Shown piece by piece: positions 1-64,000 of a stretch of DNA of 64,000 nt. A model generated the notes under the pieces. It made no database searches. It saw nothing but the letters and a program-made list of their open reading frames with translations, and was not told the origin of the DNA. Location: positions 24,738,001 through 24,802,000 of the forward strand of contig OX597818.1 of the NCBI GenBank assembly GCA_951406725.2, in the 5' to 3' direction. Position 1 is the first letter of the stretch, and each line of letters starts with the position of its first letter. A program made the position numbers and the translations under genes. The stretch is from Octopus vulgaris. Lineage: Eukaryota.

Positions 1-9
1 CCCAAACAA

Positions 10-520
10 TACATTTTTAAAATTTAACAACCCTAACTCTCCCCACCCCAATTTTTTAATTTTGAACTTTTTTGAATTTTTTTTTTAAATCCACATAGAA
101 AAATAGAGATTACAAATCTTTAAGAATTTTTTTTCTTAAGGAAACATTCAAATCTCTTTCCCCAACCTCCACCCATCACCTCCGAATGTTTCACTTTTAG
201 CCTTTTAGAAAGTAGAGAAGTTTTTTCAGAAATAATGTTGTTTGTCTGTTTCTAGCTTGTCAGGTTTTCTGGTGGTGGTCTGACATTTTTGATGTCTACT
301 ATTTCAGTAGAATTCTAAGTGAAACATTCTGAGTTTTTAGTTTTTTGAAAGCAGGGAGGTGATGGGTGTGTAAATGGGGAGAAGCATTGAGTGTTTCTTT
401 TAAAAAAAAGAAATTCCCAAATTCGTAATTTCTGTATTTTTCTATATGAATTTTAAAAAAAAATTCAATAAAGTTAAAAATTGAGATGAGGGTGGGGAAA
501 TAAAAATTTTGAAAATGTGA
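10..520. repeat. Diverged inverted repeat (arms about 10-183 and 356-520)
   Basis: acccatcacctcc versus ggaggtgatgggt, ccccaccc versus gggtgggg, with matching T-rich and A-rich blocks between. Confidence 0.7.
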
Positions 521-2584
521 CTTTTGGGTGGAATTGTATTCTATATTGAAAACATAGAAATCCAAAGAAATTTTTAGGACTGAAATTACTAGGACGAGTG
601 AATTCCTAGTCCCTTCACATCCATCCCTTTTAGTCACCTCTTATGCCAAGCATTCTACCAATTCCCTCCTCCATTGCAGGGGGTTTGCTAGTTAACCCAT
701 AGCTTGGACCCTTACAGGTGAGAATAATCGTGGTTCCATACTCCTCAAACCCTGGAACCAGAGCCCCAGGTTCCCACTACTGCATGTAGTTTATAGTCCT
801 ACCCATAATCAATGTCTATAAAGCTGAAATGCGTAAAACCCAGATTTTGACAAGTGTTTTTCGTTTCTCTCTTTCGGATATCACTCTGTCTTCCTTGATC
901 TCTCTCTTTCCTTCCCTCTGATTTTCATCAATATCTATAAAGCTGAAATGCGAAAAAGTTGTTTGATTTCTTGGTTGTTTGTCTCATTTTGGGATGGGAA
1001 CAGTTTAAGGGGCGGTAGATGGGGTCGGATTGGCGCCAAAATTTACACTGGGGGGTAAAATGGGGTGGGCAATGGTGTGAGGAGGGTTGGGAAAAATTGA
1101 GTTTTATGGGATAGACAGGTTGTGCTGTTTGAGTAATGGTGGCTTTTTGTGTTGCTGCAGGGGCTAGAGGCAGTTATCTTTAATTATGGGTGTAAAAATT
1201 TGGTGGATTTTGGAAAGTGGGATAAAATTTTTCAACTTTTAAAAAAGAGTACATTTTTGCCCTATTTTTAGACTTAATTTTTTTCTGTTTGCATTATTTG
1301 GTTTACATGGGTAAAAATGGCATTGTCTTAAAGGCCAAAATTTTAGCTTTCATTTGCATCATGAATCATCAAACTATACCAGAAAAAAAAAAATCAAATT
1401 TCACAAAATTTTAAGTAATTTTGAATTATTTTTGTGATTTTATGTGCACGCATAAGTGAAAGCAAGGGAGAGTCTGACAGAAAGGAAGAGTACGAGAATG
1501 GGAAAGTGAGAGAGAAACAAAGAGGGAGAATGTGGCGATAAGAAACAGAAAGTAACAACCACACCCGTGCGTAGAGCGGATCACCTTAAACTAGTCTAGA
1601 ATATAATTCCCATTATGTGTGTGAGTCTATGTAAAAGATTATAACAGCCATATTTTTCAACTGATTTTCTCCAAACTGGGAACATACATTACTTGTGTTC
1701 CAGGGATGGTTTTAGACTCTTAAAATTTTTCACATAATGAGTAATAGGCCCCCTGGGGGCAGAAAATACCCATTCCTAGGTTACATGGAGCAGGGAGGTA
1801 AGTCTTTGCAAAGTAACTTTCAGAAATTGATTATCTCCCTTACATTCATTGGTCAAAAATTATCACAATCTCATCTGATATATAAAATAGAGATGTGTGT
1901 GTATTTGCTTATCATGTGAAAACAGCTTCACCAATTGCTTCCATACTTGTGATGCATGAATAATTTGACATTGGATACATGTTAGGCTCTTCATTTGATT
2001 TTCTTATTAAAAATACAAAATATTGCTTTTTATATTAGAAAGTTTTTTAAAATATTTACTTCAGGTTTTCTAGTGTCAGTGATATCTGTATCTCTCTATT
2101 TCTCTGTATCTATCTATATCTATCTTATTTGTCTAACTAGCTAGCTCTTTCTCTTGCCCCCTCTATATCTCACTCTATTGTTTTCACTGTAAGTTGTCAA
2201 TCTTTATTTACAAACGACAAATTACTGACAGAAAGAAATTCACAATTACTGACGAAAGTAATTCCATACACAATTTACTGACAGAAGTAACTTCAAGAAT
2301 TTCACTTTAATCCATACACTAAGTTAATTTCCCTAAAAAATTTCTTATTTATTTTTGTAACAGTTTTTCTGTTGTTAACAGATTTTTTCTGGTTCCTTTG
2401 ATACTGGTTCTTTGGTTCACTGACAAATTTCACTTCAACCCATGTAATTCTTTATTTTCTGTAAAAATTTCTTATTTACTTTCTGCCTGTCATATTAAGA
2501 AATATAATTTCTGTTACCCAGTTATTGTCATTGTTTACTATCTTCTGCACCCATGTTAGAAGGAAAGTGACAAATTTGTCTACA

Positions 2585-3180
2585 ATGTCAAGGTCAGCCA
2601 AAAGAATATCTCTGTCCAGGGAAAGAGAGAGAGCTGCAGAAAGGGAAGCATATCAAGAAAGGAACAGACTGTGTACTACAAAAGCCAGAGTATCTCATAG
2701 TGATGAACAGAGGTATGCACAGCTGACAAGGAATAGGATCTCTACTGCAGAACGAAGTGCAGTTGCAACAGCTCAGTGAAGCAACTTCTATGAAGCAGCT
2801 TTCAATTAAGATTCCGCAGTTCGTTATGCAGATGACACTAGAGTTTCCATTGGTGCAATGACAACTGAGTGCCTACATTGTAAAGCAAGGAATTGGGCTG
2901 GAGAGACACCTGCACTGTGCTGCAGTGGTGGAAAGGTTAAACTCCCTGCAATCCCCCAACCTTCAGAGCCATTGAAGAAACTGTTGTCATCTACTGACTA
3001 AGATTCCAAGCACTTCCAAAACAAAATTAGACAATACAACACTGCACTACAGCTGACATCATTTGGAGCCACAAGAGATTTAACTGAGCCAGGATTCATG
3101 CAAACTTTCAAGATCGAAGGTCAGATTTATCATCGGATTGGCTCTCTACTGCCTCTGTCAAATGAATCACCAAAATTGGT
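2585..3180 (+). mobile_element. Helitron RepHel N-terminal coding remnant
   Basis: CLHCKARNWAGETPALCCSGGKVKLP...HFQNKIRQYNTALQLTSFGA...FKIEGQIYHRIGSLLP is the typical Helitron N-terminal signature; contains in-frame stops. Confidence 0.9.
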
Positions 3181-4296
3181 CTTTCATTGTTTATAGTCTA
3201 TACCTGCTTTTTTTTTTGGTTACGAAATAAGCTACACCAAACGTTTTTGAATTACGTGTATTTACTTTATATACATATGTGAGTTGAAAACTTACTTTCA
3301 ACATTTCACTTAATGTGTATGTTCCATGCTGGCATGGGTTGGAGACCTGTGTAATTTAGATGGTGATTTTAAATTTTATTATTCTCTTTAACCCTGGTAA
3401 TGCCTGGTATTTCTGCTAGTTTATATCTATTATAATAATAAACTTGTTTGTAAGTTTGTCCAAAATCCTGCAATAAGGAGGTAGTAATGTCAGTAAGAGT
3501 AAAAATAGAGAAGAGACAAAATAATAATAACAATGAGAGAGGAGGTGGTATCAAACAGCACCTCTTGTACTCTCTCTCAACAAAAATCTTTTCACTCTTT
3601 TTGCATTCTTTCTCTCTTTTTCCTTTTCCTTCTTTTTCTCCTCTTTGAGTTATATTTAGAATACAGAATGCACTGTCTCTGCTTTTCTTTCAAACATTCA
3701 ATTTTGGGGAGAATTTTTGATGGAATGTAGTTTGGTTTTTTTTTTTTTAAGAGGTCACCATCCTTAAATCCATTCCAATACAATGGATACATGAATAAAT
3801 GAATGGTGACTAGGAAGGGGATCCCCCTTGCCCTCCTCTCTACCTATCTATCAAACTACCTACCCACCTATCTTTCTATCTATCTTCATTTTCATGGAAC
3901 CTCACCCAAAGAAAAAACAAAACAATGTTCTCCTCTTCTAAACAAAACCCCCCAAAATCATATTTTATATAAATGAACAAGCTGTTTGTACATTCACAAA
4001 ATTCTATTTGACAAGTTCCAGAAAGAAACCAAAGTGCTAATAATAATGAAGAAATAAGATTTTTTTCCAAAATTCTGGCGACCTTATTTCTCAATATATA
4101 TGTATGTATGTATGTATGTGCATATATGTGTGTGTGTGTTTGTACCCCCACCATTGCTTGACAACCGATAAGTATTGGGCTTACGAAGCATAAATCCTGG
4201 GTCGATTTCACTAAAGGCGGTGCTCCAGCATATCTGTAGTCACATGACAGAAAAATGTAAATAAAAAACCATGCCATTCTAATCCTATCTCTGCTA

Positions 4297-4334
<38 letters not shown>

Positions 4335-4376
4335 CATTTCTAAATTTCTCAGAGAGATTTATACAGTAGCAGCATG

Positions 4377-4732
4377 ATAAAGTGATGGAAAGTTGCCAGC
4401 TTAATGTGGCAGTCCTATGAAAGGGAAGAATGCTACTGCTATTTAGCTTTAGAAAACACCGTTCCCAGTTGGCCACGACACATTCTCTGCGTCCTTATGT
4501 TTTCAAAGGCGAAAAAGCATTGACAGCTTGCAAGCCATGCTACTTCAGACTGATGATGTCTCTGGATGCTGGCTTTGCTGAGTGGAGGTGCTTATCTCCC
4601 TTTTGAAAACATAAGGACACAGAAAATGTGTCATGACCAACTGGGAACAGTGTTTCCTAGGGCTAAATAAAAGTAGCATTCTTCCCTTTCATGGGACTGC
4701 CACATTAAGCTGGCAACATACCATCACTTTAT
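4377..4732 (+). mobile_element. Palindromic non-autonomous element with ~145-bp inverted arms and an internally deleted hammerhead motif
   Basis: Ends ataaagtgatgg...ccatcactttat; arms about 4377-4520 and 4589-4732; centre contains tcagaCTGATGAt..GTCtctgg. Confidence 0.8.
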
Positions 4733-5201
4733 ATATATAAAATTGAGAATGTGTCTGTATATGTGAATCCCTAAAACTCGAGGACTACCCAATCGATTTC
4801 ATTCAAATTTTACACATGCATTACTTAGGGTCCATGGAAGGTCATGGGCCAAAAAATTTTCAACTTCTTGCCTAATGCAGACCCTGAGCAATTTTTTAGA
4901 CTGGTTTGGTATTATGTGTCAAAAGTGAATATTGTTTCACTTTTAATTCTATTGTGACAACACTAAGTTCAAGTTATATAAAAATACACAGTTACCATAA
5001 ACATAATTTTAAAAAAAGTCAAATAGATAAAATAAATTAAGTAAACAAAACAATTACAATGGTCATAAAATGTTCTTATACATCTCCAATAATTTTAATC
5101 TAAAATAATCTCTGCCCAGTTCATTATATAATAAGCTCTATATAATATGTTAAGAATTTATAGTGGAGTAGGAAATATATTTTATTTAAAATTTCTATAT
5201 A

Positions 5202-5561
5202 CTATGATGAAAAAAATAAATAAGGATATATTTTATTCAGACACTAAATTCATTAATAAAAAAAAAACTTTAATCAACAATTCATTCATTCAAAAATTTC
5301 TACTAAATATGCTGACATTAAACAAATGTATAAAGTTACAATTATTATAAATTATACTATTTCATCATCATCATCATCATCATCGTTGATGATGATGATG
5401 AAATAGTTTAGTTTATAATAATCATAACTTTATACATTTGTTTAATGTCGGAATATTTAGTAGAAACTTTTGAATGAATGAATTGTTGATTAAAAGTTTT
5501 TTTTTATTAATGAATTTAGTGTCTGAATAAAATATATCCTTATTTATTTTTTTCATCATAG
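5202..5561. repeat. 360-bp near-perfect palindrome
   Basis: ctatgatgaaaaaaataaataaggatata...tatatccttatttatttttttcatcatag, with (CAT)n-CGTT-(GAT)n at the centre. Confidence 0.95.
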
Positions 5562-7464
5562 GTTAATAATATATAAATAAAATATCAGAATTTTATTTAG
5601 TTTAGAGTAAGCCAATAGTTTTATTATTTTATAATTTTTGTTTGTATACAAATTTGAAAGAACATAAAATAAGGATATGTACTAAATATTATAGGATCTA
5701 CAAAAATATTCATATATGCACTAAGCAGTTTGCTGGTGTGTTAACACTTCTGCCAGCCCACTGCCTTTAGTGGAAAATATTACCCACAATAGACTAGTCT
5801 ATGGCCTAGTAACTACTCCACACCTTCAGTATACACAATGGAATTCTATCGTCCTTGCCACTGAACTGGTGTCTTCTAAATTTATGCACTGATTCCATAT
5901 TTATGCATATCTATTACATACTTAATTTGTTATAAATTATAACTGTTGACACTGTACACTAACTACTTAGATAAGCTGTTACTTGATTCATACATCAATT
6001 ACAAAGGACACTGTTACTTAAATTTCTTACATAATTGAATGACTCATCATAACTTGAGTAACCTTTACTGCTGCTCACACAAATATTATACCAAGGGACA
6101 TTATACTGATAATTTATAGTGAGTTATGCTCCTTGTGCTACATATATAAGAATATCATCTGAAATTTATCAAGAACAGCTGTATTGGAGAATATCTGGTA
6201 AATGAATGTTCATATGGTTTGCGTTTAATGCTTCTGTATCACATGCGTACTATATAAAAAAAGATTATATATGTGTGTGTGTGTGTATATGGATATAAAG
6301 GTATGGCTTTGTAGGTAAGAAATTTGTTTTGCAGCCATATGGTTTTTTTAGTTCACCCCCATTCTTCTACATCAATGTTATAGTAGAAGTGCTTTCTATT
6401 ATAACCTTGAGCTAACCAAAGCTTTGCAAGTGGAAATGGTGGATAGACACTGAAAGACGTCCACTCCATATCTGTGTTTGTGTCTCTTTGTATTGTCATC
6501 ACACTTTAATTATAAAGCAATGTTATTTGCTATCATCTATGAAAACATGTCTGGCCATTGTGCTGTCCCTATTGGAAAGACTAGAAAAACATTATCTTTC
6601 TTGGAAACAGATAAAGGCTGGTTGTAGAAAATTTGCCTTAACAAATTTCGCCTGGCCTGTGAAAACATGGAAGAGAGGACATTAAAATGATGGTGTATAT
6701 ATGTTGTATCTTGTACCTTTTACTTGTTTCTGTCATTGGACTGCTGCCATACAGTAGCACTACCTTGAAGGGTTTAGTCAAACAAATCGACTCCAGTATT
6801 TTTTTTTGTTGAATCAGTAAGTTACAGGGATGTAAGCAAACCAACACTGGTTGTCAAGTGGTGTATGTATATATGTGTGTGTCTGTGTGTATATATGTGT
6901 GTGTGTATGTATATATGTGTGTGTGTGTATGTATATATATCTATATATATATACATACACACATATATATATATATATATAGCTACACACACATGATGCA
7001 CTCCTTTAAATTTCTGTCTACTGAATCCTCTCACAAGGCTTTGGTTGGCCTGGGGTTGTAGTAGAGGACACTTGCTCAAACTGAAACAATGTGGGTGGGA
7101 CGCAAGCTTCTTACCACACAACTATGCTGCACTTATATGAGATGCAGTTATGTATTTGTGCGTATATATACACACACACACAGCCTTTGTATTTAGATTT
7201 CATTCATATGTGTAAGAATATTCCCACTAACTTTTAGTAATCATTGTTCTCAAAAATCTTACGCTGTGAAAAATTTTTCATGTGACAAAACTATGTGCTC
7301 ACTGAATGGATAAGTATAATCATTAATTACTACACAAACCTGTGCACCAGTTGAAAAATGTGTATGCACACATAAACACACATGCACAGCTTAGAAGTAA
7401 TAGTGATGTGCATGCCCCACAATATATGCATATTGTTTTTTAATGAAAATAAAATAATAATAAC

Positions 7465-7870
7465 GTGATGGTATGTTGTCAACTTAATGTGACAGTCCCA
7501 TGAAAGAGAAGAATGCTACTTTTATTTAGCCCTAGGAAACACCATTTCCTGTTGGTCTTGACACATTTCCTGTGTCCTTATGTTTTCAAAGGAGAGATAA
7601 GCACCTCCACCTGGCAAAGCCAGCACCCATAGACTAGTTTCAGAGTCATTGCTCATCATCAGTCTGGAGTAGCATGGCTTGCTAGCTGTCGATGCCTATT
7701 CGCCTTTGAAAACATATATTTCAAGTGAAATATATTCACTGATTTTGAAAATAGAAATAATACATTTCTAAATCTCTGAGAGAGATTTATACAGTAGCAG
7801 CATGATGCTAGCTTTGCTGGGTGAAGGTTCTTATCTCCCCTTTGAAAACATAAGGACAGAGGAACGCCAG
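7465..7870 (-). mobile_element. Second, rearranged copy of the same palindromic element
   Basis: 7465-7715 is the reverse complement of about 4495-4730. Segments 7762-7806 and 7807-7860 match 4334-4377 and about 4567-4622. Confidence 0.8.
7619..7673 (-). ncRNA. Minimal type I hammerhead ribozyme motif (degenerate)
   Basis: Minus strand reads GCTACTCCAGA-CTGATGA-TGAG CAATGA CTCT-GAAA-CTAG-TC^TATGGGTGCTGGC: full core, a GAG/CTC stem II, a palindromic stem III, a GUC triplet, and stem I with one mismatch. Confidence 0.65.
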
Positions 7871-8263
7871 GCATTTATGTTACCAGAATAAACAAACATG
7901 TAACTCATTCACAAAAATGTGTTGATTGTAATACTACTTTGATGAATAAAATTTCTGCATTGTTGAAATATATTGGAATATTATAATTTTGGCCTTGTAC
8001 CAAAATTTGAAACCAATATTATGTTATAATTTATTATGTTATAATTTATTATGATAATAAACTATTATTAAAGTGGTGAAGGTAGTAAGATGGCAGAATT
8101 GTCTGAGTGTCAGAAAAGATGCTTTATGGTTATGTTATTTGTTCCAACCCTAAACACTGAATTCAAATCCTGCCAAAGAAGTACCGAGAAACTTTTTTTG
8201 GAGGGCTGAACAATTATGCCAGCTCACCACCTTAATAATAATAATGATAATAATAATAATAAT

Positions 8264-8674
8264 AGTTGAGCATGTCCCTTAGTGGCTGACGATATGTGCA
8301 TCTCTGATCACGAGCAGAAGTAGTGGGGGAGCATCATAGCCATGTGTTGAGAGGAATTCTTTGGGGTTTGAATAGTTCACCTCTGGAAACATGGGTGGTT
8401 CTTTCAACATCCTTAAACAACCCTTATTCAGGGACCTTTTGAGCGGGATGGGCTACTCAACCTGAAGAAAATTCTAACTGTGCCCCACCTGCAAGGTCAT
8501 GGGCTGTTTATCTTGATATGAGATCACCATGTCGCGCACATATGGTTGTGATGCATGTGCCTGGTGTACCCTTATCAGACGGGTAGTCATGATGGGTATA
8601 TTGGGCTTCGTATATTTTACCCCAGTGTCACTTTGATGGCATGCACTGCTCTCTCACTCAATAATAATAATAAT
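8264..8674 (+). mobile_element. Probable 5'-truncated retroposon 3' end with (AAT)n tail, inserted in an (AAT)n tract
   Basis: A GC-richer ~400-bp block flanked by (AAT)n on both sides; no ORF. Confidence 0.5.
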
Positions 8675-10414
8675 AGTAGTAGTAGTGGTTTCGACTTATA
8701 GCACCAGGCCAGCAGTTTTGAGGGGATGGGTCTTAGTCAATAACCTCAATCCCTAGTACTTTATATTATTGACCCTATTGAAATAATAATTTTTAACATC
8801 AGCGCATGGCTACAAATTTGGTGCAAAGTTTAAATCAACACCAATACTTCATTGATGCCTTACTTTATCAACCCCAAGATAATGAAAGGTGGGATTTGAA
8901 CTTGGAAAATAAAAAAACTATATACAGCAAAGCATTTTGTCTGATACTCTAACAATTCTATCAATCTATAAATCTTCTTTTGTAACTAGGTGGTTTATTT
9001 ATTTTTGAGTGTATAAGTCAATTTGCAAAAGCATCTTTTCTCTAATCATGTGTTTCCTTGGAGTTGAGTGCTTGTGCTTTTTATGACAGTTTCAAAACTG
9101 AAACTTCATTTTGCACTCTTTGAATGGAAACATAGTAGTGGGCATGGTAGGAAACATGGCAGTGAGCACCACTTTTTGAGCGCTGCTAGAAAACAATGAC
9201 TTTACATAAATTCAGATTGCCAAATATTACTGCAATTAACTGATGCTTCACAACCTGTTTTGTTCAGCATTTTAACCAGATGACTTTTGTTTAGACTTTT
9301 ATGACAACAACAATAGAAATTAAATTCTTGTGAAACTGTTTTTTCAGTAATAATTTATTGGGTGACATGGCTTGGTTTAATGTTTCATTGTAAGCATGCT
9401 CTTTATTAACTACTAAACAAAGAATAATTTTTTTGAAGGTTATAAATTGAAGTCAGTTACTTGAAATATTTAGAATTCAACTATTTTCAGCTAAGGCACA
9501 ACCTTACTTTTAAAGATGGCAAAAACTGATTGTCAGCAAAATCTTATTGTCCAATAATGGAATAAAATCTGTCTTGTGTTTTTAATAGTAAATTGCAGTT
9601 TGTCAATAAAATTACCATAAAGGCATGATTCCTGAGAATACATTCAAAGTAGGTTGATTTAATGTGATATGCATTTAGGATTTCTGCTTGTGATTAATAC
9701 AGTTGATGCTTAACATTAATTGGATAATGTCAAAGTGGTTGACATTTGTAACTGAGTGATATTTAACTGAATGATGTGTGATGTTTAGTGTAACAGGATG
9801 ATGTTAACATTGGTTCATATTAAGGATACTTGAGTGCGGTTTAATGATGAAGTTGAATGGAGCTGAATATTTTTCATTTCTATTAGCTATTTTTTTTATT
9901 GAAACCAAAACTAAAGCTTATAACTACTATCATCATTGTAACATTCACTTTTCCATGCTTGCATGGGCAGATGGAATTTACAGAGGCAGATTTTGTACAG
10001 CCAGATGCCTTCCTATCATCACCTGCTTCCTGGCAAGGAAATATTTCCCTATAGCCAGACATGTGTTTCATGGAAGACTGGTTTACAACATCACATGATG
10101 TCATTGCATGGGTGCACGCACATCTATTTATACAAGCTCGTTTCAGCTCCTGTCAACCAGATCCACTCACAAGGCTTGTCAACCTGGGGTTATAATAGAA
10201 GACACTTTCCCCAGCTGCTGCACTGTGAAACTGAACCAAAGACCATGTGGTTGGGGAGCAAGTTTTTTAACTACAGCCACTCCTGCACTTATGTCCAGGG
10301 ATTTATCAATTTCAACTTAATTGAAATTCAGTTTAATTTGCATTTTATTTTCTTCTCCTTGTTTTGCTATTTATCAATTATTTCATTATATTATGTTTCT
10401 TTTTTATGTTGTAG

Positions 10415-10818
10415 CCTTGAAGTGCTGTATATTGGAGGTAACCAGTTAACTGAGATACCTGCTGAAGTTGGATGTCTCACTAAACTTAACACACTTGCAC
10501 TCTGTGATAACAAAATACATACTCTGCCTCGAAGTCTTGGTCAGCTGCATAAATTAAGGACTCTCAGCCTCCACAACAATCGAATTTCTATGCTACCTCA
10601 AGAGATAGTTTCTCTCAATTTAATTGAACTTAGTCTACGAAATAATCCTCTTGTTGTTCGTTTTGTGAAAGATCTAGTTTGCGATCCTCCTTCCTTATTG
10701 GAGCTAGCAGGAAGGTCAATAAAAGTTGAAAAAATTAAATATGATGTAGGTGATATGCCCCAAAACCTTCACCAATACCTTGAATCTGCTAAAAGATGTG
10801 TTAACCCAAAATGTAAAG
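10415..10818 (+). CDS. LRRC58: LRRC58 (leucine-rich repeat-containing protein 58), penultimate coding exon
   Basis: Pyrimidine tract and ag acceptor at 10413-10414; gtaagt donor at 10819. Encodes LRRs (LEVLYIGGNQLTEIPAEVGCLTKLNTLALCDNKIHTLP...LRTLSLHNNRISMLP...LIELSLRNNPL), then PPSLLELAGRSIK and CVNPKCKG, matching LRRC58. Its phase-1 end fits the next exon. Confidence 0.93.
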
Positions 10819-13800
10819 GTAAGTTTCATTTTTATTATTTAAGATTTTGATTTCTGTATCTCAGAAACAAATTCAATTACAAAATTTTTTTAGCAAAAGT
10901 GCTGCATAGAACACATGCTTATAAATAATAAAATAATACAGTTTTAACCTTTATTATAACCATACACCAGGCCTTTGCTGAAAATTGTTTGTGTGTATGT
11001 TTATCTTACATGTATGTGGTGTATGCATTCACATTTACACTAAGCAAGCAAGTGTATATATTTTGATACAAATAACGTGCATTTAGATAGGTACAAAAAT
11101 TTAGTTAGAAAACAAAACAAGGCCTAAGGAATAAATAACATCAAGCAAATTGTCATCAACAATGTACACTCTACTAGCTTATTGGACCAAAAACAAAACT
11201 AAAATTGACAAATCAAAGTACAATTTTCCTCAGTGTTGCATTAAAGTCAAGAATATTGTTAGGTTATTCTCTTCATTTATCATTGAAAATTTTGCTTCTA
11301 TTTTTCATGGCTGTACACATAGATTGCTTTAATGCAGGACTGACACTAAAGATGCAGTATTGTGTCTATCCAAGAAGCTGCTGCTGGGTTCTTTTCTTCT
11401 TTCTCATTGTTTTTCCTTCATCCTACTGGTATCAAAGAAGGTCTGCAGCAATCAATCCTTCTCCATTTGCTCATCTCCACATCTTAGTTTTCCACCTACT
11501 CCAACAAACCAATCTACATCTCTTCTTCACATTTCCTTCTTCATACACTATGCCTAGCTCTCACTCCTCAATCCTGTCCTCTGAATCATTGCTATCCCGT
11601 AGCCCTTGACTCTGTATATACTCAGGTTTTTACCATACCCCCCTCTGCACTCTTTAATCATGCTTCCATCACAATATCCTATCACTTATATTATGGTGTT
11701 TGAACCTCAAGAGTATGCCCTGGCTCTTGCCACCATCTATATCTCTCTCTTCCTTCACTCAACCATCCCATTTATGTTCTGATCCCCATTCCTTGTGAGT
11801 ATGCCTGGCACTTTGCCACCATCTCTATCCTGCTGTCTCCCAATCTCTCTCTCTCCTCCTGCACTTCTTTCAGGTTGGGTAACTATGTATTTCCTTTGCA
11901 GCAGCACACCTGATGTCTTCATTCCTGATCTCTCTCTCTCTGCCAGGTAACTTTGTACCTCTTCTACAGCAAGACACCTGTTTCTGTCTCGATGTCTCAC
12001 TATAACCTTTCATCATCCGACAGAAGATCACCTCCTCCAATGCTCCCTCCCCTCTCGAGATTTTTTTTTGTCTTGCAAGCACTTGGTGACCTGTCAGTGC
12101 AGGTGCCTCTTAAAAGCACCCAGTTAACACTGTAAAGAGGGTGGCATTTGGAAGGGCATCCAGCTGTAAAAACCTTGCCAAAACTGACATGTAAAAAGCA
12201 CAAAGTTCACTCTGCTGAGTAGTTGGTGATAGGAAGGGCATCCAGATGTAAAATTCCTGCCAGAATTGTTACAGAGGTTTGGTGCAGTCTTCTACCTGGC
12301 CAGCTCTTGTCAAACTGTCTCACCAATGCCAGCATGGAAGGCAAGTATTAAATGATGATGATATCAGGTAGGATACTGAACAATGGCATAATCTTCTTGA
12401 TCAAGTTACATTTTTTTAGTTGATGACTGCCTGCAAGTTCAGAGTATGAGATCTGTTTGGTTCTTGTATCTGGCATCCATTTTGCATTTCCGAACCATTT
12501 TAGTTGGTATTTATTGATGATAGTTTGGATTCTTGTGGTTTTTGTTCTTGCTGGTACTACAATGTGCTTTTCACACACTTATTCTAAGGTTCAAAACTAG
12601 TCATGGTATATCAGACTATTGTGAAACTTGGGCTGCATACCAGCATAAAATACAACAGCTTGAGAAGCTGTTTTTCATCAAATAAAACTGTAACCAAAAG
12701 TTTAAAAAAATTTTAAACAGACAGAAGAATACTGCATAACTTTATAATAAATGTATAGATCAAACTCTATCTAATAGTTTATAAAATACTAGTTATATTT
12801 GAAAATTCATCAAAGTTCATTTAGATGTGCAATTACAGTAACTGATGCTATATATACATTTAACCAACTTCATGGTCTTTACAAACTTATAACAACATAT
12901 ATGATTTCCTACCCGTATGTGACAAAAATGCACGTGCAGTTTGTGCAAAAAAAGCCGGCTGGCATGAAATAATGCCACAAAATCGGATGGTCAGACAAGT
13001 TGTTTTGAGAAAATTTGGTTTAAATGTTTGACAACTCAGCACCATCCATTGGATGGGGGGTGGGGTTGTGCTCCTACAAATATAAATAGCATCATTGAAG
13101 AGAAATTGAAAATTTTGAAATTTTTTCTTCCTCTATTTCTAATTTAAATGATCATTCATAGGATAGTGCATCATCCTCATTATTGTTCTAATGTCTGCTT
13201 TTCCATGCTTGCATGTGTCATTTGAAATTTGTTGAGACAGATTTTCTATGGCCAACCCACATTTTTTTCAAATGTTGCTTTATTCCTTTGAACACAAACA
13301 TCAAAAAGGCTGGACATGTTTCCATTGGAGATTGCAAATGAATGATACTGCACGTATGACAGTGTTGTTTGTTTACACTTAGCATTAAAAGAATGTTCAT
13401 TTCTATCTTACATTTAATAATTTTTAAGAGATCTTAGCTTCTTGTATAGTTTGTCTATCTTCTTCAATATATTATTTGGTGCCCAACCTAGTGGTCATAT
13501 TTCTGTAATATTTGAATTTCATTGAATGTATATTGTTATATTTTGCAATGTAAGTATAACTATTATAGAATGTGTCCAGGAGTTTCAAACATTAAAAAAA
13601 AAGGTTTCATGAAAGTTGTGGCTAGGGCCAATTGGACTGATTGCTCCCAATCAGGCCTCATAAAAATGCTCTTCAAAACAGAAAGAAAGAAAGAAAAATA
13701 AAACATACTTTCTACACTTTAGTGACACAAGATACCAAAAGATAAACCCATTCATCCAAAATTGCTTGAGTCAGCCTTGCTTGTATTTTTAGTGCAAGAG

Positions 13801-13922
13801 TCAATTGTATGTATGCATGTGTGTATGGGCATGTTTGGGTAAAACATTTGTGTGTGTGTGAGAGTATGTATATGGTTGTTAAGTGTATGGTGAATTGTAT
13901 AAAAGTGTATGGTGAATTGTAT

Positions 13923-14093
13923 AAAAGCACCCACTACACTCACAGAGTGGTTGGCGTTAGGAAGGGCATCCAGCCGTAGAAACATTGCCAGATCAGACTG
14001 GGCCTGGTGCAGCCTTCTGGCTTCCCAGACCCCAGTTGAACCATCCAACCCATGCTAGCATGGAAAGCGGACGCTAAACGATGATGATGATGA
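13923..14093 (+). mobile_element. RTE 3'-tail / SINE-like repeat with (GAT)n tail
   Basis: aaaagcacccactacac...ggaagggcatccagc...catggaaagcggacgctaaacgatgatgatg. Same sequence as the end of the RTE at 46258-46445; further copies near 12100-12360, 37572-37740, 50440-50660 and 58650-58930 (-). Confidence 0.8.
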
Positions 14094-15345
14094 TACGTGA
14101 GCATATGTTTTTGTGTGTGAGTTGCTATAAACATACTTTGTATATGTTTAATTTTGGAGAAAACATTTTTATTTCAATAAAGAGTATTTTATGTGCGTGT
14201 GTCTGAATTAAAGAAAGCAAAAATAAAACAAAAATGAGAAAAGCAAAAGGCTAAATGTGTGTGTGTAAAAGAATTCAGTGCTCAGTATTTTGGCTACAGG
14301 AATTTCTGTCAAAGAGACATGGTTAAACAAAGGTTAAATGTTCAATTATTTTTCATAGTGGTTTTGTTTTGTTGAGGTGTTTGTGTGAATGTATGCGTAT
14401 GCATGTTTATGCTAGTATGTGTATGATTGTATGTATATGTATTTTTTAATGTGTGGTGAATTGTATACATACACACACGTATGTGTGTACAGTAATAGAG
14501 AGAAAGATGGGGGAATTTCTTTCTAATTTTTTCCAGGATATTTTTTAAAAGTGTAGTTTAGATGTATTTTGCTTACTAATGGTGAAAATTTTTGGTAAAT
14601 TTATAGTTTAACACCCCTCAATTTCAGTGATCAATGTTTTTTCCTTGTACTGTCAACTAATCTCATCTCCTAATATGTCGCAAATGATTTTTTTTCCCAC
14701 GGAAATTGGAGGTGGACCCTTGAAAATTCCCCCACCCCTCACCTCACCCAATTGGGCCCCACACCTCCTAAGGCCAGCCCTGGTTGTGGCTAAGTCAGAC
14801 AGATAATTACATTCTTATTCTTATGTAGATTTAGGACAACTGGATCTGAAAGTTTTCAGAACTTTCTCCCTCTTAATCATTATTTTTTTATTGAGACTTT
14901 TTTTTTAGCTCTTTTATATCACATAGATATGTTAAAATATCATCTTCCAATTGAGTCCAAAAGCCTAACACTCAAGTTTTTTACATGATTATGCCAGTTC
15001 TGTGTTATTGGTCATAATATACACAAGATCGCTCTGAGATGAACAAATCAATATTGATGATTATAAGTGCTTGTAGATTGTACATAATACTACACTGACC
15101 ATTACAATAATTAATTCGCTTTTTAAATGTTTATCATAATTACCATATCTGTGCAGTGTAAAATAAGGTGATGACAAAAAAGGGAATTTAATTAAAATAT
15201 TAGATACTTGTTTAGTCATTAAAATGTGATGTGAAGGTAAAAGATCAAGATGTATTTTAATGGTTTGTAATTATTATTAGTAGTCTACAAAATCTCCTGC
15301 TCTACATTGATCCTTATATTGCTTTGTCTAATTAATCAGTATCAA

Positions 15346-15565
15346 CCTGTTAGCATTCAGATTACTCTATCTAATGTAATGCTAATTTATTCAAAATGTT
15401 TTGAATTAACCATGCATTATCTCATAGCTTTGAAATTTTGAGGATGTGATTGTTTATTTTTAGAATGACATTCTATGGTATGTGTGAGAATCCAGATCTG
15501 GCTGGTATGAACATAAAACAGGTGAAATATTTGGCTTACAGATGGCCAGTTTGAATGCTAAAAGG
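15346..15565. mobile_element. piggyBac-type MITE
   Basis: tcaa|cctgttagcattca ... tgaatgctaaaagg|ttaa: short TIRs with TTAA-like flanks. Confidence 0.65.
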
Positions 15566-17529
15566 TTAAATCAAGTGATATCAAAGATTATATATAAAAT
15601 GAAAATATTCCCTCTTCAGTAGTATGTGTTTTGTTAACAAAATGTTTGAGTACATTAACACAGCATAGCAGACATTGTTTTCTAAATATATTTCAGTACG
15701 TAGCCTATCATTTCTAAATATATTTCAGTACGTAACCTATCATGTTCTAGTTTGGTTATTTTGCCAGAAAAATGCTGAAGTAGTATAAAGGAAAAGGTAA
15801 CGGGAATGTTTAGTAAGATTTATTCAGTTTCATAAGTATTGCTGCTCTTCTCAGCTAGACAACAAACTAAACAAAACTAAAGGCCAAGAATATTTTTTTT
15901 CTTTTTGTTTTGTAGCAATGTAGTTTTTTTTTTCTATGGATATATCAATCTTTTTCAGTGTATATATAAAAACAAATGCCTATTGTTGCCATAATGTTGT
16001 TATTATTGTTGTTCTACCATGTAAAGATCATTGACATTTCTGATTGCAAGACAATGTGCAAGAGAAAAATCAAGACAGTTGGGGAGAAGTGTGTATGGGA
16101 GGATAATGATCCTCTTAAAGAGAATGAAAAGTCATAGAAGTGCTATTGTGAAAGGTTGTTTATTGAAGAAAAACATAGAAGAAAAAGGGTTTACACCAAG
16201 TAAATCCAACAGACTCCAACCATTCAAGTTGACAGCAAAACAATGGATGTAGCAGGAAGGCACTTAGTCCATCAGAAATCACCACCATGATACTTAAAAT
16301 ATCTGGCAAAGTGTGATATGGACAAATCATCTGCATACTAAATCAGGTTGTACAGGAAGGTGTTACACCTAATGACTGGTGTAATAACATCATCAACTGC
16401 TACAAGGATAAAGTTTAACACACTAGAGAGCAGTAATTATTGAAGTAGCACAATTGACTAGGAAGAGAATTAACAGGTACATGAGTGGGATCTTGCAAGT
16501 GAATTTGGTTGGCAGAATCTGTAAGAAACCCATTATAATACATATATGTATAAGTGTGTGTGTGTTTGTGAGCGAGATTTTTTCATGTCTTGACATCATG
16601 TGTTAGTTGAATACAAGAATCAGTTTTACAAGCTGTTGACTACCCCATCCGGGCATAACAAAATGGATGTTAAAATTGTGTGTGTGTGTAAGGATGTCAA
16701 GTGGTTAAATAAATATATTAATCTCTTATACCTTCTGACCTTTTGTGGTTCATATATGTGTGTGCATGTGTGTGTGTGTACTGTCAAGTCTATATTATTG
16801 ACTTCATTTACATTCCTATACTTGCCCTCATTACTTGAACCTCTAATCACACATTATCTTTATCATTCATCTATCTATCTCTCATATCCCCATTGTTTTT
16901 CTCTTGATCATTCTCCCCTCTTCTCAATCTCACAGTTGCTGGTGTGACCAAGGATGGTAGTGGATCTCTTTTGTTTTCTGTACACTGCTTCAAGTGTAAC
17001 GGGTTCTCTCATCAACACCCTACCTCCACTTCTTTTTCATTTTACTTTTGCTCTCTTGGCTAACTTGAAACACATACATAAGGGCCCTCATCATGTACCC
17101 CATGCACTCCTCTACCTATACTCTGCTCCTGATCATAAATAGTTGATAAACCTTGTTATTTAAGTGACATAAATAGTTGAGGAAATATAGGACATGGAAG
17201 CATAGTGAATAAGGTTAATGATGGATAGTCATAAAACAGTCAGCAAAAGATTTATCACATTGTATAAAAAGTAGGCTATATGCTTATAAAATAAGAGGAT
17301 CTTTAATTATTGGAGAGGTATAAGTTGATTATAACCTGTTTAGTATGCAGAGAAATAAATGCAAATGAATGACTGAATAAAAAGTACTGTGATTAAAGGA
17401 ACCCACAGTTAAGATTACTCAATGGGAGAATTATTACAGACTTGTCCAATTCATGCTGGATATTGAAATGTTGATGATAGTAGGGATAGTAATGGATGTG
17501 GTACAATAATAATGATCACACCACCATTA

Positions 17530-19200
17530 TCATCATCGCCACTTCCCTTAATTCTGTATTATCTTATCTGAGACCAAACCTACTGAGGCATCACTGTTTC
17601 TTTCCATGTCTACTACTAGAAGTATCTTTCACTCTTAGTACATAACACATTTCCTCTAATCATTTGTAGTGCATTTGTATCTCCTGTCAAACCAGTATAG
17701 TCTCTTGCGCTCATTGATTGATACCCCTTCTTCTATGCTCAACCTTTCATGGAAATTAGTGTTGCACATCCTATCTCTCACACTTGACTCCTTTCTCTTC
17801 AGAATCTGAAAGACGTTTGTATTCAATGCCTGTGTTTCACAAACATGCAGCATCACACTTCTTCATACAGCGTCTTTTGCATGAAGAGAGAAACCTCTTA
17901 TTACAAATAAATATGAGAATTTCTTTCACTCCTTTCTTACTCAAGCTGCTATACTTTCTCTAGAAATACCCCTAATTGAAAAAGGGAACAGAAATTACTA
18001 TCTCAGATGACCCATCTGAGAAGTTTATGGACTTCACTTTATAAGTGCTTATTTGGTTAACTACTCTTGTATATGTAGCACATCTGAAATCCTTGTTCAT
18101 AACCATTCTCTAGAATTCCCACTGTATCTTTTGTATATTCATTGCTTACACTAATTACATAATACTAGGATCCCACTAACTCTTCCCAAACATATCAAAC
18201 TATATCACTTTCAGATTTCAGCTCTCTCTACCAATTAGAGTTTTGGTTTTTGTCATGTTGACATTTTGGGTTTTTCATTTTAAGGCCTTTTTTTTTCTTT
18301 AATTCAAAATATTTTGCTATGACAACTAGGTCACCAGCAAAAAAAAGTTCACAAAGATATATATTTTGAATGTAATTTTAAAACCTAAGCTGAACAGAAG
18401 CTTCATCCTGAAATTTCCTATAAACACTTCCTTACCTGATCTACACTTGACTTTTCCATTACCCACTAGAATACAGAATGTAAGACCTTAAGTAATAACT
18501 TGTTCTGTATTTGTCTCTTTGTGAATATGGATGCACAAATGTAATATTTCCATTTAGACACAATATCTTATCCAAACAAAAACACTTAATAACTTCCAAC
18601 AGTTGTGACTTTGTGAATCAAAAATTTGATAATTACTTTTCTCCTCTACATTTCTTTGCCTTATAATGGATAGTTTTTGCCAGACATTTGAGCTAACATT
18701 TCTGCAACTATTTTGAATGTTCCAGTAGCATTCACTGCTTAAATCTAACTAATTACCCTTACTAATCAAGCTAAATCCCTTTAGTTTCTGTTGGGTCTAT
18801 GTGGAATGGATATTCACTCTCCTTCTACAACTTTTCATGGTAGTAATTCAACACTTCTTTTTCTTTGCACTGTCAATAACATCTTGGTTCATACAAACAT
18901 TTTGCCTTGCAATTTAGAATCCTCCGTAGCTTTTCTCTTTATAGTAGGACATTAACTCTAAGTTTTCCTTGAAGAAAACTTGATTCTTGCTTTCTGCCTA
19001 GCCTCTTGATTAGGATTCAGACTACTTGTTCTGCTTCTTTTAAACCTTTCACTTGGTCTTTTATACCTACATTATTCCACCACAATATTGACTTTGACTC
19101 TGCATCCACATACTTGGATGATACTGATTTGATTAGGGCTTGAACTTTTCCTTGATATTATCCTGGTAACACTTAACAGCCCACTCTACTATTCTTTTGT
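17530..19200 (-). mobile_element. Highly degenerate RTE-like LINE remnant
   Basis: Minus-strand remnants such as MLHVCETQAL (cf. MLYGSETW) and a WWN linker motif. Confidence 0.45.
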
Positions 19201-19899
19201 ATTACTATTGACATTAACCCTTTTGATACCAATCTATCTGAGACCATCTATCTGTGGCATAAACTTCCTGTTTTAAAGTGACAAGGTTATTTGACAAAAT
19301 TCATCAGCATTTTCAAACTTCATTAAAGCAAATGCAGGAGAGAATAAGATGAATAGATGGAGAACGTAAAGACAAAGAGGCTGGATTGCTGGCTTTAATC
19401 ATCATGAGTTCTTATAGCTAAAGACTAGTGGTGGAGTACTATACAATATTTGCTACTGACATATGATTTAATATATCCATTAAGTTGATAAAAAGCTTAT
19501 AGTTACCAAATACTATTTAGTTTTGTTCTCATTGATAATTAGCAAAGTAAGAAAGCCGAAGGAAGTCACAAGAGATCAGTAATTATAAAGAACATGATAG
19601 TAGAAAGGAGGTATAACAGTAATGCCATCTGTTTTAAATGTAGTAGACTGTAAGTGAAGTAGGCACTTCTTTCAAAAATATTTTCAATTTTTCAAAATTT
19701 TGTTTTGTTTTCTAATATTTCCTGACAGCTTGTTGAAATTTAGTTGTCAAAAGCTTCCTCTACCTAACTCATCACTTGCTCTATTTTGTTTTACTGAATG
19801 TGTGTGTATGTATTCTTGGTGACATATGAATAAATATATTAACAGGCTGAATGAAAGCAAAGTACAACTGAATTAAATTTCCCTTTAAAATACAACATA

Positions 19900-20430
19900 T
19901 GCAATGTTCTATTTTATCAGCACTATGAGTCAGGTCAGATGTTGGGGTATGCATTGTTGCAGTGCATTACTGCAGTCACCATTTGTTGGTATATTTTTGG
20001 GTCCTTCCAGACAACCCATTGAACAAAGTCCCAGTCAGTCCTCATTTCCACGTGATACCTCCTCATCTGCTGTGACCATGTAGCTGACCAACATGAGCTG
20101 TCAACCCAGCTGGATCCTCAGTGAAGAGAGCATGGTAAGCAGGGCCTAGCTTGGAAAATCAAGCAACATGGCTAAACAGTTTGAACAGATGCTCCCAATT
20201 CAAGCAAATAACAGGATGCATCCCAGTTTTTGAGCAGAGCTATTGGTTGGATACAATATGGTAACCCATAATTTTGCATAACATCCTGCTACCAAGTGAG
20301 TTCAGGCAGCTCCTAAGGGCCCCAGACAGTGTCCAAGTCTCACAACTATAGAGTAAGACGGGGAGAACCAGAGACCTTAGGACTCAAACTTTTGTCCTCC
20401 TGCATAGTGCCAAACACACTTGTCCAATGC
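19900..20430 (-). mobile_element. RTE-clade LINE 3' coding fragment
   Basis: Minus strand encodes RRTKV..LRSLV.PVLLYSCETWTLSGALRSCLNSLGSRMLCKIMGY. Confidence 0.7.
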
Positions 20431-20774
20431 GTGCACAACTGCACCAGCTCATCCAAGTTTTTCAGGAGTCTAAAGTCCAAACTATGAGTAAAAATTAGTA
20501 CTAAAATGTCAATGTGTGTGTGTGTGTGTATATAGTTCAAATTTATAGAAAAACAAAGATGAAGACAGGTGTAGGAACAACAAGCAAGTGTATTAGTTTG
20601 ACACTCAGAAAAAAATGGAAAAGTCTTTTAAGTTTTGAGCCTACACTCTTTGACAAAAAAGAATAAGAGACAATAAATAGAGATTGAATGAGAAAAAAAT
20701 TTGTTGAGTTCAGTGGTCCAACATGGTGAATATATATATATATATATATATAATTATCTGTTTATATTTTATAG

Positions 20775-20968
20775 GTGTTTACTTTTCATCACGTTTTGAA
20801 AGTGTGAACTTTGTTGACTTTTGTGGCAAGTATCGTTTGCCCTTGTTACAGTACTTGTGTACTCCAAGATGTACCACATCCCAGCCGTCAGTGCGAGGTA
20901 ACAGTGACACAGAAACAGATGAAGAAGACGTAGCTAATGGAATCATGAAGAAAGTTCTTTTAGGATAA
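20775..20968 (+). CDS. LRRC58: LRRC58 terminal coding exon
   Basis: ttttatag acceptor; continues in frame as (G)VYFSSRFESVNFVDFCGKYRLPLLQYLCTPRC...MKKVLLG*. FVDFCGKYRLPL and the KVLLG end are characteristic of LRRC58. Confidence 0.95.
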
Positions 20969-21582
20969 TTATTTACAAATTGTTAATATTTTACCCCTTT
21001 GCATTTGATTTAATCTCACTGCCATTGGATGTTCAAAATATTTAAGACATCCTCCCTGCATGTCACAAAAGCCATTTCATGAAAATCAAAGTTTATTGAA
21101 CTGTATTTTTCAAATAATCTATCTTTGATTAAATATCTTATAACTTAAAAAGAAAAAGGGAAAAAAACAACAAAACCTTTTGACTATATAATTTTATCCT
21201 GTCTTATTTTATTCTGCAGGCTGGTCCTCTGTCAGATTTGTCTTTAGTTCTGCAATAATACATAGAAAAAAAAAGTTAGTTAATACTATAAATAGTAAAT
21301 TTTCTTTCTAAATTTACACATAGCAACAACTAAGAAAATTCAGGGGAAAAATCACTATTTCATGTTTTGCCTTGTTATGTTCTGTGAATAGAAACCGTTT
21401 TTTATCTCAGGTAAAGAATTTTTAAAAATACTAAACATTTAATGATTTACCATTGACTAATTTGAATTCAACTGTGATTAAAAACCTGGTTGCTGGCATG
21501 AGTGTTATGTAGAAATGCATATCACTTAAACAGCTACATCATTTATAGCATATTACTTACTGCTGGTTGTATGTGTGGTTCT

Positions 21583-21625
<43 letters not shown>

Positions 21626-22316
21626 ACAGATAGATACTCTACATATGTAAATATGTTATTCTAAATTACATCTAGCTAAATTTATTAAAATAAATAGGAA
21701 AGTCAGTTTGTATTAATGCTTCCCAACATGTAAATGTTTGCAATTTTTGTGTAACGTTGCTGCAACCAAGCTTCATTTTCTTACTCAAGTCTAGTTACCT
21801 ATAGAGATGAAGTTGTTGAGTCAGCAGTTGCATGACCTGCTAGAAAATAATAACCAAATTTTCTAATCACACCCCACTATTTTAAGTATACTATACTGAA
21901 CAATCTAGTCTCTCATATACAAAAAAAGTGTGGGATGGTTGCAACTAAAATGCCTTGGATCATAGGTTTGCTCAATCAGGGCTGACTTAGGGTTAAACTA
22001 CAACTTTAGGAGTTGTGAAAAGCAGACACATACACACAATCATGCAGTTTATATTTAAGAGACCATCTTCAAAAATAAGTTTTGCCTTTCATATTTATTT
22101 TTCTAAATATATCTTCATATTTCATCAAAATTCAGCGATTTTATTGCATTTGATTTACTGAAGAAAGTAAATACAAATCAACTGAATGAATGCTGTTATT
22201 AAAAAGAAAATGATTTGTTTATATAGTAATTTACTTGTTATAACTTGTCTAATTATATTACTTTTAAAAATCCAATAGTATTTAATTTTATTTATTTATA
22301 AAAAGAAATGAATTTA

Positions 22317-22322
22317 AATAAA
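22317..22322 (+). promoter_or_regulatory. Candidate polyadenylation signal of LRRC58
   Basis: AATAAA about 1.35 kb after the stop codon, followed by a GT/T-rich element (gagtgtgttttaatttttgtttttttt). Confidence 0.45.
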
Positions 22323-24303
22323 GTATTTACAACAGATTGGAGAGTGTGTTTTAATTTTTGTTTTTTTACATCAATTTCTCAATGTCTTACAACTGGATAT
22401 CCTTCTTACAGATAATCACTTTGATAGTGAAGTAGGAGTGGAGCTTACTTTTTGCTCATTCAAACTCTAGCGGTGTTTATACCTCAGGGGTATAAATCAA
22501 TGGCTATTCTACCAATACTCTAGTACTTTACCTTCGTAACCTCATATAAAATACTCATGAAATTCAACATAAATTATTAGGCTCCTGTTTTATAATTTTC
22601 AAAACAAAAGCTTCATGTGTGGATTAAGCATTTTCATCAGTTAAAAGAATTGGCTCAAAACAAAGAACACAAATTAAAAAATTTTGTTTTCACAGTTAGG
22701 CTTTGAATCAGAGTAGTTTGCGTTATAGTTAAAAACTGAACTGGTCACCTGTAAGATTGATGGAAGAAGAATTTTAAAAAATACTATTTGCTAAAATTCT
22801 GTGCTTTTAGTAATTGGGGGGACTTAAATTCAGTGTTTTTATTTGCCGAACTTAAGCTCTGTTCTCATAAGTAACTTGTATTCAAATCAAATCTGACTTG
22901 TAAATGAAACCAATAAAACAATCCTCATAAACAATGAACAAAACGATTACAGTTTCTGCATGTAACTTCTAATTCGGTCTCTATATTCAGCATAAAGTCA
23001 AGACTGTATCACAAGTCTAGATTTCATGTTTCAGATAAAATAAGATACCCACTCATGTTTATAAAACTCTATAACAAAAAATTTGTTTTTTTTTTCTTTA
23101 TGAATTGTTGGCTCAGTGAGAAGGAGGTAACAGAATTTTCCTTTGATGAAATGGTATTAACAATGTTTTATAATGGCTATGGGCTATATTTTTATCAGGA
23201 GTAATATAGTTGATTTAATTACCAAACTTAAGGATATTCATTTTATTGGAGTCAGAAGAATGAAAAACAAAATCCATCTCGGTGAAATTTGAACTCAAAG
23301 TGCTACCATTTGTGCCACCACCCTTCTCTCGTAATTTCTAACTTTACTGCACAGACACAAATTTGATTGTGAGCATTACAATTAATTAAACTGGCTTGAG
23401 TATCCAACTTGTAAAGTATTTTATTGATAGCTGAAGAATGAAAGGTCAATCCAACTTCAACTGAATTTCAACTCAAAAATATAAAGAAAGGATATAACTA
23501 AATACCCTAAGATAGTTATTCAGACACTTCACTGTCATATTTTCAATTAACATATTCTTGTTGCATCAGAGAAAATAAGATAAATTAGAAATATTCAAAT
23601 ACAAAATGGAATCAATCTAGCACCCCTTATTTTACTCCAGACCCCTTCTTTTTCAGATATTAGAAAGAAATGGGTAAAGAATCAACTGATCCTTTTATTT
23701 TTAAACTAATTCTCAGTATGCTGGGGAAGATATTTAATTATCAATAGTTCAACTCATTATGTATTACAGAATATTATATTTTTTGCAAAAAGAAACATTG
23801 GATCTAACACAGGGAAATAGATTTACCAGTTCTACAAAATTAGTAATAATGGTAAGTCCAATGTATCTTTTTTAAATACACTAGTATTGTGATTATTGAT
23901 TATTTTTATAGAAATCAACTTTAGTAAACATTTTTCAAACCAGAGAAAGGGAAAGAGTATTATAAGCATAATAAAGTGAATACAATGACAGTACTTGAAG
24001 ATCTTGTAGTATATCTAGGATAAGTCAACCTTCCATAACTCATCTCTCTTCAAAGTAGGACAATTTGAATTTATTAATGCAAGGTAAGGAAGCATTAATG
24101 CTACAAGTTGTATTTTGTATGTTGCCTAATTACAGCTATACAAGGATACTTGAGATTTTAGAATCTTGTTCACACACATCAAGTTACCACTCTGACTGGG
24201 ATAGTTGCTGCTCTTTACAAATATTCCATATAATGAAGTTATATGATTTATATTATTGCCTTCCCACTAAACATATGTAAGTAGTGATAAATACAACAAA
24301 CTA

Positions 24304-24516
24304 TGAGAGGGTGCTGAAAAGTTCCTGGCTTTGTGTAAAAGAAAATACAGGAGGATCAGTTATGATTTCATCCAATATGTTCCCCTCTCAGATTCACATA
24401 CTTATTGCAGCGGTCCTTCAGTTTTTTTAAGCCTTGTAAAAGAACTTGGAAGGTTAGGCCTCTAATCAGGCCTTTTGCAACACCCTTAAAGCCAGGAACT
24501 TTTCAGCACCTCCTTG
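24304..24516. mobile_element. Mariner-derived MITE
   Basis: TA|tgagagggtgctgaaaagttcctggcttt ... aaagccaggaacttttcagcacctccttg|TA: ~29-bp TIRs and a TA target duplication. Confidence 0.88.
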
Positions 24517-24539
24517 TAATAATGATTGATTATGTAACT

Positions 24540-27500
24540 AAGAAATATAAAAATAAATAAAATAAGAATAAGATGAAGATGGCACCAAAGTGGGAGAGTA
24601 TAGATTTGAATCTTCTGTTGTAAGCATGGGTGATTGCTAGTGGCAATCCACCACACAACATCATCACTGCTACACTGAAAAACAATGGCTTCTTTAGAAC
24701 CATTGAGCAGATAGAGCGGAAGAAAAATGAATTCATCTGATCCTATACCCTTACTAGACTACACACTGACACTCTTGATGTCATCATGGAAAACTACTGT
24801 GACAAGGCTGATAAGGATAGGGAAAATGAAGCAAAAACCAGAAGTCTCTTTGATTCAGTGGTCCCACAAAAGAATGGATCCCCCACCCCTGTGAATAATC
24901 AGGATGATAAGGAAGCTGAAGAAGCAACAACCAGAAGTTCCCTGTGTCAGTTGTCCTATAAAGGAATGGAGCCCTCACTCCATTGGACAACCAGAGGGAT
25001 GCAAGCACTACCACCAGAAAGGGAAGGAAAGAACACAAGCACAAACATAAAGAAGGAAAAGGAAAATATGAAATAACTAAAACTGAAACCCCAAACCATC
25101 AAACAAAAAACAGAAAACTCAAATATGGAGGCTCCAATGGAATCCTAGAGAAGAAATTTGGAGTGCAGTCAAGGACATGCAAATTTTACCTGCAAGGCAA
25201 GTGTTGGCATGGGGAAGACAGTACAAACTGCTGGTTTGTTCACCCGAGACCTCACCAAAACTACAGGGGCTTTAAGGAGAAATACTTCCCTGAGGAAAAG
25301 CACCAATCATCTCAAAAAAAAAAAAAACTATACAAATGCAGTGTGCTCTTCAGATGTTATGCACAAGGCAGCAGCTGACCTGGCTACATCAAGTGCAAAC
25401 AAGGAACCTTGCCCACCACTCTGCAAGACCACCACAATCAACAGATGTGGGATGGCCTCCCTTAATGCCTGTACAGTCATGTCAATATTTTTGCTAAATA
25501 TTGGGGGCTTGTTGCATCACAACAACAAAAGCAAAATCTTTTTCCTGAGACCTTGCTGCATGCAATCAAGTCCTATGCATAGCATCTGAACCCTGATATA
25601 GAGGATCACAAGTACATGTACCAAAATATACCATACTGCGAACAGACAGAAGAGAAAGGGGGCATGGTGGAGTTGCTGTATATATCTGGGAAGAACTCAC
25701 ACCCCAGGTCTTACTGTCATACTCAAATTCAGTATGTGACACTAATTGTATACATAAGACAACACCATATAGTCATATGCAATACATATCACCCACCAGG
25801 TGTTCCAAACCACATGGGCAAATTTGAAGATTGCCTCATAAGAATTAAAGAAATCCTCATGAAACTGGAACATCATTTATGGGTGATTTCAACTTCCCCA
25901 ATGTCAAATGGCCCAAAGGCCTCATGCTCTCAGGAATGACTCATTGCAAACAAGCACAGGTGGAGTCCCTGCTCAACCTTACCAATGCCCTATTCATGGA
26001 GTAAGTTGTGCTCAAACCAACTAGGGCGAATAACATTTTGGATCTCTGCTTCACAAACAATATGAACATTGTTCATAATGTGAAAGTGACGTCGTCATTA
26101 GTTTTGGATCATAACATAATAGAGCTGTCTATGTGTGGACCAAAAGTAGCCAGAGACAGACAGCCTAAAGGAAGCACCCAAAATCTCTCCAATCTGAACT
26201 TCCACAAAGCAGACTTGAAATAGATCCAAAAAGAAGTCCTCAGACAAGACTGGCTAAAATGTCTCTCCACACCAGACATTGGCATGAAGCTAGAATATTT
26301 CATGTCTGTTTTGTAAATCACATGCCAGAAATATGTCTCAGAGCACAAGGCCAACACAAAAAGGAACAAGATTCCAAGGGAGAGGAGATCCTCATGAGAC
26401 GATGGACGAAGTTTGCAAATCGCTTCAACCAACATTCCAAAAGTAGGGAAAGGTCCCATCTAAAAACAACACTAATGGAGACTGAAAAAAGCCTGCAACA
26501 ATCTTATGTGAGGGAGAGAGTAGACAAAGAAGCCTGGGTTATAAAAAACATTAAATCAAACCCAAAGGCCTTCTCTCATTATGCCAAAGAAACAGCATCA
26601 GTACGCTGCAAAATAGGACCGCTCTTCCAAAAGGATGGCTCCCTCACAGATAGTCCAACCAGAACCAGTGAGGTATTAAATGACCAGTTCAAAAGTGTCT
26701 TTACCACTCCATTGGAACACAGATAAGTGAATGAACCAGTGGATTTCTTTGCTGCCTCACCTATAACCAGTGAGGCAGTTACGATGGATTACATTGACAT
26801 TAGTAAAGAGGATATACTACTAGCCATAGATGAGGTTGATGCAAACTCAACTGCTGGTCCTGATGGTTTCCAGGCAATCCTCCTCAAATCATGTAAGCAT
26901 GCCCTGGCACATCCTCTTCCAGAACTTTCTTGCAAATGGCAGACTGCCAGGCAAACTGAAGGACAGAATAATATGCCCAATCCATAAAGGAAGAAACAGA
27001 GTAAATGCCAAAAAACTATAGGCCTATTTCACTGACTTCACACATCAGCAAAGTCATGGAATGAATAGTCAGAGGGAAACTAATCGCATACCTTGAAGAA
27101 AATAACTTGCTGAGTGGTACCCAGCATGGCTTTCAATCAGGTAGGAGCTGCCTGACCCAGCTCTTACAGCACTATGACTGGGTGTTGAGGAAGTTACTCA
27201 ACAACTTAAATGTGGAAGTAATATACCTTGACTTTGCAAAAGCTTTTGATGAAGTTGATCGTGGTATGATATGCTACAAATGGCATTATCTTGGCATAGC
27301 TGAAAAACTTGGAGAGTGGTTACATGACTTTTTGAAAAATAGAAATCAGGCAGTAGAGGCCAATGAAGCCACCTCAAAGAAAACACAAATAGTGAGTGGG
27401 GTTCCACAGGACACTGTCTTGGGTCCACTGCTTTTCATAGTGGCCCTCTCAGATATACCTTCAACTGCCTGGATAGCCACCTTTGCTAGCTACACAAACG

Positions 27501-27755
27501 ATACTAAAGTCTTGCAGAAAATACAGAATCCCAGCGATGTTGAACACCTGCAGCAAAAGTTGGACTCAATTTACAGACGGGCTAAGGACAATAATATGCA
27601 GTTTAATACTGAAAAATTCCAAGCCCTGCACTGCCAATATCCAGAACTGAATATGAAACTTATAGGATACACTAGTCCACAAGGGATTACAATCCCAGAG
27701 CCTAAATCAGTGCGAGGCCTGGGTATCAACATGAGTGATGATACAAAGGTCATCT
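24540..27755 (+). mobile_element. Degenerate CR1/L2-like LINE (ORF1 with CCCH finger, AP endonuclease, RT), 3' end missing
   Basis: PTRANNILDLCFTN (endonuclease); AGPDG, QHGFQSGRSCLTQLL, YLDFAKAFD and SGVPQDTVLGPLLF (RT); many stops and frameshifts. Confidence 0.9.
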
Positions 27756-28136
27756 AAAAAATACAAAAGGACCCAAAAGGAAAAAAAAAGAAAAAAACAC
27801 ATTTTTAAAACACACATACCCATATTCTTTCTCTTTCACCTTCTCCTTCCCTCTATTTCCCTATCACTCCCCCCTCTCTCTTTCACCTTCTCTCTCCCTC
27901 TATTTCCCATTATATACACACTCTCTCTCTCTCCCCACTTCATTCACCAATAATATAAAAACAGGCAAAACTCTACAAACTGACATTTATGATGAGACTA
28001 CAGTTGAAAGCACTTAAATATGTAATTAAATATGTGATTTGAAGAAATAATGTGATATGTAAATATATATATTTTTTACAACCATCCAGCATTCTGTACA
28101 TCACCCCCAATACTTCTTATATATATATACACACAC

Positions 28137-28175
<39 letters not shown>

Positions 28176-28207
28176 CATACATATATATATACATATATAT
28201 ATATACC

Positions 28208-28507
28208 ACCGTGACCGACCAGGCTATCAGATGTGTTGCTACACATCGCTGGTCACAATGCACTTCACATTGTTTTAGCCTTCAAATGACGCCACCCCGC
28301 TGGCTAAGCGAGCAGGCCAACAGAAGGAAGAGTGAGAGAAAGTTGTGGCGAAAGAGTACAGCAGGGATCACCACCACCCCATCCCGGAGCTTCATGGAGC
28401 TTTAGGTGTTTTTGCTCAATAAACACTCACAACACCTGGTCTGGGAATTGAAACCGCGACCCTACGACAGCGAGTCCGCTACCCTAACCACTGGGCCATT
28501 GCACCTC

Positions 28508-28510
<3 letters not shown>
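28208..28510 (-). mobile_element. tRNA-derived SINE
   Basis: Minus strand starts gtggaggtgcaatggcccagtggttagg...ggtttcaattccc (Pol III A and B boxes). The body is shared with the SINE at 53857. Confidence 0.8.
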
Positions 28511-28547
<37 letters not shown>

Positions 28548-28570
28548 CATATATAAATATACACATAGAT

Positions 28571-28617
<47 letters not shown>

Positions 28618-28847
28618 CATATTACAATTAATAAGAGGAATGACACTAAAGTGGATTCCTATATGCTAGAGATAGATGTCAAATCGCCTTACCATAAAGA
28701 GTGTGTCCTCAAGAAGAAAAAAAAACCCAGCAAATGCCAAAATGTAAAAAATAAGCAAGGCAAATGAAAATTGATAAAATAATTTTGAATATGCTAGACA
28801 CTGGTTTAAATTGATGTTAATTGATTAATATCAATTTCTACCCTCAT

Positions 28848-29420
28848 GTAAAATTCTTTTTAGTTTTGGGTCCTTGTGTAGTATTGGTAGGTTTTGTATG
28901 ATTGTGCTGAATGCTTCTTTGTTTCTGGGGTTGTATGTGGAAATGCAGGGTAGTGTTTTAAGGAGAGGTTTGTTAATGTCTTTGGTTTTTCTTAATGTTT
29001 TGGTGTTGATAGATTTGGCACGTTTTATTCCTTCATTAATGAGTTGGATTGGGTGGTATCTATCCAGGAGGACATTTTTCAGTTCTTGTAATCTTGAATC
29101 TCAAGTTTTTTTTTTCTCTGAGACAATAGTGCAGATTCTTCTTGCCAAATCTATCAACACCAAGACATTAAGAAAAACCAAAGACATTGACAAACCTCTC
29201 CTTAAAACACTACCCTGCATTTCCACATACAACCCCAGAAACAAAGAAGGATTCAGCACAATCATACAAAACCTACCAATACTACACAAGGACCCAAAAC
29301 TAAAAAGAATTTTACTTGACATTAAAATTGTCAAAAGCAACAAACAACTTAAGTAATTAAAGAAACTTCTACACAAGCCCAACTCAATAAAGAGACATAT
29401 TTCATCCAAAAATACAAACC
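28848..29420. mobile_element. Penelope-like element fragment with a 173-bp inverted duplication
   Basis: Minus strand reads LARRICTIVSE...RLQELKNVLLDRYHPIQLINEGIKRAK...ISTYNPRN...NLPILHKDPKL (PLE post-RT region). Arms are 28848-29020 and 29143-29315. Confidence 0.8.
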
Positions 29421-29653
29421 TGAACTTAACACCAATTCATTTTAATTGTATTACTAATTGTCACTTAATTGCTTGACTCCTGGACACCCATTTATATTCG
29501 AACCTGAGTCATGAGAGGTCCGACATGACTCTTATGAAGAAAGTATTCAAATCTTGGCAATTGCTTTGTTGTTCATTTTCTACTGGACTGATTTATTTCA
29601 ACATATACAAAAAAGTTATATATGTATACCAACCACAATTTTTACTGTTCATA

Positions 29654-29689
<36 letters not shown>

Positions 29690-30112
29690 AATATATTTTT
29701 CAAGAGAGAAAATGAGATGTTAGAGCATAAAATACATGCATATACACTCATTCACATGTTACTACTTAATCTTTAAAACCTAGTACAGTAATATAATTAA
29801 CTGTGTATAAAATGAAATGATTCCTGTAACTGTATGCTTGCCAAAAACACTGAAAATCCTAATATCACCATAAACTTTATTATACAAACTTTCTGTGACT
29901 TTTACATTTCTTTTCTTTCTTATACACCTATCCCACGTGTATACAGAACTTTCCATTCTTCACTATATATATATATATGTGTGTGTGTCATCTAAGAGTT
30001 ATAAGTCAGGAAAAAAATGCACTCGTATATCTGTCAATAGAGTGGATATATTATCTGAAGTGTACAGTATTATATACCCATTATGACCAATCTTATCAAT
30101 TGGTTTTACACA

Positions 30113-30344
30113 AGGGATTCACCGGAGTGTTAGATAACAACCCAATTATGCAACCCATCAGATGTAGCCATTATGGAATGAAAGATGGCAGGGATTCAAC
30201 GGAGTGTTAGATAACAACCCAATTATGTAACCCATCAGATGTAGCCATTATGGAATGAAAGGTGGCAGGGATTCAACAGAGTGTTAGATCACAATCCAAT
30301 TATGTAACCCATCAGATGTAGCCATTATGGAATGAAAGATGGCA
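30113..30344. repeat. Tandem repeat, 3 x 77 bp
   Basis: gggattc recurs at 30114, 30191 and 30268 with near-identical units and no spacers. Confidence 0.95.
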
Positions 30345-30861
30345 TCTGCTGTTGGAGGTGAATAGACATACCCAGTTTGCAGTTGCTGTGAAAAAGTTTA
30401 TGAAATGAAATGAGGAGGGGATTGAGTTATGTCCCTCGGTACCAAAACATCACCACTGGTGTGGTTATGTTGCAAGTCAGAGATTTTGGGGAAAGTTTGT
30501 GGGAAATGTGTCCTAAAGGTTGGTGTTCTTGTGGAAATGGAATTTGTGTAGTGGTACTATATGTATAACCTTTGCAGGGAGTGTGGGCATATACATTTGT
30601 GTTCATTAGTTTATTTTCTTTCTCTTATATATTGGTTAAGTTTGTGGGACCTTTATGTGTGCATGTGGTGTGTGTAGGGTGCAATATGTGTGGGAGTTTA
30701 TATTGGGGGTGGTGGAAAATACTCTGTTGGGTAGGTGTTTGCCGCGTTAGGGCGTGTGTGTTTGTTTGTTTGTGTGTGTGTTAATGTATGCTCTGATCAA
30801 ACTCTTTGCTAGACTGCAAGGTATTGATGGAGGGCCAAAGTCGGGGAACTGGTGATTATAG

Positions 30862-31120
30862 CTACAATGGCGCATGCAGATATGATAGGATATACTTCCT
30901 CTCATGTGGGCAAGAACTAAAACTTTCACTTTTACTATTCAGATAAATGCCTGAGTGCTGGGTGCTCCTTAGATACACTCTTTTCTCAACCAGGCATAAC
31001 CTGCATTTCCTGCTGCTATTGAAGTATGGTTTACATTTCTCTAGAATCTTCCACTTTATGCTGTACTCAATAGCACTCAAAGATCAAATGTGCTTGGCCA
31101 GGGTTGTGGCATTAGATCTT
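30862..31120 (-). mobile_element. Penelope-like element C-terminal (GIY-YIG region) fragment
   Basis: NATTLAKHI*...YSIKWKILEKCKPYFNSSRKCRLCLVEK...LNSKSESFSSCPH resembles the CxLCLxEK..LNxxxE..CxH tail of PLE proteins. Confidence 0.75.
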
Positions 31121-31449
31121 TCCCTTTTATCACTTTTGTTTTTTCTTTCTCTTTTCCTCTTGTGCTTCTTCCTATCTTTTTTTCTTCCTTTGTTTAAAAA
31201 ACAAAATTGAAATCTTGAAATGTCATTAGCTACCTGTCCATCACAGGCCTTCCTCAAATATATATTTTTCCTTTCTGCTTTCTTTTCAGTCCTCCCTAAC
31301 TTTCTCTTTCACCTCTCCTCCTCTCCATTTGTATAAAAGCCAAGAAACTTTTGATAAAATTTATTTTGGAAAATCCTCATGAATGGATATATATACACAC
31401 ACACACACACACACATATACATATATGTATGTAAGTATATATATATATA

Positions 31450-31483
<34 letters not shown>

Positions 31484-31534
31484 CATTTGGATACCTACAC
31501 CTCTCATATATATATTGTGTGTGTGTGCATACAT

Positions 31535-33955
31535 ATCATCATTTAATATTTGTTTTCCATGCTGGCATGGGTTGGATGGTTTGACTGAAAACTGGTAAAC
31601 TGCACTAGGTTCTAATTTGATTTGGTATGGTTTTTACAGCTGAATACCCTTCCTAACACCAACCACTCCAAGAGTACAGTGGGTGCCTTTTATGTGCCAG
31701 TTATGTAACACTAGTATCAGCCATGTCTACAACCTCACTTGGCTTGACAGGTCTTCTCAAGCACAGTATATCGTCAAAGGTGTCAGTTACCTGTCACTGC
31801 TTTTGTGAGGCCCAATGTTTGAACAGTGCTTTTTACATACCACTGGCATGGTTGCCATTACATAACACTGGCATTGGTCACAACTACGATTTCACGTGGT
31901 TTGACGGGTCTTCTCAAGCATGTAATATTGCCCAGCATTTGAAGGGTGCTTTTTAGATGCCAATTGCACAACAGTGGCATCAACCATGATTACAATCTCA
32001 CTTGGCTTGACGGATCTTCTCAAGTACAGCATATTACTAAAGGTCTCAGTCACTTGTCATTGCCTCCATGAGGCCCAACATTTGAAGACCATGCTTCACC
32101 ACCTCATTTCATGTTTTCCTGGGTCTACCTCTTCCACAGGTTCCTTCACCTTCGAGTACAGTACTTCTTCACACAGCTGTCCTCATCTATATGCATCACA
32201 TGACCATACCAATGCAGTCATCTCTCTTGCACATCACATCTGATGCCTCTTATGACCAATTTTTCTATCAAGATGCTTACACTCTGTCATGCATGCACAC
32301 AAATGTTACACATCCAGTGAAGCATACTAACTTCATTTCTTTCAAGCTTACACATGTCCTCAGCAGTCACAGCCCATGTTTCACTGCCGTGTAGCACACA
32401 GGTATTATACAGTCTGCATTTTACTCAGTGGGAGAGGCCCTTTGCCACCAACAGAAGTAAGAGCTCTTTGAACTTTATGCAGCCTATTCTTATTCTAACA
32501 GCAACACCTTTGGAGCATCTACCTCCGCTACTGACTTGGTCACCTAGGTAATGGAAGCCAACAGCTACTTCCAGCTTTCCCCACTCGCATTGGATGGAGT
32601 TTATTTTCTGTACATTTTTAGTGTTTATTGTGCATATGCACCTTCCACATAAAGACTATTTTCCCTGTTAACCTTCTTCTAAGATTGCTACATCTCTGTG
32701 TTCATGGCTTACACCAGGTACATTTTATGGAGTTTCTTCCTATGCCTTTTCTACAGATCAAGCAGGGCCATCTACCTGAAGGGATTTGTGATTTGTCTGC
32801 TTTCCTACTTACTAAGACTTTGGTTTTTGCTAGATTATCTCTAAGTCCCTTTGATTCTAGACCTTACTTCCATGCCTGAAATTTCTTCTCTAGTTCTGGA
32901 AGTGATTCAGCTATGAGAACAAGGTCATCAGCATAGAGGAGCAGCACATCTTAAATTCCTCTCTGTTATTGCCTGGAGGACTATGATGAACAAGAGGGGC
33001 TGATCCTTGGTGAACCCCTACTTGTACCCTGAATTTATTGCTATACTCATTGCCAATCCTCACCTTACTGGCTGTATCCCTGTACATGACTTGTACAGCT
33101 CTCATCAACCACTTGTCTATCCCTAGCTTCTGTGTTGACCACCAGATAAGGAATCAGGGGACCCTGTCAAAAGTGTTCTCTATGCCAACAAAAGCCAAGT
33201 ACAGAGGTTTATTTTTGGCTAGGTACTTCTCTTTTAGTTACCTTACTAGAAATATAACATCTGTGGTGCTTCTCCCTGGCATAAAACCAAACTGCATCTC
33301 ATCTAGACTAACTCTCTTCCTAATTAGTTGGGCTATGACCTTCTCCATAACTTCCATCACCTGATCCAACAGTTTTATACCTCTGTAATTATTCCTGTCC
33401 AAGGTGTCACCTTTACTTTCGTAGCAGTTGATTATGATGCTGCTACACCAGTCATTGGGTATGACTCTCTCATGTACAACCTGATTAACTATACGAGTAA
33501 GTAGACCATAACCCACACCACCAGATATTTTAAGCATCTCAATATTGATTTCTGATGGGACAGGGGCTTTCCCTATCTTCATGATTTTATCTAACATGGT
33601 ACTGTCTATTTGGATTGCTTGCCTCTCTGTTGGATCCACAGTAGGCAGACTCTCCTTTTCCCATGAGTTCTCTACATTTAGCAGTCTTTCTTAGTAGCAC
33701 TTCCAAGTCTCTCCAACAACATCACAATTTCCGTTGGCACACTGTCTTGCAAACCGAAACACTTCAAGTCACCAGTCCTCATGCCATAGAATGCTGACAA
33801 ACTTCTTCCTTTCTGCTTCACCACAGCTAAGTATACCTGCTTCCTAGTTTCCCTTCTAGCTGCCTGATATAGTTCCTTGCTACCACCACCCTTCCAGTCC
33901 TTCCAAGCCTGTTTCTTTACTGTAATGGCCCTGTAAACTACTCTATTCCACCACT
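31535..33955 (-). mobile_element. 5'-truncated degenerate RTE-clade LINE
   Basis: NYRGIKLL, QFGFMPGRSTTDVIF, VGVHQGS and YADDL motifs, plus the family 3' UTR and (GAT)n tail. Confidence 0.9.
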
Positions 33956-34999
33956 TTTGAATGAATATTGTTCTTAAAATAAATACATAGTCCTGATTTT
34001 CTAGCTTTTCAGTTTGCTTTCATTACTTGGAGTCTTTCTGTATTTAGTTCTGTATTAGAGATTAAATTCCTTTAGGTATGTTCTGTAAAATAGACTAATA
34101 TTACAACTGGTGTTACTTCACAGTACTCTTCATTATATTTAGTCTTTGTTTTTGTTTATTCAACTGATATTTGCATATATTAATGAGCTTGTGTTTTGAC
34201 CCTATTTTTGGATTTGTTATTGTATTTGTTTCAGAGTCATCTCATACTGGTTTTTCTCATTGCATTTGTTGTCATGTTATCTGTTGTTAGGTGTTTGGTG
34301 TAACTACTGGTAAAGATTCATTATATATGGTCTTATTAATGTGATGGATGGTTGCTTGTAATTCATTGTAAATTTTGCTAAAAGACAAGCAAAAATGTAT
34401 TGAAGACAATTCATTTTCAAAGTAATGAACAACAATAAGTCAAAATATGTTTGTTTTCCCACTCTTATCTGATGTGTCCTCTGAATTTTAAAGAAATTGT
34501 TATCTGTCACCTTTATACCTTAATCAGCACGTGTATTACAGAATAAATTAAATGATAAAAGAGGTTACATTTTAACCACTTCTCTGTGTGAAGGGGTTAA
34601 GATGTAAGCTCTTTTATCATTTAATTTATTGTGTACACACTCTCTCTCTCTCCCTCTCCACACACACATCCACACAATAGGTAATAGAATGAATTACTGT
34701 AAGATATTTAATTTATTTAGTTGTTCAGTCCCACTACATAGTGGAATTCAAACCTAGTATTTTCTGCTATAGACCCTGGCTGACCAAAGCCTTGTGACTG
34801 GATTTGGTAAAGACAGATTGAAAGAAGAGCTAATATTATGCATATTTTTTTTTACTTTTGTTGTTGGTCTTTTTCTTCTTAAAAACAATAATCAATTTGG
34901 TTTTATTTTTTGGAAAATTTTGAAACCCCAATTTGTGGAAGAGGTATGGAGTCCTCCTGGGAATCTGCACCAGAAGGACAAACAAGGAGATTTCAGACT

Positions 35000-35890
35000 T
35001 CTTCAACATCAGTAGAAAGGAGCTGGAAGATTTAGGATTCAACTACTAGGTAACAGCAGAGAAGAAAACCCATGATCGATGACCTGATGCTGTCAGAATA
35101 CTGGAATTCATTGCTGAAATCTAGGAGATCAACAATCATCCCAGCAAGTCGATGCATGCCATTGCACAGGAGAAAGGCATGGATGAAAATCTCATCAGAC
35201 TGCTGGTGCATGAGGGCATTCACTACTTTTCATTCATGATGAGGAAGGGACAATTTCTGTCCAAGGAAAAGTGACTCTAGCACACCAAGAAGCTGATCAA
35301 CAAGTTGAAATACCTGTTGGAGCTAGACATGTTGGAGCTAGGTATGTTTTCCGATGAGAAGAATCTCTGCCAAGACTAGAAGATTAACTCCCAGAATAAC
35401 AGGTGGCTTGCTATCTCATCAGAGTCATACAGATGAAATTTTCAGTGGCAGTCGTGGTCTTTAGTGATGTCATGCCACTCCACTCCTTCCCTAAGAGCCT
35501 CAGGCTAAACAGCAGCAGCTACATTCATGTTATGAGTGAGGTGGTGAAGTCTTGAATTGACTGGGTAGCTGCAGGGAGGTCATACATGTGGCAGTAAGAC
35601 TCTGTGCCCTGCCACACCAGCTGGAAGACCCAGGCTTAGCTGTTGGAGAATTTCTTCAATCATACAGCACCTGTCATTTGGCCTCCCAACTTGCCTGATT
35701 GCAATTCCAACTTCTTTTTGTGGGACAGAATGGAATGAGAAACCAACAAATCCAGCTGCAATATGAAGGATGAGCTAAGGACCAGGATTACCAGGACCTT
35801 CAGGAGCCTAAAATGGGGATGGCGACAAAGGGCTGTGGTCAGTTCCAAAGTTGCCAGGAGGCTGTCATCAAAGTGAAAGGCAGGTTCATC
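35000..35890 (+). mobile_element. Degenerate Tc1/mariner-superfamily transposase (DD37D/maT-like)
   Basis: FSDEKN...NSQNNRWLA...WQ*DSVPCHTS...WPPNLPDCN motifs, with stops. Confidence 0.75.
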
Positions 35891-36612
35891 ATGTGTGATC
35901 GATAGAACATGTCATGAAGACAAACTGATCCAGATTGTTTGGAACTACTGCAATAAACTCACGAGCAATGCACATCAAAAGTCTTCAAATTCACAGCAAA
36001 TCACAGAGTAATGTTTGATGTCATGATGATCACTCATCTATAACAGCCAATTCTACATTCCAAAGATGAGGTTTCTTTCCAGAGCTAATATTAAAGATTA
36101 ACTTAAAGATTAACTTAAATATTAACTATTTCACTTGTAAACAGCTTGCTGACTTTCTACAAAGCACTCTGCATTAGGACAGTAATTCTGTTGCTGCGCA
36201 CACTAATACTGAAGACCACAGCTTAAAGATGGTCATCTGACAAATACACAAACCTTCATATACTAACCATTAGTCTACTGATGTACAATCTGTCTCTGTC
36301 TATTCTCCTCTCTTCATGTCTATTGCATTTCATCTTAACTTCTACCTAATCTTTCCTTCTTGGCACTCTGGAACACTCTCTGGCTTATTTTTCCCTACAA
36401 CACACATAAAATTACACAAATATATACTGAATATCAACTGCATTGACATCACCAGAGTGGAAAAGTTTGGAAGAGCTAAAGGTCATGTCTTCTCCTCTTG
36501 ACCAAATTAAAACACATTCACACCTGGAGAAATCAAAGCAAGAGCTAATTTTAAGCAAATCTAGGGGCTGTCAGCTCGCAATTTCAGAACCAGTTGTAAT
36601 TTTCACTTACTA

Positions 36613-37738
36613 CTAGCAGAGACACCTGGCATTGCTCAGGATTAAAATGACATAGTTTTTTATTGTTTTACTTGTTTCGGTCATGTGACTGCAGCCATGC
36701 TGGAGCACCACTTTTAGTCAAAGAAATCGACCCCAGGATTTATTCTTTGTAAGCCTAGTACTTATTCTATTGGTTTGTTTTATCAAATGGCTAAGTTACT
36801 GGGATGTAAACACAGCAACATCAGTTGTCAAGCGATGGTGGGGGTACAAACACACACACACACACATATACATATATATATACACACACACACACACACA
36901 TACACATATGTATATATATGAGGGGTGTATGAAAAGTCTTGAGCCGCAAAAAAAAACAAAACACAGTACAAGATTTCTGATGATTTATTTTTCAACATAG
37001 CCCCCCTCGATGGCTGAACACTTTCTCCAGCAGTGCTGAAGTGCCATTATCCCAGTGTAGAGGAACTCTTTTGTTTGAGACTCCAAGAAACCTCCTACAG
37101 TGTCTATGACATCATTGTCACAGGCAAAATGGCGACCAGCCAGGACTTTTTTCATTTTTGGGAATAGATAAAAGTCAGAGGGGGCTAAGTTTGGTGAATA
37201 AGGCGGATGGAGAACAAGTTCGTATCCACAATCACAAATTGCTGCCATGGCAACCACTGAGGTGTGGGCTGCAACATTGTCGTGATGAAAAAGGACTTCT
37301 CTGGTGGGCCTTATTTCTTTGATTGCTTCTCGTAGGCATTTCAGTAGCTGAGAATAATACAGCCTTGTGACAGTGTGACTCTTTTCAAGGTAACTGATCA
37401 GCAAGACGCCTTGAGAATCCCGAAAAACTGATGCCATGACCTTGCCAGCTGAAGGAATGACCCTGGCCTTCTTTGGAGTAGGAGAAGATGTGTGCTTCCA
37501 CTGCTTTGATTGTTCTTTGGCTTCAGGCTGGTAGTGATGAACCGCCTGACTAGCCCTCATGCCAGTAGCATGTAAAAGCACCCACTACACTCTCGGAGTG
37601 GTTGGCATTAGGAAGGGCATCTAGTTGTAGAAACTCTGCCAGATCAGATTGGAGCCTGGTGCAGCCATCTTGTTTGTCAGTCCTCAGTCAAATCGTCCAA
37701 CCCATGCTAGCATGGAAAGTGGATGTTAAACGATGATG

Positions 37739-37770
<32 letters not shown>

Positions 37771-38093
37771 TAATAGTTTTACTATGTATATATTATATAC
37801 ATGGTGAAAGTATTAATAGTGAAACTACTAAAACTGAAAGTATTATCTCACATTACAATAGAGATGCTATTGTTTCACTTTTGACACATAACACTGAAAT
37901 AGTGTAAGAGATAGGAGTTTGCTCCGGGCATGTATTAGGCAAGAAGTTGAAAATTTTTTGGGCCAATGACACTGCATGGGCCCTAAGTAAGGCATGTATA
38001 ACATTTGAATGAAATCGGTTGGGTAGTTCTCGAGTTTTAGGGATTCACACAGACAGATACACACAAATTCTGAGTTTTATATATATATATAGA
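36613..38093 (-). mobile_element. Non-autonomous Helitron ends enclosing a nested SINE, mariner and RTE tail
   Basis: Minus-strand 5' TC-TATATA start at 38093; 37865-38090 is a reverse-complement copy of about 4733-4945. A minus-strand hairpin and CTAG end lies at 36613. Pairing the two ends is an inference. Confidence 0.5.
36919..37545 (-). mobile_element. Mariner (DD34D) transposon, 3' half
   Basis: ORF 36985-37581 contains SAGKVMASVF, FHHDNVAAH, HPPYSPNLAPSDFYLF and GGYVEK*. TIR-like TA|tgaggggtgtatgaaaagt at 36917-36940. Confidence 0.92.
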
Positions 38094-39972
38094 TAACAGC
38101 AATGTACTATAAAGTCAAATTCCCTCTCAGGGTTTATCATCTGAGTATAAAGATCACACAGTCTTGTTTTCTTCTTTCCTGAAAATCCAAGACTTTTGAT
38201 ATATATATTTAATTATGTTTTATTTAAATAATGTCTTATAAATTTTTATTCAAAATTTACTACTAAATAACAACAAATTTGTGAAACTTTCAGAAAAAAT
38301 ATTCACTCATAGAACTTAATGCATCATTCAGGTTTCTTCATTTTCTAATCATACAATCACTGTCACTGCTACATACTTAATTTCAGCCATTCTGACCACC
38401 TTACCAGTTGTACTAAGGAATGCCTGCCATATACATATTCTAAACTACAATCAGAAGACCGCACTGGATAAGTAAGTCTTACTGTTTCACTATAAAGCAG
38501 TTTTTCCAGCCTCTTCTACTGCTATAAAAAGCTTCTACTTCCAATGTTGTAGAAAAGCATTTTTCATTTTAAAAATTAATAATGCTTATTCAGAACTTTT
38601 TATAATCATAAAAATTTCACACATATGCGCATCTAGAGAGATAGGTTATCTTAACTGATTAAAAGGTTTAACATTTGTTACTTACAATATTTTATTTTAA
38701 AATTTTAGAAAGAAAAGAAAAATGGCTTCACGATATGGATCAAATTGCAGTTGAACAAAAATTTCATAAGAATTAATAGATTATATATCCAGGAATATCA
38801 TATAAACAAATCATAAGTTAGAACTTGTGATGATACAATTGCACATAGTAATTTAGTTTCCTCTTTGTATATGTAATGACCAAATTGTGATGTAAATAGC
38901 TTCATCCCTTTCCTTTATCAAAAATATGAATTTGTAAAGAGTATTATTTGAGGTTGCTTTCAGTTGCAGATTCTTTTGCTGATGCCAGTTTGAATTCATC
39001 TGTATACAGCATTTCAGTCATCAGTTTATATTGTTCTAGAATATGACCGGAATAAAATCTAATCATCATGTAAACTATGAAATTCAATACTAATTGTTGG
39101 AGAATGAACAGTCTATTTATCACAATTTCTTTTTTTTTAATATTCACAATTGACTTCTATTACTACCTTTGTTTTGTCATGACAAAAAAAAAAAATACAA
39201 TGCTAGCTGGTAATATGACAATATATATTATAGTATGGGGAGTAATATGACAATAAATATTATAGTATGGGGAGAAATAGCTGAACACATTTCGTGTATG
39301 TATATATGTGTGTATGATTGTTTGTATTTATCTATGCTTCTTAATGATGATTCAGCTTTAGTACATTGCCTTGCAATTTGCAACACCTCATACCTCTGAT
39401 CTTTACATTGTAGAACATATGTAAACAACTTGCTTTCTGCTTCTAAGAATACCTGACAACTATTTGATATAGTTCTCTACTGTATCACTTTTCATCCATT
39501 CCTTCCAATCCTGTATCTCTTAACTTTCATGGTACTATCGGCAATATTATTCTACCACCATGTTCATTGGGCTGAACCTCACATCAACCATGGATCTAAT
39601 AGCCCTCATCAGATTGTCTTGAGAACATATCTCTCTCTCTCCTTATATCTTCAATTACAAATTAAAAGCAGCACTGATGTTATAAGCTTTATGAACCACA
39701 CATGCATAGTAGTCAATCTATGTGTTTTGTTCGTTTGCTGGTTCATTGCCATACAACAGTCTAGTGATGACTCCTTCATAACACTAGGTGTTAAAACACC
39801 TGAAAGTTACTCACAGATGAGACAACTCACCTCTACTCTCATTCAGGAGTGATGGATACTGATATTTTGTCGGTTTTATGTCTTATCATATTTATGCACT
39901 TGAGTCAAACCAGGGATGAAATGAATCACTGGTTTATGATTATATAGGAAAAGTGTAAGAACCATTCGCTGG

Positions 39973-42490
39973 TGTAGTGATGCCAGGTTTTAGACGCCAT
40001 TTTGGGATGTCCATCTGCACATGTGCAATGTTTGGTGTCTTCTGGTAGGCTGCCGGAAGTCTCCTGATGCGCATGCACAGTAATCAGGAGCAGTTAGCCT
40101 TTCCTGCTATTCCAAGTCTCTTGGTGATCGATGAATTAAGACGTGTCCCGACAAAGCTCCGAGTGAAGGAGCGAACCAGACTCGAAGGGCAAACTAGACT
40201 TCGCGGGCTGTGAAGACTGTTTTAACCATGGTGATTTAATCTGACCTACTGCCTTCTAACCTAGGCGTCCATGCTGCTGATGACCAGCGATGAAGTATCT
40301 CCTTCTGTGAAAATAATTAACTATTATTGTTATTTGTTCAGCCATTCATGTTCCTGCCGTTTTATTCCTTTCTATAACATTGTAGGGAAATGTGTGATGC
40401 AGATATCACACAGAGATAGATAACAAAAGTCCTACAAATTGGTGGCCCCAGACAAAGAGCATTGGTAGAAACAGATTCTATTGTGGCGGTTGGAATCGGT
40501 TGATGAAATGGCACGAACCCAGTCAGACTTGTGATTTCGACGTCAGTGAATAAGCTCCATCTATCTTTTCCCAACTTCGACAGAGGAAGACAATTTTTTT
40601 TCAGCGATGGGCTTCTATGCGGGTTTTCCTTTTCAGCTGTTATTTCTAACAGTAGCATTACCTTTTGACTTTTGTCTCCCAGAACATTTATTTTTTGTTT
40701 TTGTCAGCTTCTCCAGAAGAAAAAAATAATAATAATACCAGACCACACACGCACACACTAACATTCTGGTGTTTTCTTGTTTCTCATATATTTTTTTTCA
40801 TCGCAACAAACGGTGAAAAATGTTTTTTTCTCCCTGCACACAGTACACAAACCAAAAGAAAAATTTTGTTTGTTAAGATTTTTATATATATATATATTTT
40901 TTCTTTCTTTCTTGTTTGTGCACACACTGCTACACACACAAAAAAAAATTTTAATAAATTTTTTTTTTCTGTTGGTTCACTGGTTGGTTTCTGTATTTCT
41001 TGTTTCATCTCAGAGTATTTACTCTTCTCTTCTTATTGCCTTTTTCTATCATTTTCTCTAAGAGTCATTGGATAACTCTGAAACACATCATGTCCCTGCC
41101 ATTGTTACCTCTATTTACAGGGGATGCAGCCTTGTGGTTTGCTCAAATAGAGGCTTATTCCTCAGCCCATGGTCTTTCCCCAGCGCAACAGTTACAATTA
41201 TTGTATTGCGGAATGCCCGCTCCACTTGCCATTTCTGCTAAGGATCTAGTTACAATTATTGTAGCCCAGACGCGACCTACACGTCTGTTAAAGCGGAAAT
41301 ATTACACCGCAACACCAGGTCTGAGGAGAGCATGGTGGACGAGGAGTTGGAGGACAGGACCTCATCGCAGTTTTTACGCAGAGTTAAGTGGTGGCCCAAC
41401 TGACGCGCCATTACTATGGAAAATTTTTTTCCAGATTGCCATCTAACATTCAGACGATTCTGGCCACGGCTTTTGAACACAACACCATGGACCAGATTGT
41501 CATGATGGCAGATCAAATTTTATAATCTTCTGGCCAGCCATCGTCGAGTGGCATGTACGTTTGTACTGAGGACCCTTCGACAGCCTCAGTTTCATCCTCT
41601 TCTCTGTCACATGATGCCATTTCAAACAAACTAGACGTGCTGACACGATGCATGGATGAGCTATGCATGGAAAATAGGCGCCATTCGCGTAGTCGGAGTT
41701 GCTCTGCCTCTTGTGCCTCTAGGCTACGTTCAGGACTGTGCTGGTACCATTCCAGATTTGCTGATAAAGCATGCAAGTGCATCCAGCCGTGCAGTTTCAA
41801 ACTTTCGGTAAACTAGGCTCGGAGGAGTTGGGCACGGCACCTTCCTCCTTTTCTCTTCCTACTTATCGTGCATTCTTTGTCAAAGATCTGGTGTCGAAGA
41901 AATTCTTCATGGTAGACACTGGTTCTTGTTGTAGCATTTGGCCTCTTCAACTCACTGCAGACAAGCCTAGGCGTTCTTCCATTGTTTTGCATGCCATTAA
42001 CTTGTCTCCCATAACTACTTTTGGTCAGGTTTATTTATTCCTCGATATTAATCTTCGTTGAGATTTTCAATGGGTTTTTGTCGTCGATGACATACCACAT
42101 CCTATTCTTGGAGCTGATTTCTTGGATCATTTTAATCTATAGGCAGATGTCAGGCGCCGGAGGCTTCTCGACGGTACTACGTCGCTCTCCACGCTGACTA
42201 GAGGTTCTACCAATGTGGTTCTTAGCCTGACATTTTTTGTTGCCACCTCTGGAAATGCTTTTCATTCTCTTTTGGCTTCATTTCTGGAGCTAGCAGACAT
42301 TACTTTTCAGCTGGCAAAGCCTGCCCACTCGACCCTTCATTTTATTGCTACCACTGGGCTGCCTGCTTTTTTGCGCCCACAGCGTCTTGCACCTGACTAT
42401 CTGAAAACGGCTAGGGCCGAGTTTGAGCACATGCTCCAACTTGGTCTGATACGCCCCCTCCACCAGCCCATGAGCATCTCCCCTTCACTT
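39973..42490 (+). mobile_element. 3'-truncated Gypsy/Ty3 LTR retrotransposon (CsRn1-like): 5' LTR, PBS, gag, protease, start of RT
   Basis: TGTA...ACA LTR at about 39973-40379; tggtggcccc PBS-like site at 40440; gag LWFAQIEA and CWYHSRFADKACKCIQPC; protease FMVDTGS and PILGADFL; RT start ARAEFEHMLQLGLIRP. Confidence 0.88.
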
Positions 42491-42494
42491 GGCG

Positions 42495-42890
42495 TGAAAC
42501 TACAAGTAGTTGATAGCTTCCATTACTTATGTGACCAAGTCAGTAGCGGGGGTGGATGCTCTGAGAGTGCAGCTGCTAAAATAAGAACAGCCTGGGAAAA
42601 GTTCAGAGAGCTCCTACCTCTGCTGGTGACAAAGGGCCTCTCACTCAGAGTAAAAGATAGACTGTATGACGCATGTGTGTGAACAGCCATGCTACATGGT
42701 AGTGAAACATAGGCCATGATTACTGAGGACATGCATAAGCTTGCAAGGAATGAAGCTAGTGTCTCCACTAGATGTGTAATGCCAGTGTGCATTCACGATA
42801 GAGTGTAAGCACCCTGAGAGAAAAGTTGGACATAAGAAGCATCAGATGAGGTGTGTAAGAGAGACAACTGTGCTGGTATGGTCATGTGTG
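42495..42890 (+). mobile_element. RTE LINE fragment truncating the Gypsy pol
   Basis: VVDSFHYLCDQVSSGGGCSE...AWEKFRELLPLL; nearly identical to 45205-45600. Confidence 0.88.
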
Positions 42891-44500
42891 AGGTCACCAT
42901 AGCTATATAAAGCCGCAGATAGATAGCAGGAGAGCGGCTCACAAAGGACTTGGTGAGTGATGCCAAGACACCCTCAGCCTTCTTGGCAATTTTAGAAATG
43001 TTTTGTCCAACGCAAATCACTGTCGCCAATAATGCCCAGGTCATGTTCACAAGAAGCCTTTTTGAGGTTAGTGTTGTGGAGGGAGTAAGTAGATGCTGGG
43101 TTTTTCCTCCCAAAATGCATGGTGGTACATTTGTCCACAGCCAGCTTGAGTTGCCAGTCCATGATCCACTGCTGCATTGTGTCTAGGTCTGATTGCAATA
43201 AAGATCTACAGTGTACAGGATCTGTCCTCTTTATTTCGAGGTACAGCTTGATGTCATCTGCATATTTCAGCACTGTGGCATTCTTTAACATATGCAACAA
43301 ATAAAAGGGGGCCAAGAACAGATCCCTGTGGTACACCAGATGTCATCTCATAGGGTGAAGAGTGCTGTCCTAGAACTGTGACAACCTCTTTTCGGCTGAT
43401 AATGAAGGACTTTAATCAGTTATGGAGATCATCTCTTACACCCATGGCAGAGAGTTTCACCATAAGTCTTTTGTGTGGTACAGAATTAAAAGCCTTAGCA
43501 AAGTCCAGATAAACAACATCCACCCAGGATCCATGATCAGTGATTCGGGCAATGTCCTCAAGAAACTCGATGAGTTGATTGCATCAGCTGGAGTTAGGAG
43601 TAAATCCAAATTGTGACGGCTGGATGAGGCTGTGAGACTTCCAAAAGTTCCAAAGGGTTTCTCTGACACAGGATTCCATCAGTTTGGCAATGCAATTAGT
43701 AAGACTAAGGCGGCGATAGTTAACAGAGGGATAACATTGACAGTTTTCCACTGCTTTGGAGTAACACCATTGTCAAGACAGAATTGAAAGAATAGTGAAA
43801 GTTGGTTTAGAAGAAAGTATCCACCACATTTGAGAAGTAGGTATGTAACACCCTTGAGACCAGGAGAGGCATAGTTACGTTTATTCTTAAGGTGGCGTTG
43901 TAGCATTGCTGGTGTAAATTTCATAGTAGTTATAGAGTACGGTGTCAGAGGTGATGGAGATGGAACATTTTGATCTTTGACAGTAAAGATGCCTGCATAG
44001 CATCCAGCAATGATTTCTGCACATTCATTGGGATTGTCAGTAATCTGGCCTGTGTGGAGATTGCGAAAGGGACCAACTGGAGAGTGAGGTCTCTGCTTTG
44101 AATGTACATACTTCTAGAACACTTTGCTGTCAGGGTTGGTTGCTATGCGTTGTTTGAATTCAAGCACTGCCTTTTTTGTCACCTGCTTGAGATGGTTGGC
44201 TGATCTATTGCGCTTTTTCCTGTTGATCTCTGATCTGTGCATTTTGCATTCCTGTTCAGCATTACGGCGTTCTTTCCTGGCAAGTCGGACTGCTGCAGTC
44301 TCCCAAATTGCACTATTGGGTGGTTTTTTGTGCAGTCCATATTGAATTCAGAATGTTCTAAAGTATAGTGTTTACATCTCCAGAGGCATAAAATTTGAGC
44401 CAGTTTGGGCATTGCAGCTCGGTACAATAAGAGCTCCAGTCTGCTTTATTCCAGTCAAAGCGGGCAGTTTGAAGATGGTTGTGGTTTTTGTTACAACCAA
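42890..44500 (-). mobile_element. CR1/Jockey-like LINE RT fragment
   Basis: Minus strand has SGVPQGSVLGP, KYADDIKLY, LQSDLD, LAVDKC and HDLGII motifs. Confidence 0.85.
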
Positions 44501-44504
44501 TCAG

Positions 44505-46445
44505 AGACAAGTCAGCCACTGATGCCATATTTCTGGTAAGACAGCTGTAGGAGAAATACCTAGCCAAATATAAGCCCCTGTGCCTGGCTTTTGTTGACAT
44601 GGAGAAAGCCTTTGACAGGGTCCCCTGATCCATTATCTGGTGGTCAATGAGGAAACTAGGTATAGATGAATGGTTAGTGAGAGCTGTGCAAGCCATGTAC
44701 AGGGACGCTGTAAGTAAGGTAAGGGTTGGCAACGAGTACACTGAAGAATTCCGGGTAGAGGTTGGGGTCCACCAGAATTCAGTCCTCAGCCCCCTCCTAT
44801 TTATCATAGTCCTCCAGGCAATAACGGAGGGATTCAAGACAGGATGCCCCTGGGAGCTCCTCTATGCTGATGACCTTGCTCTAATTGCTGAGTCACTATC
44901 AAAACTAGAGAAGTTTCAAGTGTGGAAACAAGGATTAGAATTGAAGGGCCTTAGAATCAACCTAGCTAAAACCAAAGTCCTAATAAGTAGGAAGACAGGC
45001 AAACCACAAATCCCTTCAGGTAGATGGCCCTGCTTGATCTGTAGTAGAGGTGTATAAGATGTACCCAGTGTAAACTATAGACACATAAGAGGTGCAGTAA
45101 TATCAAAGGAAGGCTAACTGGGAAGATAGTTTTTGTATGTGGCAGATGGTTGGGAGCAATAAACACTGAAAATGCGCAGAGACCAACTTCCGCCACATTC
45201 CAGGGAGAAAAACTAGATGTAGTTGATAGCTTCCATTACCTAGGTGACCAAGTCAGTAGCGGGGGAGGGTGCGCTGAAAGTGTAGCTGCTAGAATAAGAA
45301 TAGCCTGGGCAAAGTTCAGAGAGCTCTTACCTCTGCTGGTGACAAAGGGCCTCTCGCTCAGATTAAAAGATAGACTGTATAATGCATGTGTACGAACAGC
45401 CATGCTACACGGCAGTGAAACATAGGCTGTGATTGCTGAGGACATGCGTAAGCTCGCAAGGAATGAAGCCAGTACGATCCAATGGATGTGTAATGTCAGT
45501 GTGCATACTCGACAGAGTGTAAGCGCCTTGAGAGAAAAGTTAGACCTAAGAAGCATTGGATGTGGTGTGCAAGAGACGGCTGCGCTGGTATGGTCATGTG
45601 GTGAGAATGGATGTGGGTAGCTGTGTGAAAAAGTGCCACACACTAGCGGTTGAGGGAACCTGTGGAAGACCTGGGATGAAGTGGTGAAGTACGACCTTCG
45701 AACATTAGGCCTCACCAAGGAAATGACTAGCGATCAAGACTTTTGGAAATATGCTGTGCTTGAGAAGACCCGGCAAGCCAAATGAGACCATAACCTGTGG
45801 CCTATGCCAGGAGCGTAACCAGCCCACTTATGCATACCTTTTCCTTCTTTGGTCACTGCTTGCGAAGACCTGTTGAGGCAAGTGAAATCAAAATCAATCA
45901 AAACCAAAATCAATTCGATGACTGGCATCCGTGCTAGCAGGGTGCAAAGAGCACCAAACAAGTGTGATCGTTGACAGAGCGGCTAACCAGCTTCCGTGCC
46001 AGTGACACATAAAAGGGCACCATTCGAGTATGATCGTTACCAGCATCGCCTTACTGGTACTTGTGCATGTGCTAGGAGGGTGCTAATCCGAGCGTGGACA
46101 TTGCCAGAGCAGCCAACTGGCTTCCATACCCGTGGCACGTAAAAGGGCACCATTCGAGCGTGATCGTTACCAACGTCGCTTCACTGGCACGTGTAAAAAA
46201 GATTCGAGCGAGATCGTTGCCAGTACCGCCTGACTGGCGCCCGTGCCGGTGGCACGTAAAAAACACCCACTACACTCTCGGAGTGGTCGGCGTTATGAAG
46301 GGCATCCAGCTGTAGAAACTCTGCCAGATCAAGATTGGAGCCTGGTGCAGCCATCTGGTTCGCCAGCCCTCAGTCAAAATCGTCCAACCCGTGCTAGCAT
46401 GGAAAGCGGTCGTTAAACGATGATGACGATGATGAAGATGATGAC
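44505..46445 (+). mobile_element. 5'-truncated RTE-clade LINE with complete 3' UTR and (GAT)n tail
   Basis: FVDMEKAFDRV, VGVHQNSVLSPLLF, LLYADDL and MLHGSET; a repetitive hairpin 3' UTR and a gatgatgacgatgatgaagatgatga tail. Confidence 0.93.
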
Positions 46446-47099
46446 AAGATGCGCAGGACATCCTTTCTATTACACGACAGGTCAGCAAATGTCGCGTTCT
46501 TATTTTTGTGTTTCTGATCCCTCTCAACACTCTCTCTCTCTCTAAGTTTTACAGTTTCATACCAGCGTTTTAAGAAAAAACAAAAAAATCTTCCGCGCCC
46601 AAACTAACTTTTGCGAGCGGCGGTGGGGGTGGGAGAAACATGAACGATTTAAAATAAATATATCTTAATTGTTGTGTGAGAAAGTATATATGTTCTGATG
46701 ACAAAATATATTATCTTTCAAAAACATCCTAAATTTATAGACTATATCGTTTATGTTTAAGAAATGGTTCATTATTAAATACACACACACACACATACAT
46801 ACATACATACATCGTTCATCTGCCTTCCCACACAAAGATGAGTTTAGAGTGTTTTGTTGAGAATTGATCCATTTTTTGACAGCAAAGAAGTAAATTTTTA
46901 CCTGCCTACATATATACGCTATTGGAAAGACTTTCTCCCAAATTTTTTATTTTTATATTTATTTTTGCCAAAACACTCCGTTATCGGATACAAAAATTGG
47001 CATTTTGAGATTCCCCCCCACCACCACCACCAGCATTTATCCATTTTTCCCACCGGGTGCGGATCTAGATATTAACCCTTAAAACCCTAAACCTAACCC

Positions 47100-47270
47100 T
47101 CAAACCCTAGCAGATTTGCATTCCCCGTAGCCGAAAACGGAGGTGTGTCGAAAAAAATATGAAAAATAAAAGCGGCGGGTACAAAAGGAAGTCTTGCCCT
47201 TGCTATGCGTACGCACACACGTATAAAGCGCGAATTTGGAAACTGGACAGCAAAACAAAGAGGTAACAAT
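47100..47270 (+). promoter_or_regulatory. Candidate promoter / non-coding first exon of the folate-receptor gene
   Basis: An acceptor immediately precedes the ATG, so an upstream UTR exon is expected. This stretch is CpG-rich, with TATAAA at 47222 and possible donors ag|gtaac (47263) and cag|gtaagg (47495). Confidence 0.35.
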
Positions 47271-48050
47271 ATTTGGAATTTATTTTCATTGTAGAATTCG
47301 GCTAATAAAGCATGATGGAATGTATGTATGTGTAGGTAGAGGTATCTTGGGTACTTGTCACAAGTACCGGTATCTTGTATCTTGTTCTAGCTAGAGTTTG
47401 TATCTCATCTTGTAGCTGGAATATTCAGCAGTCTCCTAATATCACGACCTCCACGTTGTGCTTAGTTATATAACTTGACTTCATTAGAAATCAGGTAAGG
47501 GGGAACCTCGTATTCTCTTTATGTATTACTATACGTGTAGGTAATTTCGAATTATTTTTTTATCCTAAATTATTTAAAATGCGTTGCGTTGCTACACTGG
47601 CTTCTATTTGCACACCCTCTTTTTTTACAGAAACCTCCCGTTTACGGGTAACATTCCGAATCTGAAAAAAAAAAATCGGCATTTCGAAATTTCAGTTTCC
47701 ACCCCCAATTTCTTCATTTTTCACTTCTTTCAGAAATTTTTTGTTGCGTAATATGTGAGAAAAGTACGAAAAATACGAAAAAAAAAAAAAACGAAGAATT
47801 TTGATTCTGGAAAGAAAAATTTGGCATTCCTTCAATATAACTCGACAACATCAAAAATTTTCACGGTACTTGTGCACCCGCGCTAGCTAGTCGTAAATAG
47901 TCGCGTATGCAAAAATAGTGCGCGTATGCAAAAATAGGGTTTTTTTAAAAACAAAATAAATAATTTTTTACACAAAGTAAATATTATTGTACCGATTGCC
48001 TTTTGGTAATCTTTCGTTTTAACTCGAAATAATGTAAACACTAAATCGGC

Positions 48051-48085
<35 letters not shown>

Positions 48086-48515
48086 ACATACACACACACA
48101 CATACATAGGTACATACACACACACATACATGCATACATACATATACACATACATGCATACACGCGCACGCACTACAAAAACCGAGTAAAAAATTTCAGT
48201 TATCTCTCTCTTTCATACATTACTCTCTCTGTCTCTTCACACACACTAACAGAAGCACTTCACTTACAACATACTTTCTGTCTCCCACACCCCATCAAAC
48301 ACACACACATGTACATCAATGCTTCCCATGCACGGTAACTTCAAAAGAACTTCCCTCGTCATACAATCGCTTTCTCTTAGTCTATTTCGCTCTCATTACT
48401 TCAAAAGTTCCCGCAAGCCCATATGTAAAAAAATAATAGTTTTTTACGGAAATCGACGGAAAAGTATACTAGAATCGTAAGATTGCCCATTTTTTTTTGT
48501 ATTTTTTTTTTACAG

Positions 48516-48665
48516 ATGATTCCATACATTGTATTATTTCTGCTGGTGCTTTGCTCATTGGCTGAAGGTGATGAAAGGAAAACTGTTGAACAATATTTAA
48601 ACCGATGCTTGGATGGATTACATCATAAACAGAAACCTGGTCCTGAAGGATCTCTCTATGACCAG
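48516..48665 (+). CDS. Folate receptor family protein, coding exon 1 (signal peptide and first conserved Cys)
   Basis: T-tract and cag acceptor directly before ATG. Encodes MIPYIVLFLLVLCSLAEG...YLNRCLDGLHHKQKPGPEGSLYDQ (FOLR motif HHKxKPGPE). gt donor at 48666. Confidence 0.93.
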
Positions 48666-49569
48666 GTGTTGTATAACCAAAAGCTGTACTTGTTAATGTT
48701 TCTTTTAAAATTATGTATTTTTTTATATGTTATATGCAGCTGTTATTCTTGTGGATGGGTTGGAGGATCAATCTCACTCATGCATTCCAATTTTTGTCAT
48801 GGTTTCTGTATCTGAATGCCTTTCCTACACCAATCACTTTACAGAATTTACTGGGTACATTTTATTAAGGTATCAGCACTAAATAGGTTATCTTGTACAT
48901 TGCAAGTCCTCACTACTCTGTTTTCTCCACTCATACGGAGTGCTATGATCAAGAAGGTGAATAGAAGAGAGAGCAATGACAGCTAATCTAGGGCAAGATA
49001 GTGTAAGAATTGAGTATAGATTAGTAAGTCAGAGTATTAGAAGAAAAGCAAAAGGAGAAAGTGCTTGAATGAATACTGTGAGGGAAACAGTAATGGTAAG
49101 ATATAATGAGAGTGACATTGTAATGGCAGAGAGAAAGGGAGAGAGTAATTGAAAGAGGCTTTAAAAATTGAAAGAGACTTTAAAAAGTAGTTATTTGGTA
49201 AATGGTGGTGGTGATGCACATCAACTGCTGTTCATCCCTTCCAACCCATTTGCATTTTATTTGGAAAGACCATAACTAAAGATTGCTTACAAACTCAGAC
49301 AAATACTAATGTAGGAAGGTATTTATAAACACTTTGAAGCGAAATAATCTCACATATAATATAATGCTATCTATGTCCTGTCAGTCACACCAGTTGAGGA
49401 GAATTAAAACAACAAATGGAGTGGGAATGAGTGACAGTCAGACAAACTGTAGTGTGAGATTTTACTCAGAAGTTGTGAAAATTTTTATTGTAAATAATAG
49501 TTACTTTAAGAGATTCCCACCCATGCACACAGACACATATATTTTTTATCTTTTATTTATTTCAGTCAT

Positions 49570-50660
49570 TAGAAACAAATCAAGTTGTTGGATCAGGTAA
49601 TGAATGTCACAGAGAGGGTCATAGCCCAACTAATTAGGAAGAGAGTTCATTTAGACAAGATGTAGTTTGGGTTTGTGCCAGGGAAATGCACCGCTGATGC
49701 TATATTTCTGGTAAGACAGCTGCAGGAGAAATACCTAGCCAAAGGTAAACCTCTGTACCTGGCTTTCGTTGACATGGAAAGCACCATTGACAGGGTCCTC
49801 CAATCCCTGATCTGGTGGTCAATGCAGAAACTAGGGATAGATGAGTGTTTAGTAAGAGCTGTACAAGCCATGTACAGGGATACTGTCAGTAAGGTGAGGG
49901 TTGGCAACAAGTATAGTGAAGAATTCCTGATAGAGGTATGATATGTGTGAGAAGACCTGTTGAGTCAAGTAAAACCAAAATCGTAGCAGTGGCCAGTGCC
50001 CCCTGACTGGCTCCCATGCCAGTGGCACGTAAAAAGCACCATCCAAACATGGGCTCCCGTGATGGTGGAGCGTAAAAAGCACTATTCTAACGTGATCGAT
50101 GTCAGGACTACCTGACTGGTACATAAAAAGAGCCATCCGAATGAGTGAGATCCACTTTAAATAAAAACCTTTGACTCTGCAACACTGTATATAAATTCTC
50201 TACTTGGAATGACCAAGTTTAAAAACTGCTGGATCTCACTCATAAGGGAATCTTACATTGCGTATAAACTCTATATTTGGAAGGACCCATTTTAAACTCT
50301 GTTGGACTTTTGGATTTTACTCATAGGGTATTTGAATATTACATGTATACCATTCTGCCTAAAAAATGGATTTATAACTTTAATATACATACCTATTTTT
50401 CATCTATTGTCTTTCCTCCACCTCACTCTAAATACACTAAATACAAGGCATTAATAGAAGCCAGCACTTGTGCCAGTGACGCATAAAGCACACTCATGCT
50501 GGTGACTTGTGAAAGGCACACCTAATACACTGTGGAATTGTTGGTGGTAGGAAGAAACCAAGCCAAAACAGTCTGGTGCTGCTCTCCAGCTTACTAGTTC
50601 TTGTCAAACTCTCTAATCATGCCAACATGGAAAATGTATGTTAAATGAAAATGTATGATG
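49570..50660 (+). mobile_element. Internally deleted RTE LINE in folate-receptor intron
   Basis: ORF 49675-49941 (DAIFLVRQLQEKYLAKGKPLYLAFVDME) followed by 3' UTR pieces. Confidence 0.85.
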
Positions 50661-52458
50661 AATGATATTTCTTTGAAAGTAAATAGAATCAACTTGAATT
50701 GTATATGAAAAGGAGATTCTAAATTTTATAGGCTAATCATCAGCATTCTGTACGTAAAAACATTTATTGTAGCATATTCTTTAAGATGAAAGATATCAAG
50801 GGTAACAGTTTCAAACAACTAGGTAATGGGTCAGCTATTTATATTATATTACCTGTACTGCATCATATCTGTAACTAAACCCCTTTGTTCTTAATAGTAA
50901 GTTCTTTATTCTTTAAGTAGATATTCTAGGAGTGCAATTGAATATTTCAAGTAGTAGCATTAATGTAATGTAGAATTAACAATTATTTTGTTAGATTATA
51001 GTGCTGAGTCAGTTCCTTTTATTGGAAAAGTCACTTGTGTTCTGTTCAAAAGATTTTGTCACACGTTTGCTTAATGTTATAGAAACCAGAGCTGAGTCCC
51101 TATGGATAGTTGGGATTGGGAAATGATTAAATTACTTGGGAGAAAGTGTTAACTTTTAGCTAAATAAGAAAATCTCTTTGTGAGAATTGGTTTCAAATTT
51201 TGGCATTGTCCAGCTATTTTGAGAAGGGATAAGTTTATTACTGGTGCTTCTTTTATTGACCTCAAAAGGATGAAAGGTGAATTTGACTTCAGCAGAATTT
51301 GAACTCAAAGACAGATAAAATGCCACTAAGCATTTTGCCTAGTGTGCAAATGATTCTGACAGCTTGCTGCCTTTGTCTTTGTGAGAATTAAGCATGAATT
51401 TTTACCATTATGCATTGATTGATGAAGTGCAGCTCAAATAACAAGACGTAAGATTTATACACTTGATATATACTAGTTGATATTAAAGTATGCATTTAAT
51501 TCCCTTCCCTTGAGGCAAAATGGACTTCAAACATATTCTCAATTATGATAAATCAGTGATATATAAATCTTGATACTTTTTCATGTTCCATCAAAGACTT
51601 GTAGCGCCATAGACTGTATAAATGGCTTTAAAATGTTTTTGCTTTTCACATTTTAAATAATGTAGGAAAATGAATTGAAAACCTATAATTTTACTTTGTT
51701 GCTGATAACATGGAAAATCATGGAAAAGGATGCATTTACGAATTAAAAAAAAAGACCTTTACAAATATATATAGAAAATGCAAAGTGTAACCCAATTTCA
51801 GCTGATATTTTTCTTAATGACTTGTCCTAATATATTATCTATAACCATTGATAATTGAGCATTGTTTAAGAAATAAGGTATTCATATTAAATACTCCTGC
51901 TTAATAAATCATGCACTAAACATAGATCACACTTTATTTACTAGCTTAGGCAACTAGAGTTGTTGTTTAGACCCTGATCAACCTTAAATGAAAAAAAATC
52001 TATTACCGAAAGGCATTCCATCCATGATTATCCTGCATCTATAGAACTCCCTTTATCTGTCTTTATCTTATTCAAGATGGCAGGCAATGATTTAAGAATG
52101 ATCTGGTTGCATTTCTAGCAGTTCATGCAACTATGTAGAATCTCCCTTATTAGCTTCAAGGAAACTATAGATATTCCACTTGCTAATAACATGGATGGTA
52201 AAAAAATTAAATGGTTAAATTATTTACTTGTTAATCAGCAATTCATCCTTACTGACCAATATTTTTAATATATTACCTATTTTGGAAAATCATACTCTAC
52301 AAAAGTATTATTTTAATATATTGAAGCATTTTTGAAAAAAAAGTTTGTTTCTATCATGCTTTCTTTTCCATTTTCTTTATTTTCTTGCATATTTTTCTAT
52401 ATTTTCCTTTGTACAAATGTTAACTTTAATGTTCTTTGCTTGATTAATTGATTTTTAG

Positions 52459-52641
52459 TGTTCTCCATGGAAGAAATGGTCTTGTTGTCAGGCAAATGTA
52501 ACTGAAAATATTCATAAAGAGACTTTGTACAAATTTAATATTCATCACTGCAAGAGACTTTCAAAACGTTGCTTACAACATTTCATCCAAGATTTGTGCT
52601 TCTATCAGTGTACACCAAATGGTGGACCATGGATTCATAAG
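52459..52641 (+). CDS. Folate receptor family protein, coding exon 2
   Basis: tttttag acceptor, gttagt donor. Encodes CSPWKKWSCCQANVTENIHKETLYKFNIHHCKRLSKRCLQHFIQDLCFYQCTPNGGPWIHK. Not listed in the ORF track. Confidence 0.95.
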
Positions 52642-53169
52642 GTTAGTTATATTAGGATTTAAAACTTGACTATTTTAAAGTTAGTTCGCTGTATTATTAT
52701 GGAATCAGTGTTTGAAATATAATTGTTCCAACATATTTGGTGGAGCTGTGCTAATGGTTTTCATACAAATCAGTTCAATATTGTTTAGATTCTTTTAAAA
52801 AGAGTTTGAAATGGACATAAAATTTAACCATAATAATTGTGATATAATTTAATCATACGTGTTAAAATTGCTTTTGTAACACATGAAATATTTTCATCCT
52901 TATTTTGGAATTTCTTTTCATGATGGCATGAGTTGTGTTATCTGCAACCCAAATTTCATATAATATCTAATATCTGAACTATTTTCTATCAGTACCTCAA
53001 AAGTATGAAATAAATTATTACATTATTAAGATGGTAAAAATCAATTAGATGAATTTGCACCTTGCCTTGACTACAATAATAAAAATAAAAAAACTCCATG
53101 AGATTGACTTTTAAGTAGTGCTGTATAGAAATACTATAGTGACATCTATTCAAACTGATATACTGACAG

Positions 53170-53308
53170 GAATCCAACATGAAAATACGAAAAGAAAGAT
53201 ATTTTGAACTTCCACTGTGTCGAGATACTTGTGAAGAGTGGTGGGATAGCTGTAAAGATGATGAAACGTGCAGTGGAAACTGGATGCGAGGTTTCAATTG
53301 GACAACAG
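53170..53308 (+). CDS. Folate receptor family protein, coding exon 3
   Basis: cag acceptor, gtaatt donor. Encodes ESNMKIRKERYFELPLCRDTCEEWWDSCKDDETCSGNWMRGFNWTT(G). Confidence 0.92.
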
Positions 53309-53856
53309 GTAATTTTTCATATTGAGTCAATAGTAAAATCTCTTTTACTTTGTCATTCAAGAACCCTGTTTATCTTATTGACAATGACAACCTTCTCAGG
53401 TTTAATGAAATTACTTCAAAAGTAGGTGTCACCCATCCTACTCATGTCAGTCTTCAGTTTGAACATATCATCCATTTTCATACAAAAATAGACATGTATC
53501 CTGCATATGTTGACCACTGTATTTGATATTCTTCCATTTATATTGATTTTAGAGCATATTCTACATTCAATAGACTATACTCAACTTATTCTAGTTCATT
53601 CCTGTTAATTCTCATCACATACTGCTCATGTTCTAGTATCATTTTACATCACCTATATTCCATTTCTTTTATCTTTTACTTGTTTCACTTATTAGTCTGT
53701 GGCCATGCTGGAGCTCTGCCTTGAAAGGTTTTAGTCAAACAAATTGGCCCCAATAGTTCTGTCAGTTTCTTTTGCTGAACTGCTGAGTTATGGGGATGTA
53801 AACAAATCCACCCTGATTGTCAAGCAGTAGTGATGGACAAACACTAACACACTTGT

Positions 53857-54442
53857 GGAGGCTCATGGCCTAGTGGTTAGAGCAGCGGACTTGTGGTCTA
53901 GGGATCGCAGGTTCGAATCTCAGACCGGGCGATGTGTGTGTTTATGAATGAAACACCTAAGCTCCATGCGGCTCCGGCAGAAGGTAATGGCGAGCTTCTG
54001 CTGACTCTTTTGCCACAACTTTCTCTCACTCTTTCCTCCTGCATCTTACAACTCAGCTGTGACGGACCAACGTCCCGTCCAGGTGGAGAACCTATATGCC
54101 AAGGAAACTGGGAAACCAGCACCTATGAGCCGTGATGTCCTTCTCCCAACTCCACCTCCCAACTGGCAGAAACGCGCGGGCGGGCAGCTGAAGACCTGGG
54201 TTACGACGATCAAGGAGGACCTCTATATGCTCACAGGACCGCAGGTGGTTGGCCTGTGCCGATGGAACTGTGACTGGCTCGCTATCTCCAGTGAACTGGC
54301 ACAGGACCGTCGTGCATGGGCAGCCATGGTTTGAGATGCCTCGAGGGTGGTAGAAGAAGCCGACTCAACCCGCCCAGGGTGAATGTCCCCACAAGTACAA
54401 GTAAAGTATGAACCAGGCGTGGCTTGAGAAGGAACAAACAAA
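53857..54442 (+). mobile_element. tRNA-derived SINE with a 14-bp TSD, containing a nested truncated RTE (about 54132-54406)
   Basis: A/B boxes (tggcctagtgg, ggttcgaatct); TSD actaacacacttgt at 53843-53856 and 54443-54456. The inner insert encodes ...AQDRRAWAAMV, has a (CAAGTA)n tail and a tatgagcc/tatgaacc TSD. Confidence 0.88.
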
Positions 54443-56060
54443 ACTAACACACTTGTATACATACATACATATACACCTGACTTCCAGGTATTTTAACACT
54501 AGGTGAATTGATAAGAACATATTTTCTTACACCTATAAACATAGCCAATCCATGAAGGAGCAAAACACCTACCTTGTGTATGTGTGTTTGATATTGTTTA
54601 TATGGCTTGAGCTGCTTTTAATGCATTTGAATTTTTGCATAGTATGAAACGTTGGAACATACCAGCAGATGGTTCTTTTACCATTTTCCATTTTATTTGT
54701 TTTATTCATTGGTCTGTGGCCATGCTAGGGCACTGCCTTGAAAGGTTTCAATCAAACAGATTGACCCCAGTGCTTATTGTTTCAAAGCCTGATATTTATT
54801 CTATTGGTCTCTTTCACCGAACCACTAAGTTATGGGGACATGAAGAAACCAACACTATTTGGTTTCACTAAGCAGTAGTGGTGGACAGACACATAATGAC
54901 AAGCTTCTTTCAGTTTCTCTGTATGAAATCTACTCACAATGCTTTGGTTGGCCTGGTGTTATAGTGGAAGACACTTACCTAGGGTGCTACACACTGGGAA
55001 TGAATCTGAAACCATGTGACTGGAAAACAAACTTCTTATTGAGCCACACTTATGCCTCCTTTTTTCAGGGGAAGAAGAAACCAATTATTTTCTGTATACT
55101 AGTGAATTTCTCTTGTCATTTTATATCTGTTCTATGACCAACTTTATTTCTGTTGTTAACTGCATTACCTAAAAAACTTATATACTACTTATATGGAAGA
55201 TAACGCCTTTGTTGAATCCTTAATGACACTAGCCTCAGTTCTAAACTGGTTTCTATAACATTAAGTTAATTCTTTATTGGAGAAGACATTAGTTTATCGC
55301 CAAGTGTGCCGGAACAACTATCATCTATTCTTTACAATGAAGCAAACAAATTTGCAGTATAGGGTCCTGCCTAAGTATATAATAAAACATTTGTAATGGG
55401 TTTGATGTCCCAAATGAAACAGATATATACAAAAAGGAGTAGAACAAGTTACTTTGCGAAAATGAAATCATCTTCTGCAAGTAATAAAGTAAGGCAATTG
55501 CTGTGCTGATGACACCTAATCAGGTAGAAACATTTACATTGCTGTCTTCATATCTCCAGACACTCAGATTGTCTTTTCCTTAAATGGCATATCAGTTTTG
55601 GAGAACCCTCGTTTCTTTTGATTATGTCCCTTCTCATTTGAAGTTGATCCCAGTTGTCACCAAGCACTTGTGTTACTTTCTCTAGAAGTGGAGATAATTT
55701 ATCTTGTATGGTACTTAGTATATTCTTATATGACTTTCTTGAATGTGTGCTTGTATCATCATCATCATTTAACGTCCACTCCTTTTCCAGTTTCCATCTA
55801 CCAAATCCATTTACAAGGCTTTGGTTGACTTGGGGCTATAGTAGAAGATATTATGACCCAAGGTGCCATGCAGTAGGACTGAACCCTGAAACCACACACT
55901 TGGAAATCAAACTTGTGTGTGTGTGTATGGTATTAAAAAGTCAATGTTAGTACAAAAAATAATTCAAAAAGTAAGCACTTTTTACTTTCTTATAAACAAA
56001 TAAAGAAGCTGTTTTTTTTTTTTTGTTTCTCATAATCTTTACATTTTATTTTAATTGCAG

Positions 56061-56365
56061 GAACAAATACTTGCGTAACTGGAAGTAAATGTCAAAAAAT
56101 TTCAGAGGTATTTAAGACATCTACCAACTTTTGTGAAAAGGTTTGGGATCATTCATGGAAAGTAGTTTCTCAAAAACCTTGTTTTGTTCTTTGGTTTGAT
56201 GAAAAGAATGGAAATCCAAACAATCAAGTAGCTTTTGCAGAAGCTTATAGATTAACATCTGAAGCTTCTTATCCAAAACCTTACAGCTATTCATCAGTTT
56301 TTATGATAGTGTATAATTTTATTTTTGCCTTTGTTTTGCAATATTCGTATTGTGATATTCTGTGA
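56061..56365 (+). CDS. Folate receptor family protein, coding exon 4 with GPI-anchor-like C-terminus
   Basis: ttgcag acceptor. Encodes (G)TNTCVTGSKCQKISEVFKTSTNFCEKVWDHSWKVVSQKPCFVLWFDEKNGNPNNQVA..., then a hydrophobic tail and TGA at 56363-56365. The four exons total 777 nt (258 aa) and keep all 16 FOLR-domain cysteines. Confidence 0.95.
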
Positions 56366-56524
56366 TAAAAGAAATACTGTTGTACTCTCTTGGTGAAGGA
56401 TGACAGGCAATTCACTATAAATCAAATAGCCAATGCTATTAGTATATCCCATTAGAGAGTTATTCTACACAACAAACTTAGCATAACGAATGTTTCTGCT
56501 TAGTGGATGCCACATCTGACACCT

Positions 56525-57791
56525 GAGGGTCAGCTGTAAAGTGCATAGACTGATCAAGATACTCGCATGCAATGCGACCAATGAGGTTTATTTTTCAACA
56601 AGACCTCTTGCAGTCCCCTCACTTCTTCCATCAGTGTTGCAGTGCTTGGATTCAATTGGTGAAAAAGTGTCATCACCAGTAGATATGACATCATCACCAC
56701 TGCAATACCAGTTCCCAGCCAGGTGCTTTTTCATGGTGGAGAACAAGTAATAGTCAGATAGGGCCAAATCAGGAAAACAGGGAGTGTGATCAACCAGTTC
56801 AAAGCCACAGTCATGCACAGCAACCATTGAAAAGAAGGACTTGTGTACTCCATTTACAAGACTTTGATTGGTTTGGGACTATCTTTGAATGTAACAAGAC
56901 TCCTTTCATCAGTTTTCCTGGGTGTTTGGTCTTGATAGCCTTTTATAACTGTCTTAGCAAACTGAAATAGTATTCTCCATTGATGGTGTGGTCCTTTTGA
57001 AGATAATCAATAAACACAATTCCTTTCTCATCCCCCAAAACTGAGGCCATCACATTCTCTGTAGATAAAATGACCTCTGCCTTTTTTGGAGCAGGAGAGG
57101 AAGGGTGTTTCCATTGCATGTATTGTCTGTTTGTCTCTGGCTGAAAGTGATAAAGCCAACACTTATCCTGTGTTAGGTAATGTTCAAGGAAGCCAGTTGG
57201 ATCTGCCTCAAACAATATCAAATTTTCCTGTGATATGATTAGTCTGGTGCACTTTTGATCAGGTGTCAGATGTGGCATCCACTAAGCAGAAACATTTGTC
57301 ATGCCAAGTTTGTTGTGTAGAATAACTCTCTAATGGGATATGCTAATAGCATTGGCTATTTGATTTATAGTGAATTGCTTGTCATCCTTCACCATGTGGT
57401 GAACACAATCAATGTTTTCTTAGGTGATGATAGTTACAGTATGTCCAGACCTTGGGTCATCTTCAAGACTCTCCCTTCTCCTCCTAAGTTCAGCTGCCCA
57501 CTTTTGTACTGTTGATAAAGGTGGAGCAGCATTCCCTAATGTAACAACCATGTCACTTTATATGCCCTAGGGATCTAAACCCTTTTTCTACTGGTTCTTG
57601 ATAACACCATGAATCCAAATTTTGTCCATCTTCAAGTGAAGTCGCTACTAATTACTTTTGAAGTTTTCTTTGAACAGTCAGTTGACTTGGAAAGAAACAA
57701 TGTAGTTATTAAGAAGGAGAGGTGACATTAATGCAGGCAAGATTTCACAGCTCTAGTATAGTCAGCCTATGAACTTTTCAGCTCAACCTTG
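56525..57791 (-). mobile_element. Near full-length degenerate mariner element
   Basis: TIRs gagggtcagctgtaaagtgcatagactga and tcagcctatgaacttttcagctcaaccttg|TA. Minus-strand remnants WMPHLTPDQK, TQDKCW, QWKHPSSPAPKK and PDLALSDYYLF. Confidence 0.9.
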
Positions 57792-59319
57792 TAGTTATTT
57801 AATTATAATAGCAATTTAAGTAATAACAGCCTTATAGATTGGGGATATATCCCTTAACAACCAAAGAAGAAGTGAGTGATAGTAAGGAGAAGGTGTCGGA
57901 GACATCATCTTTCAATAAAATCAAATAGTGTGACAAAAGAACTTTTACAAGTTAATTTAGCTAAACATAAAATTGAAGTGAAATATAACTGGTGTGTGTC
58001 TTTCATTTAGTAGTATGATCCTCCAAAACTATAAAAATGTAATAATTCTATACATTTAAAACGAGATTATATTTTCCTTGTAAAATCACATGAAATTTTT
58101 GTATTTTTCAAATGAATAAATTTGTATTTTTTATGAATTTGAATCTTAATGAAGCTTAACTACATTGAATTTAACTTAATTTCTCTAATACACGTTCTTC
58201 ATGCATAAAAATATGTATTAGAAATTTTAAATTGTATGATATGCAATTTACTCTAGCCATTACAGTTTGTGACTGATTTAAATAGCATTTACTTTGCAAT
58301 TTCCTTAGTAGGATGTTGGATACTTGTCCTCTAAAAAGTGGCCAACTAGTTGTAAAAATGTCAGGACAGACTCACTTTTTAAAAATATTTGTTTATTTCC
58401 ACAATGTGGATGTTACAAACAGTAGTTTAACTTCCGATTTATCCATATGAGCATGGTTTGCATGAGAATTGACTTGAAGCAGGATTTTATAACTGGATAT
58501 TCTTCTTGTTGCCAGTTCTCACTGCTGATTTTCAAAATTGGAATCATCCTGTCTAAAAGGAATGTAACATCTCTTTGCTCACATGATAAGGAAAGTACTC
58601 ACATTCCCTCTTTCACACACACACATGCATACATGTATATGCATTTATACATCACCATCATCATCATTTAATGTCCATTTTCCATGCTGGCATGTGTTGG
58701 ACAGTTTGACAGGAGCTGGTAAGACAGTTGGTCCAAGCTCCATTGTCTGTTTTGGCATGGTTTCTATGGTTGGATGCCCTTTGTAACGCCAATCACTATA
58801 CAGTGTACTGGGTGAATTTTATGTGGCACCAGCACCAATTCTTTTTACATGGTACCAGCACCAATGCTTTTTATGTGGTACCAGCACCAGTGCTTTTACA
58901 TGGCACCAACACTAGTGCTTTTGATGTGGCACTGTCACTGACAAGGTCACCAAGTACCTTGCAAGACAAAAGAAGGTAAGAATCCCTCAACTGAGAGGAG
59001 GGGTGACTTTGTGCCAATCGATGGAGAGATCAAAAGTATAGAGTAGATACATGGATACCCCACTTAGAATAGAAAGGCAAGTGAGGTAAAGAGAAGATTA
59101 AAAAAGTGGGTGAGTCAGAGAGTAAGATAAAGAGAGCAATAGTGAGAGAGTTGGTGGCAAAAATTTATCAGGACATGCACCTGAGGGATGTTGGGAGTGC
59201 TGAAAATAAGTGAGGTGATGCAGAGGTTTGTCTCATGAAGAATTGTGGTGATGTATAATCAATGGTAAAGATATGATGTAATCCAAGATAGTATTCAGCT
59301 GTTTGCTTAACATTCTTTT

Positions 59320-59528
59320 CTACTCTAGGTACAAGGCCCGAAATTTTGGGGATGGGGGCCAGTCGATTAGATTGACCCCAGTATGCAACTGGTACTTAAT
59401 TTATTAACCCTGAAAGAATGAAAGGCAAAGTCAACCTTAACGGAATTTGAACTGAGAACGTAAAGACAGATGAAATACCGCTAAGCATTTCGCCCGGTAT
59501 GCTGACATTTCTGCCAGCTTGCCACCTT
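59320..59528 (-). mobile_element. tRNA-head SINE with Meta/MESC-like core
   Basis: Minus strand aaggtggcaagctggcagaa...gttcaaattcc...gactttgcctttcattctttcagggttaataaattaagtaccag. Related copies near 51190-51372, 8690-8960 and 23200-23530. Confidence 0.7.
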
Positions 59529-59813
59529 GAATTGTTTGCTTAAAATCAAATAGAGGAAACTAATCCAAAGTGTAAGATTCGTCAATGATCAAAGGAATTG
59601 GCTAGATATTTGTACAAGGTTCATGTGAAGATGTGATAAATATATGACAAAGATACAAAGAAAAAAGAAATGCAGAAAGGATAAATTCACATTTGATGTT
59701 ATTAGTTTGATGCTTGAGAGAAGGAAAAGACTCTGGCTATAACATTTTAGTCACTGTCCTTCAGACACTGGGAATGGAGGAGAAAAGATCTGGAAAAGGA
59801 AGGAAGTGAAGGA

Positions 59814-59846
<33 letters not shown>

Positions 59847-60304
59847 TAGGAAGGTCAGTTGGAAGGCCATTCTTGTGTTTCAAAGATTAACTAAAAAACA
59901 ATCTGAAATGATGCAGCATTCCCTTTTCTTCCTGGGAAAACAAAGCATCAGAACACAGGACTTGGCACCAGTCCTGCTTCTCTTGAGTTCAAAAATTTGA
60001 GCAAAGTCAACTCCAACATCAGGACCAACTTCATGCAAGCATGAAGGCATGCTGGCAAAACACTGCTCCTCTAAATGGAAACCTTACCTGTCTTTGTGGT
60101 ATGAAGCAAATCAGGCTTTGCTGTCCATTCAAGAAAACACTGTAAATGATCCACAGGCACTCAAGCAAGCTGAGTCTTCAACTTTTTCCGTTTACCAAAA
60201 GGTTTCCAAGACACCAGCAAGCCTCAGGAGCCTATATGTATATATATACACACACACATGTAAATGTAGAACATTGGAATGAGTACTCAACATCACATTG
60301 GTAA

Positions 60305-61820
60305 TCATTATCGTCGTTTAACATTTGCATTCCATGCTGGCATAGGTTGGACAGTTTGACTGAGGGTTGGTGAACCAGAAAGCTGCACAGGACTGCAATA
60401 TGATCTGGCAAAGTTTCTACAGCTGGATGCCCTTTCTAACGCCAACCATTTCGAGAGTGTAGTGGGTGTTTTAACATGCCACCGGCATTGACCACGCTCA
60501 AATGGTGATTTTTATGTGCCACAGGCACAGGAGCCAGTCAGGCGACGCTGGCAACGACCACACTCAAATGGTGCTTTTTACATGCCACTGGCAATGACAT
60601 GCTTGAATGATGCTTCTTATGTCAAACTTTTCTTTCAAGGCGCTTACACTGTCATGTATCCACACTGACATTACACATCCAACGGAGCATACTAGCTTCA
60701 TTCCTTGCAAGCTTACACATGTTTTCAGCAGTCATAGCCCATGTTTCACTGCCTTGTAGCATGGCTGTTCGCACACAATCATCATACAGTCTACCTTTTA
60801 CTCTGAGCAAGAGGCCCTTTGTCACCAGCAGAGGTTGGAGCCCTTTGTCACCAGCAAAGGTAGGAGCTCTCTGAACTATGCCTAGGCTATTCTTATTCTA
60901 GCGACTACACTTTCAGAGCATCTATTCCTGCTACTGACTTGATCACCTAGGTAATGGAAGCTATCAACTACTTGTAGTTTTCCCCCTGGAATATGACGGA
61001 AGCTGTTCTCTGCACATTTTCAGTGTTTATTGCTCCTGAGCGTTTGCCACACACAAAAACTATTTTCCCAGTTAGCCTTCCTTTGATATTGCTGCACCTC
61101 TTCTGTCTTCATAGCTTACACTGGGTACATCTTATAGGACTTTCTACCTATACATTTTCTACAGATATAGCAGGGTCATTTACCTGAAGGGATTTGTGGT
61201 TTGTTAGCCTTACTACTTATTAAGACTTTGGTTTTTGCTAGGCTGACTCTAAGGCCCTTTGATTCTAGTCCTTACTTCCACACTTGAAACTTCTCTAGTT
61301 CTGATAGTGACTCAGCTAATAGAACAAGGTCATCAGCATAGAGGAGCATCCTGTCTTGAATTTCTGTTATTGTCTGGAGGACTATGATGAATAAGATGGG
61401 GCTGACGATTGATCCTTGGTAGACCCCTACCCAGAATTCTTCACTGTACTCGTTGCCAACCCTCACCTTACTGACAGCATCTCTGTACATGGCTTGTACA
61501 ACTTTCACTAACCATTCTTCTATCCCTAGTTTCCTCATTCCACCAGATAAGGGATCAGGGGTCCCTGTCAAAGGCTTTCTCCATATCAACGAAAGCTAGG
61601 TACAGAGGTTTATCTTTGGCTAGATATTTCTCCTGCAGCTGTCTTACCAGAAATATAGCATCAGTGGTGCTTTTCCCTGGCACAAACCCAAACTGCATCA
61701 CATCTAGACTGACTCTCTCCTTAATTATTTGGGCTATAAACCTCTTCATGACTTTCATTACCTAATCCAAGCACTTGATACCTCTAATTATTTGTATCTA
61801 ATGCATCACCTTTACCTTGG
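60305..61820 (-). mobile_element. 5'-truncated RTE-clade LINE
   Basis: QFGFVPGKSTTDAIF, FVDMEKAFD and LLYADDL, plus the family 3' end. Confidence 0.9.
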
Positions 61821-62605
61821 ATCGTAGGGCGACCTAATGAGTCAAGTACATCAAAACCAAAATAAAAATCAAATGGATATTGTAGTTGTGATACCCGTTC
61901 CAGTGGCACGTTGGTCCTCACAGTGGAAATGATGAAAGACCGAGACCTTTGAGGTATGCTATGACTGCGAAGACCCAACAAATGAAGTGAGTTCATGGCT
62001 CACAGGACGGCCTGCTGTGCTAACCTTAGATCGTAGAGTGACCCGTTGTGCTTGAGGAGACCTGTTGAGTCAAGTACATCAACACCAACATGAAAATAAA
62101 AATATTTACTGAACTGCTAAGTTACAGGGACTAAACCAACATCAGTTGTCAAGCAGTGATGAATGACACACACACACACATATGTGTGTGTATATATATA
62201 TACACACACATTATATATATATATATATGTATATATATATTATGGACTTACAGGTAGTCTTGTATGGCAGAACCAAAAGCAGCCTCGGAGGATTGATGTC
62301 AAAATGTTAAACACAAGATTACAAGTTTTTATTTCCACTACTATATTGTATGGATCCCTGAGGTAAGGGACCTAACTCCGTCTGTTTTAGAATGCCTGAA
62401 TAATTTGGAATACTAGTCTATAGGACTGCAGTTGAGTTTCTAGTGATAGTAGGTAGTGAATTAAGTACTAAAATAAATTTCTCCAATAATGTATAATAAC
62501 CAAATTTTTGAAAAAACCATTCCACCTATGCCCAATGCTGAAAAATTTGTTGTAAATTAAAAACTACAAACCCTCTGTTTAGATGAAAATTCTCTCAATC
62601 GTCAG

Positions 62606-62720
62606 GTGAGTGCAAACGGCAATGTTTTTTGCATAGCGAAATTGTTGGCTGCAGCAAGATGTGAGATGCCAGAGCTTTGACTTGGTCTCAATGATAAAGT
62701 GCTCTTTGAGAGTACTGAAA
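62606..62720 (+). pseudogene. Isolated pseudo-exon of an AP-1 complex mu-1 subunit (AP1M1-like)
   Basis: Reads cag|VSANGNV(frameshift)HSEIVGCSKM*(deletion)MPEL*LGLNDKVLFESTE|gtaagt, versus the conserved mu1 sequence VSANGNVLRSEIVGxIKMRVxLSGMPELRLGLNDKVLF. Two CGA>TGA stops, a 2-nt insertion and a 14-nt deletion. Confidence 0.85.
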
Positions 62721-63049
62721 GTAAGTTTTTACAGCATATTTTTTTATTGTCAGGTCTTGTACTACTGGTTTTGGAACTTAGCACTGTGAATGTGTAATCT
62801 CTTTGCCAACACCCTTAAAGAAAGTAGTCTCCTTTTCTCACTTGAAAAGGTCTTTTCGTGAGATTTATATACAACCTCTCTTGTATGAGACTTTGTGCTA
62901 AACTGGCTGCCAGATTAGCAACCAAAACAATGAAATTTGATACCCCATCACCTGCATTGCATTGTGCCTATGGCTAACATGCTTTCATTGGTTCAGTCCA
63001 CTTAACTATCAGTTTCCATCTACCAAATCCACTCACAAGGCTTTGATTA

Positions 63050-64000
63050 CACTGGGAAACAAATGCAAAAAAAATTTTTGATGCTTCATGTTTTAGACCT
63101 GATTTTAGATATGTTCAGTCCTCCAAATAAGAATATGTCCTTCATTTCTTTCTAGCAGCTCTACTTTTTGAGGTAATTTACAGCTGTCCACACATGAATC
63201 AGGGATAAGCTGCCAACGGTGTTATTATACAAATACTTGAATACTTATTTAAATACAATGCATATTTAAAATACTCTTTGTATTTAAATAAGTATTAAGG
63301 TATTTGCTAAATACATTAATTACCATCTGTGATTTTGTAATGATCCTGTCGGTGGCCTCTCCCAGATTCATTTGTGGTTAGCCATACTTGTCAATAAATG
63401 TACCCCTCACGTGCCTGTCACAGCTTTTCTGTGTAACATTATAGAGCATTTTGCTACCTTGGTGACATCTCTTCGCTTCCCACTGAGTCAGTCTGCCCCT
63501 GGCTTTGAGATTAAAAGGTTGGTATTGCATTTCCCTTCCCAGAATTCAAAAGGGTAGGCCCATCTTCCAAATTACTGTCAATATTTTTCTTTAGATTGCG
63601 CATTGTCAGCTGAATCATTCTTGGTATCTTTGTAGGCTACAAGGTATTTTACATGGCGCTTACTGATTCAGCAGAAACCTATTTCATAAACTTATTTTCA
63701 CTTTTGTCTGCTATTTATTTTTTCTCCCTTACAAGTGATAACATGTCTTCCTCGTGTAGAAAGTGTTTGAGTCATCCAGATTGCTTTTGTTACATTTGAG
63801 GAGAGCATACGTTCAGGGAACAAAGAAAATTCATTACTGATTTTATGAAAAGGGCATACTTAAGCTATTTCAAAATAGAACTAGGGGACCAAGATAAGAC
63901 ATGGGCTCCACACATTATCTGTAAAACTTGTAACGAGCACTTTCAGCAGTGGACAAATGGTATGAAGAAATTTCTGAAATTTGGTATACCTATGGTGTGA
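63050..64000 (+). mobile_element. Chapaev3-like DNA transposon, 5' part (runs off the window)
   Basis: TTA|CACTGGG terminus. From ATG 63743: MSSSCRKCLSHPDCFCYI*GE...AYLSYFKIELGDQDKTWAPHIICKTC...FGIPMV*, the Chapaev3 transposase N-terminal motif with stops. Confidence 0.8.

Follow-up and report, generated by a model that had tools for sequence, protein, structure and literature searches.

The canonical metazoan type I hammerhead is defined by a 6-bp helix I and a short palindromic helix III, and a U3-A8 swap in the core is a known hammerhead variant (PMC4209133). Among retrozyme hammerheads, axolotl HHR_Amex2, which carries U.U at the base of helix II, cleaves at 22% as a monomer and much better as a dimer (PMC7229834), and one of nine predicted Xenopus dimers cleaved (bioRxiv 10.64898/2026.07.22.740005). 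The same preprint argues from co-occurrence and from Xenopus homology that retrozymes are non-autonomous Penelope-like elements (PLEs). PLE insertions owe their tail to reverse transcription that starts at two internal sites, and this tail is called PLE-specific (PMC11167929). Newt satellite 2, a hammerhead repeat, has an internal Pol II promoter of the snRNA type (cited in PMC2220036). Tx1-clade LINEs have fixed targets, namely Tx1L in Tx1D, Keno in U2, and Tx1-Mar in Mariner-N4 (PMC4494074). The repeat annotation of Octopus vulgaris lists active Penelope and L1-Tx1 families (PMC13282606); its main text makes no mention of ribozymes, and its supplements may hold the families described below.

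Here, we analyzed 64,000 nt of the O. vulgaris genome (contig OX597818.1, positions 24,738,001 to 24,802,000, forward strand), which we call the window and to whose first letter coordinates refer. With a probability of roughly 0.8, the window carries a predicted canonical type I hammerhead within a 348-bp non-coding retrozyme, which is likely transcribed from its own snRNA-type promoter and likely copied by the RT/GIY-YIG enzymes of PLEs. The features of the locus and of a sister insertion were as follows.

7462..7806, minus strand: family A retrozyme, an almost complete monomer (positions 2-348), by BLAST to the family consensus (94%)
7735..7743, minus strand: PSE-like box that matches the promoter box of U1/U2 genes in this genome, by the snRNA-derived matrix
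7672..7688, minus strand: predicted +1 region (monomer 122-138), the LINE target duplicated in other copies and empty here
7578..7714, minus strand: intrinsic hairpin of ~140 nt with the hammerhead at its tip (fold z -7.7)
7626..7668, minus strand: type I hammerhead motif, cleavage predicted after 7632, with a G.A mismatch in stem I peculiar to this copy
7668-7663, minus strand: stem I, 5' strand
7662-7656, minus strand: core box CTGATGA
7655-7642, minus strand: stem II
7641-7638, minus strand: core box GAAA
7638-7633, minus strand: stem III, ACTAGT
3' of 7632, minus strand: predicted cleavage site
7631-7626, minus strand: stem I, 3' strand
7804..7864, plus strand: inverted 5'-truncated fragment (monomer 183-243, 61 bp), head to head with the main copy
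4496..4730, plus strand: sister insertion, direct arm (monomer 94-348), hammerhead minus ~21 nt
4323..4508, minus strand: sister insertion, inverted arm (monomer 219-348 plus a ~56-bp tail; locus L228)

An initial annotation had quoted the hammerhead on the minus strand from 7673 to 7619; the strand and start were right, but the quoted letters end at 7627. Both core boxes, ACTAGT, and GTC were all found within 7673-7627, and CUGANGA, GAAA, and NUH stood in the type I order. Judged from its letters, the hammerhead at 7668-7626 is real, with predicted cleavage; in itself, it is an ordinary representative of a known class, lying within a new retrozyme superfamily. The label of a minimal type I form was mistaken, as by the definition in PMC4209133 the motif is a canonical metazoan type I hammerhead. 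In the window copy, stem I forms five of six pairs, with the G.A mismatch at pair 2, and stem II comprises 3 bp with a T.T mismatch at its base. The T.T had been offered as a reason why this copy may be inactive; it is present, but it represents the family consensus (T in 55/69 and 62/70 aligned segments), and the defect of this copy is instead the G.A in stem I. The window copy is a decayed insertion that probably cleaves poorly. The region 7570-7720 folded with a z of -7.7, and none of 200 shuffles was as stable. Here, a 14-bp inverted repeat (monomer 94-107 pairing with 219-232) closes the hairpin, and this closing stem was kept in family B with compensatory changes. The RNA had been pictured as one long hairpin topped by the ribozyme; the hairpin is indeed intrinsic to the unit, but it extends over ~140 nt only.

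Next, the hammerhead was compared across the genome and across four families (A to D). A 35-nt core pattern gave 168 exact genomic matches, with none for its reversed control. Over 85 loci, core positions mismatched in 22 of 738 cases (3.0%) against 1566 of 17876 (8.8%) at the other non-CpG positions, with medians of 3.0% and 5.6%, respectively, indicating that the core is better conserved than its flanks. The family consensus retained the core and the stem I pairing. Of the 30 stem I cells in A, B, C, D, and one B-like copy, 29 were paired, whereas in a control with the 3' strands deranged between families the mean was 18 and the highest count 21 of 30. Pair counts were taken from a motif-anchored alignment, as a MAFFT alignment placed loop III wrongly. 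Stem III was palindromic in all four families with four different sequences, and family D carried the U3-A8 core swap. The proposed type I fold with a palindromic stem III was, therefore, borne out by the core order and by the covariation, which is compensatory in stem I and palindrome-preserving in stem III. A standard pair at the base of stem II, next to A9/G12, was found in family D alone; this position reads U.U in A, C.A in B and in a subset of A, and A.G in C. The suggested search with hammerhead models went the other way. The Rfam scan returned no significant hammerhead for the window copy or for one family D copy, and a family B copy reached 11.6 bits against RF00163 (E 5.4), below the threshold. 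Furthermore, just 25 of the 59 segments spanning the motif held intact hammerheads.

The family A repeat is present in many hundreds of copies; its 121-bp centre gave 1407 first-look candidates in the 2.8-Gb genome (40 scored), and a 21-nt flank pattern gave 228 genomic matches, with none for the reversed control. A consensus from 55 loci defined a unit of 348 bp, which occurs in head-to-tail repeats. Family A has at least three sister families, colinear in sequence. Family B (2521 first-look candidates, 357 bp, 57% identity to A) was found through a diverged insertion beside a PLE; families C (351 bp) and D (362 bp), as well as further variants, were found through LINE flanks, and family D copies were mostly 97-99% alike. 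These units share the features of non-LTR retrozymes: non-coding, 150-450 bp, one hammerhead, and tandem occurrence. As circles, the hammerhead strands of A, B, and D folded with z of -9.7, -6.4, and -6.2, indicating strong self-pairing; the opposite strand of A gave -5.0, and the antisense strand of B had a stronger z than its sense strand. One decayed family C copy (z -1.6) folded no better than shuffles. The family A fold spans the unit junction, since a stem forms between the 3' region of one unit and the beginning of the following one. Older retrozyme families, whose cores and cleavage triplets (GAC, for example) are variant, were also observed (L251, L254, L255, L270, L283, and L291). 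Contigs from sequencing runs that we guessed to be RNA covered families A and D and carry no strand, end, or level information; one, of 392 nt, held one D unit plus a terminal repeat, which is compatible with a circle or a multimer but also with tandem DNA. Joints across the unit junction also occurred in a large unlabelled run (X15), so such joints do not show circles. Literature searches on hammerhead with octopus and on retrozymes with cephalopod gave no description of these families, which Repbase may hold.

We then analyzed the insertion architecture. Loci were chosen by the flank pattern, avoiding selection on the core, and 85 loci with 145 segments were obtained: 27 of 30 (3 overlapping ones dropped) and 58 of 70, among the matches listed of the 228; another 128 lay outside, and loci from earlier searches were mostly skipped. 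The 3' ends fell at two positions ~57 bp apart (59 at 342-356 and 52 at 396-416, together 111 of the 145 segments), and the 5' ends varied. Head-to-head inverted pairs were seen at 46/85 loci, exactly one arm bore the tail in 32 of 47 inverted pairs, and ten loci were continuous over more than 380 bp. Tail length was 41-46 bp in B and about 55-60 bp in A. (TA)3+ lay beside 21 of 111 terminal ends versus 133 of 3022 background windows, and non-simple duplications of 8-15 bp flanked 23 of 85 loci versus 13 of 600 shuffled pairs (cut-off of at least 8 nt). An optional 3' tail, inverted 5'-truncated copies, partial tandems, and an AT-rich target are thus combined here, and this matches the PLE architecture described in PMC8557442. 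No pile-up of 5' ends was seen at the cleavage site, where 6 of 145 segments start (177-182), a density like that of the neighbouring positions.

The initial annotation had placed the ribozyme at the centre of a palindromic element. Instead, 7462-7864 consists of the near-full monomer plus the 61-bp inverted fragment, and in the window 4323-4730 alone looks palindromic, where two copies are joined head to head, with (TA)n flanks on both sides. The palindromic look arises where the junction with the inverted copy falls on the 14-bp inverted repeat inside the unit. The TCTGGA reported in this sister copy at 4561-4566 is present; the ~21 nt gone from it represent most of stem II, GAAA, and stem III. 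The element is not intrinsically a palindrome; the palindrome is a by-product of insertion. Two other inverted repeats were noted in the window: 5181-5582 holds a 196-nt inverted repeat (AT-rich, 90%, with a (CAT)n/(GAT)n centre) that is MITE-like or a foldback, and 56391-57394 holds inverted arms of 136 nt (96%) separated by 732 bp, possibly a non-autonomous DNA transposon.

The suggestion of a retrozyme or PLE-dependent family was upheld by the unit features together with the PLE-style insertion signature. Mobilization by PLE-type enzymes is likely: the insertions carry the signature, and the enzyme is deduced from it. The genome contained 6136 GIY-YIG candidates, and many of the best 150, which were scored, belonged to one young family, in which a 781-aa RT plus GIY-YIG ORF is intact and a CxxxxCxxC linker is present; we call this family Neptune-like because the linker fits the description in PMC8557442. 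One such element showed the same head-to-head structure as the retrozyme. A full-length young copy (L121:430-5724, G000:C16) has a 456-bp pLTR and a 359-aa ORF upstream of the 781-aa RT-EN ORF, and close to its 3' end lies a hammerhead of the U3-A8 variant type. The window itself holds Neptune-like RT fragments at 28844-29395, a head-to-head inverted pair with 177-nt arms (98%), in which an autonomous family displays a PLE architecture like that of the retrozyme. No autonomous partner sharing a terminus or sequence with the monomer was found in 50 PLE loci (30 GIY-YIG and 20 extended), so the partner is inferred, and it may have been missed because only the best 150 of 6136 candidates were scored. 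A match in L124 was rejected as a partner, being a separate family B insertion, and the features common to Neptune 3' ends and retrozymes, a short AG(C/T)AGCATT motif together with a small hairpin in the tail, were too weak to count. Since copies extend over the cleavage site as well as position 122, without a pile-up at the former, the template is a circle or an uncleaved multimer.

Position 122 was also the site of LINE insertion. Thirteen segments started at 122-123, each preceded by an AATAAA-like LINE 3' end, and none of these 5' ends was a LINE-free run-off copy. Ten loci were extended; in five of them, the retrozyme part to the left of the insertion ended at 134-138, giving 12-17-bp duplications, and L238 held two nested LINE insertions at the target site. 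To sample LINEs independently, searches were made by LINE 3' ends alone (30 loci each), leaving 56 after four seed loci were dropped. As a result, 33 of the 56 3' ends lay 12-45 nt upstream of a hammerhead core, as compared with 111 of 5067 control windows (2%) containing the hammerhead pattern; the proportion is above the 20% of flanks by which PMC4494074 recognizes target specificity. Another 11 of the 56 preceded the 5' end of another LINE, and 12 lay elsewhere, some at decayed retrozymes and three at one other repeat. In L247, L248, and L249, LINE 3' flanks were observed to have one common non-hammerhead target repeat. Insertion at the predicted +1 with 12-17-bp duplications was seen in families A and D, and LINE 3' ends abutted the same position in family C and in other families.

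The junction was then compared with snRNA genes. In U1/U2 loci, the promoter box lay at -57 to -61 in 28 of 30, and the snRNA-derived matrix had its best match in the whole A monomer, over both strands, at -57 from the LINE junction. The box was found at -66 in family B, at -59 in L245 of family C (in the one C copy scanned, it was not among the top matches), and, weaker and third in rank, at -57 in family D. From this short motif and its position, monomer position 122 is likely to be the retrozyme's transcription start, driven by an snRNA-type promoter. In two other U2 loci (2/30), a full-length LINE lay at +1 downstream of the box with a 14-bp duplication, and this LINE and the D-targeting LINE were 87% identical in the endonuclease and 88-89% in the RT; in the same comparison, the A-targeting LINE in L238 showed 63% and 75%, respectively. 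No LINE was seen at U1 +1 in 15 loci. The U2 genes were many, near-identical, both dispersed and clustered, with at least three promoter types having one common box (L313-L327; G000:C23:43306609-43322847; C3:20775429-20835961). Literature searches on retrozyme with snRNA promoter returned no description.

The LINE of family D was intact at 5.37 kb, with a 512-aa ORF1 containing a zinc knuckle and an 1140-aa ORF2 containing APE, RT, and a zinc finger (Pfam). At several loci, among them a stack of five copies and a copy truncated at its 5' end, it was found in one and the same site with a duplication of 16-17 bp, and it scored 484 bits against a metagenomic Keno-type element inserted at U2 position 36 versus 228 bits against human L1 ORF2p. 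Its domains and this closer similarity to Keno-type than to L1 indirectly identify it as Tx1-like; searches with protein homologues and in Atlas gave no clade name. Non-autonomous derivatives of 1.5-2.2 kb that kept ORF1-like sequence were observed at L231-L237 and L307-L309, with an unchanged target site and often stacked behind autonomous copies. Among 57 metagenomic relatives, the 21 scanned had no hammerhead at their ends; in three metagenomic loci (L345, L350, and L381), Keno-type LINEs abutted U2 position 36. Our literature searches on Tx1 with hammerhead and on Tx1 targets gave no description of LINE targeting at hammerhead retrozymes.

Several other readings of these repeats were weighed. 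The most serious, though improbable, sees the repeat not as a stand-alone retrozyme but as a pseudo-LTR, belonging to an autonomous PLE whose ORF-bearing copies were not sampled. Every insertion feature is of PLE type, hammerheads do occur in PLE pLTRs (PMC4209133), and the scored GIY-YIG candidates were the best 150 of 6136; nevertheless, the units directly adjoin with a 348-bp period and no ORF, as seen in the ten loci continuous beyond 380 bp, and the tail leads directly into the hammerhead hairpin. Moreover, family A loci had no PLE protein match, the hammerhead is canonical rather than minimal, and the unit size resembles that of mussel retrozymes (350-390 bp). Far less probable is that the Tx1-like LINE, instead of a PLE, mobilizes the retrozyme in a SINE-like manner or by 3' transduction. 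This would account for chimeras in which a LINE 3' end and retrozyme 122-348 had moved together (L171, L197, L222, L111, and L305), but these chimeras stop at the two retrozyme 3' ends and have inverted copies, which is the PLE pattern and shows that read-through RNA was also moved PLE-style. True LINE insertions, in addition, retain the left half of the target and the 12-17-bp duplication, and the retrozyme and LINE have no common 3' tail.

The remaining two readings are hardly credible. A palindromic element of the MITE or foldback DNA type, with TIRs and, by chance, a hammerhead-like centre, would explain the 136-bp, 89% complementary arms of 4323-4730; yet junction positions vary between loci, the tail is usually on one arm, the duplications are of 8-15 bp and not TA, 39 of the 85 loci have no inverted arm, and the centred form, including 4323-4730, was found in five (a sixth listed by the script, L111, was discarded as an artefact of the alignment). 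This reading was rejected, being largely refuted by the distribution of ends over the 85 loci. Similarly, a C/D-box or K-turn element (RTGATGA ... CTGA) drew on weak snoRNA matches over the hammerhead letters (SNORD109A, E 0.31), and it was rejected with next to no weight left, as families B, C, and D lack the second CTGA and keep GAAA, the cleavage triplet, and stems I-III.

We thus return to a PLE-copied hammerhead retrozyme, for which we propose the following course. The PSE-like box would direct a Pol II start near monomer 122, and in tandem copies the transcript would continue into the next unit. Judging from structure and covariation, successive hammerheads would then cleave, probably as dimers through the palindromic stem III, to release a highly paired 348-nt monomer able to circularize. 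A PLE enzyme would insert the retrozyme from either form of template named above, leaving in the DNA two 3' ends, inverted copies, and 8-15-bp duplications. The Tx1-like LINE lands at the predicted +1, as its relative does at U2 +1, and may thereby gain a host promoter upstream and a host ribozyme ~57 nt downstream of its own 3' end. A wider reading, to which we give somewhat less than even odds, is a three-layer parasite system in which circular retrozymes with snRNA promoters exploit Neptune-type PLE enzymes and Tx1-like LINEs in turn choose transcription starts. The LINE site would then be set by the snRNA-type transcription start rather than by endonuclease sequence readout, either through tethering of the LINE to the promoter complex or through target homology on LINE read-through RNA trimmed by the host hammerhead. 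If true, this would explain how 87% identical endonucleases act at the unrelated sequences of retrozyme D and U2 +1.

These results bear on which enzyme mobilizes animal retrozymes and how they are transcribed. As in the mussel (350-390 bp) and axolotl (Rtz_353/HHR_Amex2) retrozymes of PMC7229834, the octopus unit is short, non-coding, and capable of tandem repetition; a canonical type I hammerhead, a highly paired predicted circle, duplications of more than 4 bp, and PLEs in the genome are likewise common to both, and HHR_Amex2 has the same U.U at the base of helix II as family A. In contrast to the long arrays of metazoan retrozymes, the octopus copies are mostly dispersed and 5'-truncated, with PLE tails and inverted arms; the host is a cephalopod, and the circular RNA is a prediction here. 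With PLEs (PMC8557442; Poseidon of Anolis, PMC11167929), the retrozyme shares two 3' ends, a tail, partial tandems, inverted 5'-truncated copies, AT-rich/(TA)n targets, and a hammerhead, but it differs in having no ORF and no homology to any sampled PLE pLTR, and its tails exceed the 30-40 bp reported for PLEs. The preprint's case for PLE mobilization (10.64898/2026.07.22.740005) was made from co-occurrence and homology, whereas here the insertion signature itself, a PLE tail with inverted copies on an ORF-less retrozyme, provides direct genomic evidence. As young retrozyme D and young intact Neptune ORFs occur in one genome, such mobilization can be tested in vitro.

Newt satellite 2 is alike in promoter type, the octopus promoter being predicted from motif and position. 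With the target-specific Tx1 LINEs of PMC4494074, the octopus LINE shares an ORF1 zinc knuckle, APE and RT in ORF2, a fixed site in a multicopy target, and tandem stacking. Since the Tx1 targets given there include other transposons, targeting of a mobile repeat is known in kind. The octopus targets differ in being hammerhead retrozymes of unrelated local sequence together with U2 +1, while Keno-type relatives in metagenomes use U2 position 36 and not +1. Insertion of a LINE at an snRNA-type +1 upstream of a borrowed ribozyme would, if true, be a new targeting rule, and site-specific retrotransposons are of interest as gene-insertion tools. What the octopus repeats add is a PLE insertion signature, together with a predicted snRNA-type promoter and a LINE by which it is targeted.
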